DNA of 64,000 nucleotides from Takakia lepidozioides (Eukaryota; Plantae; Bryophyta). The position numbers and the translations under genes were made by a program. The notes under the pieces were generated by a model that did not search any database, had not been told where the DNA came from, and worked only from the letters and a program-made list of their open reading frames with translations. Shown here piece after piece: positions 1 to 64,000 of the stretch. Numbering within the stretch: the first letter of the stretch is position 1; every line of letters begins with the position of its first letter. The stretch lies in assembly GCA_030704615.1 (NCBI GenBank), contig CM060733.1, positions 35,278,001-35,342,000 on the forward strand, written 5' to 3'.

Positions 1-2153
1 GTACGTACCTATCTATAATAGGGACACATAATGTCAGTGGAATGTGGATCTAATTTTTCTAATGCACTTTGAGGTTTTAGCACAAATGCCCTATTTTGAC
101 ATGGTGAGGTATTAATAAACTTAAATGAGCGAGAGCTATGATGCAAAGGAAGTGATAAAACTAAGTAGGCTGCAAGTTGGGCAGACATTTGTTGAGAATT
201 TAAGAAAGCATTACCCAACTTTATTATTCGTGTATCAGAATCTACTTTGTCAGCAACACATTTTTGGATGATTGTAAGTAATTCAGATGTTATTGTTTTG
301 TCTAGTTTTGTCATGTAAAATGTACAATAAGTGGCAGCAGCATATGGATATAAAATATTCTGTATGTCGGTGTTTGCACACCATAGGTATGCTACATGTT
401 TAGGAAATGCGTTCGTTCGTATATTTTTGGGAGTACGTTCAAGAAATATTGAACACCTTTCCTGGGTCGGATGCGGACTCCCACAAGCCGGACAGGGACA
501 ACTTCTCCATGCCGCGTGTTCCATTTCATCAGAGTTAATCGACTTCGTAAAGCTAAGATATACGTGTTTTCGTCTAATGTTAAAGATTGCAAAAATTCAG
601 TGAAAGTAATATCTTCACCCATATTCATTTCATGTAGTTTTAAGAAGAGTTTATTAGCTTGAGCTTGTAAATGAGCACATGATGTTGAAACTATTTCATT
701 TTCTTAAGAATTTGAGTGGAAGGCATAGGTGGTAAAGGGTAATGGAATCTACATATAGGTTGTTTGTTTTTTCTACATGTACGTATGTGTTTATGGGATT
801 GCACATCTTGTAAATGAAGTGGTAAAAGTGATGCTTCATATGAAATAATTTTTTGCACAAAAGATTGAATTTTATCATTATTATCAATTGTAAATAATGG
901 AGCATCTTTGATCCAAATGAGACCATGGTCATGTTCACTTCCTCTGCTTTGGAACTCAGTAACGAAAAAGAAATCTTCTACTTTACCAAGAAGGTTGGTT
1001 ATTTTTTTTATCATTTTTTGAAAAGCTGTTGTACGATGGTCGGAGTATCAAGCACATGTTATAGAATCAGTTCGGATTAGTTCTGCAATATGTGTCGGTT
1101 CTAAATCCTCAATTTTGTTAGGTATATTTAATTTTTCATAGTTTAGTTTGTGAAGCGCTTGAATTAAAGGTTCCCACAATCGTTAGCACTAGTAAGAGTT
1201 ATGAAAAAAGTTGGTGGACCTAATTGTCGAATCATTTGTAAATAAGTTTTTTCATAGGTCTTCTAAATAATCTGGAGATGTTCTCAAGCTTTTTAAATCT
1301 CGAAAACCAATATATGAATTTAGAATTCGATCTATATTTGGATTACCACGGACTTCAGCGGCTATTAGTAGTCCTCCATTCAATATACCTTTCCGAATTC
1401 GAATCCAGCTTGATGACATGACTTTGGAAATACATACTTTAGAAGCTTTGAAAAACAAATTGGGTATATTTGTACAAAAGTTATGATTTTTGTGTAGTAA
1501 TTCCCATTGTGCTATTTGTTGATATGAAAAGTTTTTGTAAATATCAGGTTTTCGAGAACAGCCAAAAAATAAAGTTGAGAAATTCAATTCTTCAGTGTAT
1601 TTGTCTTTGAAAAGTCTTATGGGATGAGATTTTTCTGTTGGTGCTATGGACAAAATTTCATTTTCATAATCATGGATTGTTTCAGAATGTAAAAAATTGT
1701 GAATCATAGTATCTGTTTCAACATTGTCTTGTTCTTCTTCAAATGTATCATTTGTGTCATCAACATCTACATCTACGTCATGATCGTCACTCTGATTTTG
1801 ATTATGTAAAGCAAAAAGGCTTGCCCATTGAGGACGAATTGTTATATTTAAATCTACATATAATGGGGTTTGAAATAAGCCAACATAACAACATTAGGTC
1901 GAATGTTACCTGCTAGATATGGAGATTTATACTGTAGTCGTCTTTTAAGGTAAAGACCTAAAGTAGCATCATCGTAAGGGAGGCGTGGCAGTATTGTTTG
2001 TGTATGATCAACATCTGATACAACATTAATTACACTTCCATGCATCTTATATTGTCCATGGCCATGTAGCTTATATATTTGGGCAAACGCTAAACGAGGG
2101 GATATAAGTCGTTCTTCTAGTTGTGTCAATTTTTGCACGGAGGGCAAGTCCAC
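1..2153 (-). mobile_element. Helitron (Helitron2/Helentron-like) Rep/helicase fragment, degenerate
   Basis: Frameshifted ORFs carry HUH Rep motif 2 VTEFQSRGSEHDHGLIW (691-1014), motif 3 YAAATYCTFYMTK and FLNSQQMSAQLAAYLVLSLPL (9-524), and an upstream LTQLEERLISPRLAF...GQYKMHGSVINV segment typical of Helitron RepHel N-termini. Cut by a Copia fragment near 2155. Confidence 0.85.
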
Positions 2154-2154
2154 T

Positions 2155-3052
2155 GGTCGAGTGGCGTTGATCGTATTGAAAAATATGTTTCACTGCCTCC
2201 AGGTGAGGTTCCTGAGGTTTGGCCATAAATATGCTTACTGTGCCCACCGAGAAAACCAGATCAGGTCGAGTGTTGGTGTAGTAAATTAGTTTCCTCACCA
2301 TTCTCCTGTAAAGAGCTGGTTCTACCTGAGGTGCATCCATGTCAGAAAGCAGTTTGAGCCCTTCGATCATAGATACACTGTATGGATTGCAATTCATCAT
2401 GCCAAATTCCTCCAACATTTTGATTGCATACTGCCGCCGGCACATGAAAATGTCTGTATGAGTATGAGTGAGCTCTACTGCCAAGTATAGAGCTGCTAAC
2501 CCCATATCAATCATTTAGTATTCCTTCATAAGCTGTTCTTGGATCCGCACAATTTTCTCCCTGTGACTCCATGTGAGCAAGAGATCATCGACATATAACA
2601 CAAGAATAACAATTTTACCGTCAATCTTCATGTAGTATAGATTGTAATCGGCATCACTCTTGGACATTCCCTGCAACTGAAGATATCCGTCGATTTTTGA
2701 GTACCAAGCTCTTGGAGCTTGTTTAAGCCCATAGAGAGCTTTACGTAGTCGACATACCTTGATCTCAAATCCAACGGTAACATAGCAAGGTTGCTCCATA
2801 TACACGTCCTCTTGAAGATCGCCATTGAGAAGGGTGGTCTTCACAACCATGTGAAAGACTGGCCAACCCTCATGTGCTGCAAGAGCTAAAATTGTTCGAA
2901 TGGTAGGCCACGGCGAAGGTCTCCTCAAAATCGAGGCCCTTCGTTTGCTCAAAACCTCGGGCGACTAGACACGCTTTAAATTTGGCCACTTCACTATTTG
3001 ATCGTCGTTTTATCTTATATATCCACTTGGCGGTTATTGGCCGTTTTCTCTG
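2155..3052 (-). mobile_element. Ty1/Copia reverse transcriptase fragment
   Basis: PITAKWIYKIK...KFKACLVARGFEQ, LRKALYGLKQAPRAWY, VLYVDDLLL, TNTRPDLVFSVG motifs across frameshifted ORFs. Confidence 0.93.
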
Positions 3053-3838
3053 AGGTAGTGTAGTGTGAATGTAATAGGGACAATTTAAAATTTTACTGTT
3101 GCTCACTGAGTTGTTTGTATTCAAGAGAGGGACCAGTACTAGTGTGAAAGATGTTAAGTCGTGCCCAATGGGTTTTTTCATTCATTGTTTAAACGAGTTT
3201 CTCTCGTTACATGGATGTGTTTCATTTTCATCGAGGATGCAATATCGGAGAGGCCCTGAGAGTGCTGCGGGCAAGTAAATGAGCAGGGGCAGTGAGCAGA
3301 AGATGACTTAAGCACATTCTCCTTGTCTTGATTTGCCATGAAGCATAATTAGGATAGTAGTAATGAAGGGGTGAGAGGAGACAAAGGGGAGGCAGCGTTG
3401 TAACCTGTGCAGCTACCAGGAGGAAGAAGCAGTGCCGTCATTTCTTTGATGAATTGCAAATTTAGACTCCCTGGAAGATAAGTCTGCAAGGAGACAGCGT
3501 CTTGGGGGTCACTCCCCGTATTTTCAAAACCAAATATAGGGTGTAGTTTATTTTTGTTGAGGTAAATTTTAGAAAATTTTAACTTAGAAAATATGGTAGG
3601 GCAATATCCTTTCACCCAATGTTTTTATAAAAAAAAGTCACAAAAAATCTAAATTTTTACTTAAAAAGTTAATGTAATAAAGATTTTTATGTACAGTGTA
3701 ATGTATCCATCCGTGTGAAGTTTCTCATATTTCATCCAACTCTAATCCATCATGATGAAATCTTCTCAAAACTTCATTTATTCATCATGCTTACTTGATG
3801 AATAAGCCTACTCTCCCCAAATATGGGGTCCTTCGATT

Positions 3839-4033
3839 ATGGTGTTTTTGAATTGGTTCTCTAAAGGTAGAGGTCACCTAAAGTTCAAATATTATTCCAG
3901 TGATACAAAGTGGATTGATGTTGAGACCATAATCTCAACAGTGACTATGACATTTGAACCATCTCAGAACTTGTACTCTTTAGATAGAAGTGATGGTACG
4001 GCTTTGAATGAGTTCGTGGCTAATGAAAATTAA
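3839..4033 (+). pseudogene. Probable C-terminal fragment of a DNA transposase (hAT/ZNF862-like)
   Basis: Short ORF KFKYYSSDTKWIDVETIISTVTMTF...YSLDRSDGTALNEFV resembles transposase C-termini I recall from bryophyte TE proteins. No catalytic motif is visible. Confidence 0.3.
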
Positions 4034-4147
4034 ACTTTTCTTTAGGTCCGGCATTTGACTTATGTATGGAATGTTGTTTGTGTACATGCTTTGAAATTTT
4101 ATAATTATTTAAAAAGATAATTAAAATAGCTTCTCATTTAACAATAA

Positions 4148-4713
4148 TAGGGTTATGAATGCCCGCACATGTGGCTACGACGGGGCCCGCATGTGGCAGA
4201 GGGGTCATGGAGGGTGGGAGCGCCCCTACCGGACCCAGCCAATCCCCGCTAGTCTGCTTGCTGGGTTTACTGGCAAGCTGGTCTGCTGGGCCATAAAACA
4301 CATGAGCTAGTCTGCTGGGGCCCACAATATGCACATAAAACATTAGTTATTGCAAGGGTTGGTAGAAAGTGGCGGGTAGTGTGGTGGTTAAGAGCAAAGA
4401 ATGATAAGCATGAGGTATGGTGTTCAGATCTCGTTACGTTGTATCGTGGTAGTAATGTGTGTTATTAAATATATATTTTGTCGAAAGGTCTGCCGGTTTG
4501 TTGGAGGGGGATCTGCCCGGTCTGTTGGAGAGGTGTCAGTCCGCTCGTCGGTATGCTGGAGGGTTTGCCTAGTCCGCTAGAAGGTCCGCCACGGTAGATA
4601 AACAAGGACTTAGAAAAATTTCAGAATCTCGCCGACCGGTGAATGGGCGGTGGGCTTATGAGCTCACCCCAAGGGTCGTACTGGCGGGGCCCGCCCGTGT
4701 ATTCATGGCCCTA
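4148..4713. mobile_element. Non-autonomous TIR element (MITE-like, TAGGG termini)
   Basis: TAGGGTTATGAAT at 4148 and ATTCATGGCCCTA ending 4713 are imperfect inverted repeats. GC-rich subterminal GTC(C/T)GC repeats; no clean TSD. Confidence 0.55.
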
Positions 4714-4920
4714 TTATTAAACAATGAGAGGCATTAAAATAGGGTCTAATTAATTGTTATAAAAAAATAAATTATAAAAAATAGGGTATTAGGAAACCAA
4801 GGGTTTTACAATATTACCTAAAGATAGGGTGGAAAAAAATGCAAAATTTTAAAAATATAGCCTAGTATAAATATACCTTTGTACGCACGTGATATGGAAA
4901 AATAACATATAGTGATCCCC

Positions 4921-5867
4921 CCGTGGGATACGTCTTTAGCATTGGGGACAGCGCAATAGCCTGCTGCTCCAAGAAACAGTCCACAGTGGCATTATCATCT
5001 ATGGAGGCAGAATATCAGGCCTCTGACTGAAGCCGCGAAAGAGGCAACTTGGCTGAGAGGACGGGGAGACGAGTTGCAAAGGGTATGAAATCTTGAGGGA
5101 AGAACCGACTCCTTTTCTATGTGACAACCAGCGTACCGTCAAAATAGCTAGGAATCCTCTATTCTATGCAAGAATGAAGCATATTGAGGTGCATCATCAT
5201 TTCATTCGTGAAAAGGTTGAAAGCATGGAGATTAATTTAATCCATGTACCAACTTGCGATCAAATCGTAGATATCTTTACGAAGCCTTTGGGACGGATTA
5301 AATTGGAAACATTTAGAGGGAGTCTTGGAATGTGCAGTATTGAAGAGGCTGGGGGGCAAACCAATACGGATCTCAGCATCTGCCAAATTTAAATCGAAAG
5401 ACTCAATAAAGCCAGAAGATGCTACAATCGTATCAGGGTCAACTGCTTCATCGACACACTTGGGCGTCAGCTTTACTTGCTCAGGACTTTCTTCTTGAAA
5501 GCATATGGGTGTCTGAGGACTGAAGGGGGGTGTTAAATCACCAAGTGCACTGTTATTTATCAGTCCTCAGTAGTTACTAGTCTTGTAGCATTAGTAGATA
5601 TTAGTTCATTGCTCAAATGATAGATGAGCAACGGTGCGGTGCACCGCCACCATCAACATTTACTCCACCGTCATAGTAGGTAGATCTCATCTTTATTTGG
5701 TAGTTAGTTGGTAACTAAATTAATTCTCTCCTTAGTTGTAGGTGATCCTGTGATTAGTTAAATTGTGGCCCCTGCTGCTCTTTCGTATTCTCTCGTCTTA
5801 CGGTCCTCGAGCTGTAGGTAGTAAGCTAGTTCTTCACACTCAACCAGCTAACTTCCAAAATTCAACA
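4921..5867 (+). mobile_element. Ty1/Copia 3' end: RNase H fragment, PPT and 3' LTR
   Basis: GYVFSIG..AI..SKKQSTVALSS.EAEY and CDNQ...KHIEVHHHFIREKV...DIFTKPL. PPT GAAGGGGGG at 5522-5530; LTR TGTTAA...TTCAACA at 5531-5867. Confidence 0.85.
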
Positions 5868-6488
5868 TGAAAATTTAGGGCCGAAAAACATGGTGAAATG
5901 TGTTGCACAAGGTACCTTGATTAGCCGTGTCTGATTTTATCAGTTGTGCCGCTACTGCGGCGGCTTCCAGTTGACCATCTACCCATGTGGAGGCTTCTTG
6001 TAGCTATTGATCCACATGGAATCATAGGTAATCTGGAGTGTGAAATCCGGCCCTCTTGGATGAATCTGGACCCACACTCTATCCTTGCTCCTTCACCTAT
6101 CTATGCACTGGGCTGGACATGTCCTGACCCCTAACATGTGACCCGCCCAATTTCATATCTATACCATGGTATAGTCCTTGTTTTTGCCCATAATACGGGT
6201 ATTGGACGGGTATTGTCTTTGGCAATACCAGCCGGTCCGATTATTAACCAGTTTTGGGTGGTTCTTAGTTTTTTTTTAAAAATCCGCCGGGTCTGGATAC
6301 TTGACAGATTAGAGAATGATACATCTTGCTGCGGATCCAGATATTAGAATAATCTGCATTTCTAATACCGCCGGTTATATATAATAAAAGCTTTTAAAAA
6401 TCTGCCGGATATAAATAAGTCCGGATATTCAGATTATGATATCCGGGGGTTATAGAGTAATCCGGATAAATGAATCATAGGAAATAAC

Positions 6489-7281
6489 CAGTGCAGCGGA
6501 TATTTGATTTTGCCTCAAACCCCCCGCGGATCCCAACCCGGATATATATATGTGGATCTGCCGGAGGTCAAAAATTTAAATATCTGCCTCCGTTAGGAAC
6601 TGCCAGATATGAATAGCTCGGATAACTGGATCGGTTGAGGTCCTGTCGTTTTTTTTTAAATATTTGTTTTGATCCAGAACTAGTGGCCCACAAGAGACAG
6701 GTTTATGAACTTTTATATCCGCCCTTTAACCGGAGGTTCTTAACAGGTTATATGGTTAAACAAACGATGTGGCATGAGTTTTTTGTCTTAAAAAATACGA
6801 GCTTGAGGAGGAATTTGAGGACGAGGTAGAGGGAACAATTTCCCGAGGTAGAGGATTGCACATTTGTATAGGAGAGAATTGGGATTGAATAACGTTAATG
6901 AACACCTCAAATATGTTCAACTATGATATAATTTAGGTCAGATTATGGTTCAGCTCCTAATGAAACTTTGTGATACAAATAATGTTATTATTTTTCATTA
7001 GTATTTTTACATTAGATTTTAATTTTTGGTTTATTTTACATCATTAAAATAAACCATAACTTGTTTGATAACCGGATACTGAACTGCCCGATGCCATCTA
7101 GAGAGAAAGCCCATTTGTCCATAACCGCATAGGCTTAAATTTTATATTTATTGTTAACCGGCAGGATATCAAAAATGAGAAAGCTCCAAAACTCCGGAAC
7201 CGGAGAATGTGAATACAAAGTTAAAAGTGAAACATCCGTAACCGCCTGATATCAAAAAAATCAAATAACCGCCCAACACTG
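6489..7281. mobile_element. Nested hAT MITE
   Basis: Termini CAGTG...CCGCCCAACACTG; perfect 8-bp TSD GAAATAAC at 6481-6488 and 7282-7289. Confidence 0.85.
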
Positions 7282-7414
7282 GAAATAACATCTTTTAAAT
7301 TTTTTCATTTAATGAATTTAAATCATTATAATTCTAATAAAATATTGATATTTATTGATATTTTATTTTATCTTATATCCGGTTGAGATCCGGTATTTTT
7401 ATCCGGGTACAATC

Positions 7415-8035
7415 CAGTGTTGGTCGGTTATCAGGGACCCACCCGGTTAATTACAGGTTATTTGCCGGGTAAGGGTAACTATAGCCGGAGGTTATGAGCA
7501 TAAAAGAGAACCGTGGATACTGAACACTGCCGGTACTGGACAACTCAAATACCCAGTGAAACACTCTGAACATGTGAGTGAATAGCATCTCCAGACAGAG
7601 AACCGACCCGGATATCTTTCAAGTGGATGGAAATGGTTATAGTAGCTATGGTTTCGTGGCAAATAATAGTTTTCTTTTGATGTCCTATTTTCACTATGTA
7701 CATTGAAGTTAAAATGGCCATTGAACCTGAGCGATAGGTTCTGCATGCCTAGGTTCTGCAGCCTACCTAGGGTACTTCAATTATATCCGATGGTAGGCAG
7801 GTTATATTTCGGTTATAACAAAGACACGACTTGAAATATCATCGTAGGTTATGATTTGTTCATGAATCGGCAAATAACCTGACCACACATATTGTTCAAA
7901 TTTTCATAACCGTAACCTAATAACCTTCATTCAATGTGCATATTTCACCTGGAACCGGAGGTTATTACGGCATGAGTCAACTTGTATAACCTGAACCTCA
8001 TGAGCTTTGAAAAAAATGAGAACCGACCAACATTG
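7415..8035. mobile_element. Nested hAT MITE
   Basis: 15-bp TIRs CAGTGTTGGTCGGTT / AACCGACCAACATTG (1 mismatch); perfect 8-bp TSD GTACAATC at 7407-7414 and 8036-8043. Confidence 0.92.
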
Positions 8036-8914
8036 GTACAATCCGGTTATTAATCTTTTTTATAGCAGGTAGGATCCTATCCGGATCCTCTGTTTTATGT
8101 ATCCGCCGGATATAAATAATAACCAAATATCAAATAGTTGCCGGATCCGGATACACTAGTATTTGGGTTGATATCCGGATCACTCTATATCCGCCCAACA
8201 TTGTTATTAACCCTAGTATTGCAATTGTCAATACCAGTTGGTTTGGTTATTAACCATAGTATAACAATAGCCAATGCGAGCCAGGTCTGTTATTCAATAC
8301 CTGGTTGATACCTGGCCAAACCCTATATACCATTCCAACAATGGTCCAGCCCCAAGGGCCTGCCACTATTCTAGCACATGTGGGTGTTTTTAGCACATGT
8401 AGGGATCAAGGATTTCTTTTTGTCGGAAGAAAATTTCATCATGAGTATGAGGACCTCATAGCATATGCTGGTTTATGCGACTATGAGGGTTGCAATCAGT
8501 CTTCTTTTGCTTCACTTTGCATACTAAAATCTGCAACGTTATTATGTAATGCAAAGTCTGAATTTTGCAACAATTAATTATGCTTCTAATTTCAATTAAA
8601 GACATATGAATGATTTAGTGGTTATTTAAATTTAAATTTAAATTATTTATATCCGGGTTGATAACAGGCTGGTATTAGATTGGAATACCCATCCTATTGA
8701 TACCCCATTCGCAAATAAAAAATCATACGTTAGAACCGGCAGATATTAAAATTAAGTGAATCTTCCAATACCATGGAACCGGCTGTATTGAAAATTAACT
8801 TATTTTCAATACCACGACCCGGCTGGTATTAGAAAAAGTAATACCCCCCTAACACTGGTAGATACAAACAAGGGCCCGCGAATTTCGGTAGCCTCGTCAT
8901 ATTGACGTTCAAAC

Positions 8915-11900
8915 CAGTGTTGGGCGGTTCTTGCCTTTGTGAAGGAACCTTCGGTTCCGGTTCCACAAATTTTTGAAGAGACGGTTCCAGATCCGGATCC
9001 GGTTATTTTTTATTAAGGCGGTTCCGGTCCGGTTCAGGTTCTGACTTTTTAACATGGGGGCGGTTCCGGTTACCGGTTAGTTGCTGGAAAAAAAACAGCG
9101 GTTCCGGTTAGGTTCTGGTTCTTTTTTAAAAATATATTAAATTCTTTTAATTTTTTTATTCTTCTGGAAAATTAGATGAACTGATCTGATTGGTCATACT
9201 GAGAATTTTCAACTAAAACCAGGGAATTTATTAGTAAAACAGAAGTAAATAAACTTATATGTTTTTTGTGATTGTCTTTTATGGTATATATATAACTAGT
9301 TAAATACGCATGGTCTCCATTAAAAATGGAAAACCAAAGATTTTATAAGTTTTCGTACGGTGTAGCAAAGAACAACTAAAACAAACTAACTACATAAGGA
9401 TCTTAATTCAAAATACAAAACAAATTAAACATGTGTAATTCTATGGTTACCTTTTATGGTGCAGCAAAAGCACAACTAAAAAAAACTACATAAATTTGTG
9501 TTTTTTGGATGATGCTTTGTCAATATAGCATACAACAAACTAAGTACACGGGATGTCACTGAAATTTTCAATAAAAATGACAAATAAACAAACTCCAATC
9601 AAAGGAGTATAGTATAATATGTTGAACAATAATTTGTCTCTAAGACAAATCATTCTACCTCAAAGAGGTTTGCCTCTGCAATCAAGTCCTCATTCTCATC
9701 TAAGAGGACTTCTTCCCTATCCAAAAACTCTTTCATGGAAGTACTAAAGCAACCAACTCTAGCATCATTTGGCCAATTCTTGAGATCCAACTATGCCCAA
9801 GATTAGCCGTGCCAAAAATCCCACATACGGAAAGAGAGACTCGTGTTCTTTCCACCATTTCAAAGGAGCCACGCACTCACCCTCAATTATCTTCGTCCTT
9901 CTGAAATGTGATAGTTGTTCTCTCACTACTGTCAATGTCATGTCTTCATTGTGGTCATGCACACCAAATAAGGACATCTCGTCCATTGTGGAAGTGGGCT
10001 GTGATTGGGCCGGAGTATCCGGATGTAAGACCTTGAAACACTTTATCAAAAGAGGCTCTAACACCATGCTATCATATTGGGACACAATATGCAAAGCATG
10101 CTCTTTGCCCACATATTGTGATACCAATGACAACCCCTTGTAACGTGGGTCAAGCATAAACGCGAGCATATTGTGAGCTTTGCGCGATTGAAACCCTTCC
10201 AAAAAAGAAAGAAATGGTTCCAAGACATATACCACCTCTCAAGCCATCCGCCATTCCAACAATGTCAACTCTGTTGAGAAATCCCCCATGTAATGATCCA
10301 CAGTTGCAGCCCTGGGAGGACTACTTCCTCGCATGCGAATTGTTGTGGCAATGGCTGCATTAAGAGCATCGGACAACAGCCAAAATCCCCCAGATTGATT
10401 CATAATGCACTCATGAACCACAGGCCCTAGAACTGTAGAAATTGATTGGGCAATGGCCCACACTTGTGGACTTGGTATGCAAAACTGCAGTGCCAATGAG
10501 GTTTGCCTAGAGTAACAAGTGATTATGGCTTGCCTAAACTCCAAAGTCTCTTAGAAGATGATCACCTTGGAAGCAAACCGTGTCTTCACCGGAGTCTTCA
10601 GTTTGTGGGGATGAATGTCGTTGTCCACACATGCCTTTGCCCATTCATGTCTCCCTTTGCCACTTTTTTTGGTCCAAGTAATGGTTTTTTGCAACTCTGA
10701 TTGGGCATTTTTTATAGAAACCGATCTCATATCTGTGCATACTTTTGCATCATTTGTTGCATACTGGCAACACTTGGACATTGCATGCCCAAAACAGCTA
10801 CCCACAAATGGAGAATCCAACCCCAAACACGCACATGAGACCACCAAATTCAAAGCATTGGTCAAAGTGGCCAAGTTACCTCCCTCATCTTTGACGTAAG
10901 CAATAATGCGAGTATTGAGGCCATACTTCACAAGAAGATTGTTGACTTGATGTGCCATGGCAGCCCCAGATGTGTCAGGTGTCTCAAACATGCCAAGAGT
11001 CACATGACATTGCTCCCACTGTTCATTAATAAAGTGCGCTATGATGACAAAAGTGTCAGTTCCCCCTCTTGACATCCACAAATCAAAACTCACGGAGCAA
11101 GTAGCACAACTCTGAAGAGATGGGGACATGTAGCGCTATTTCGTCTTCTCTGCCAAGATTGGAATGGCCTCATTCACAAATGTCCGTCGAGAAGGGAAAA
11201 CAATCCGAGGATTTTGCCTCAACACCATCATTCTTAGTCAAGGGGATTCTACCAAAGACAGTGGAACCAACTCCTTTGCAATGAACAAGACTAAATCCTC
11301 ATTGAACTGTTTCTGTTGATCATCATTTTGGTTGTATGGAGTGGAGCTCCCAAAAAAAAAAGCTATGTTTCTAGGAGTGGGGCCGGGCCTCTTTTTTGCT
11401 GGCCTACGGGCTTTCTCAGGTCCTTCATTTTCCCTCTCAATCCACCTACGCAAAACAATGTCATGTTCTTGATCCACATGCTTTCGAAGGGCAGAGATAC
11501 CATTGATTTTATTATAGGTCACAATGCCCTTCTTGCTTGCAGGAGTGACACCAACAGGATGACATAGAACACACCTCATTTGTTGTGGATTTGTTATGTC
11601 CACTGGAGCAGAGTTTTTTGTTGCATAGAATGCCCATGTCGAAGCAGTGCGATTGTGGGGCTTCCAAAAATCCCGTTGTTTTTCAAGTACTGGGAGCTGC
11701 GCCTCCACATCCAACACCGTGTGTGATGGCGAAACTGTGGAAGATGACATTGCAGCCGAGGCTTGATGAGCTGATATAAATGAGGCTGCATGATGAGCAT
11801 CCTCCGCAACATGACACTCCACCAAAGCTCTCTCATTATCAACATTGACTTCAGGAACAACTTCCCTTTCTAGTTCATCGAAAATATTGGGCTCCATGAC

Positions 11901-12050
11901 ATAAAAAACTTGTGGAACAACTCCTGTGTAAAAACAATGCAAACAAAGAATCCAAAAGACATTTAATAATTGTGCACAACTCATATATTTACAAAAGTTT
12001 GGAATGGTATATGGCTGGCCAAAACGAAAGTGTGGGGAGAGACACCGCAC
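8915..12050 (-). mobile_element. hAT transposon with degenerate transposase (BED-like zinc finger, DDE core, dimerisation domain)
   Basis: TIR CAGTGTTGGGCGGTT at 8915 with CGGTTCCGGT subterminal repeats. Protein motifs W..Y...RCVLCH...ALRKHVDQEH, SVSFDLWMSRGG, YVKDEGGNL, CFGH, VKTRF, LDPRYK, PLKWWK...ARLILGIVGSQ. Stops and frameshifts present; the catalytic E segment (IETERIFS in the 36.7-kb relative) is deleted. Confidence 0.92.
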
Positions 12051-12620
12051 TACTCAATTTATTATTTCATATTGAGCTGAATGTTACATACATGGCCTAC
12101 ATTTAGATCTACGTTATTTTTTTTATCTAGTACATGTACATTTACATTTTCAAATTACAAAAACTACCTAGCAAGTTGGGGGTGGACCAGTCTTATGCTT
12201 CAGTGGTCAGCTTGGCTACTTCATGCCTTGGGAGATGATCTGCAATGCCCCCACCACATATAAATAAATCAGTCCTTGTTGTACCACAACATGAAGAGTT
12301 ATAACTAAAAATTATGAAGCTTTAAAGTGGGGTGATTGTCCACAAGAGGTAGGGGCTGGCTGTCAAGCCTTCTTGATATTTGTGCTCCCCTTTCCGAGTT
12401 CAAACTTTCACTATGAGAGGAGGAGCAAATCATCCCTCTGTTGTACCACACATTGGAAAAAATAAAATAAAAAACTAAGCTATTAAAGGGTGGGGGCTTA
12501 CCATAGGATGAGGGGGCTGGTTAGCGGGCTCTAAACTCGCACTCCTCCTTCTTGTGTGTGATCTACATAGCAACAGAGTAGGGGGTTGATCAGCCCCGGG
12601 CTTAATCTTCTAGAGTTACC

Positions 12621-15435
12621 ATGGCTGAGAGTAACTGTTGGTATGCTGATGGCGGTGCAAGTGAGCACATGACCGATAAGAGAGAGTGGTTCAAGAATTT
12701 GGAACCAATAGCTAAGGGGAAGTGGCATGTCGTGGTCGCTAACAATGAGTCTGTGTGGGTTGAGGGAGTTGGGGATATCGAGATTCTGAGTCTTGTTGGA
12801 GATAGGTGGGAGAGATGAGTGATTACAAGGCTTTGTATGTCCCTAAGTTGAAAAAGAATCTATTCTCAATCGGACAGGCAGCAGACAAGGGAATTGTCAC
12901 TACCTATAACAAAGAGAGTTGCAAATTAATTAGCAATGAGGGACGAGGAAGAATTGTGATGGTAGGTTTGCGTGAAGGGAAATTGTATAAGCTGCATTTG
13001 AAAGTCATTATACCTAAGAATATCGACAAGGGTTTGTTAAGTGGCAAAAATAAGAGCATCGCTTTCTTGAGTGAGTCAAACCCTAGCAATCTATATCTCT
13101 GACATTGTCGTTTGGGACATCTAAATCATGCTATGATCAAGAAAATGGAGGCATCACAGAGTGTAGAAGGTCTGAAGATAGGCAGTCTGAGTGAGGCATC
13201 TATCTTCTGTGAAGGATGTGCCTATGGCAAGAGCCATAGACAGAGCTTTCCTGTCAATGATGAGAGAGTAAAAGCTGAGAAAGTTGGAGATCTCTTACAC
13301 ACGGATGTGTGTGGACCGATGAAAATAGACTCCATCGGAGGGTCAAGGTATTATGTGGTTTTCAAAGATGATTTCTCAGGGTACAGAATGGATTTTTTAA
13401 GAAGAAGTCTGAAGTCATAGAGCACTTTCGTAAGGTCTTTAAGCAGACACAACAAGAAACAAAGACCAATGTCAAGATAGTTCGTAGCGACCGAGGGGGA
13501 GAGTTTATGAGTTCAGCTTTTAAAGAGCTTTGTAAGAAAGAGGGAATCCGCCATGAGCTGACAGCTCCTTATACACCGGAGCAGAACGGTGTTGCCGAGA
13601 GAGAAAATAGAACCGTCATGGAGTCAACAAGGAGTATGTTGCATACAAGCAATATTGGCCTGGAATTCTGGGCAGAGGCTGTACTAACGAGTGCTTACAT
13701 CCTGAATAGAACAGGAACACGGTTATTGGATGTGAAGACACCAATCGAAGCATGGTCAGGAGCAAGACCATCTATTGTTCATTTCAAGATTTTTGGATCA
13801 GATGCCTATTCTCACATTCCAAAGCAGATGAGATCCAAACTTGATCCTAAGTGCAAGAAATGTGCATTCATAGGATATTGCACCGAGAGCAAAGCATATC
13901 GGCTCTGGCACAATGACACTAAGAAGGTGATAATCAGCCGAGATGTTGTGTTTGATGAGGGATCATACACATCTACAACACAGTCATTGCAAACTCAAAG
14001 TGGAGTCTCCATCATGGATCTGTATGATGATCTTGAGGACTCAGTGGAAGTACCTGAACCAGTTGGAGCAGTGCAGGGAACAGTGGACGCAGAACCAGTG
14101 GGAGCAATGCAGGGAACAGTGGATGCAGTTGAGGCAACAGAAGAATTGATGGGAGCTCAAGAAGGACGAAATAATGAGCAAGCGGTATATGAACCAGTGG
14201 GAGTTCAGATTCAAGTGGTCCTTGATGGATGTGTGGAGAAACCATATGGGCAAATGACACGATACGAAACTCGATCACGGCAAGCACCAACGAGGTATGG
14301 TGACTGGGCTTATTTTGTCGAGGTGCAGTATTTTGCTGGAATAGCGAGTTCATTGGAAGAGCCCCATGATTATTGGACTGCAATCAACTCAGAACAGAGA
14401 GTCAAATGGCAGCAAGCGATGGACGAGGGTTTCAACTTTCTCACTCAAAACGAGACATGGTTGCTTACAGAACTACCTCGTGATCGCAAAGCGGTGCAAT
14501 GTAAATGGGTTTGCAAACTAAAAACAAAATCAGACGGAACAGTTGAGAGATACAAGGCACGATTAGTTGCCAAAGGATTCTCACAGCAGTATGGTATTGA
14601 CTATGCAGAAACATTTTCTCCTGTCGCCAAGTATGACTCCATTCGCACCATTCTTGCCATTGCAGCATCTGAGGATATGAATATCATGCAATTTGATATT
14701 AAAACCGCGTTTCTCTATGGAGAACTCGAAGAAGAGATCTACATGATCCAGCCGCCGGGCTTCATAGCACCAGGCACAGAGCACCTGGTATGCAGTTTGA
14801 AAAAATGTTTGTATGGACTGAAGCAGGCTTCACGAGTTTGGAATGCGAAGTTTGATAATTTTTTGCTTAGGTACAATTTGGTACCAAGTGCGGCAGATCC
14901 TTGCATTTACTACAGTAAGGAGAAGCCCAAAATCATCACATCTCTTTTCGTGGATGATGGACTGGCCTGTTGCGTTGAGTCAGCAAGGCTTGACAACATG
15001 TTTGAATACATGGGCAAGGAATTTGAAACCAAAGTAGGAGAGGCAGACTGTTATGTTGGTTTGCGAATTAAAAGAGATCGGCAACTCAGGACTATTTCAA
15101 TCGATCAGCAAGTCTACATTGAGAAGATGATCACGAAGTATGGTTTCGAAAATGCAATGGCAGTGACTACTCCTGCTGACCCTAATACTCAAATGAGTTT
15201 CTACTCTATTTCAGGTGACTCAGATAAAGAAGAAAACAAAAACATCATGGATTACCAATTTCCATATCAGGAAATGGTTGGAAGCTTGATGTTTGCAAGC
15301 ATCGGGAGTCGTCCTGACATCTCATATGCAATTAGTATAGTGACGAAATACGCATCAATACAGAGACATGTGCATTGCAACGCTGTGAAACGGATCATGA
15401 AATACTTGAAGGGAACATCTCATAAATCAGTATTT
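12621..15435 (+). mobile_element. Ty1/Copia pol (protease, GAG-pre-integrase, integrase, RT), truncated both ends
   Basis: WYADGGASEHMT; GHLN...CEGCAYGKSHR; HTDVCGPM; VRSDRGGEF; YTPEQNGVAERENR; KARLVAKGFSQQYGIDY; LYGLKQASRVWN; LFVDDGL; RPDISYA. Confidence 0.96.
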
Positions 15436-18108
15436 TCAAGAACACCAACATATGGGCATTTCATAGAATGAGTGACATGTGGGTAGAAATAACAAAATTA
15501 CTCTACATTCTTCGTGAAAATAGATGTTGGAAGACTGACTCGACGGATCCAAATGTGGACGCAAATTGTATGGGTTAGATTGATCCGAAATTGACAGGAT
15601 TACAATTATAAGACAGACACCCTTATTTGGAGTAGGAACCTTACGTCTGTGAGATGATGAAGGGCTAAGCATGTACCATGCATTTGTTAAAAATGTCAAA
15701 TTTTCAAAGACACCTTGTCAATATGGTCAGTTCCAACCTTACTGTGACGAGCTCTCATGAGAGGCTGGTACCCAATACCGACTTGAAGCTGGAGTGTGGA
15801 GTGTGCATTCATCAACCTCCATTTAGCCAAATGTACTCACTCGACGTAGCCTTGCCAGTAGCTACAGCACGAGAGGGGCACAAAAAGGAAACAAACATAT
15901 ATACAAGAGTAGTCATCGTGCACGATGGGTCACCATCTTCGCGTCTGCACCGTGCAATTGAGTGCACGCACCCACTTCCAACAACACAAGAACATGTAAT
16001 CAAATCAGCTGAACTTAATGAACTGGGAACTTAAAACGTTCCTGTGACAGCAGCTCATTAAAAAAAAGTCTTCTTGAACTACTCCACATTCTTTACTTCT
16101 AAGAAATAAAATTATGCAGGCCTATATGCTGTCTTTTATTACAGCACAAGGGGGACCGGAACATAGCTATCGCCATAGCAATTATACGAATGTTATGTCT
16201 GCTTTCCCAAGTGGCTCAACCAAACTAGACTGGACACCCAATTCTTTCCGCGTACATACAACAAGAAATTACCAACTGTTCTATCTGCATCTGCAACCCA
16301 TTCATAATATCCGTCAGAGTATTCTTAATCAGGCTTCTCTATGTCAAATTGTGCTCTAGACCCAAGAACGTTATATGTCATGGGCATTTGAGGGGTTTGT
16401 GATTTTGATTGTGAAGTACAAAAATCATTCCAGATCCCTCACCTCAACCGTTTCTTTGAGTCAACAAGTACAAGTTTTATAAGTTCGGTAGTAGAACTGT
16501 CGTAGCTCAGACCATGGGTCAAACAGGTACGTCACAGCTATGTCCTGTCACTGCAGCCTTGTGGGTATTTAAACCCTGTATAAACCTTGTAGATGCCTTA
16601 AGTTTAGTGACGTTGCTGGTCCTCAACACGAGTTCAACACTTTTAGATCGCAGTATGTCTAGAAAAGGTCAATCTTCACTGCTCATTCGACTCCGACTCC
16701 TATTCGACTTATGTGAATTATTGTCGAGTAGACATGTCATTTGAACCCCGTTGTGTTGTTGTGAATTACAAATGGGTTCCAGAGATCGGCTGTCCAACAG
16801 AAACCACCACAAAACTTGTGGTTGTGGACTCTGTTGATTTTCATCTTTTTTATGAACAAAATGGAACATTAGAGGCTCTCAGAAAAGCACCTTACCTCAT
16901 ATGCATGCCCCAAGTTGAGCATAATATTCCAAAGAGAAGGTGTCCCAAAAGCCCGAAAGCTTGCACCCCAAATGCGTATGTGAAAAACAAGTATTATGAT
17001 CAGCTCGGCGAGCGAAGAGCCCATTTTGGCTATCTGAGATCGTCTCAATGAGGAACGAACGATAGTATCTCGCAGTAGCTGGTTTCTCACAAAATCTCCC
17101 ATGTTTCCTTTGTCTTCGCTCTCCCTCTTGTCATGTCTAGCCCACGGAAGCAAAGCTTCGAAAGCGTCGACTCCCACAAAACGGTCTTCCCCACGGGCAG
17201 CTTCCCGAAAAGCACGCGTCAGTTTAGATTTACCACTAAGGAGGAGTGTATTGTTAAATTTGCTCTAAACTACAAAGGATTTTTTTATTTTAGAGAAGAT
17301 AGAAGTAGTGCTCAAGTATTTAGAGCAGGGCAGTGCCGCCAAAAGTTTCGCCCTCAGAGGCCAACGGCTCCATCGTCTCTCTCGATCTGCTACACCATCT
17401 CCTCTCAACGATTCTACGAAGGAGTTTCTCCTACGGCATTTGCTTCCATCACTCGCACAGGATCAAACATTATGTTTCAGCTTATATTCCGTTTATTCAC
17501 CCTATTCTGCACCGTCGACCCACAAGGAGCACCGATCAGCACCATTAGGTCTGAACCTTCATCAGGCAGAGGATTGATCTATTGGGCACACCAAGCACAA
17601 AGACGGGCGGCCCTGTCGTCAGACGAGAATAAGAGAGTTCTCTCCCCCTAGCCTTCAGGCCCGCATCCCCAATCAACGTCCCTTTCTGGAGGTAGGGGCT
17701 CAGCAACATGCTCCCATGGAATCGCCTTCTCAGGCCTTCACCTCCTAATAAGGATTGGAGAAGGCCATGCTCTTTCAGGAGCCAGTGGATAAGGATTACC
17801 CCCATACACTATGGATATTCAGAGTATCAACAAACAGGTTTCAAGTATGGAGGAATGTGGAATCTTGCTTCACTTCCCCGGGAGTGGATCGAGCGTTCGT
17901 AAAGGGCTGGGCGATCAGGAATCTAGGAGGCCAGGGTGAGCTCAAGCAGGCCTCTCTATTTTTTTCGAGACTCGAGAGGCGACATCCCCAGCCCTGCAAC
18001 TCAACCCCCACTTACTGGATTTTGACGTACTCGAGAACACGCCCCCTAGGGCGCATTCTGCATTCAAAAAAGGCATAATCTGCCCCCAAAATCCTCTACG
18101 CAATATTT

Positions 18109-18366
18109 TGAAGAATTTCGCAGACAGTATATTGAGGATCAATGAGACTGGAATACAAGGCATCTGGAGAGCAAGCCATATATACAATGGTGGCACCGCC
18201 GAGTCTAATAAATGTAACATGGCTCATTAGCTAGCTGAAGAGCCATACTAATCGGAATGAATAACTGCCAACTACCCAGGCTAAGTAACTACTACGGCCT
18301 ACAGTTACACCGATGCAATCGGTGATCCATGTGAAATGTCTTTAAAGCTAGCCTGATCATTCAACA
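18109..18366 (-). repeat. 3' LTR of the Copia element
   Basis: Near-identical to 24184-24438 (about 8 substitutions and one 3-bp indel counted by eye). Confidence 0.95.
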
Positions 18367-21300
18367 CCCCCCCTCAGGCTAAGCCACCCCACTCTACATA
18401 TGATTAACTACAAACTGTTCAGATTCAAAGCACTGAGAGCTTCAGCAGTAGTAAGTCTTCTCTTATGTGCTGGCCACTCCACGAAATAATTGCGATTTGG
18501 GCCGAATGTCAAGCAGAAATGTAGAGGGACTAAAATTTCCAAGAGCTCTTGGGTTAGTCGACTTCATCCTTTTCAAGAATTTTGGTCAGACTGCAAACTC
18601 CAAGATCATTCCTAAATTTAGAATGCTTGATTTTTTAGAATGCTTGATTTTTCCAAGAGGCTTGGTGAATATGTCAGCAAATTGTTCCTCGGTTGGTATA
18701 TGTACAAGGCCAATCTCTTTGCTCTCAACTTTTTCACGTATGTAGTGGTAATGCACCTCTATGTGTTTAGTGCGCGCATGGAAAACAGGGATTTGAGCAA
18801 TCTTCATACTACTCTGGTTATCACAAAAAAGAGTAGTAGCTTCATGATTTACAATTCCAAGCTCTCCTGTAAGAAATCTCAACCACGCAGTTTCTTTCAC
18901 CCCTTCTGTTAAAGCTCGATACTCAGCCTCCGTGCTGTGGGTTGTTTCTTCGAGCACCAAAGACTATCACTGCCGACTCTCTGAGGCGAAAGACATATCC
19001 AGTAGTTGAATGTCTTTTATCGTGATCCCATGCCCAATCTGCATCAGTGTAACCGTGAAGAGTGCTACCGGTGCCTTGACGAAAAAATAGACCACAATCT
19101 GCAGTACCCTTAGTATACCTGAGAATTTGCTTCACTGCATCAAGATGAGCTTGTTGCGGGTTGGACCTCGGGTTGGACATGAAGCGGCTAACTACACCTG
19201 TTGCATAGGATATATCAGGTCGCGTGTTTGTCAAGTAGATGAGAGTTCCAACCATCTGCTTGTATAAAGTAGGGTCCACATGTGGTGAGTTCATTTCTGC
19301 GAGCAGTCTGGTTCCCTCTGCCATCGGAACAGCTTTGGGATTGCAATCTGTTAAATTGAAGCGGTCTAGCATTCTTCTTATGTATCCACATTGGCTCATC
19401 ATAATCCCATCAGTCAAATGAATGAACTCAACTGCAAGATATTGATTAATTAGACCTAAGTCTGTCATCTCATATGCTTGTTTGAGTTGCTCTCTAAGCC
19501 AGACACTCTTTCCATTGTCATCACCAGTGAGGAGTAAATCATCGACGTACAAAATCAAAATCAGGATGATTAGCTTCCCGTTATCTCGAAGATAATAGAG
19601 ATTGTAGTCTGCTTGACTGCGATGAAGACCCTGAGAGCGAAGATAGGTATCAATTTTTGCATACCATGCTCTGGGTGCCTGCTTCAGCCCATAGAGGGGT
19701 TTGAGCAATCTACAATACCTTGGACTCGTTCCCTTTCTCGATAAAGCCTTCAGGCTGAGACATGTACACTTCTTCAGTTAGATCTCCATTCAAGAATGTC
19801 GTTTTCACATCCATGTGAAAAATAGACCACCCATTTTGGGCAGCGATTGCAATTACTGTGCGGATTGTTGACCACTTCACCACTGGAGCAAACGTATCTT
19901 CAAAGTCAATGCCAGCTCTTTGTTCATAACCTCGAGAAACCAGTCGGGCTTTCAGCCCATCTCGGGTCCCATCAGCTTTGCTCTTAACTTCGAACACCCA
20001 TTTTGGTGAAATTTCCGTCCTTTTGGAAGATCCACGAGTTCCCATGTTTTGTTGCAAGTTATCGATTCCATCTCCTGTTGCATTGCCATTTGCCATACAG
20101 GAATATTGGAAGCCTCTTCAAAAGATGTTGGTTCGAAGGGTACCTCCATAATGTTGACGTAGTCGCGAAACCAAGCAGGTCTCTTTTTGATCCGCTCATA
20201 CTTTCTCGGTTCTTGGCCAGTAACCAGAGTAGGAGGATCTTCTAATTGAACAGACATGTCCTACTCACTTTCAGACATTGAGGGACCCATTGGCACGTCG
20301 TTACTGCATGGAGGAGTCTCAGGTGATACTGGTAGTGAGTCAAGTGGAACTGGTAGTGAATCATCCGTAGGAGAAAAAGTGGATTCCTCAGGTTCAATGA
20401 ACTCCCTTTTAATCACTGGGTCAGTTGGTGACTCATCAAAATGCACATCTCTGCTTATCACAATGCGACGAGAGGAAGGATTATAGAGCCGATAGCCTTT
20501 GGTTGAGGAATCATATCCAACCATAACGCATTCAATTGATTAGAATCAAGCTTTCCTCTTTCCTCACGTGCCACATGAACATGAGCACTGCAGCCAAATA
20601 TGCATATGTTGCTTAAATCAAGTTTGATATTTGAGAATTTCTCATAAGGTGTCATACCTGAATTAGCTCTCATTGGGCAACGGTTGAGAAGATAAGCCGT
20701 AGTGTTGACTGCTTCAGACCACAAGAACTTTGGTACCTTTCTTTCAAGTACCAAACTGCGAGCACACTCGAGCAAAGTGCGATTTTTCCTCTCTGCCACG
20801 CCGTTCTGTTGTGGCGTTCGTGGTTGTGTAAGTTGGCGTTGAATTCTGTGCTTGTGGCAGTATTCGATGAATGCTTGAGAGAGGAACTCTCCACCTCGAT
20901 CTGTTCGAAGACATTTAATACGTTTCCCAGTAGCATTCTGGATCATCTCCTTAAAGATTTGGAATTTCCTTAACGCCTCACTTTTCTGTTTGAGGAAGTA
21001 CACCCACGTCATTCGGCTGTAGTCATCAGTCACGGCCATGAAATACTTAGATCCAGAAAGAGAAGGAGTAGAAATGGGTCCGCAAAGATCAGTGTGAACG
21101 AGGTCCAATATCCCCATTGATCGATGTTGAGACTGGCGTGGAAATCTTTTCCGATGTTGTTTGTCTTTCAGACATCCGATGCAGGTTTCAGTCAAGAGAG
21201 GCAATCTTGGCATTCCAACTACCTTATCTTTGTTTGACAGAAAACGAAGACTCTGATAATTCAAGTGTCCAAGTCGTTTATGCCATAACCTAGCCCCACT

Positions 21301-22684
21301 AATGTCTTCTACAGGATTAGCTTCCATGATAGGGACGGCTTTGGACTCAACACATTTAATTACGAGCCTGTATAAACCATTGGATCGGTCTCGTACACCG
21401 TGTGCAACAATCGCATGAGGTCTGTGTGTCTGTCTACGATCAAACATTTTCTAGCCCCGAATGAACTAAGTGACCTTTGTCTGCCAAAGCACGAACAGAG
21501 ATGAGACTTTTCTTTAGACCTGGCACATACAGAACATCTGTAATCCTCTTTATTGATCCATTTACACTCTTAAACTGAGCATGACCCTTGCCCTCAACAT
21601 GATGAAGGTTTCCTCCTGCTGATCGAACACTAGAAGATATCCGTGACTTCTCCATATTATGGATTACCACTCACATGCTTACTAGCACTAGAGTCCACAT
21701 ACCATTCTCCATCTTCGACATCTGCAGCAAGTGCTTCGTCATCTACTTCCAGTGTAGCCATCGCAGCCTCCAGAAGTTCGGCGGTGGTCTCCGATGTGTC
21801 ACTCTCTTTCAGATGGTTCTGGTCCATTTTCCACTTCCTCGATAGCATTGACTTGTCGGCTTCTTGCTTTCAAGATCTCGTCGTAGGGAACAGCACAATT
21901 TTTCACCCAGTGACCAAACTTGCCACATCGATTGCAATTCATCGATTGTTTCATGTCGACGTTGTATCTAGACCCGCCGCCAGGCTTTTGCTGTCCTTCT
22001 GACCGTTTGTAGTTTTGGGCAAATCTCTGAAACTTCACCCACAAAGCTTCTTCGTCCTTCTTCTTGTTCTTGAGCTCTCTCCTGCTCTCTTCACGCAACA
22101 GTTTTGCTGTTAGTTCTTCTAGAGTAGGTAGATCACTTTGACTCAACAACGATTGGACATAGTGCTCATAACTCTCCGGGAGAGCATTCATGACCATTTC
22201 GACCACAATATCATTAGATATTTTCTCCAAAACCAGCCAACTGATTTAGTAAGTCTGTGACATGCTCTAGAAAATTTTCCATGGGTGTGTCCTCCTCCAT
22301 TTTGAGATTAGTCAGCTTGTTGCGGATGAGTAATCTCCTCGAAGATGCCTTGACCTCGTACAGACTAGCAAGAGTATCCCAGATTTGTTTGGGCTCCTTC
22401 AAGTGTTGTATATAAAGAATGACCTTGTCTGACACGGACAGATTTATAATGGTGAGAGCTCTCCGCTTATGCCTTCTGAAGGCCTCTTCCCGACCTTCAA
22501 TTGGCTAGGTGTCTTCCTCTACGATGTCTAACAAATCTTCTCTCAATAGTATGTTGTTGACTTTGAACCGCCACACGCTGTAGTTGGACTATCCAACTAA
22601 CTTTGTTTGCTTCCGAGATTGTATGTTCGATGACTCCTGACATTGTGATTGAAAAGAAAGAAAAAAAAAGGAAAAAAAAGGAAA

Positions 22685-23958
22685 GAAATGAAATGAAATG
22701 AAATGGTGCTTTATAACGTCCGCGGAAAGCTCGTAGAGCTTATGGGACAAAATGGAAGAAAACATGAGAGAGGAACAAATCCAGAAACCACAATTAATGT
22801 TCTAGCGATTGTCTAAGGGTGAAGGCCTCGTGTAGGTAGGCTGCCAAGCATTTTTTATCCTCATAGTGAAAGACATCAGTGAGAGTTTGGGTTCCACTGA
22901 ATAAACAGTGGAATCTCCCACGGATCTCGTAGTATAGAGGGCAGTAGAAGAAGTGTTCTTCAGTTTCAATTTCCTTGCTGCGCCCTATGCAAGCTGGACA
23001 TAGGCGGTCCTCCCGTTGCGGGTTTTCCCATCTGCCAGTCTCTATCCGTAGGTTGTGGGAACCCACCCTGAACCGCCCCAATGTCCTCAAGAGGGAAGGA
23101 GATAAGGGTGCTGAAAGGTAATTTGGTCTCAAGATTCTATCATCGCTGAGCACTCTCGATAGAAGTGGAGCTTTGTTGTGAGATTGGGTAGCATCCAAGT
23201 TCTCTTGACATGTAATTCCATAAGCTCTCTCCGAATGAGTATGTTGCGGTCATGTCTGGATGTGATGTCCACCTCATCTGGGTTCATTGGTAATAGGAAA
23301 GCAGTAGAAAGTCCGTTACGTTGAAATAAACTGTCCACTCGAGCATACCAGGAGTTCCTGAAACCTGCAGCTTTGAGCCTCATAGATGTTGTGAGGGCCC
23401 TTGCCACTAGCCCTTTGGGTGGAAGGGCCTGCAATCTATGGAGAAAGATTGTAAGCCTGAAGAGGGCCTCGGATTGCAATGGTACACATGCGAACTCTGC
23501 ACCTAGGATCTGAGATGGAGTTGTGCTCCTGGCGCCAAGCATTGCTTGGAGAAAAGATGATTGTAATGGTTCCAAATTCTTTTCCCACCAGGAGACAAGG
23601 ACACCAGGTGCCCAGAACTCACAACCATAGATGGTAGCAGGGCTGACGACAGTGTCAAACAGCCACTTTTTGGTCGGGGGATGCCGCAGATGTATTTGCT
23701 TACATTTGGCCTGAAGGCGGACGGAGGCTGCCTTACCTTTAGTCAATCTGTCCAAGGCTGTGGCTGCAAAGTGAAACTTGGGGAGTGGATAACCAGACCT
23801 AGGTACCGGTATGATTTCAAAATCTCAATTTCCTGCTGGTTGAAGATGAATCTACGATCAGCCTGGCCATTGAAGACCATGATCTTGGTCTTGCTAAGAT
23901 TGACTTGCATCCCATAGTCTTTGCAGAACTGTTCCAAAATTTTGAGATGGCGTTGCAG
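22685..23958 (-). mobile_element. 5'-truncated non-LTR retrotransposon (L2/RTE-X-like ORF2 C-terminus) inserted in the Copia leader
   Basis: RT thumb LQRHLKILEQFCKDYGMQVNLSKTKIMVF...YRYLGL, YGCEFW, and RFRVGSHNLRIETGRW...CPAC...ETEEHFFYCPLY; 3' tail (CATTT)n at 22685-22705. Confidence 0.9.
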
Positions 23959-24183
23959 AACGAAACGAAGGTTCGAACGTAAGAGAAGAAGAGAAGAAGT
24001 AGAAGAAGAAGAACGTAAAGACAAAAGAAGAACGTAACAGGGACTCGCTTTGGGGCTGAGCTGTCTACTTAGCAAAAGAAACGTTCACCGACAAAGCGGT
24101 GCTCAACGCCTGAGATCTTCCTAGCGATCTCTAACACTTCAAGTACAATGATTCCCTTGGTCTCTCCCCCTGCTCTAATACCA

Positions 24184-24438
24184 TGAAGAATTTCGCAGAC
24201 AGTATATTGAGGATCAATGAGACTGGAATACAAGGCCTCTAGAGAGCAAGCCATATATACAGTGGTGGCTACGCCGAGTCTAATAAATGTAACATGGCTC
24301 ATTAGCTAGCTGAAGAGCCATACTAATCGGAATGAATAACTGCCAACTACCCCTAAGTAATTACTACGGCCTGGAGCTACACCGATGCAATCGGTGATCC
24401 ATGTGAAATGTCTTTAAAGCTAGCCTGATCATTCAACA
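24184..24438 (-). repeat. 5' LTR of the Copia element
   Basis: Direct repeat of 18109-18366, adjacent to the PBS. Confidence 0.95.
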
Positions 24439-25783
24439 TATTTTCCGGTGGACTTCCAAGATGGGGGATCGTAACGGTAAACTGTGGGGTCCGGCCAGAA
24501 TCATCTCTCTACCCTTCATTCCTATACTAATGAGGGCCAGAGTCATCTCTCTGCCCTTCAACGACTTGAGCTCTGACAGAGAGATGAGAGAACTATATCT
24601 AGTCAATCTTCCTGATATAGCAAACCATTTCGGGTTTTATTTAGGTTGCCTGGCTGTTTTTGATCCTCACATGTGCACACAGAACTTGCGTCAGGACCTT
24701 GCTTGGAAAGACGTTAACTTACAATTGCCTCAAAACTTCATGAATCAGGATGCGTGAAAATTGTCATTATGCTGCCATAAGAGGCTTCTCTTCCATATTT
24801 CATAAGGCTTCCCATAGATGAGGAGGGCAACGTCTACTCTATCATGCTCATCGAAGATACCACTTCCACAGCTTGTTTTAATTGTGGGCGCACTGGCCAC
24901 ATTAAAGCAGATAGTCCTGACAACAAAAGGAAGAGATCTCCTGTAGTGAAGACTGTGGCTCCCACTCCGTTGGCGCCACAACAGCACAACCTCTTCACAA
25001 GGTCACCTCCCACTCTGAGTTCAGATATCGGTTCAGATATTCTACAGTGCAAGACAGGCATCCCAATGATACTGATCTCATTCAGTTTAGCGTACAAAGA
25101 GGGTTGCTAGGCTCCAACAGTCAATTAAAGGCAAGACCAAGGTTCATAGCAGGTCCCCTCCATCATCCCCTTCTGCACTCTACGTCAAAGGGATCAATAG
25201 GCCAACTCTTGGTTTACTAACCCTAATATGATCATAGGCGTTGTAAGTAACCCTACGGTTGCTAAGATTTGCTTGAGGCAAAAAACCTTCCCGCTCCTTT
25301 CCCTCTCTGGATGCTCGTATCTGGATTCAACTGCTGATGTAACCCCTCTGATCTTCAATGGCCATCGTCCACCCTCACAGGGGATGACATGAAGGGAATG
25401 GAATCCTATAGGTCACCACCAAAGACCTCAGGCATTTCATCGCCACCTGTCCACCCAACAGCAGCCCTGCTCAGCCTATGTTAATAAAAATGGATTGAAG
25501 AATTCTTCGGGACCCACCTCCCCTACTACCAGCTGGCTCCCACTTCCAAAGTCACCTGAGGTACTTACTTGGAAGACCACCCTGGTCAAGTAGCTGCTCA
25601 CCCTCTACCCAGATTCTGGCACTTATCGAGGAGGCGAATGTCTACCTCCCCACCTCCTTTGGGAGCCAGATAGACTTAGGAAAATGTTCTCAGAACATGG
25701 TGTCTCTCTTTGTAAAGGCTCACATGTATTCTGACTCTCCTATGATGTTAAAGGTATTCCTGTGATGTAAGGTAAGCTACAAC

Positions 25784-26072
25784 TGTGAAATATTCTACAT
25801 GAGAACCTAGATCTTTTGTAACAACAATTACATACTTTTATTGATCATATAGAAAGTCTCTCATACTTACTATATATCCATCTCTCTCTCTCTCTGTGTG
25901 TTCTTGTTGTGAGTTCTTGTTGTGAGAGACAGAGCTCTCCTTTATAGTTACACAACTGAGTAGGTAGTCCAATGGTTACACAACCGATTTATGTGACTTA
26001 TGGAATCACACCCGAAGAGTTGTGTCTGTTAGAATGTTGAAGCTGCAACTATGTAACGGCAACTTTCCAACA
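25784..26072 (-). mobile_element. Solo LTR
   Basis: TGTGAAA...TTCCAACA ends with 5-bp TSD ACAAC (25779-25783, 26073-26077). Minus-strand TATA (CTATAAAGG) and AATAAA are present inside. Confidence 0.8.
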
Positions 26073-26199
26073 ACAACAACAAATTCAGTCATATTCCGAG
26101 AGTGTGCGTCCGTGAGGGGAGAGGTTCTGAAAAATTGCACTGTATAGTCGAATAAGGATAGACCTGTTAAATTTGGCTGCTGTCAGAGCTCAAGTCGTT

Positions 26200-27437
26200 G
26201 GGTGGTTAGCCTCACGCTTGGTGTTGTAGGCATCTCTGGTCCCAGGCTTGTAAGTTTTCCATCGCCTTGCACCTGTCTCGTGCTTTGGAGATAAATGCAC
26301 ACAAGCCAGACCCCTCCTCAATCTTGACTCATTTCAAAATCAAAGGAAACACAATGACAAAATCAGTTGGGCATGAGCTGAGCAGCTGCCTTCCTCCGTT
26401 TCAAGTTTCAAGGGAGGACTTGTTATTATTCAGACAAAAGTAAACCTAGACATGTACTTGTAATTGGGCAGACACTTACCGTAGAGGTGAGGCTCCAGTG
26501 AACTAGCCTTGTGCAATCAACTCACCCGACAAATGAACCACTCAGCATCCGCTGAAGAAGGCTGAAGACAAAGAAGTCCACGTGGGCTCTTGGCCAGCTT
26601 AAAGAATGCAAGGGTATCTAGCCTCTTCTGGTTATCACTGTGCCATTTACGGACAAAGACAGCACACAGTACACCGTACAGTACATACAGTACCTTGGGT
26701 GACCCTGCTGTCTTTGTCGTACATGAGCTCCCCACAATCATCCCTTCTGCTTAGAACCCACACTCTCATTGTTATCACTGATCAAACTTGCTGTGAGATT
26801 TCCATCCAATGCCTCGTCTCTGCCTCGTCTCCCTGCACTGTTTCTTGCTTCAGAACTCAATCTAAAAATATGACTTTGCCAACTGGCTCCAGTTGTGGAC
26901 ATGTACATGTAGATACAAACAAGGCATTCAACATATATCAACTTCTTTGATGTCGATTCCCAGTAACATCAATTACAATTTATGACCATGTGCAAATCCC
27001 TTTGCTCCAGGATACCAGGCATCTCTGCAGCTTAACTCTTTGTGGTTCCCGAGAAGATTCGTTTACTAAGTAAGAAAATGCCTGTTTTGAGCAGTTCCCT
27101 GCCTCTCGAGTCCGGTACTTCCCCAAGACAAACAATTGTCCAGTATGAGGGTCTGAAGCTTTGACAGCTGTCCAATGGAATCCCGTTAACTTCCTCAAAG
27201 AAGAGCTGGCCAAACATAGCGTTTCAAGTTCTGACAACAGTCCGTCTCTTTCCAAATTGTAACATTGTGAGGCACCCAAAACCCGCAACACGATGGCACT
27301 GGGTAGTTGCTTCAAGTTCTTAAAACTACTCAATGTGAGAAGTGGAGCTGTGGTAAGTCCAATTTGGGAGCAGAGCAACAGAATGTCTAGTTGGCCTTCC
27401 CCAGGAGCAGCAGCTGCTCGCCCCACGTCCATCCTCC
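26200..27437 (-). pseudogene. Spliced gene or pseudogene of unknown function
   Basis: GT-AG bounded exon-like segments (acceptor TTTTCAG before 27437; exon 26527-26637 DNQKRLDTLAFFKLAKSPRGLLCLQPSSADAEWFICR ending GTGAGT) and a 150-aa ORF at 26980-27432. No continuous frame could be assembled. Confidence 0.35.
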
Positions 27438-29421
27438 TGAAAATAATTACCTGGATTAGCAGCGCAGGTATATTTTAAATTAAAACACAGAGGAAAAGTA
27501 ACCTTGCTATGGGCCGTGAAGGCTTACAGGGGCGGAACCGGACCTCAGGAAGGCAGAAAACAGGCTGAAAAGAGAGCACGAAGAGAGAGGACATTCAGTC
27601 TTCACAACCAGCGGATGTGAGGGAAAAAAAACCACGATCACAACTCAAGAGGAAAGTCCTGAAACACTTCAGAAAGGAGAGACACGAAACCACCAGCGAA
27701 GCTCGAGGTGATTCCGCCCCAAGACGACATCACACACCGAGCCTGACGAAGGCTAACTGTGCACATTTTTTCTTGGACAGTCCCTAAGGCGTAACTAGAT
27801 TTCATTTTAGGTGTTGTGGTCGCCTAGATGGTGTTAATGGGCGATCATTATTCCTGCCGTCATTCACTTGCATCAAGAAGATTTCACCCCTGCTCCTCAA
27901 CTCCACCACATGTTGAAGCATAATGGAGTGGATGCCTTTGAACTCACTAAGCTGTGGCTGACTGCTTTCTCTTTACACATGTTATTGTTGTAGTCATTAC
28001 GTGAGAGGTAACTGTACAGCTGGAATGTCCAGCTCGGCTATGTAGAATGCAAACCTATGTAAGTCACCACGTAGGCCCCTTTTGAACCCCTGTGCCGACC
28101 ATCATGATCTGGCTTTTCCCTCCCTGGCCGTCTGGGTGTATATTCCCTGTTTTTCCCCCTTAGCTCTCTCTTTCAAGCTTGGCGTGTGTGCTTTAGCTCC
28201 AAGAACCGTAGTATCGAGCTTGTGAGCTGTGTCTGTGACAGGTTGAGCTTTTCTGTACTGCTCGTGTGCTTTAATCAAGTGAATCAGGGCTTTATTTATA
28301 CTCTTGTCTCGTGGGCGTGTCTTGCCTGTGTGGTTCTGTGTCAATCACTCCTTGTGTTTTTTTCACTTTTTCACAATAGTTATGCAGTTTCTTTCTGATT
28401 CCTGAGAATCCTCTGAAGAGTTCTTTGTTGGTGGGTGTTAAGATTGTAAATTCTTGGTATATCGTCATCATCATCTGATTCATAATCGTTAGAAGTGCAA
28501 TTTTGTTTTGCCTTGCCTTTTGCCTTGGTGGTCGTCCGAACGGATTTCTTTGGAGTAGCCCTTGCTCTCTTCTTTGTAAGAACAACAGGATCACTTGACT
28601 GCGATTCAAAATCCCTGTCATTAACCGGCAACTCGGTACCTGCTTCACTGACACATGTTGGCACGACGCTTTCTGGCCTACCGACGCTTTCTGACCTCTT
28701 CAATATCGGAAGTTTGGATCTGGTAGCTGCATTGTGTAGTGCAGGTGGTCTTCCAAATGAGCTACATACTTGTGCAAATGATGCTAACGGAGTGACATGC
28801 TCGAATTGCTTACTGGAGATTTGACTGCCGTAATCCGGGTTTGAAAGACTTTGTGAAAATTGACTTCCTGGTCATCTTCCTACGACAAGAGATCTTCTCG
28901 ATTCATGCTTCACGCTGCTTTGGCTTCGCGATGCTTCGGCAAAAGTACAGGGTGCAGAGGTTCCATATACACAAACAATCTACACTTTTGATTGTATGGT
29001 GTGATATGATTTTTTTTTAAATCTGTTGCACTCTACGTTGGAAGTTGTGTCTGGAGAGTCATTTTGGGGTGATCCTTAAGTGCTTTGATCCTCTTGTTGG
29101 AGGAAAAACAGTTTGAGAAAGGGTGTATTGGGCGGCGCACTTATCATCTGTGGAGTTGACTATATATCACAATTTCTAATCATCACGATATGAATTTGTA
29201 CCAGAAGATATCTGAAACTTTAGGATCCACAAAAGCTCCTGTATCTGTTATGTACAGAAAAATCCAAGTATGTTGGAGTAGGGCAGAATTGCACTGACAG
29301 CCTAACCTAAAATCTGTTGAATGTCATCAAATACTGGGTATAGTCTCTTACATTTCCGTAGGAATGTTATAAAAGGACTGTTGTACTCCAATATGGGGCA
29401 TGAGGGGAGAGATTTATGGAA

Positions 29422-32400
29422 TTAAAGCTGGAGCGACTGAAGGGCAACCTTGGCTGCAAGGGATGCCCTACTTTGTTCAGCATATTGGGTGACGTTGGTC
29501 AGTCGCACTCCCGTGTCCACAGCTGCCATAGCTTTCAGCCTTTCTTGCAACAGCTTGTGTAACTCTCCTGGACTCGCACCTGCCCATGAGATTTATTGAA
29601 TGTTACTACCAGAATGTGCTGTAGCAATGACATTCACACAAATGCAAGTGGGGAGTTGCAAGCAAAGAATACAGGGGAAAAGACAGGATAGAGGGGATAG
29701 AAGAAGAACAGGAGAAGAGAGAAAATGAAAAGAAATGGTGCTTTATAACGTCCGCGGAAAGCTCATAGAGCTTATGGGACAAAATGGAAGAAAACATGAG
29801 AGGAAACAAAACCAGAACCCAAGAATGAGAACTAATGTTCTAGTGATTGTCTAAGGGTGAAGGCCTCGTGCAGGTAAGCTGCCAAGCATTTCTGATCCTC
29901 ATTGTGGAAGACCTCAGTGAGAGTTGGGGTTCCACTGAATAAACAGTGGAATCTCCCACGGATCTCGTAGTATAGAGGGCAGTAGAAGAAGAAGTGTTCT
30001 TCAGTTTCAATTTCCCGGCTGCGCCCTATGCAAGCTGGACAGAGGTGGTCCTCCCCATGCAGGTTTTCCCATCTGCCAGTCTCTATCCGTAGGTTGTGGG
30101 AATCCACCCTGAACCGCCCCAATGCCCTCACGAGGGAAGGAGATAAGGATGCTGAAAGGTAATTCGGCCTCAAGATTCTATCATCTCGGAGCACCAAAAG
30201 AAAGGAAGGAAGAAAGTGTGAGAATAACATAGAAGAAAGCAAGAGAAAAAGAAAAGAGAGGAGCTTGGGAGAGAGACAATGTACCTGCAACAGGCTGGAG
30301 GGCAGCGAAAGAGAGGCGCTCTTCGCAGCTGGGAACAAAGCCCTTGACCAAATCATCAAGCTCCCCCTTCTCTGCCCATTGTAAGGCTTTCTCCAGTGGT
30401 GTTTGCAAAGTTTCATCTTTTGCAGTCTGCATACAAGTGATGCACCAAAACTGCCTTTTGAAAGGAGGAAAACCCTTTATCTATGTAGTTTCCTTGTGTC
30501 TGAGAGTACTATTACCAGGGACTGTCAACAATCACTTTGCTCCTAGTTTAAGAACAACACTACAATACTTTCGACAGCTAGGGTAGGGAAGGAGGGGTTA
30601 GAACTTATTGCTTTTTCACTGGAGACTTATGGCCAAGGACTCCATTAATCTAGTGTGGTGGGAGGAGGAAGAAGAACAAACAGTTGCACCACGTGGGAGA
30701 AGTCATTTGGTTTGGTGTATGTTTTACCTTAATCTTAATTTGGAGTTGCTGCACATCTGCCAATGTCTTCTTGAGCTCCTCAGTTGATGCACACAAAGAT
30801 TTCCTATCTTCTGGGGTTTCGTCTTTTACCGGCACCACTGTGCACTTAATGAATGGCTCCATCTGTCACAAACTCAAGTTTCATACTGCACTTTTTTTCT
30901 GAAAGCTACCAATGGTGTTTGCAGGCTGAAGAAATGAGGAACATCGGGTGAAGCATTCTAACACTGAAACTTGACCTAACTTCAGATGAGCCATACCTGA
31001 GTTAAGTTGACCATCTTGATGCGGCCAATCCCTCGGATTGTTACAAGAGCTCCTATTTCCAAACGCCTAACCTGCAATAGCCGAGCAACACCTCATCACA
31101 CTGCTTGCAAGCCTGAACAAAGCATCTCCAGTAGACTCTGATTTGTCTTCTTTCCATGAATATATAAACCATCTAGTTTGGAATGTTATATGTCTTGCAC
31201 TGTACAAATTAGTTTGCAGTCATCTCACACCGAAACCCCCCCGCCCCATGCCATTCACCATATGAATAACAAAATGGACTAGTCGACAAGTCAGGTTTCA
31301 TTTGAAAAAGAAAATGCACCGCAACCATCTTTATGCTTATTTCTCCTCCCTGCATAGACCCGTTCCACATATATAAACTTCTCCACCATATACTTCGTCC
31401 ATAGAACCACGGAGTTTGACTACTTCTAGTAATGATGTGTTATAAAATCCACCACCCAGGAACATCACACACTGCTCATTCGACTGAAATCTTGTGGGGC
31501 CCTTACACCATTTTGCCATGTTGACACACTAGATGGTCATAAGCCATGCCCCAAGTCTTGAAGGTGGACTCCACAGACACAGTGTAGTTGCCCCATTGTT
31601 GTAGCAATGTGTGACATCCTCCGAACATGTTTTCTGTACACAGCTTTTGCATTGCTGTCCCAGTTGGCTGGAATGAGCGGTTGATTCTTAGTTGGGAGAA
31701 ATAAATTCATCAGCATGTAACGATTGAAACAGAATAGGTTCACTATTTGGCCTTCACAATGCCCAGGAATTGATGCCGGACCAGGTACTGGGCAGATTGA
31801 TACACAACACCACAATTAGTTTCTACAATCATGACTAACTATGGGTAAGATACCTGGGGGCCTTACACTCTCAATGCGAGCCAAGCAGCCATAGGTAGCC
31901 ACAAATGATGCAACTCCAGTGTCCTCTCCCTTCACTGGCTCAATCACAATGTGTGCAAACAGATAGTTGGGCCGTCCAATCACCTGCAAGGGCACAACAC
32001 AATACAGATGAACAAAAGCATGCTTAGCTGTAGCTATTAGTGAAGAAGACAAAGTATTTTCTGGGCAATGAGGCTGCCAACCACTGTCAGGTCAGCTTGT
32101 GTATGATCAGATCTGGGCATTGTCTTGTCCGCCCCCATCACCTGCAAGCACCCACACACAGCACAGGTGAACAGAAGCATAGCTATTTGTGAAGTGGGTA
32201 ACATTCAGTTTTAGGCAATTGACTGCTAAAAACGTCTGCCATTGACATCATGCTTGAAAGTGTGAGATCAATTCCAGCAATGCTCACTTAGCCCTCTACC
32301 TTACAGGAGACATGACAAATTTGCCTGTGCTTACACTCCGAAACACTGGAAGGAGAAACTGAGGGAAGAGAGAAAGAAAACAAGGACATTTGTTACATCT

Positions 32401-33925
32401 GCTGGAGGTCGGAAGGACCGGAACAGAGCTAAGAGAGAGAGATAGGAAACAAAAGAAGTAGAGGCATTGATTGGTACCTGATCTAGGAGCGCTAGAAACC
32501 TTGCCTCATACAAATGCAATGTTTTTGTTGAAGATGGAACAAAAACCTGGATACACCACCAAAGTCCTTGGGCCACTGAATTTCCAAAACGGAGATGGAA
32601 CAAAAACCTGGAAACACCAACAAAGTCCTCTTGCCACTGAATTTCCAAAACTGCTTTATTTATCGACTGTTAACTTGGCAGCAATGTTCTTTAGAGGAGC
32701 TGGGTTCCTATGATCTTCACTATATAGTCCTTCGCCCTCTTTTCGATCATACTGGATGATTAACGCCACAGTATTCTCTTCCTCTGGTGCAGCACAAATA
32801 TCCCTCTCAAAATCATGTAGCCCAAAAATCTTCTGCCAATGTACTTCCCATTCTGAGAGTAGATGCCAAATTAAAATACCTCAGCAGGGGAGAACGGCAG
32901 ACAGGGGAGCTCCATGATGGTTGCATCTGCCCACCATATCCACACCAGCCACCCAGAAAAAAAAAAAAAATCATTGTGCTGTTCAACAAAACTGCTCATA
33001 AAACTTCCATACAGAAAATCATGTATGAAGATGGATATTGACTCTTAAATTTCTCTGTAAAAGATTGCATTGACGCAAGAAGAGGTCCCCACAGGCAGTG
33101 ACAAGCGATGAGAAAGATTAAGGACGGCGAGTTGCCAGTGAGAGGTAGGGGAAGAGGCCGGCAAGGAGGTGACGAGATATGAAGGAATGAAGAAGCAGTA
33201 ATTTATTACGTCCACAGAAGTAGACGGACAGATAGAGACGGAGATTGAGGAAAAATCATTGCAGTGTGTGTATTATCAACAACTGCTGTGAATTGGTAAC
33301 TATATTCCTGTCTTCGCAGCAAATTCAAGTCTTCCAGTACAGACACCGCCAAATTACTGCAAAACGACCGAACTGTTCTTGCTCTATGAACGTCTCTGGA
33401 GAAATCAGTTCATGTAGTGGGAAGTTTCTCGTGATATCCTCCAGGTATTTGGAGACAAGCCTTGCGCATAATGTTGAAGTACAAGTTGCATTCCAGAGGC
33501 AAGTGGTAAGTTTTTGCTGGCACCCCTGTCACCAGGCAAAAGAGTGGACGTAGTATTGACAACATTGATCCAGATAATGGGCATCTTCGTGACGATGCTA
33601 AGAATGGGCACATACCATCTGAAACCGACACCCCGGCAGGCACAGTGGAACAATGTGCGGGTAACCACGAGCATCGAACCCTGTGGAAGCCGGTAGAGTG
33701 CACTCTTTTTCTGCTATCAATACTTTGGTCCTGTGGGCTATGAAACGACCCTCTCTGCTTTTCACGATCCACAGTGAGGTACGAACATGGCGGACTTCTA
33801 TGGCCACCGCGGGGGTACGACAAATGAGAGGAGGATGCAAGGTCGGCGAGTGAGGAGGTGAGAGAGAGAGGGGAAGACAAATGGTGCATAGACGGCATGG
33901 GAGATCCCACCACCGCCATAGCCAT
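29422..33925 (-). CDS. LON peptidase substrate-binding (N-terminal) domain protein, probably plastid-targeted, 8 exons
   Basis: Phase-consistent GT-AG exons: 33925-33616, 32926-32880, 32546-32478, 31983-31867, 31071-30997, 30862-30728, 30426-30285, 29579-29422. They give a Ser-rich transit-like N-terminus, ELPCLPFSPAEVFVPSSTKTLHLYEARFLALL, YGCLARIESVRRLEIGALVTIRGIGRIK, ERLSFAALQPV and SLAAKVALQSLQL*. Confidence 0.92.
29733..30196 (-). mobile_element. Second, shorter 5'-truncated copy of the same LINE, in the last intron of the LON-domain gene
   Basis: High similarity to 22700-23150 (RFRVDSHNLRIETGRW...EAFTLRQSLEH and same 3' UTR); flanked by AAAAGAAA on both sides. Confidence 0.9.
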
Positions 33926-35159
33926 CCTTGTGCGATCTCTCTCCAGATATTCTACACCAGATGGCTGTAAGCAGCAACGCTGAAACTCGCGCCTTTGAAC
34001 TTGGTGCACAGGTGCTGAGGTAGATGACCCAATTCAGAGCACATTGTAAAACCGATCCCTACCTAAGGTAGACAAACCTATAATGGCTCCTTTAAGAAAT
34101 GCAGGCAATTTCAGCTGTGCAGTGTCCTTATATACATTTTTCCCATGTAGGCACAAGAAAATGAAATTTATTGAAAAAAACAAAAACAAAAATCCAAAGT
34201 TATACATAATATTGGTGAATTTTCAAGCTGAAAACACATAATAATCCTTGAATGGACCAATAGGGGCTACTATTTTGAACAGCAAGTGCATTGAATCAGG
34301 AGCGCATGGGGCCCAAAAGGTGTGCATCATCATTCACTTTACTGATTCCGCTGCACAGTAGTATGGACCATGTCATTTAGTTGAACTACTCATTAGTTAC
34401 ATGAACTTGACTATTTACTGAGCTTTACGTATCTGACTACGCTGAAGCGTCCTCAGTGACTACGAGATGTGTCCCTGGACTAATTGAAAACGAACAGTCA
34501 TGATCTGCAAAACTAATCGCTAGTGGAGAATAAACTAATCTTCAGCTTGTCCAAAATGAGAACCATTTGATCCCAAAACTGATCGGCTTCTCAACAATCA
34601 CCGGCTCTGCTTACGCTTCTGTAAACCCACGGAGGTTCGATAAAGACGAACCCTGATGTATCCAGACTCGTTTGAATCCTGGCCCACTTGCTACAGTTTC
34701 CTAACAGTATGCATTTGCCAAAACGATTTAATGAATACCCAAATATGACCGTCACCCTCCTTGTTTTGAACCAGCAATAAATGTAAAACAGATCAGCCAC
34801 TTTAATACCTCTGATCTTTACCGTGCATGTAGTTTCCAGAGACTAATAATGAACTGCCATGTCATGCATGTAATTCGGATCGGCAGGTGTGCATGGACGT
34901 TTTTGAGTTCACATTTGAGCCATTTAACAAATAATTATAGGGGTCACATTTTGAATGGTAATTGTAGGTTTGTCTACCTTACTTATAAATGTGCATGAAA
35001 CAACTTGCGGCTAGTCGCGTAATGGCTCCACCCTGAGATGAGTAGAATATTTATTTGAAATGTTATATTGAAATTATATAACATTTCAAATGAATATTCT
35101 ATGTACATATTCTTTATTTCATTTTATGTACATATAAGTTATATAGGAATTGTTGGAAC

Positions 35160-37583
35160 CATGTTGTACTTGTATGTGCATTTTGACATACTAGACTGGT
35201 CCTGGTATGCCTAATGGACCTTTAAGGCCAAGCTGGTAGGGGCCGTGTAGATCCACTGTGGCATGGGTAGGATACGTGGCTGGTAGGAGTATTGTCATGT
35301 GGGACATACCCGGATGCCAGGTAGGAGTAGGTCTGAAATGGAATTCACATATTGTATACGGATATGTACAGGTATGTACAAATTTAACATGATATTTTTT
35401 ATTTATAATATTAGGTAATATTTTTACTTATTTAAAGCTCAAACTAAAATTTTGAGGTACCTCAAAATATATAGTTGAGGTTATATGTTATATTGATAAA
35501 GTGAAAAAATAAAAATAAAAATATATTATGTGTAAAAACATACCCAATGGGTAAAGGATAAGCCCAAAACTGGTTGTAGCTAAGATTGAGATCAATATAT
35601 GAATCGGGACGTTTGTTTTGTTTGTTTTGTAGATTTGAGTTGTCCCAAGCTGCTGGCCCAGCCTTGGTGCTTGGTACCATTGGAAAGCCCTCGACGAAGA
35701 GGGGTGCACGGGCTTGGTCTCATGATTTTTGGACCTGCGGTGTGGGAGATGTGGAATTTCCAGTACTTTGGGTCGCTGGAAATTCACGAAAAATTGCAAA
35801 GTGGGCATTCATGGACAATGGTTGGAGCCTCGACATGAGAGATATCAAGGGAAAGGTCTCCGGTTCAAATCTGGTTATAGGCTCTGTGGGAAAAAAATGA
35901 TTAGATATGGCTTGCTTCATATATTGATGCACTTGGACTTAGATAACATTGGACACTTGGGCCAAATGCAGGCTACCCTAGAGGTTGCACTTGGGCCTCG
36001 ACATAGGAGACACACTTGGATACATAGGGATTGCACTTGGACTTAGATGACAAGTTGGACACTTGGGCCAACGGCATAGGCTACCCTATCAATTTTATGA
36101 AGCGAGACGTTTGTTTTGTTTTGTTTTGTTTTGTAGATTTGAGATGTCCAAAACTGCGGGGCCCCACCCTAAGTGCTTGGTCCCGTTGGAAAGCCCTCGA
36201 CGAGGAGGGGTGCATGGGCTTGGTCTCACGATTTTTGGACCTACGGTGTGGGAGATGTGGAATTTCAAGTACTTTGGGTCGTTGGAAATTCCCGAAAAAT
36301 AGCAAAGTGGGAATTCATGGGACAATGGTTGGAGCCTCGATAGGAGAGATATTAAGGGAAAGGTCTCCGGTTCAAATCTGGTTGTAGGCTATGAGGAAAA
36401 AAAATGCATTTGGACTTAGATGGCATTGGACATTTGGGGCAACGGCACAGGCTACCCTGGAGGTCACACTTGGGTCTAGACATTGGAGACGCACTCGAAT
36501 GCATAGGAGATTGCACTTGGGCTTAGATGACCCTGGAGGTCACACTTGGGTCTAGACATTGGAGACGCACTCGAATGCATAGGAGATTGCACTTGGGCTT
36601 AGATGACCCTGGACACTTGGGCCAACGGCAGAGGCTACCCTAGTAATTACTAATACAACTAAGGGCGCCATAGGTATTGAACAAAAGAAAGTTTCTTTCA
36701 ATCATAACCAAGTTGTTGAGGTTTTCCACCCCCAGCCTGCATCTCCGCAAACTTCTCAAGACACCGACCCCACTAAAAATCCTTTCAGTCTCGATTTGGC
36801 TCCTTGGAATGCCCAATATCTGCCTCACCAACCACGCCACATTTGGCCACCTCTGTGCATTTCCTTTCCACCACAACAAAGACGACACACAATCTTCAGT
36901 ATGAACATTATGATGCCGAAAAGATGAAAGCTCAACAACTAACAGCCGAGTCAGGTGCCTCAGCTGGGGATAAAGGAGCATCAAATAAAGAGTCAATAAC
37001 TGGAGCTGAGGGCACAGGAGTGGCTGCTGCAGCCCCTAGGTTAAGAAATTGTTGACTTTCACAAACATGGGCATCAGGCACTGCTGGTCATATTCGGCCA
37101 CAAACTGCACCGCACGTTCCCGCCCCACAAACTCACGGACACATGCAAGTCCCTTGTACCTGGGATCGAGCATTAGGGCCATCACGTAATGTGATTTGTC
37201 AGCCTGAAAGGTCTTGGCAAATGATAAAAAAGGGGCCAACACTTTCACAGCCTCCCCGGCCATCCTTCCATACAAAATCTCCAACTTTGAGTCCACATCG
37301 CCACATCGCAAGGGTGGGCGAATTGCACACCTTCTGTCATACTCAGCTTGCCCCGGCCATCCATTTTTTTCAAAGAGTAGGCCATAACCGGGATCGGAAG
37401 AGGGCTCAAAACACATGGTACCCGGCCAACACTAGTGGTTACGTCATTTTCCCTAAAACCCGAGTTGTACGCACAACTGGGTATTGCTCAACGACACCCC
37501 CGACTGATTGATTCTTTGATACCTAGTTTACTCAAACCCGGGCACATACCCAAGGTCAATTGGCACATACCAGTACAACACTG
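35160..37583 (-). mobile_element. Internally deleted hAT element with C-terminal transposase remnant (36680-37416)
   Basis: TIR-like CATGTTGTACTTGTATGTGC (35160) vs TGGCACATACCAGTACAACACTG (ends 37583); MLDPRYKGL and LLWWK...QILGIPRSQIETERIFS motifs, related to the 8915-12050 element. Confidence 0.8.
35590..36643 (+). repeat. Composite tandem-repeat insertion (about 480-bp and about 80-bp duplications), probable non-autonomous Helitron
   Basis: 35590-35900 is repeated at 36085-36400; 36457-36610 is an 80-bp tandem. Ends GGGCCAACGGCAGAGGCTACCCTAG|T, resembling a Helitron hairpin plus CTAG end. Confidence 0.55.
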
Positions 37584-38563
37584 GTTCAGACTTAGATGGT
37601 TGGGAAGGGGGAAGGGCAGTGTATGAGAGGAAAGCAAGAATGGGGGTACTGCAAATAATATGTTGTGTACAGTGGCCTACCTTTTGTACATGAAGTTGGT
37701 TGCCCTTCAGAATTTCCTCCTGGAAGCTCTATGCCGTAGCTCCACATGATCTAATCATATACCCCAGAATTGTGCTTGTAGCCTTATAGCCACATAATAT
37801 CCCACACCTAGTTTGGACTCTTCAAAGTAAGGGTTAGGGAGGGCCCCAGGCTATCAGAGTTGGTATTATAAGTAACCAGCGTAGCTACGGCGTGAGCCCA
37901 GCCCCGTGAGCCTGGGAGCTGAGCTCACGTTGTAGCAACAAAGTGTGAGCTGAGCTCACACTTCAGGGAAGTGTGAGCAGCACAAATCTGCTGGAGAAGC
38001 AGGTCCTATAGGCGAGGATTGCAGGAAGAGGGCCTATTACCGTGGACAAAACAAAGGGGGCCACCATGCACCATGTCTGCAATGCCTGCACAAAAAGAGG
38101 AATATGAAAATATGTGTCGTGCGCATACATATCGCTACACAACTACATCGCTGTCCAAAAACCACACAACACATGTGCACACCACACACTAGTATACCAC
38201 TAGTCCACCACTAGTCCAACCACTAGTCCAACCACTAGGCTACAACTAGTCAGTCACTAGGCTGCCACTATGCTGCCCACTATGGCAGTCACTAGTCCAC
38301 ACAATCGCCCCCCTAGCTGGTGCTTAGGTCCCTCTAAGTCCAGGTAGCCACAAGATGTGATAGTGACCATAGCCTCACTAAGTCCTCCACCACTATCCCT
38401 ACTACACTCAAACTCGATAGAGCAAGAGGCCGGGTGCAAGAGTTGCCCCATCGTTAGTCGCCGTCTTGCAACCTGTGAACTTGAGCTTGGGATCTCATGT
38501 ATTGACTCCTATGAGCTTGGCCTCCCATGTCTTGTTAGCTGCCTCCAGTCATGTCCACTGCCA

Positions 38564-38790
38564 CTATCCCAAGCAGTGTGGACACAACCAATCTCCGTCA
38601 GGAACCTTCTCAAGAGGTGGTGTCAAGCATCCCATATGCCAACCCCTTGAGCATCGATCACACACCAGCATGGTGGCTGCCCCTTTGGCAGACCCACAGA
38701 GCATGTACCTCAAACCTGCATGTACTACTGCCAAGTTTGGGTCAACTCTGCCATCGACATTGGGAAGGTGACATGGCGCACAATTACGCA
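38564..38790 (-). CDS. PHD finger at the integrase C-terminus
   Basis: (Y)MLC...MLVCDRCSRGWHMGCLTPPLEKVPDGDWLCPHC fits C4-H-C3 with the first Cys changed to Tyr. Confidence 0.9.
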
Positions 38791-38962
38791 CATGGTCCTT
38801 CCAAGTCACGCCATCCCGACCCTCCAAGATCAGGACCCCTGAGGGCAACACCTCTCGAACCCTCAGAATAACACGCCCTGCAGTAACATCCAGAGTCGTA
38901 GGAGCAGTCTGCTACAAATAAACATAGTCACCAGGGCTAAACCTCCGAACCCCAGGACGATA

Positions 38963-41684
38963 TCATCCACCACGTATAGTGGCATACCTCAACGTATCAC
39001 GGTGCTGTGCAATGGCAAGGTTCTCAAAAGCCATGGGCATGACTTTCTTGAACAACTCTGCACGCTGATCACATACACGTACCCACACGTCCGGGTCGTC
39101 AAGGTTAAGGACTTGAGCAGTGTCCCTACGAATGGCTGCAGGCAAATCCGGCTCTCGGCCAAAGAGAAGGAAATATGGTGAGAAGGAGGCAAGTGATGCT
39201 TGTTTGCTGAACCTGTAGCCCATGGCTAACCAAGGAACCTGAAGATCCCAATCTCCTATGTGTCCCTTCTGCAAGCCATACTTGCGCAAACCCATCTTTA
39301 CCGTCTGAACAACTCTCTCTGCTAAGCCATCGGCCTCAGGATGATCCCGAGAAGTGGTGCGGTGGTCTATCAAGGCTTTATCACACAAAGCCTGAAACTC
39401 CCCCAAAAACTCTCTCCCTTGGTCCGTGAGTACCTCAGCTGGAGCACCAAATCGGCTAAGCACACGATCCAAGAATGCATACGCAGCCCCCTCACTAGCC
39501 TTGTCAGGCAATGGAACCAACTCAATCCACTTGGAGAAGTGCTCCACCATCACCAACACATATCTGTGGTGGCGCATAGTCAGTGGCAACGGTCCTGCAA
39601 AGTCAAGACTCCACCTGTAGCCCAATCCCATGATTGGTAAAGGATGCAACTGTGGTGTAGGGGCGTTGAATGAAGCACGCACCCTGTCACACACCATGCA
39701 CCTAGCCACGAACTGTTGCACCTCTGTATGCATACCACGCCACCAATACTGCCCCTGCAGTAAACTGTGAGTGCGTCGCACTCCAAAATGCCCCAACTCC
39801 TCATGGGCATGCCGCACTAACCGTGCACGCTGTGTGGGGTGAGGCACAATCCACACCCGACCATCCTCCCACACTCGAAGTAGGTGTATCCCCTCCCACT
39901 TGAACCTCTTGGCTCGTTGCAGGATCCGATCCCTCTCCCTGGCAGTCACAATGGCTGTCGTGTCTCCCGTGCGGAGGTAGTCCAACACAGCCGAATCCTC
40001 ATGTATATCTCTGGCACCACCTAGCTCATCACTAGCCTCAGGGTCCTCAGACACTCCGTCTACAGTCATCCCTATTGTAGATCCAATCTGACCTCCCGAT
40101 GCCAAGATACACAAAAATGCAGATGCGTGCCATCCCGGCACCATCTCCTCGTCCGTCTCACCATGCCACCGAGCTCCAGTGTCATCCTGCTGGCTCATGC
40201 ATGGATTGCGACTCAATCCATCCGCATCCCGATTGACCAAACCCGGTCGATGCACAACCTGAAAGTCATACTCCTGGAGTATAAGTGCCCACCGTGCAAG
40301 CTTCCCCGTAAGCTTGTCTGACTCCATCAACCACTTGAGTGGCTGGTGATCCGTGACAAGGGTGAAAAGATTGCTGTATAGATAGCACCTGAAGTGTGCC
40401 ACGGCACACACTGCAGCTAAGCACTCTCCCTCATATGAGCTGTACTTAGCCTCTGCAGCGTTGTTCGAGCGGCTAGCGTAAGCCACTACGAACTCTCTTC
40501 CCTCATCATCCACCTGTGTGAGCACTGCTCCAAGCCCCAGCATGCTCCAATCCGTATGCAGCTGAAAGGGACGCCCCCTGATAGGTCGTCTCAAGATAGG
40601 CGCCGAGGTCAACCTCGCCTTGAGCTCTTGAAAAGCTCGTTCCTGCTCATCTTCCCACTGCCACTCCTGGTCCACCTTGGTCAGCTTGGTTAGAGCCTTT
40701 GCAATGGTACTAAATCCCTTGACAAACCGTCTATAATAGTTTGCCAACCCCATGAAAGCTCGAACTCGGCTCACATCCGTGGGGCGTGGAATTTGTGCAA
40801 TGGCCTCTACCTTAGTTTGCTGTACCCCCAATCCTCCAGGATATATCATGTGACCCAGATACTCAATCTGGTTGTGGAAAAACTTGCACTTCCCCGGATG
40901 CAACTTTCAATCCGTGCGCTCTCAAGCGCTCCAATACCACCTGAAGGTGTCTCTCATGCTCCTCCATCGTAACACTAAAGATGATGATGTCATCTATGTA
41001 GCACCGAGCAAAGTCCACCCCTGCTAGAATCCTATCCATGACTCTCTGAAACTCTGCAAGAGCATTCTTAAGCCCAAATGGTAAGAACCGCCACTGGTAT
41101 AGGCAATCCTTGCCGTGCTCATTGATCCCCCAGAATGTCGTCTTCTGCTTGTCCGCCTCCTTGATTGGCAACTGGTGATATCCGGATCGTAAATCCAAAG
41201 TGCTAAAGGCCTTAGCATGCCCGATGGCATCAAAGATCTCCTCCGGTGTTGGCATGGCATACTTATCGGACTTGGTCTGACGATTTACAGGCCGGTAATC
41301 ACCGCACATACGTCTCTCCGTCCAATTGCCATAGACATCCTTCTTGGCTGGCATCACTGTGGCTGAAGCATACTCTCCACCAGAGAGCTCCACCAAACCT
41401 GCCTCCCAGAGATCTTGAGTCCTCATCTGAATCAAAGACCTCTCCATGTCACTGTATCTATAGGGTCTCCGAAAGATTGGCGTGTCAGTGGCCAACTCAA
41501 TACGGATCTCTTGACCCTTCAGTGCTCCCAAGTCCTTCAAACTGAAGGCAAAGCAATTCCTGTAAGCCCTCAGGAACCGCCGTATACGTCGTCTCTCTCC
41601 TCCGGTGACAATGGGTCCAATGTCAGGCTCCCAATTGTCCTCCGTAACTACAACCTTAAGTCCAGTGGGCTTAGAGGTAGCCAT
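38963..41684 (-). CDS. Gypsy RT - RNase H - integrase
   Basis: RMCGDYRPVN, LDLRSGYHQL, LPFGLKNA, CYIDDIII; LHTDWS...YSSYEGECLA...TDHQPL; HEELGHFG...CMVCD; WSLDFAGP, LTDQGREF, HPEADGLAERVVQTVK. Confidence 0.97.
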
Positions 41685-41689
41685 GGAAG

Positions 41690-42610
41690 CACCATTGCTT
41701 GCCCCAACACTTGACGACGTGATGCCTCAGAAAGAGACGACACCGCCGTGGTACCAGTGGTAAAACCCATTGCCCGCTCACGCTCGTCAGCATTAGGCTC
41801 CACTAACTGCTGCAACTGAGCATCCCACAGGAGGCCAGGTCCACTATCCCGGAAAGCATGCGATCCTGGGAAGCTGAGCAGTGTAGGTAATGCTGCTCGT
41901 GGTTGACCCACCTTGTTGACCACTGCCAAAGGCGAACGGTCATCGTGTCTCACACGCTGAGACTGCCTCCCTGTGTCCAGAATGTTATCCACTGTGAGAT
42001 GTGCTGGCCGCTGCACCCCATCAAATGCACGCTTGAGCAGTGCGGGTGGCATCAAGTTAGTCCACCATAGCCGTGGACGATGAGCCGTGACCCCACTGTA
42101 GCTGCATCTAGCAACACTGCTGACCCAAGCCACGACCGGACTTGATGCACACTGGCCATCACCCTGGCCCGAGAATCGCCCATCAGTGGCACATTCTCCA
42201 AGATGTATGCTGGAGATACAGCTTGATGAAGCTGCAAGTGGCGCAAAACCCGCACCATCTCCCAAAACAGACCCGACCTCGAGTCTCGCAATCCATTGCC
42301 ATGCCCGGCTGATGAATGCCCTTGGCAGGCCAACCTGCCACTACCAGATCAATGGAGCCAACCCGCTCCAAATCCTGCGCCCCCAGCAACGAAATGTCTG
42401 CTGGCAAGGCCTGCTGATATCCACGAATTGCAGACACCGACAACAACTCAGGGTACCGCTGCACCAACTGAGCAACATGGCGAAGTGAAACGCGTCGTGC
42501 AGTCTCATCCCTCTCCACATACAGGTAACGCCGAACTCGTACACCTGCCTGTAACACAGCAGCCAATCCGGTGCTGATCCCGCCAAACAAGTCCAGAAGA
42601 CAAATGCCTT
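41690..42610 (-). CDS. DNMT3-like C5 DNA cytosine methyltransferase domain within pol (single-base frameshifts near 42329 and 42088)
   Basis: Motif I LLDLFGGISTG; II YLYVERD; IV DLVVAGWPCQGHS (restored across a 1-bp deletion); RSGLFWE; VI YILENV; VIII AHRPRLWWTNL; IX ERERAMGF; X RRQVLGQAM. Confidence 0.93.
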
Positions 42611-42949
42611 CATCCGGATACTGCCACACAATAGGTGTGGTGTCCAATGGAGACAATTGAGGTGGTCCTGGTGCAATCCCCACACTCTCCTCCTCCTCTC
42701 CTGACGGTACAAAAGCCTCCACCCAGGCTTGTTGCACCCGTCGATCAGCATCCCGCTGCAAATCCTTGCTCGTGCCCCACAATGGAGTCTGAGCAACCAT
42801 GGTAGGCAACTCCGCCATACCATACATGTCATCCTGCTCTCCCGGAGGTGGTACATCCTCTGAATGAGCATTGCCCTCAAGCAACTCTCTAGGCCAACTC
42901 ACTGCCGCTGTGAATGCTGCTAGTGTCGGCATCTTGCCTCGCTGGGCAA

Positions 42950-43330
42950 CCGCAACTCCTCCTATGAACGTCACAGGCTCCCCTGACTGCCATGCAGGCC
43001 TATAGGAAGCTGACTCCTCCCAAAAATCCAGGGTGAAGCCCATGGGGTACAACACTGCCCCACCAACCAGGACATCGTATGAGACTGCGTCTGTCACAAT
43101 GGCCTTGGCTCGCATCACTGAGCCATCTGTAGGGTGATCCGGCCGTAGTCTGATAGCCAACTCACGCCGTGTCATGCCCCGAGCCTGCTCCGATCCTCCC
43201 AGAGACGTCTGTATCTGGAAAGGACAAGGCTCCATATCCGCCTCCGTGAGGCCCAAGCCTGCAATAGCAGCTCTGCCCAGCATCAATGGCTGAGCTCCCG
43301 AGTCCAACAGACCCGCAGTGGCCGGTACCT
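42950..43330 (-). CDS. Gypsy aspartic protease
   Basis: LLDSGAQPLMLG active-site motif and downstream YDVLVGGAVL. Confidence 0.85.
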
Positions 43331-45188
43331 CTTGCCTGCCGGTCCACTCAAACAGAAAATGCCATCCTGGTTGTCTAACATGACAACTCCAGGTGTCACC
43401 ATGGCGCGCTCAATGGCTGGCCTAGCTGGCAGCTCCATCAACCTGGCAGCTGCAGCTTGCCATGGCGCCGCCGTGGCAGTCTTGACCCTCAAATCCGAGG
43501 ATCCCTCCGGCACTACACCTCCCACTATCTCCGCAGAAGATGAAGTAACCTCCCCACTCTCACAGAGTGTAGCTGCCAGCCTGAACACCTCAGCTGGTCT
43601 TACCCCCGGCGTCGCAATCATGGTAGCCGAGAACAATGGAGCCTGGCACACAGATGTGGCCGCTCCTAGCAGCACACTAGCTGCCGTAGCCTTGGCAACA
43701 CTAGGTAGTGGTGCTACCCGTGTAGCTCTCCCCAATGGCATAGTAACCTCCGCCTCGGTAACAGTCGGGCGAGAACTAGGTGCCATGGATGGCGTCGACA
43801 CTGTCTCCGCCAATGTGAATGACTGAGGAAGCCTAGCCTGACGGCTTGCCTCCCCACGCTGTGGATCCAACTCCACCTCTGCACCTCGTGGCTCAGGAAC
43901 TCGTGCTGCTCCTCGAGTCACGGCTGCAGCAGACTCCACCTGCACTAGTGGTAGTGCTGCTCCACACATGAATCCCATGCCTCCCATATCTCCTCCCTCA
44001 GGAGCAGGAGGTGGACCATCCGGCCTTAGAGCCGGTACCACCTGAGCTGTAGCCATGGCAGCGAGCCTCTGCTCTAGCTGCTGAAGCCGGTTGGCCATGC
44101 CTTGGTCAACACCCTGACCTCCGCGTCCTTGGCCATGTTGAGCTTGCCCTTGGCCTGCACCTCGTGGCTGGCCACCTCGTCCTCTCTGGGCTGCTCCACC
44201 TCGCCCCCGGCCACCATTGTTCCCTTGGAACTGGCCTGGGCGCAACTCAGGATGCAAACCATAACACTGGGCCTCTCCATGCCCGTGCTTGCCACAATGC
44301 CCACACTGCAACTGTGCAGGCTGTGCATGTGCCGGCCCTTTGCCTCCCTCTGGGCAATCCTTCTTGACATGGGGTCCTCCACATGTCCAGCACACCACAT
44401 CCGCCCGTTGTTGGCCAGCAAATGAAGGGAGAGACCCCTGCATCTGAGGTCCTCTCTGCCCTTCCCTGAGCTTCACCTGAGCCCCCTTGTTGCCTTGAGC
44501 ACGTTGAGGTAGTGGTTGGCTAGGAGCACCACTACCCCGTGGTGTCTCCTTAGCAATCCCACCATGACCACTCGTTCCTCCACCATGTTGAGCTCTATCC
44601 GCTCTGCCAGCAAAAACACATTTGCTAAGGTGGGTTGGGCCGCTTGTAGGAGAGTTGCATCCCGCACCCTTCTCCTCAGCTCCTTGTCCAATATCCCATA
44701 CCAGAATTGGACTGCCTGAGCTTCCGTAACCCCTTGGGTTACATTTATCAAGCGCCTCATGCGAGTGAAAGCCTCCCTCAAGCTCTCGGTCGGCTTCCGT
44801 TGGAACTCTTGCAAGCTCCGCAACTTCTCTGTCCTCACCCCTTGTAGTTCCGCAGTACTCCTCCACTCCGACTCAAATGCCCCCGCCTGAACTCATGGTA
44901 ATCATCCATAGGCGGCCCCTCAAGGTGCTGAAACAGCCCCTTCCATGCCATGAAAGGCGTAAATAGTTGTGGATTGCGCATTTGCTGCAAATCACACCAA
45001 CTATCAAACTCTTGGATAAAATCATCCAACTCGATGGTGCCCACCGCCCCAGAGTACCTTCGTGGCCCCTTGGTAGCTCCATACATCTCCTCCATTGTGT
45101 CCCACAACAATGGCAAAGAAACAACTTGCACCGCCGGTATGAGTCCTCCTGATTCACAATCCGAATCAGAACCTTCCGTAGAAGACAC
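43310..45188 (-). CDS. Gypsy gag (frameshifted) with two CCHC zinc knuckles
   Basis: ELDDFIQEFDSWCD; LQEFQRKPTESLREAFTRMRRL...QFWYGIL; CWTCGGPHVKKDC and CGHCGKHGHGEAQC. Confidence 0.88.
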
Positions 45189-45949
45189 AGAGGTGAAGGT
45201 GGCCTAAACCGCACACCTCGTCTCGTGTACCCACTAGTATCGCTAGTGCTCGAACCGGCACTGTCCCCAGCAACTAGTGGCACCTCCGTGTTGACACTCA
45301 ACCGGTCATGAACATGTCCCTAACCCCCTCTCCACAAGGTAACCGGGTAGAGAACCTGTTGCGGCTTATGGTTTGGAATACTAAGTTCCTAACATAGCCT
45401 ACACCTGTACCTGCATCCACCGCAAGCACTCCTATGGTTGGCTGGTCATCACCTCCAACCTCACCACAGGAGAAACAATGATGGTCTGGCTGGTCATCAC
45501 CCCAGCCTCACCATCGACAGCATGCTCTAGGACTGGCCGGTGATCAAATCCGGACCAATCACCTATAAAAACAAGCGCCCACACAAAACTAGCATGGCGC
45601 ACAGTCAAGCATGCAGGTATGGAGGGATCCAAACACAAGAAATCAGAACGACAACTCCCCCACACCAAAAACAACTCCACGGTGTTGCTCCTGCAAGGAC
45701 ACCCCAGCCCAAACCCGGACTGACTCTTGCCTCCACCTACGGAAAGGTCTTGGCCTAATGAGAGGGTGGAAACTACGAGGAAGAGAAGCTAAAGCAATGC
45801 CTAACCCCAGCATGCCCTCATCCCAACACTCTTCCTCTCCTCTCTTCCCTCCTCACTTGCATGACCATGGGAATATCATGAAGATACTCCTCAAACCGCC
45901 CTCCACGAGCTTCAAAATTCGGCCTTCCAACCACATGCCAGTCCTTAGG

Positions 45950-46632
45950 CAGTCCACAGTGCCTCCACGAGTCAGCACAGGCCGTCCACAGGTCACACGG
46001 GCCACCACAGACCAGCACAGGCCCACACAGCTCACTGGTCACAGCCGTCACAGTCCCACAGGCCACTGGCACAGCCTGTCACAGCCCCTCATCACAGCCT
46101 CACAGCCCGTCACAGCCCCAGCTCGGCCTGTCACAGCGCCCTCACAGCCCGTCACAGCCTCAGGGCCTCACAACAGCCCCTCACAGCCTCACGCCTCACA
46201 GCCCCACAGGTTCCACAGCCCCTCACAGCCCGTCACCCCAAGGCCATGGCACAGCCTGTCACAGCCCCGCACAGCCGTCACAGCCCACAAGGCCAAGGCA
46301 CAGCCTGTCACATTCTCACAGCCCCACAGCCCAGGCACGGCCGCGCCCTCACAGCCTGCCTCAGCACAGCCCCACGGGCCACAAGCCCCACAGCCCTCAC
46401 ACCCCGCCAAGGCGCCCGTCACAGCCCACCCCAGCCGTCGCCCTTCACAGCCCCAAAGGCCTTGTCTCAGCCCGTCACAGCCCCACAGGCCACTGGGCAC
46501 AGCCCACAGCCCCACAGCCCGTCACAGCCCACACAGGCCACAGTCACAGCCGCACAGCCCGTCCACAGTCACAGGCCACTCCAAAGGCCTCACACGCCTT
46601 TCACAGCCCGTCACAGCCTCAGCACAGCCCCA
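45950..46632. repeat. CACAGCC(C)/GTCACAGCC minisatellite in the Gypsy leader
   Basis: Dozens of degenerate CACAGCC units over about 700 bp. Confidence 0.9.
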
Positions 46633-48580
46633 TCCATGCCGCTCTAGCAGTTTAGCCATTTCTCCAAGGGGTTTAGCCACGCCAAGCTAGGGTTTGTGTC
46701 TCTTGGACTCTAGGCTTCTTTCCACCGAGCTATGGCGGCTGTGAGGAAATCAGCAAGGTATTCTTGCTCTTTCGGCTCCCACACACCACCATAGTAGCCC
46801 TAAGCCATGAGGTGGTTGCCACAAACCAAGCCTTCTTTCTCACTTAGCCTCCCCAAACACGCCACTAAACTCAATGGCAAACAACCAAGCCCTGCTGGTT
46901 CCCAGCCCTTGTGAGCACTCATTCAAGCACTCTCCTTGGCCATAGCATCTGTCTTAGAGCCTATTCCAGCCCCCTACACACCTGCTGCTTCAAGAGTTGC
47001 GCTCCCTTCAAGCTGAAGTTGAAACCCCAACTCACATAGGCCCTACAAGTGCTTTTCTTTCACTCCAAGTGGAAACCAGCCCTAGACCTTCCGTTCTAGC
47101 TCTCTAAGGCTTGAAAACAAGAGCCTCAATGGGCTGAAGGCATGCTCCACACATGCCCCACTCTCACCATAAGAGAATCAGCTCCTTTGCTTCATTTCTT
47201 GCACCCACAAACCTGAAAATACAAGCTTCAGCAGGCTGAAAGCATGCTCCACATGCCCTACAGGGAAACCACCCCCCTTCCTTCCTTTCTTGCACTCCCA
47301 CACCTGAAAGTGCAAGCCTTCACCAAGGCTGATAGATGCTGCACACATGCATTGCCCTCACATAAGGGAAGTCAGCCCTTCCTCTTCTTTGCTTGCCCTC
47401 CAAGCTTGAAGATGGAAGCTTCAATGAGCTGAATACATGCTCCACACATGCAATCTCTTCACACAAGAGATATCAGCCCCCTATCTTGGCTCCTTGGCTC
47501 CTTGATGCTCTCTAAGACAAGACTAAGCACTCCACAGCCCTTGCCAAGCTCCTGAATAAGGCTTATATTTCCAGCCACAAGACACTCCTCTTGTGGTGTA
47601 AGAACTTTTCTTCCAAGCTCTGAAACCCTAGGTGCACATTCCATGGCCTTGCCGCACCTCTTAGCTCATGTTCCAGCCCCGCTCTTGCCATGGAAGAGCC
47701 CTCATATCGCTGGAGTTTCAGATTGAAACCCCCAACTCAACATAGCCACAAATGCATTGGCTTGCATACAAGAGAAATCAGCCATCTCTTTTCACTCATA
47801 CCTCCTTATGAGCTTGAAGTTGGAGCTCCCGATAACTGTGACTTACATTTAACACCCTCGCAGCTCCACATTGCTGCAGCTCCTTAACTTGGCCTGCAGC
47901 TGAAGAAGACGACCACCAGTTCACCCACTCGAGACCAGCATCTCCCCCGCTTCACACTAGAAGCCCAAACTTGGTTGCCATAGCGTTGAGCTATGCAACG
48001 CCGCTCTTCAACATAGGCTACCCGCCTCTCTATCCATTGCAAACCTGCAACCTGTTCGCCTTTGCACTCTATCCACTTTGGATAGGCTCATGCACGGATC
48101 CCTGCACTCTAGGCTGAACCGCTTCTCATGAAAACACAAGTGCTACAAAGCAACTCGAACCTGGCACTCACAGACTCGAGCTGATCTTTCTCGAGTGATA
48201 AAGAAGAAGAATACAAGCACAAGCTCATGCGAGCTCACAAAGCTGAAGCATAAACTCATGCATATATAACCTCATCACTCAAATACAAGTCAAGCCAAGT
48301 GCACCCCACGCATGGGGAATCCACACTACGGCGCCATAGCTAGGCGCGGTGAGGCTCAACTCGAGAAAGATGAGCCTTCCGCGCTTGCCGTGAAGATAAC
48401 CACTCCAGGGCCTAAATCTGCCTTGACCCCTGGATTGACACTTGGGCCAATCCCAAATGTCAATATGTAAAAGCTAGCTATTTCCTAGCTAGTTTCACAC
48501 TAGTGGTAAAATAACTTGACATATGGCAGATCTGAGCTCAGAATGATTGACACACTTTATTTAAATTCACAGATAGACGC

Positions 48581-50600
48581 TTACAATGAATGGCATGTGC
48601 ATTTTCCCTGGTTCCATGAACGAAATGTATGTGTTTGTCCTAAATGCAAAGTTTTCACACGATAACCTGGAAACCAGCATGGGAAGCGGGCATGGCTCGT
48701 ATGTGTTGAAAGAGAATCTGGCGGAGCCCTACGTGAGGTGTCCCGCTGCAGAAGGGTGATAACTTCTCCGTAGCCTAGTGTGGCTTGGTGAATGAATTGG
48801 TCTCTCTTACCGTCGCAGCACATAATTACAAGGTATGTGTAATATTGATGTTTGCAGGGGACCCACTTCCCTCTCATGCCGAGAGCGCCCTCACGCATCG
48901 TTACAAAATCCGGACAAGTGCACGTAGGGAAATTCCCCACGGTAACCTGATATTCTTTGCCATGAAGAACTGAGCCAATAGACAACACTGTATAAATCCG
49001 TCCATACCCCGGGGCGGGGACTTCGGTGATACGAGTCACCCGAGCCTGCAAAATTCTAGCCGATTCCATCTTGCAGTTGTGATGTGCACCCGAAGCAACA
49101 CGACGCACAGTTTTTCCATCTCTTTTTGTTGGGTGGGAGTCGGCACCGGGTGGAGGCATTGCCGGAGCATGTGGCACATCTGTGCCCACAGTGCATGAGG
49201 GCACCACCCGGGACCGTGCAAGACAGAACCCTCCCTCCTCCAACATGCTTATCTTGGTTGGTGACAGCGACGTCCCAAGTTTCACAGGCTAAATTGCGGG
49301 GGGAGGGGGTTTCATCATCACCGAAGGACGAACTGTTCCCTTGACAAGGGCACCACTCGGGATCGTGCAAGACACAACCCTCCCTCCTCCAGCATGCTTA
49401 TCTCGATTGTTGACAGCGACGTCCCAAGTTTCACAGGCCAAATTGCGGGGGGAGGGGGTTTCATCATCACCGAAGGACGAACTGTTCCCTTGACGCATCG
49501 TGCCATATCGTCTGGGCAGAACCAGAACTTGTGGTCCTTTGACTCCCCACTATGATAAGGTCGGAACAACCATGTGAATGTTGGAGCTTGAGTCCCCCTG
49601 GAGCCTTTGCATATTTTTTATTTACAATTCTTGAAAGAGGGGGTCCGAATTGCCATGCAAGCCACTCTAGATCCTAGTGGGGTGCGTTCTATATGCCACT
49701 CACTGTCAATGCAATCAGATTCATGCACCAAGGACACCACCTCCTCCAATGGGATTCTTGCTGTTGTGTTTGCATGATCTGCACCTGCTCCACTGGAAGA
49801 GGACCCACATGGGAAAGGGCGGGCACACGACTTAGTCTGCACCGGAGACACCTTTGGTAAACCGACCTTTGAAATTTCAATCCAATGTCGTTGTGGATGT
49901 TCGATGTTTTTGTCCTGCACCAAGGGTGCCCGTCATGTTTCTTGTCCATGCCCTACAAAAGCCCAGCTAGTCCACTAGAAGACGTGGGAGGGTTGAGCTC
50001 AAACAAGATGTCCCCATCAAACTCTACTGGCACATATTGAACCCGCTGCACCAAAAGGGACTCCTTATCAACAAAACGCAGCTCGCTCTTGCACCCAGGC
50101 ACCCCGACGAGGGCTTTCAATTTCGGAATGACATTCGTTATCTCCTGCAATTTGTCATCATCCCAGAATGGAGTCTGCACTGGCGGAGGAATCTCAGAAA
50201 CATCCTCCAAGAACGAGTCTGAAAGAGTCATGAATGTGGTGGATGTGTTCACCTCTTGTTTCACATGAACTGGGCCCTTCTGCTACACGACCGATGCTGC
50301 AGTGCCAGGGGTAAGTACTGATCATGCTGATTGTCTTCTCTCTTTTCCAAGGACGCGGTATGTGCCTAGAAGGACCCTCCACTTCCTTCCACACTCGCCA
50401 ACCAATGGTCTCTCCAAGTGCCCAGAATCCAAATTCCCATCCTCGTCATACACCTCTTCTTGAAAAAACAGATAACCCAATTCCAGAGGGAACACTGTAA
50501 CCAGCTCATCCTCACGAACAATTGCAAACCCATCGTCATCTGCAGTGGCAGTCAGTGGAAGACTACCTGCATTGGAATGAAGGTCGGCCACAGACTTCAT
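48581..50600 (-). pseudogene. Mutator-like SWIM transposase derivative lacking the DDE core
   Basis: Homologous to both ends of the 1180-aa protein (FDGDILFELNP, GMDKKHDGHPWCRT; FWFCPDD, IWPVKLGT, GYGRIY, VTVGNFPTCTCPDF...PCKHQY). Includes a roughly 150-bp tandem duplication at 49195-49495. Confidence 0.85.
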
Positions 50601-51174
50601 TTCGAAGCAGCTTGTGGAGCTCAGACACAAAGACAAATGAAAACTACTCTCATATAATACGGCAAAGTAGGAACACAATTTTCATCGAAAAACAAAACAA
50701 ACATACCCTCTGTGATAGAGGGAGACATCCCCACATACAGATAGCTATCTGCACATACCGACAAAGGGAAAGCTCTCAACAAATATGCCCAAGTGGGCAG
50801 TGCGTTGAAGGCATGACACATGGCAGCAAACTGCCAAAAGCCCAAAATGCGGCCAGCCTTCACACATGGCAGTCAACAGCGACCATGTAGTCATGACCCT
50901 GACTACATGACTCCAGTACAACCAATGGAAGAACACCACGTAGTTGAAATGTCCATGATCTGCGGTCATGAAGTCATGGACATGACTACTCTGACGCACT
51001 ACCAACTACATGACTCCATCACTACGACTCCATGACTCCAATACATCCAACGGAAGAACGACACGTAGTTCGGACTCCAGTCACTCCCACGACTGTCCAA
51101 AATGCGGACATGCGCGGGCGTGCTGCGAGCATGTCAGAGTGTGTGCATCGTGCAAGGCGTACCGGGACTGTACA

Positions 51175-51417
51175 CTATCGAAGGTTTGGGTCCCTCCCAT
51201 ACTTTGTTGGGTGCTTTTTGGCCATCGGTAGAGACTGCGGGATCCCTCCATGGCATATTCTGCAGTTGCACAATATTTTGCGGTGCCCTTGTGCAATGGC
51301 ATGCGCCTCCTCTAGTCGCCACAGTTTCTCATCTTTCCTACGCACACGGAGTCGTTGAGCTGTCAGCCGAAACCCCGCTCTCGTTGTATACATCGTACTT
51401 ACACAGGGGGTGTGCAA
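51175..51417 (-). pseudogene. CACTA-type transposase-associated domain fragment
   Basis: KILCNCRICHGG...AKKHPTKYGRDP resembles the CxCxxC...H...YG pattern of the EnSpm N-terminal transposase-associated domain. Confidence 0.5.
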
Positions 51418-51629
51418 GGGTCTTTGTAGCTGATGTCAAACTGCCATGGTCAGGCCCTTCCCGTGGGGGGCTGCTATTTCATGAGCGGCATGAGCATGAG
51501 CGGAAAAAAAAAAAGCATGAGCGGACCATTGTGTGTCCACGGAAATAGGGTTAGGAGGCACGGAAATAGGGTCATGTGAAGTTGGAATGTGGCACCAGTG
51601 GACTCGTCATAGCAATGAAATGCAACATT

Positions 51630-53271
51630 TTATTGCAAGGCGAAGGCGAAGACATGCCTGTCGGACAACGTCCCTGCCCACATTGAAGCACCTAAGGGAC
51701 AAAGCGGGTGGTTAGTAGCATGCGGCATGCAATTGCAATCGGGCCAGGGGACAAAATGTGCACGTGAAGGCTTACCCGTGCCGCATGTGAGGTCAAGAAT
51801 CCGCCCTTGGACATCCGAGCACGTCTCCATGAGGGTTTGGATGAAAGCGGGGCTCCGGGTCCGGCTGTACCGCCACGGTTTGCCTGTCTTTGTGTCCTTC
51901 GGCATACTGGAGTGGGGCACATAGTTGTAGAGGACATCGTAGGTAACAGGGTCCACAGCGACATCAACAAGACGACCGTCATTGCGGAATTTGAACGTAG
52001 ACCCTCTCTTCACAAAACAATATGTCTCAAACACCAATGTCTGCACATCCAACAAAAGAGGGATCCACTCCAGGGTCTAGTTTAGATACACCACAATATG
52101 AAGTGAATGCAATAGATTGATAACTTGTACTCTGGCCCTCTGTTTGCAACCCCTGCGTATTGATGCAGAACCATTTTTTCAAGAGGACCAGGGTGACACT
52201 TTTTGGTGTCCACCTTGCCACAACATTCTTTGTGGTCTTCCCTCTTGTGGCAAGGACCACCATACATCCACCGTCATCCAGGAGCATCCCGCCAGCCCAA
52301 ACCCGGCTCTCCAGTAGTCTCCGTAAACCTGTTCCAGGTGGGCACACTATCCAGGCCCTCCAACAGCTCCCCATCTGGAATATCGAGGAGAATCATATCG
52401 CAGGCTCTCTCCACCTCACCACCCCCCCCCACCCCCCCCCCCCCCCCCACCGAGTGCTCTTGCAATCCGGCTCAAAGCCGTGAAGAATTCCATCATGGCT
52501 TCCAAACCAGGGGTGTCTTTAGGCTCTGTAGACAGTAGCCCTCTTCTTGGCTTTCCCCTTCAGCTCTCCAGAGACTTGCTGTGTGCCACCCTTCTTCGCC
52601 CTGGCAGCCAGAGCATCAAGAAAGCTCTCATTGACGCGCATTGGATGATAGTTGGGGGGATCTAACTTTGGCCTTTGTGGAAACGTCACCACCAAATACC
52701 GCCGTGTAGGCTCGCCCTCAAATGCCAACTTCTTGGCAGAGCCAGTCCCAGTCCGAACTGACTTGGGAACCCCGGACGACCGGTGACTTGTAGTAGCAGC
52801 AGCAGTCGCAGACCTTGCACAAAGTCGTCGTCGGAGTCACTCCCTTGGGGCCCCTTCTGCGCCTCCTCTGGTGCCCGGTGGTTTCTGTTTTTTGGGGTTA
52901 CTTTACTCCCATGTTTCCGTCCTTTTCATTTGTCTTTTATTCTTCTCATTCAATTCTCCTGAATACCTGCCTAAGCAAGCTCTGCCGCTTTCCTGGACTT
53001 GACAAGCGCTTTCGCCTCCTTTGGACCCAGCGGAGGCAGCGGAGCTCGGTTTGGTCGGGCCTCCGCATCCAGCTTCAATTGGAACTCGGATGAGTCGAGC
53101 GAGCCGGGCGGAAGGTCCACATAACAAGGGCAGTCGCGCAAATGCTTCAGATGCCACTCCTTCACGATAACGTCAGTGTACATGGAGTCAGCTCCAGGGT
53201 TCCTCCATGCGAAGAAGAATGGCGGCTGGAAGGACAGATGGACTTTCTCCAACAGGGAGAACTTACAGTAC
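51630..53271 (-). pseudogene. Intron-containing beta-class N4-cytosine/N6-adenine DNA methyltransferase-like gene (degenerate, 5' part missing)
   Basis: Order IV-VI-X-I: ACDMILLDIPDG (52380-52405), LLDDGGCMVVL, RSPAFIQTLMETCSDVQGRILDLTCGTG|ASMWAGTLSDRHVFAF, joined in frame by GT-AG intron 51692-51775. Other acceptors at 52041 and 53272. Confidence 0.75.
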
Positions 53272-53599
53272 CTGCATTCAAAAAACACAGACAGAATCAC
53301 ATCCACTTTTCCAGACTGGGTCCGAAATGGCTAAGTCCCAGATCTGACTGGGCCCGGAACTGGAAAAATGGCGCCGAATTTCCAGAATATGTGCCATCCG
53401 CCCCAGGGACTTAGCCATTTTCAGACCCTGTACTGGAAAAATGGGCCGGAGGGTCTGAAACCGGACGACATTGGTGGGCATAACGTGCCAAAAAGTGGAC
53501 CGCAGGCGAAAAACTCTAAGTTGAGTGACTGATTAGCAAAAAACGCGAAAAAAAATGAAAAATTGTTGATGAAGGGTCGATACGGGCATCTGTTGATGG

Positions 53600-54335
53600 A
53601 TATTTGGCGCCGTTTTTCCATCCTGCAGATGATCTCTTTCGGCCACTCCCCCCGAGACGACTCCATCCGTGCGGCCTTGGATGGAAATACGGCGCCGCTT
53701 TTCCATCGAGGGATGTTCTCTGTCGGCTAGATGTCGGCCTCTCCCCCGAGACGACTTCATCCGACGGGCCTCGTCCTGAAATTCGGCGCCGTTTTTCCAT
53801 CCGGGGGATGTTCTCTGTCGGCCAGGTGTCGGCCTCTCCCCCAAGACGACTTCATCCGACGGCCTCGAATGGAAATCGGCGCCGTTTTCCATCGGGGGAT
53901 GTTTCTCTGTCGGCCAGGTGTCCGCCTCTCCCCCGAGACGACTTCATCCGAACGGCCTCGGATGGAAATTCGGCACCGTTTTTCCATCCGGGGGATATTC
54001 TCTGTTGGCCAGGTGTCCGCCTCTTCCCCCGAGACGACTTCATCCGAACGGCCTCGGATGCAAATTCGGCGCCGTTTTTCCATCCGAGGGATGTTCTTTG
54101 TCGGGTAGGTGTCGTCCTCTCCCCACGAGACGACTTCATCCGAACGGCCTCGGATGGAAATTCGGCGCCGTTTTTCCATCCGAGGGATGTTCTCTGTCGG
54201 CCAGGTGTCGGCCTCTCCCCCCGAGACAACTTCATCCGAACGGCCTCTAATGGAAATTCGGCGCCGTTTTTCCATCCGAGGGATATTCTTTGTCGGCCAG
54301 GTGTCGGCCTGCCCCCTGAGACGACTTCATCCGAC
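53600..54335. repeat. Tandem array, about 8 x 92-96 bp, with palindromic core GGAAATTCGGCGCCGTTTTTCC
   Basis: GACTTCATCCG-type anchor recurs near 53664, 53758, 53853, 53945, 54041, 54137, 54233 and 54328. Confidence 0.95.
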
Positions 54336-54337
54336 AC

Positions 54338-55497
54338 GTTGGTTCCCATTGTCACAAATTGACGAGGGTAACTTGCGGAGGCTGCCCACGAGGCAGAGCA
54401 GCTCGTTCAAGAGGAGGTTAAGTTGAGACCTGGTGTCAAACCCAAATAGATACAGCTGCAGGCCGCCCATAAGATGGCATTGGCCAGAATTATGTCGGAA
54501 GACGGCTCCGACAGAGTTCCTCTCGATGAGAAGGAAATGGAGGCATTGTTGGAGTCGGTGTTCCACGTATGTTCACCGAGTGTCCGAAACCACATTGTCT
54601 CCTGCAAACAGAGAATTGGGCGTGGCTCGGATATACACTCCATTCTGGAGGTGAAGCGACGATGTGGATATGACTACATTCATGGAAGTAGATTTTCAGG
54701 ACAAGGGACTGAGGCAGATCGCTGTTTCGTATTCAAAATGTCAACGTGTGGGCCTGGCAGCGGCGTCAAACTGGTCCACCGGATGACGAGTGGGGACTTG
54801 TCAAACAGTTGGGTCATGTTCGACCATATCAAAGCGAATACAAATCACCAGTGGGTAACAATGGATGCACATGTCTACGACACCCACTGCAGGATGCTAA
54901 TTACAATTGTTATTTGTGAGATGAAAGGAGAGGACACGCATCGGGAGATGCTTCTTTGGCAGGGAAAATAAACGAACAGATGGCCAGGGCAGGATTTCCC
55001 CCTCCTAATTTTCCGTGGTTTCATGGCGGACAACGCACAAGCAAATTGGGCTGCCATCCGAAGGGTGTACGGGGAAGACATCAATGTTCCGATGAAAAGC
55101 AATGAGAGATCTTGTGGGTTCCATTTTCTGCAGAGCTTGTCGCAGTACACAACCAAGCTCGTGGCGCCAGATTTCAGAGAGGAGCACCGTTCCATGTGTC
55201 TTGCGTGGAAGTGTGCTCCCACCTTGGATGATGCAGAGACACAGTTTGCATGTATACGGGCTTGGTGGACAACGTCAGGTGCTGTAAAGAAATCAGACGA
55301 GGGAGCAATGGTCAGTTGGCTAGCATGGTGGCATTATCGTTTCCTCCAGTTCGGCGACTATATGCGGGAGGTGAGTTGGACAAATTTGCCGTCCCGTGAA
55401 TATTATGCTAGCTACTCATATTTGTAATGCTTGTAAACATGTGCAGAATATGTGCAGGAAATGTTTGAGCTCCAGGGGGTTGCTATTCCATATGCAC
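54338..55497 (+). pseudogene. Mutator-like transposase DDE-core remnant (paralog of 56088-59630)
   Basis: VFKMSTCGPGSGVKLVHRM, WVMFDHIK, FRGFMADNAQANWAAIRRVYG, ERSCGFHFLQSL, WLAWWHYR; intron 55371-55457; truncated at both ends. Confidence 0.9.
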
Positions 55498-56087
55498 AGG
55501 TTGCGTGCATGCATGCACAAAATCCCTTATTATATATGCATGTGACAAATTTGTATGCACACATTGTAGATTGTATGCAGTGGAGTTATATAACATAGAA
55601 TACGACGTATTTATTGCATATGCAAATGTTACATCATATGTATATAGAAAAAAATAAAATAAAAATCTTAGCTAACAAAATCAGTAGTCAATGGTCAAAG
55701 ATGCATGTGACCACTAACTCCAACTAATGCACCACCTTAAACTGAAGAGAATACAAGATCCCTGGCCAAAGTAATAGTTTGCAAACTTGTATTCAAGGAA
55801 AACAGTTTCATATTAACCAAAATATGGACTTTTGTACTAACAAATGCATATGTGTCATGTTTGGAACCACCACATTGCATGTCTGTTTGTAATGCCAAGC
55901 AGTTCTATAATTTGAAAACTTGTATGACAGGTACACAAGTTCCATTTTAACCAAAATAGGAACTTCTGTACTAACAAATGCTATGTGTCATGTTTGGAAT
56001 AAAGTAGTAACAAGATAATTACATGTCACATGCATGAAAATGAACGGCACAAGTTAGAGGTTCTTTTTTTGTGCATTTCATGTGTCA

Positions 56088-59000
56088 CTAAGAAGTTGAA
56101 CTAGGGTCCTTCTTTAGCATAGCCCTAACCTCTAACTGGCTAAGGGAAGGTTGGTGGATCTCATAAGCCCCGGCGCATCCTAGATGCACGTTGTACATGA
56201 AGTACATGTGCTTACAAGGTAGATATGTTTGTTTTTTCTTCTTGACAGATAGCTCATCAAAGTCGGGACAATCACAAGATGGAAACTGACCAATGTATAC
56301 ATTGTAAACCAATCCTGCTCTGGTAGATCCCTCTGTTTGTAGCTGGTAAATTCTCCCATAACCTGGCTGAGGCACGTTTCTGAATCCACGAACCTCAGCA
56401 ATAAGAGTCTCCGCTGACTCTTGGCGACTCAAGTGTCGAGGAGTCGGATCCCGACGCCGAATGCGCACCCCATAGCGTGTAGTGGGATACTTACCCACAG
56501 GAAGGACAACACCTTGATGAATATGTTGTTCCACTGGAAGTGGTCCCACAGGAAAGTTCGGATCAGGAACGTTGGGAGGATGGACTAGTCGAAAACCTGC
56601 AAGGGTCAAGTTGTCCACCTCTTCTTGTGTAAGGTTGGTTCCAACCTTCACAGGCCACACGTTAGGTATACCCGGTTTTCCCAAGCAATAGGATGGCACG
56701 GTCCCTCCAACACACGACAAAACATCTGTGGGGCAAAACCAAAAAACTTGCAGTTTTGGTTCTTTCATGTTCGGTGCTAGTAACTTGCCAGTGAAGCAAG
56801 GTGCAGGACTTCCTTTACCTTTCCTGATGAGCGCTTTGCATTTATCTTTGGAAACTCCAACCAAGGCAGAACAACGAACCATGGAAGCAGGACCTGTCCG
56901 CTGAATCCTGAACAATGCATCGGAAAAGTCTTGTGTCTCTCTCACTGGATTTCCCCATTGCATTGGCTGAGGAGGGATAGCAACATGTGGATTTGTCTCA
57001 CAGAAAGTCGAAGAACCAGGAATGTCATGACTTGATTTGGAGCTGACAAACCTAGATGGCTGGTGTGGACTGGGCATCCCAGTGGCGCGCACTGGAACAG
57101 TCTTTACATTCATATCACACCTCCAAGATTCGTTTGGCCCACCATGCTCATCGCCTAACTTGCGTTTGACTGGAATAGTGCGATTGTCTCCCTCCAATTG
57201 AACCCCCCTTGTGTGCATGGGTGTTCCAGCTACTATGCCACGTACAACCTTACCCATTTTTGCTGGGCTATTAGATCTAGCTGCTTGACGCAACATGAGC
57301 TCCTCTTTGTCGGGCCCCGTCCCCCATGTCTTTCCTGTGGTGTGCCTGTAAAATGTTGCCTGCTGCAAAAGAGCTCGTGACATGTCATGCATGGTGGCCT
57401 CATATAGATCCACCTTCATTTTTTTCCCATTGCCTGCTGTCTTCCACCAAGCAGAATGGACTGCCTCAGACAAATTAGTGGTAGGCATATCTGCATCTGC
57501 CTCCACATCCATGTCCTCTCTCATCCATTGGCCCCACATTCGATATCTGTAGTGCCACCATGCAAGCCATGAATCCAGTTTTGGCAGACTCTTTTCTGTG
57601 CATGCTCCTGAAGAGAGCCACCAAGCCCGAATTGCAATGTATGTGGTTGTAGCATCCTCCAAGGTAGCACTATCTTTCCATTCATAACAGAGCTGAGTGT
57701 GCCTTTCACGGAAGTCCTCCAAGATATAGTCGTTGGTGTGTCTTCGGAGGCTTTCAGCCCAATGATATAAACATGTTCTTTCTTTACCTTCCATTGGGAC
57801 ATTGGGATCAGATCCATAAACCCTTCGAACAGCAGCCCAATTCGCTCCTGCTGCATCCGCCATGAAGCCAGCAAAATTTGGTTTGTTCAAGCCAGCAAGT
57901 TTTGCTTGTTCATTGATCATCTCCCAGAATAACACCTGAGCATCTGCATCCTCTGTTTTCATATCGCAAATGGCAATGGTCATCATTCGCTTGACATATG
58001 GTTCATAGACATGACACGCAAGAGTTGTCCAATCCTTGATGCGTTTGACATGGTCAAATACTACCCAACTTGTGCGTAGATCCCCCTCACTCATGCGACG
58101 CACAAGATCAACACCACTCCCGGGACCAGCAACAGACATCTTGAAAACATGGGGGAGATGAGAAGTATGCTGGCCTGGAAGGAGATTGCTGTGAATGAAA
58201 TGGTATGTACTCAGACGCTTCAACTCCAATATGGACATGATGGAATTGACACGTGCAGATGCGACCTTGTTTTTCACATTGGGGCTACAAACATGGGCAA
58301 ACTCTTCAAGAATATCTTCCAAAGCCTCTCCCTCAAGACGTACTGTCTCTGTGCCATCAGCCACAAGAACTCGATCAATCAAGAGCTTTTGGGCCATTGA
58401 CAAGGAAATAGCTCCCGGGGTCGACCATGGCTTCATCTTAACGTGCTCTTGAATCATGCTTGATGCATTTTCCGCAGCCTCTCTATTCTCGCCCTTGGCA
58501 CATGGATGGTTATGAAACCCAACGTGAACTGCAACACGTGTATATGTTGGAAGGGAACTTGTGACATAGTACATTCTTGCCCCACAATGCGCCTCACAGA
58601 AAGGTCTTTCTTTGCAGAAACTACACTTGAACTGGTTGAATGGAACTTGGGCTCCTGCAATGAACACCTTGTCTGCATTGCCTTCCCAATAGCGGTCATT
58701 CCGTTCTCCTTCTTTCTTGAAGAAGGGGCAAGTGCTGCTTTGACATATGAGCTTTCCAACACAAAGAACCTTACTACATTTCACATGATCTGGAACACCA
58801 GACATATTGTAGGTATTGGTCTTGCACCAAGGATGACCATCAAACTTGCGGTCCATGCCTTGGAGGGACTGTGAACCACGGTCCGTACGTAGTTTGACCA
58901 CGGGGGGGAGTTCGTGGATCACTTTTCCATCAAAAGCTCGAGGAAGACACCGAACACGATGCACTGGAATGTGACTATAGTCCAAGGTAGAAAGCTCTCC

Positions 59001-59630
59001 TTTTGATCCATTCCTCCGAGCAGTGGCCAAGATACTCAAAATGGACAACACACCAGAAGGAAATGCAGATGTAGCCTCCCCTGCTAGTCGTGGAGATGAA
59101 GATAAACCCCTCGCAGATTCGCAACAATCAGACGTGGTGTTGTCCAATGGAGTTTTCCGAGGCTTCATGTCGTGAAGCAAGACCGTATGAGCAGATGAGG
59201 AAGGTTGAGATCCACAAAATACACTCTTAGAAACCTCAACACAATCCGAATTATGAGACCCCAAGCTCGCCGAATCTGCAACCTCCTCCTTCAATTTACA
59301 ACTCCCATTTGTTGCAGCTTGATCGTTCTTTCTTGCAATAGAAGTGTGCCTCTCATCATGTGACTGTGTATAGCTCGTACCTGTGACACGGTACTTGGAG
59401 AAAGTGTCTGGAAACAACTCCCATTGCTTTTGGCCGTCATTGAAAACTGGAAGCAACACTGTGGAGGCATCATCATCTCCATCATCCTCCAAAAAAACTG
59501 AACCCGGAACAAGTTTGAATCTATTGCATAACCAAGGTTCTGGGATAATGCACTTGTTTCCATTGCAAGGATAACGAACCACTTTTGCATCAGGTGGACA
59601 TGAAAGCACTGCATATTTTGGTGTAGACAT
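56088..59630 (-). CDS. Intact 1180-aa Mutator-like (MULE) transposase with Cys/His-rich N-terminal domain, DDE core and C-terminal SWIM finger
   Basis: Uninterrupted ORF; WVVFDHVK (D1), FMADAAGAN (D2), TCLYHW (CxxH), TTNLSEAVH (E); SWIM SCDCPDF...PCKH; N-terminal CSFC...HCGAR...HNHP. Confidence 0.88.
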   Translation of the reverse strand: MSTPKYAVLSCPPDAKVVRYPCNGNKCIIPEPWLCNRFKLVPGSVFLEDDGDDDASTVLLPVFNDGQKQWELFPDTFSKYRVTGTSYTQSHDERHTSIARKNDQAATNGSCKLKEEVADSASLGSHNSDCVEVSKSVFCGSQPSSSAHTVLLHDMKPRKTPLDNTTSDCCESARGLSSSPRLAGEATSAFPSGVLSILSILATARRNGSKGELSTLDYSHIPVHRVRCLPRAFDGKVIHELPPVVKLRTDRGSQSLQGMDRKFDGHPWCKTNTYNMSGVPDHVKCSKVLCVGKLICQSSTCPFFKKEGERNDRYWEGNADKVFIAGAQVPFNQFKCSFCKERPFCEAHCGARMYYVTSSLPTYTRVAVHVGFHNHPCAKGENREAAENASSMIQEHVKMKPWSTPGAISLSMAQKLLIDRVLVADGTETVRLEGEALEDILEEFAHVCSPNVKNKVASARVNSIMSILELKRLSTYHFIHSNLLPGQHTSHLPHVFKMSVAGPGSGVDLVRRMSEGDLRTSWVVFDHVKRIKDWTTLACHVYEPYVKRMMTIAICDMKTEDADAQVLFWEMINEQAKLAGLNKPNFAGFMADAAGANWAAVRRVYGSDPNVPMEGKERTCLYHWAESLRRHTNDYILEDFRERHTQLCYEWKDSATLEDATTTYIAIRAWWLSSGACTEKSLPKLDSWLAWWHYRYRMWGQWMREDMDVEADADMPTTNLSEAVHSAWWKTAGNGKKMKVDLYEATMHDMSRALLQQATFYRHTTGKTWGTGPDKEELMLRQAARSNSPAKMGKVVRGIVAGTPMHTRGVQLEGDNRTIPVKRKLGDEHGGPNESWRCDMNVKTVPVRATGMPSPHQPSRFVSSKSSHDIPGSSTFCETNPHVAIPPQPMQWGNPVRETQDFSDALFRIQRTGPASMVRCSALVGVSKDKCKALIRKGKGSPAPCFTGKLLAPNMKEPKLQVFWFCPTDVLSCVGGTVPSYCLGKPGIPNVWPVKVGTNLTQEEVDNLTLAGFRLVHPPNVPDPNFPVGPLPVEQHIHQGVVLPVGKYPTTRYGVRIRRRDPTPRHLSRQESAETLIAEVRGFRNVPQPGYGRIYQLQTEGSTRAGLVYNVYIGQFPSCDCPDFDELSVKKKKQTYLPCKHMYFMYNVHLGCAGAYEIHQPSLSQLEVRAMLKKDPSSTS

Positions 59631-60854
59631 TTGGCAATGCCCTCAAAGTTTGAGAGAAGATGCAAAATGAATGAAAGCGCACATCTTGCAAGACCTTATG
59701 CAAATACATTAAATGGCTTACATTACTTATGTGTATCATCAATCCAGAAGGTCCAAATTTTTTGAGGCATGTGCTCCATCCATATTATTCTCTGACAGAA
59801 ACAACTAAATGGACTATCCCCTATTTTTAAGACGACGGCGCCGTTGTTGAGATCTTAGAATCCAATGTACTGCCTTCTTCTTATGAGCATATGAAACATA
59901 AATGCTCTGCATGTTTCCATTTATTTTACAACCAATCGTTGATTAATCGTCCAACTATGAACTGACACACTAGACGGCACAATTTATTTACAATCAAATC
60001 CCATGACATGTATGTTGATTTGTTCTTTGATTACTCATGTATGAGTAATGAGTACAAGTATTTGTGGCGACAATTGACTCTAAAACCAATAAATTGATTA
60101 AGACACCCATAACAAAATATTTAGTTACTTTATCACTTACTTTATATTGTATTATGAAGGCGCCGCCACAAAGTAACATGTCAATCGTACAACCATCTTC
60201 TGAGGATCCACGTGTAACCCATGTAGTCCAAAAAGCACTAACGCCAGAGTGTATAAAAAAGGTTCACATTTCAGATTTGGCCAATTTGGCCTTTTTAAGG
60301 CCTTAGCCTTCGCCCCCCTTTCCCCCCGCTCTCCTTGGCGGGGGCAGGTTTGAACCCGCAACCTTGTGGAAAATACACCACAACCTTACCAACAAGCCAT
60401 GCTCTATTCAATGAAACAACCTCTACTTTTTTGTTAATAAACTGTTTCTATTCAGTTAAACTTGTTGCCATTACTACATGACTAACCCGGTATCATTACT
60501 ACACTAACGTAGTCTAGTATACTTGCACATTATCCCTTGCCACTCCCCCAAACAAACACACACAAACTACACAAGCACTTAACACGTCTCTAGTCTCTAC
60601 ACCCTGGAGACTCCCGTTGCGAAGAGGAGACGGAGGCGCCGCATCTCGGCCTTATACTATACCACCCCGAGGCAACGAGCTGTTGCGGCGATGGGGAGGA
60701 AGAAGGACACTCGAGGGGGAGGCGTTGCTGGTGGTGGTGGTGGTAGAGGCAAGCTGCGGACGGAGAAGGTAAGCTGTAGTTTTGTTTTTTTTCATGACCT
60801 GCACTTAGGCATATGCGCCATCGCATAAGCCCCACCAAGCTGCTCCTAATCTAG

Positions 60855-61970
60855 CACCTCCGCCGGCGCAGATGCCTAAGTCACTTCAACTCTCACAAGT
60901 TTGCGAATCTCCACACATACACACAACCGTCTCCGCCGGCGGAGACAGCTCATTCCCCTTGGTTTTTTCTGATGCTTGGAAGGGCTGGGCTGCCACCTCC
61001 GCCGGCGCATACCGTTGGAGCTGGGATGCTCACATGTTTCAGGAAGTGCTCCTCTACTCCCATCCCGTTTATTTTTTTGCATGCTCATACGTTGCTGATG
61101 CTCCGAGCGGGTTGGGCTGGCGTATCCGCCGGCGCATACCTGTGCAGCAGGGCTGCTCAAATGTTTCAGGAAGTTCTCCCCTTTTCCATCTCCTTTGTTT
61201 TTCCGCATGCTCAAAAGTTGCTGATGCTCCGAGTGGGCTGCGCTGGCATATCCGCCGGCGCATACCCATTGAGTACATTCTTTTTTGCTCAGCTCATAGG
61301 TTTCAGGAACCTCCTGCAAGCGTCTCCGCCGGCGGAGACACTTGGAGCTTGGTTTTTTTTGCATATTCCCTGTGTTACGGAAGCTCCAAAGCGCCAAGGC
61401 TGCCACCTCTGTCAACACAGACCCGTGCAGCAGGGCTGCTCACATATTTCAGGAAGTTCTCCCCCCCTTCCATCTCTTTTGTTTCTCCGCATTCTCATAA
61501 GTTGTTGATGCTCCGAGCGGGCTGGGCTGCCATATCCGCCGGCGCATACCCATTGAGCACAATCTTTTTTTGCTTAGCTCCTAGGTTTCAGGAACCTCAT
61601 GCAAGCATCTCCGCCGGCGGAGATGCTTGGAGCTTGGTTTTTTGTTGTATATTCCTTGTGTTACGTAAGCTCCAAAGTGTCGAGGCTGCCACCTCCGTCG
61701 GCGCAGACGCTTGGGGAACCTTCCCTATTTTGGTTGATCACAGTATTCAAGTATCTCAAAGCTTCTACGTTGCCACCTCCACAACTCCACATGCTTCCAT
61801 AGGCCTAGTTTGATCTTTCAAGGTGCTCCTGTATGTTTGGCTACAACCTCCCTTCCATGGTATGCGCCGGCGCATATGCTTGGAGCTCCTTGAGCAAAAA
61901 TTTCTTCAAGGGCCTCAAATCTTGTCAAATTTTGAGTTGGTTGCACATATGTGTCATATGCGCCGGCGTA
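60855..61970. repeat. Complex repeat array with ten CGCCGGCG palindromes
   Basis: CGCCGGCG at 60861, 60934, 61000, 61127, 61253, 61327, 61537, 61612, 61865 and 61961; about 125-bp subunits within a roughly 285-bp duplication. Confidence 0.93.
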
Positions 61971-62189
61971 GGTGGTCGGAGGTCCTCTGTCGGGATGCTC
62001 AGGCCTGTATTCTGCTCCAAGTTGTAAGCTTTGAAAGACAAGGATATTCATGGAATTAGTTGACTATCCAAATTCATTTGTTTTCTTCATGCAACCATGA
62101 CACTGAACTGCTCTTTTTACATATTATACATTCACACATGTGCTCTTCTCATACACTGACATCTTGAACTGTTTTGGTCTATGGAATTA

Positions 62190-63949
62190 GGAAATTACTA
62201 CTACAACTGAAGCTGTGGAGGCCGGGACGCTTGCAACCATTATTGACGACATTGATGCAGGGAATTGGGGGGCAGATGAGTATGAAGAGGATACAACATC
62301 TAGTGATCCTCTTTCTCTAGATGCCAAACAGGCAATTATTCTGGAAAAGAAACAAGATCTGAATGTAACTTTCAGGTCCCTCCTCATTGAGGATGGAGTT
62401 ATGGACATTCCATTGTGTCGCATGATTTCTATGCAGGTTGTTAGGCCCGCCCTTGCCAACGACATCCTAAAGCTTAGAGGAGACTTCTATTCTGGATACC
62501 ATCCAGGAGCAGCCGTGTTCTATGTTTCTGTTGAGGGGATTGATGGATCTACTATAGATGTAGGTCCTGATATCATCTCTACATGGGATAGTCATTGGAA
62601 AACAGTCAATGATGAGTTTGAGAAGTATCTTGAGTCCAAGCCAAAGTTGCATCATCTTCGGGGGAAGATGTTTCATGTCTGGGATGGGAATCATAGGCTT
62701 CAAGCATGGTATCCCTATATCAATGAAGTTCATGGGGCCAACTTGTCAAGACATGTCTGTGTGACAAGTTGGGTGCTCAATGCGGACATTGAAAATCGTG
62801 GTTCCCTCAGGTCCATCATGGATGGAGTGAATGTGTGAGTTTCCTTTCTATTCTTCATTTACTTTCATGTTCAATGTTGTCATGTTCTTGCTCAATGGAT
62901 GTACATATACACATCTTCTTTCTAATGATCATATTTTATATGTGCAGGGCAACAGAGAGGGCACATGTTACATCCAAATTTGTGCACTTGGTTTGCAAGG
63001 TCAATATGATTGGCCTTACACCTGTCTCTGAATGGAAGAATGTATTGAGGAAAGAGCAATACGACGAATGCAGGAAAGACTTGGTATAACCTGACAGTCC
63101 ATGCAATGACAGAGATTTTGTACAAGGTAACATCATGTCTTAACCAAGTTTCATTCTTTGCATCCATAGACAAGATTCACCTCTGGTTCATGTTATGAAC
63201 TGTTTTGGTTCTTTTGGCAGCATGATATTGTTGAGGCCCAACGCATGGCGGGGGAAGCTTACAAACTTGCTGAGGGGCCAAAGAGTCAAGAGGGCCTTGA
63301 AGATACAATGAGACAGGCTGGATTGAAAGCAAGGGAGCAACACAAGAGTCAGCTTGTGAAGTTGCTTCCTATTGCTGATCCAACCCTTGGAGAGGGGTTT
63401 CTCCAAGAACTTAAACTGCATTGGTCACGTGTAAAGGCAGGATCAGAGGAAATGACCCAAGAGAAAATGGTGAACATTGCTACCGCCCGGGTGGATCCTG
63501 AAGAAAAGGTGGAATGGCTACATATATGGAATGGAGACCAAACACTTCACGACCATAATTTTTTTCCACCCGGGCCTATCAGTGGGCCAACACTTGATCC
63601 TTGGCTGAATAGAAGGACTTTTTGGTGGCAGGTACATATACAATCACTATCTTCTCAATGCAATTAATTCATTTTGTTGATGACACATTAACATAGTTAT
63701 TTAACTGACTGTATTTTCTGGCAGCTCCGCAAGGTTGCCTTGGCTCAGTTTGCCTTGTACACCACTCAGCTTGGCCAATTTCATGTTGCCTTGGAGGAAG
63801 GAGAGAGTGAGAGTCTGGGAGACTACATGGACACATGGAAGATGACTCATTTCAATGAGTTGTTTCATAGAGAGTTCTCATTGCCAAAGGGGCCATTCAG
63901 AGGCAATGATTGGGAACAACAAACAGGTGGTGAGACGGATTTTATTCAG
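62190..63949 (+). CDS. Multi-exon gene with ParB/Sulfiredoxin-like N-terminal domain (continues beyond window)
   Basis: IPLCRMISMQVVRPALANDILKLRGDFYSGYHPGAAVFYV...FHVWDGNHRLQAW matches the ParB/Srx pattern (R...L...G...V...DGxHR). GT-AG exon boundaries near 62834/62949, 63221-63631 and 63726-63949. Confidence 0.75.
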
Positions 63950-64000
63950 GTACCATCTTTCCATTGCATTGTACATGGATAGTGTATACACCTTGTAAGT

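Follow-up and report, generated by a model that had tools for sequence, protein, structure and literature searches.

The closest described relative of the element analyzed here is KnitGypsy-Dnmt3 of the alga Klebsormidium nitens, a Gypsy element that contains an intronless DNMT3-like domain and whose repeats, arranged as in DIRS elements, are given as A-coding-B-A-B (de Mendoza et al. 2018, PMC5890265). Klebsormidium is the only source of Gypsy elements with a DNMT3 mentioned in the sections of that paper dealing with them, and its domain did not methylate DNA in yeast, a result that the authors call inconclusive. The same paper describes SymbioDIRS-Dnmt3 of Symbiodinium, in which a DNMT3-like domain is likewise combined with split direct repeats and which methylates CG de novo in yeast, and it proposes cDNA methylation for DIRS elements. 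SymbioDIRS-Dnmt3 encodes a tyrosine recombinase, whereas the element presented here encodes a DDE integrase (PF00665) and is flanked by 4-bp target duplications. Since 2018, when the sole Gypsy example showed no activity in yeast, the benefit that a transposon might draw from encoding a silencing enzyme has been a standing question.

Other known systems share single traits with this element. The EpiLTRs/DAM-LTRs (bioRxiv 10.64898/2026.05.21.726589) are also Gypsy-type elements that combine a methyltransferase with a chromatin reader, but there the methyltransferases are an adenine methylase and a cytosine methylase sister to DNMT4, the reader is a chromodomain, and the authors distinguish them from “streptophytes (Gypsy-DNMT3)”. 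The Tf1/Sushi elements and plant Tcn1 (Neumann et al. 2019, PMC6317226) resemble it in the lack of a tRNA primer site and in predicted self-priming, but differ by their chromodomains and a conventional pair of LTRs; the accessible text of that survey never uses the word methyltransferase. In two-LTR circles of foamy virus, cleavage of a palindromic junction by a DDE integrase can give rise to processed ends (Delelis et al. 2005, PMC1180852). There, the palindrome is the joint of the cDNA ends, whereas in the family described here, it would be inside the repeat, and the joined ends would be inside the inserted copy. In the passages concerned, later papers refer to Gypsy-DNMT3 elements as streptophyte, and the term “streptophytes” of the 2026 preprint may include land plants. 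Our search of openly accessible main texts gave no account of land-plant copies, of the stop codon, of self-priming or of the integration route reported below. The kind of element itself is the one published as KnitGypsy-Dnmt3.

We analyzed a stretch of 64,000 nucleotides from the land plant Takakia lepidozioides (contig CM060733.1, positions 35,278,001 to 35,342,000), which we refer to as the window; the host of KnitGypsy-Dnmt3, in contrast, is an alga. The window contains a 10.4 kb Ty3/Gypsy element on the minus strand (38115-48521), flanked on both sides by the 4-bp target duplication TATG (38111-38114 and 48522-48525), and the empty insertion site was seen in contigs as a direct joint of 38109 to 48521. 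Read on its own strand, the element starts with TGTC at 48521 and ends with GACA at 38115, that is, it has TG...CA ends and a target duplication in the range of 4-6 bp. The order gag-PR-RT-RH-INT and the DDE integrase are those of Ty3/Gypsy elements, but no pair of long direct terminal repeats is present at the ends. The element is therefore Gypsy by its enzymes, not a canonical LTR element. A DIRS/PAT-like tyrosine-recombinase element was ruled out, because the PF00665 integrase is present and no recombinase match was obtained in the scanned frames of the element.

In the direction of transcription, the element begins with terminal segment A (48196-48521, 326 nt, TGTC...TATCA), delimited by contig joints and by homologous A segments in related loci, with a predicted transcript start near 48371. 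The predicted self-primer binding site CTCGAGAAAGAT (48184-48195) adjoins the CA end of A and is a perfect 12-nt complement to 48371-48360. It is followed by a long 5' non-coding region (45204-48183) containing tandem repeats at about 45950-46650 and 47070-47480, which is covered less evenly by other copies. The gag region (43283-45203) encodes two CCHC-like knuckles; its match to PF03732 is weak (E 0.015), and its N-terminal piece is 67-91% identical to related loci. The aspartic protease (LLDSG, 42915-43310; weak match to PF13650, E 0.053) precedes the DNMT domain, and the reverse transcriptase, RNase H, integrase and PHD finger are all downstream of it according to Pfam matches. The reverse transcriptase frame (YIDD, 40863-41726; PF00078, E 9.3e-25) is followed by the RT end, RNase H and the zinc-binding and core domains of the integrase (38963-40906; PF17917, PF17919, PF17921 and PF00665), and then by the C-terminal part of the integrase and the PHD finger (38564-38911; PF00628, E 3.4e-11, and alignments). 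The putative polypurine tract CTAGGGGGGCGA (38305-38316), a motif also present ahead of the first B segment (B1) in related loci, adjoins terminal segment B (38115-38304, ending in CGACA), which has homologues in related loci and, as contig joints show, is joined to A in other copies. An earlier reading of the sequence alone had recognized PR, the DNMT motifs and RT but had overlooked the PHD finger, the absence of an LTR pair and the split repeats.

The copy in the window is dead. Frameshifts near 44554 (gag), 43308 (separating PR from gag) and 40905 (RT, into the next frame), as well as a deletion near 44844-44877 in gag, interrupt its frames. In the PHD finger, the first Cys is lost, and two premature in-frame stops are located upstream of it. 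In homologues, gag and PR form one continuous frame. The single-base breaks near 42084, 42327, 43308 and 44554 are absent in same-family contigs, including other copies at 43308, and hence are specific to this copy or, as the comparison is with contigs rather than raw DNA reads, conceivably assembly errors in the window. Contrary to the proposal that only single-base deletions break the DNMT domain, the 11 letters of the window at 41680-41692 correspond to 351 in contigs of two studies (runs X9 and X13, the latter perhaps RNA), which means that the window lost about 340 bases: the last part of motif X and the linker preceding RT, with its in-frame stop. The family itself is a high-copy Ty3/Gypsy family. 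Two runs of raw RNA reads with another species label yielded 0 reads of it, a result uninformative as to expression. The run X9 contig (2,292 nt, matching window positions 41485-43388) originates from a very small run with another species label; it differs from the window by only 14 letters over the PR-DNMT part and contains neither the frameshifts nor the deletion. One of its ends looks like what we take to be a pUC-type polylinker, and it may be a cloned piece of the family.

The C5-methyltransferase domain extends from 42620 to 41693 on the minus strand, between the protease and RT, and is spread over three frames; the motifs are thus present where the sequence-only reading had put them, collinear with PR and RT. 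The N-terminal piece (42327-42620), recognized by translation and by alignment of a homologue to motif I of DNMT3A, contains motif I (LFGGISTG) and motif II (YVE) and continues as far as the Pro of motif IV. It is in the frame of ORF 42183-43409, which, as had been noticed, also encodes the protease (DSG near 43304). The middle piece (42085-42327) contains the catalytic Cys of motif IV (CQ), the ENV of motif VI and a stretch reaching motif VIII, and the C-terminal piece (41693-42085) contains the HRxR of motif VIII, the target-recognition region, motif IX and the start of motif X (AHRPRLWWTNL, ERERAMGF and LGQAM). WP|CQG spans the first break, and HRPR follows the second. The motif numbers follow the usual numbering of the enzyme family.

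The expected match to a C5-methyltransferase profile was obtained for the middle piece (PF00145, E 6.6e-08), with a score of 32.8 bits where the curated cut-off is 22. Neither of the remaining two pieces gave a Pfam match alone, and the long ORFs, when left unrepaired, gave no match to PF00145; homologues score 32.5-42.7 bits. In the family alignment, motifs I, IV (PC), VI (ENV), VIII (RxR), IX and X are in the canonical order, with motif X of the window shortened by the deletion. A search with the C-terminal piece yielded 72 proteins, the best named ones being from Calypogeia, Marchantia, Sphagnum and Riccia (66-76% identity), in line with the suggestion that the known algal elements extend to land plants.

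The resemblance to DNMT3 suggested by the motifs was borne out by both sequence and fold searches. Compared with solved structures, the Calypogeia homologue P0004 matched human DNMT3A best (E 8e-11), ahead of DRM (4e-07), HaeIII (4e-04) and also DNMT2. The intact homologue P0009 was modeled with a pLDDT of 92.9, and a Foldseek search with this model gave DNMT3A with an E-value of 7e-19 and a TM-score of 0.83 on the target; all 31 rows listed are DNMT3A, 3B or 3C structures. DNMT3A/B thus ranked first in both searches, ahead of DRM, DNMT2 and bacterial enzymes, without rearrangement of the domain. Intact members, which the earlier reading had proposed to look for, do exist: besides P0009, there are relatives in Marchantia polymorpha with an unbroken Gag-PR-DNMT frame. 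These frames are annotated as hypothetical proteins (e.g., Mp_4g09160), which makes the question of the enzyme's benefit testable in a model plant, and they may lead to errors when the host DNMT3 genes of bryophytes are counted.

In an alignment of 103 domains, 98 have the catalytic Cys, 102 have the Glu of ENV, and 100 and 101, respectively, have the two Arg of motif VIII; the Pro of the PC motif is replaced by Glu in 24. We then compared the window with eight related loci, using only the DNMT and RT rows, because frameshifts in the loci compromise part of the rows for RH and INT. For DNMT, pN was 0.18-0.35 at a pS of 0.73-0.79, and for RT, pN was 0.15-0.25. The dN of DNMT was about 0.2 at saturated dS, and dN/dS was 0.05-0.08 in the four of eight pairs for which dS could be estimated, the other four being saturated. 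The low pN relative to pS indicates that the DNMT domain was under purifying selection nearly as strong as that on RT. We regard it as virtually certain that the DNMT is a genuine domain of the family, and the structural model leaves little doubt that its fold is of the DNMT3 type. The conserved residues and the selection suggest that the family enzyme is quite probably active.

The domain had also been proposed to be part of the element rather than a later insertion, and this is supported by its position in related loci, where it is the same, and by the absence of a duplication or an intron at the domain. We screened 80 related loci from metagenome contigs, which are not independent, since several are the same insertion assembled repeatedly and most belong to one subfamily. 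In 71 of these, PR is located just before and/or RT just after the DNMT (37 with both, 19 with RT after only and 15 with PR before only); eight have neither, and one has RNase H before the DNMT.

Longer proteins display two domain orders. PR-DNMT-RT-RH-INT(-PHD) was found, complete or partial, in Klebsormidium, Closterium and Marchantia. RT-RH-DNMT-INT-PHD was found in Monoraphidium, partly in Cymbomonas, and in many unnamed proteins, and accounts for 57 of 139 new representative matches; in another 53, the DNMT is not accompanied by any transposon domain, perhaps owing to the shortness of many of them. Examples of the second order, which includes chlorophyte proteins, are L074 (137-4492), P0069, P0100 and P0140. 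The PHD finger accompanies the element in both orders. A DNMT tree (71 rows; a quick method applied to element-borne domains only) and an RT-RH-INT tree (46 rows; FastTree, with 10 of 55 chosen proteins dropped because domains were short or missing) both part the two orders at 99% support. As both trees are without an outgroup, the two orders may reflect one capture followed by relocation, or two captures. In the DNMT tree, the window is on a short branch and groups with Marchantia and Calypogeia at 99% support, at a large distance from Klebsormidium P0123 (KFL_009030040). The latter has the order PR-DNMT-RT-RH-INT and is on the window's side of both trees, and we infer that it is a member of the named KnitGypsy-Dnmt3 family.

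The lineage is large, since a profile search gave 425 clusters at E-values up to 1e-30. Named relatives are from Marchantia, Calypogeia, Riccia, Sphagnum, Closterium and chlorophytes; no vascular plant is named among the matches listed, and no relative was found in the viral contigs searched. The C-terminal 200 residues of P0069, past its PHD finger, contain VVDPWAGTG and VVTSPWF. We take these motifs to be adenine-methylase-like, in which case this protein would have two methyltransferases, as in EpiLTRs.

The sequence-only reading placed the DNMT inside a Gypsy Pol polyprotein between PR and RT. The position is correct, but the polyprotein is not continuous: in 49 of 50 loci spanning both domains, the linker between DNMT and RT contains a stop codon (TAG in 42 and TAA in 7). 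In 48 loci, the stop is followed by CAA or CAG, mostly as TAG-CAA. In the main subfamily, it is located about 95 codons past motif X, RT is in frame where no indel intervenes, and the divergent members L038, L053, L058 and L077 also retain it. In the window's clade, the DNMT is thus the tail of a Gag-PR-DNMT frame. Database proteins reflect this arrangement, as many end shortly past the DNMT and others begin just ahead of RT.

The full UAG-CAR-YYA context, known as the readthrough context of tobacco mosaic virus (PMC2754532), is present in five loci, while the main group has CAA-CCC after the stop. In L038, L058 and L077, there is no Met between the stop and RT, which favors readthrough over re-initiation. 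Synthesis of RT-RH-INT-PHD very probably proceeds by readthrough of a leaky stop. Being the tail of Gag-PR, the DNMT would be made in far larger amounts than RT, and the stop implies a control of the amount of enzyme. Outside the window's clade, there are unbroken frames of about 2,300 residues (P0090, P0093 and P0097), and Klebsormidium P0123 is among several relatives without a stop in the predicted protein, indicating that bulk synthesis of the DNMT is not needed across the kind. KnitGypsy-Dnmt3 was described with the domain in the Pol ORF (PMC5890265), in contrast to the conserved stop in the window's clade, and the description given there mentions no PHD finger, self-priming, palindromic junction or A-coding-B form, features that distinguish the window family. 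The stop between DNMT and RT makes the elements described here a variant of KnitGypsy-Dnmt3-like elements and not the same family.

The ends of the element differ from those of textbook LTR elements. Contigs of the same species join them both ways: 48521 to 38115 with two to four letters between them (B/A joint), and 38304 to 48196 (A/B joint). Two related loci, L048 and L057, have the KnitGypsy-like arrangement A-coding-B-A-B with 4-bp duplications, and four others (L012, L036, L062 and L068) are A-coding-B with duplications; thus, the family, as judged from these loci and the joints, has the former arrangement, while the window copy is only A-coding-B. The B/A joint is GACA-NN-TGTC, in which NN is GC, AC, AT or GT, and the inserted ends correspond to this joint minus the two central letters, which is what processing of ends by an integrase would be expected to produce. 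At the A/B joint, the end of A is mostly joined to letters past the polypurine tract; L062 retains letters of the primer site, and L048 retains letters of the polypurine end. These A/B joints look like joined cDNA ends.

No tRNA site follows segment A; instead, the adjoining stretch can pair with the middle of A, over 12 nt in the window. Of 15 loci, only 7 have such a complement (9-16 nt) at the corresponding site, with letters that differ among loci. The predicted RNA fold of the self-priming helix has a z-score of -5.6 in the window and a weak one of -2.0 in L065, which has different letters. By these signs, B behaves like a distal U3 and A like a proximal U3-R-U5.

The use of the two palindromes is strongly one-sided. 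None of 15 starts of the first A segment (A1) is preceded by B, while 8 of 13 B1 ends are followed by A (Fisher p 0.0004). A symmetric two-repeat circle would generate A-B-A-coding-B as often as A-coding-B-A-B, and these counts therefore argue against a simple circle model. The second B is nearest, or tied, to the B1 of the same element in only three of six elements. Integration probably occurs through the internal palindrome, and from the split ends it follows that work on an internal junction may be routine for a DDE integrase. L031, L033 and L062 are internally deleted, and in them B directly adjoins coding sequence or sequence derived from A. The joint is at AGTT-GTGG, where B starts, and this location of the joints indicates that such deletions may arise during reverse transcription.

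We consider it somewhat probable that the window contains a dead copy of a family that makes a DNMT3 at Gag level by means of a leaky stop, packages it, and likely methylates new cDNA before insertion. According to this proposal, the RNA would start inside A and prime itself just after A, as Tf1-type elements do. Ribosomes would mostly stop past Gag-PR-DNMT, with occasional readthrough yielding RT-RH-INT-PHD, and the protease would free the DNMT inside the particle, where it would meet naked cDNA. Reverse transcription would generate B-A-coding-B-A; the integrase would then open the internal B/A palindrome instead of the outer ends, and the outer ends would become the A/B joint of an A-coding-B-A-B copy. 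Copies of the A-coding-B form, such as the one in the window, could have any of three origins: a circle with one repeat, a double cut, or recombination between B segments.

The PHD finger would likely steer integration. A Trp two places before the His marks PHD fingers that read H3K4me3; the finger encoded by the window lacks it and more likely reads unmethylated H3 tails. Methylation of the cDNA might protect it from host sensing or deamination, or might preset the chromatin state at insertion, and such benefits were proposed in the 2018 paper (PMC5890265). We put the chance that cDNA is the main substrate of the DNMT at about even. The CpG observed/expected ratio of the element (0.48) is within the range of neighboring transposons (0.41-0.75), and its composition is thus no sign of self-methylation; CHG composition was equally uninformative. 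More tentatively, an old green-plant Gypsy lineage extending from chlorophytes to liverworts and mosses could share capsid-level DNMT3 via a leaky stop, pre-methylation of cDNA, self-priming, and routine integration through an internal palindrome that seals the cDNA ends inside the copy. If true, this integration route would differ from that of textbook LTR elements, and the methylase of the element itself might steer it.

Alternatively, the enzyme might act in the nucleus rather than on packaged cDNA, methylating integrated copies or the insertion site and thereby damping the family or marking new insertions; a braking function was raised by de Mendoza et al. (PMC5890265). Any active role, including this one, would be consistent with the catalytic residues and the purifying selection, and a PHD finger is part of the element in either domain order. 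However, the DNMT sits in the Gag-PR frame or, in the second order, inside Pol, and the products of these frames are normally packaged. Moreover, the domain by itself has no targeting module, and the PHD finger is encoded beyond the stop in the window's clade. We regard a nuclear role as rather unlikely.

A role in integration, in which the domain binds or methylates one of the two B/A palindromes and so chooses which one the integrase cuts, seems improbable to us. It would agree with the one-sided use of the palindromes and with the co-occurrence of split repeats and DNMT in the window family and Klebsormidium. In addition, the palindrome GACAGCTGTC holds CAG/CTG on both strands, and the central letters GC, AC, GT and AT are the expected products of deamination of methylated CHG, but host CHG methylation after insertion explains these changes equally well.

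Still less credible is a domain kept as a non-catalytic DNA- or RNA-binding module. The inactivity of the Klebsormidium domain in yeast (PMC5890265) and the Glu in place of the PC-motif Pro in part of the domains would be compatible with it, but across green algae and bryophytes, 95-99% of the domains retain the Cys, ENV and both Arg. Finally, the DNMT3-like nature of the domain and the presence of host DNMT3 genes in bryophytes would be compatible with a host retrocopy or gene fragment that landed in this one element, but such an origin is refuted by the fixed position of the domain in dozens of loci and in other genera, lacks any duplication or intron in its favor, and is at odds with the DNMT and RT-RH-INT trees splitting the same two groups and, more weakly, since the runs were found using this stretch, with a contig depth on the DNMT equal to that on PR and RT.

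The surroundings of the element contain further transposon-like sequences. An apparently young Copia-type integrase frame of 699 codons is open on the plus strand (13372-15468), and, labeled by eye, Helitron-, hAT-, LINE- and Copia-like remnants are scattered over positions 1-37000. Beside the Gypsy insertion, an apparent Mutator-type element contains a SWIM-like frame (48581-49288), and near it, on the minus strand (51630-52480), is a broken frame with DMILLDIPDG and, further on, ILDLTCGTG, which gave no Pfam match. These motifs resemble what we take to be the catalytic and SAM-binding motifs of an amino (N6A/N4C) DNA methyltransferase. A tandem array with a 96-bp unit and open frames in several phases is located at 53500-54320.
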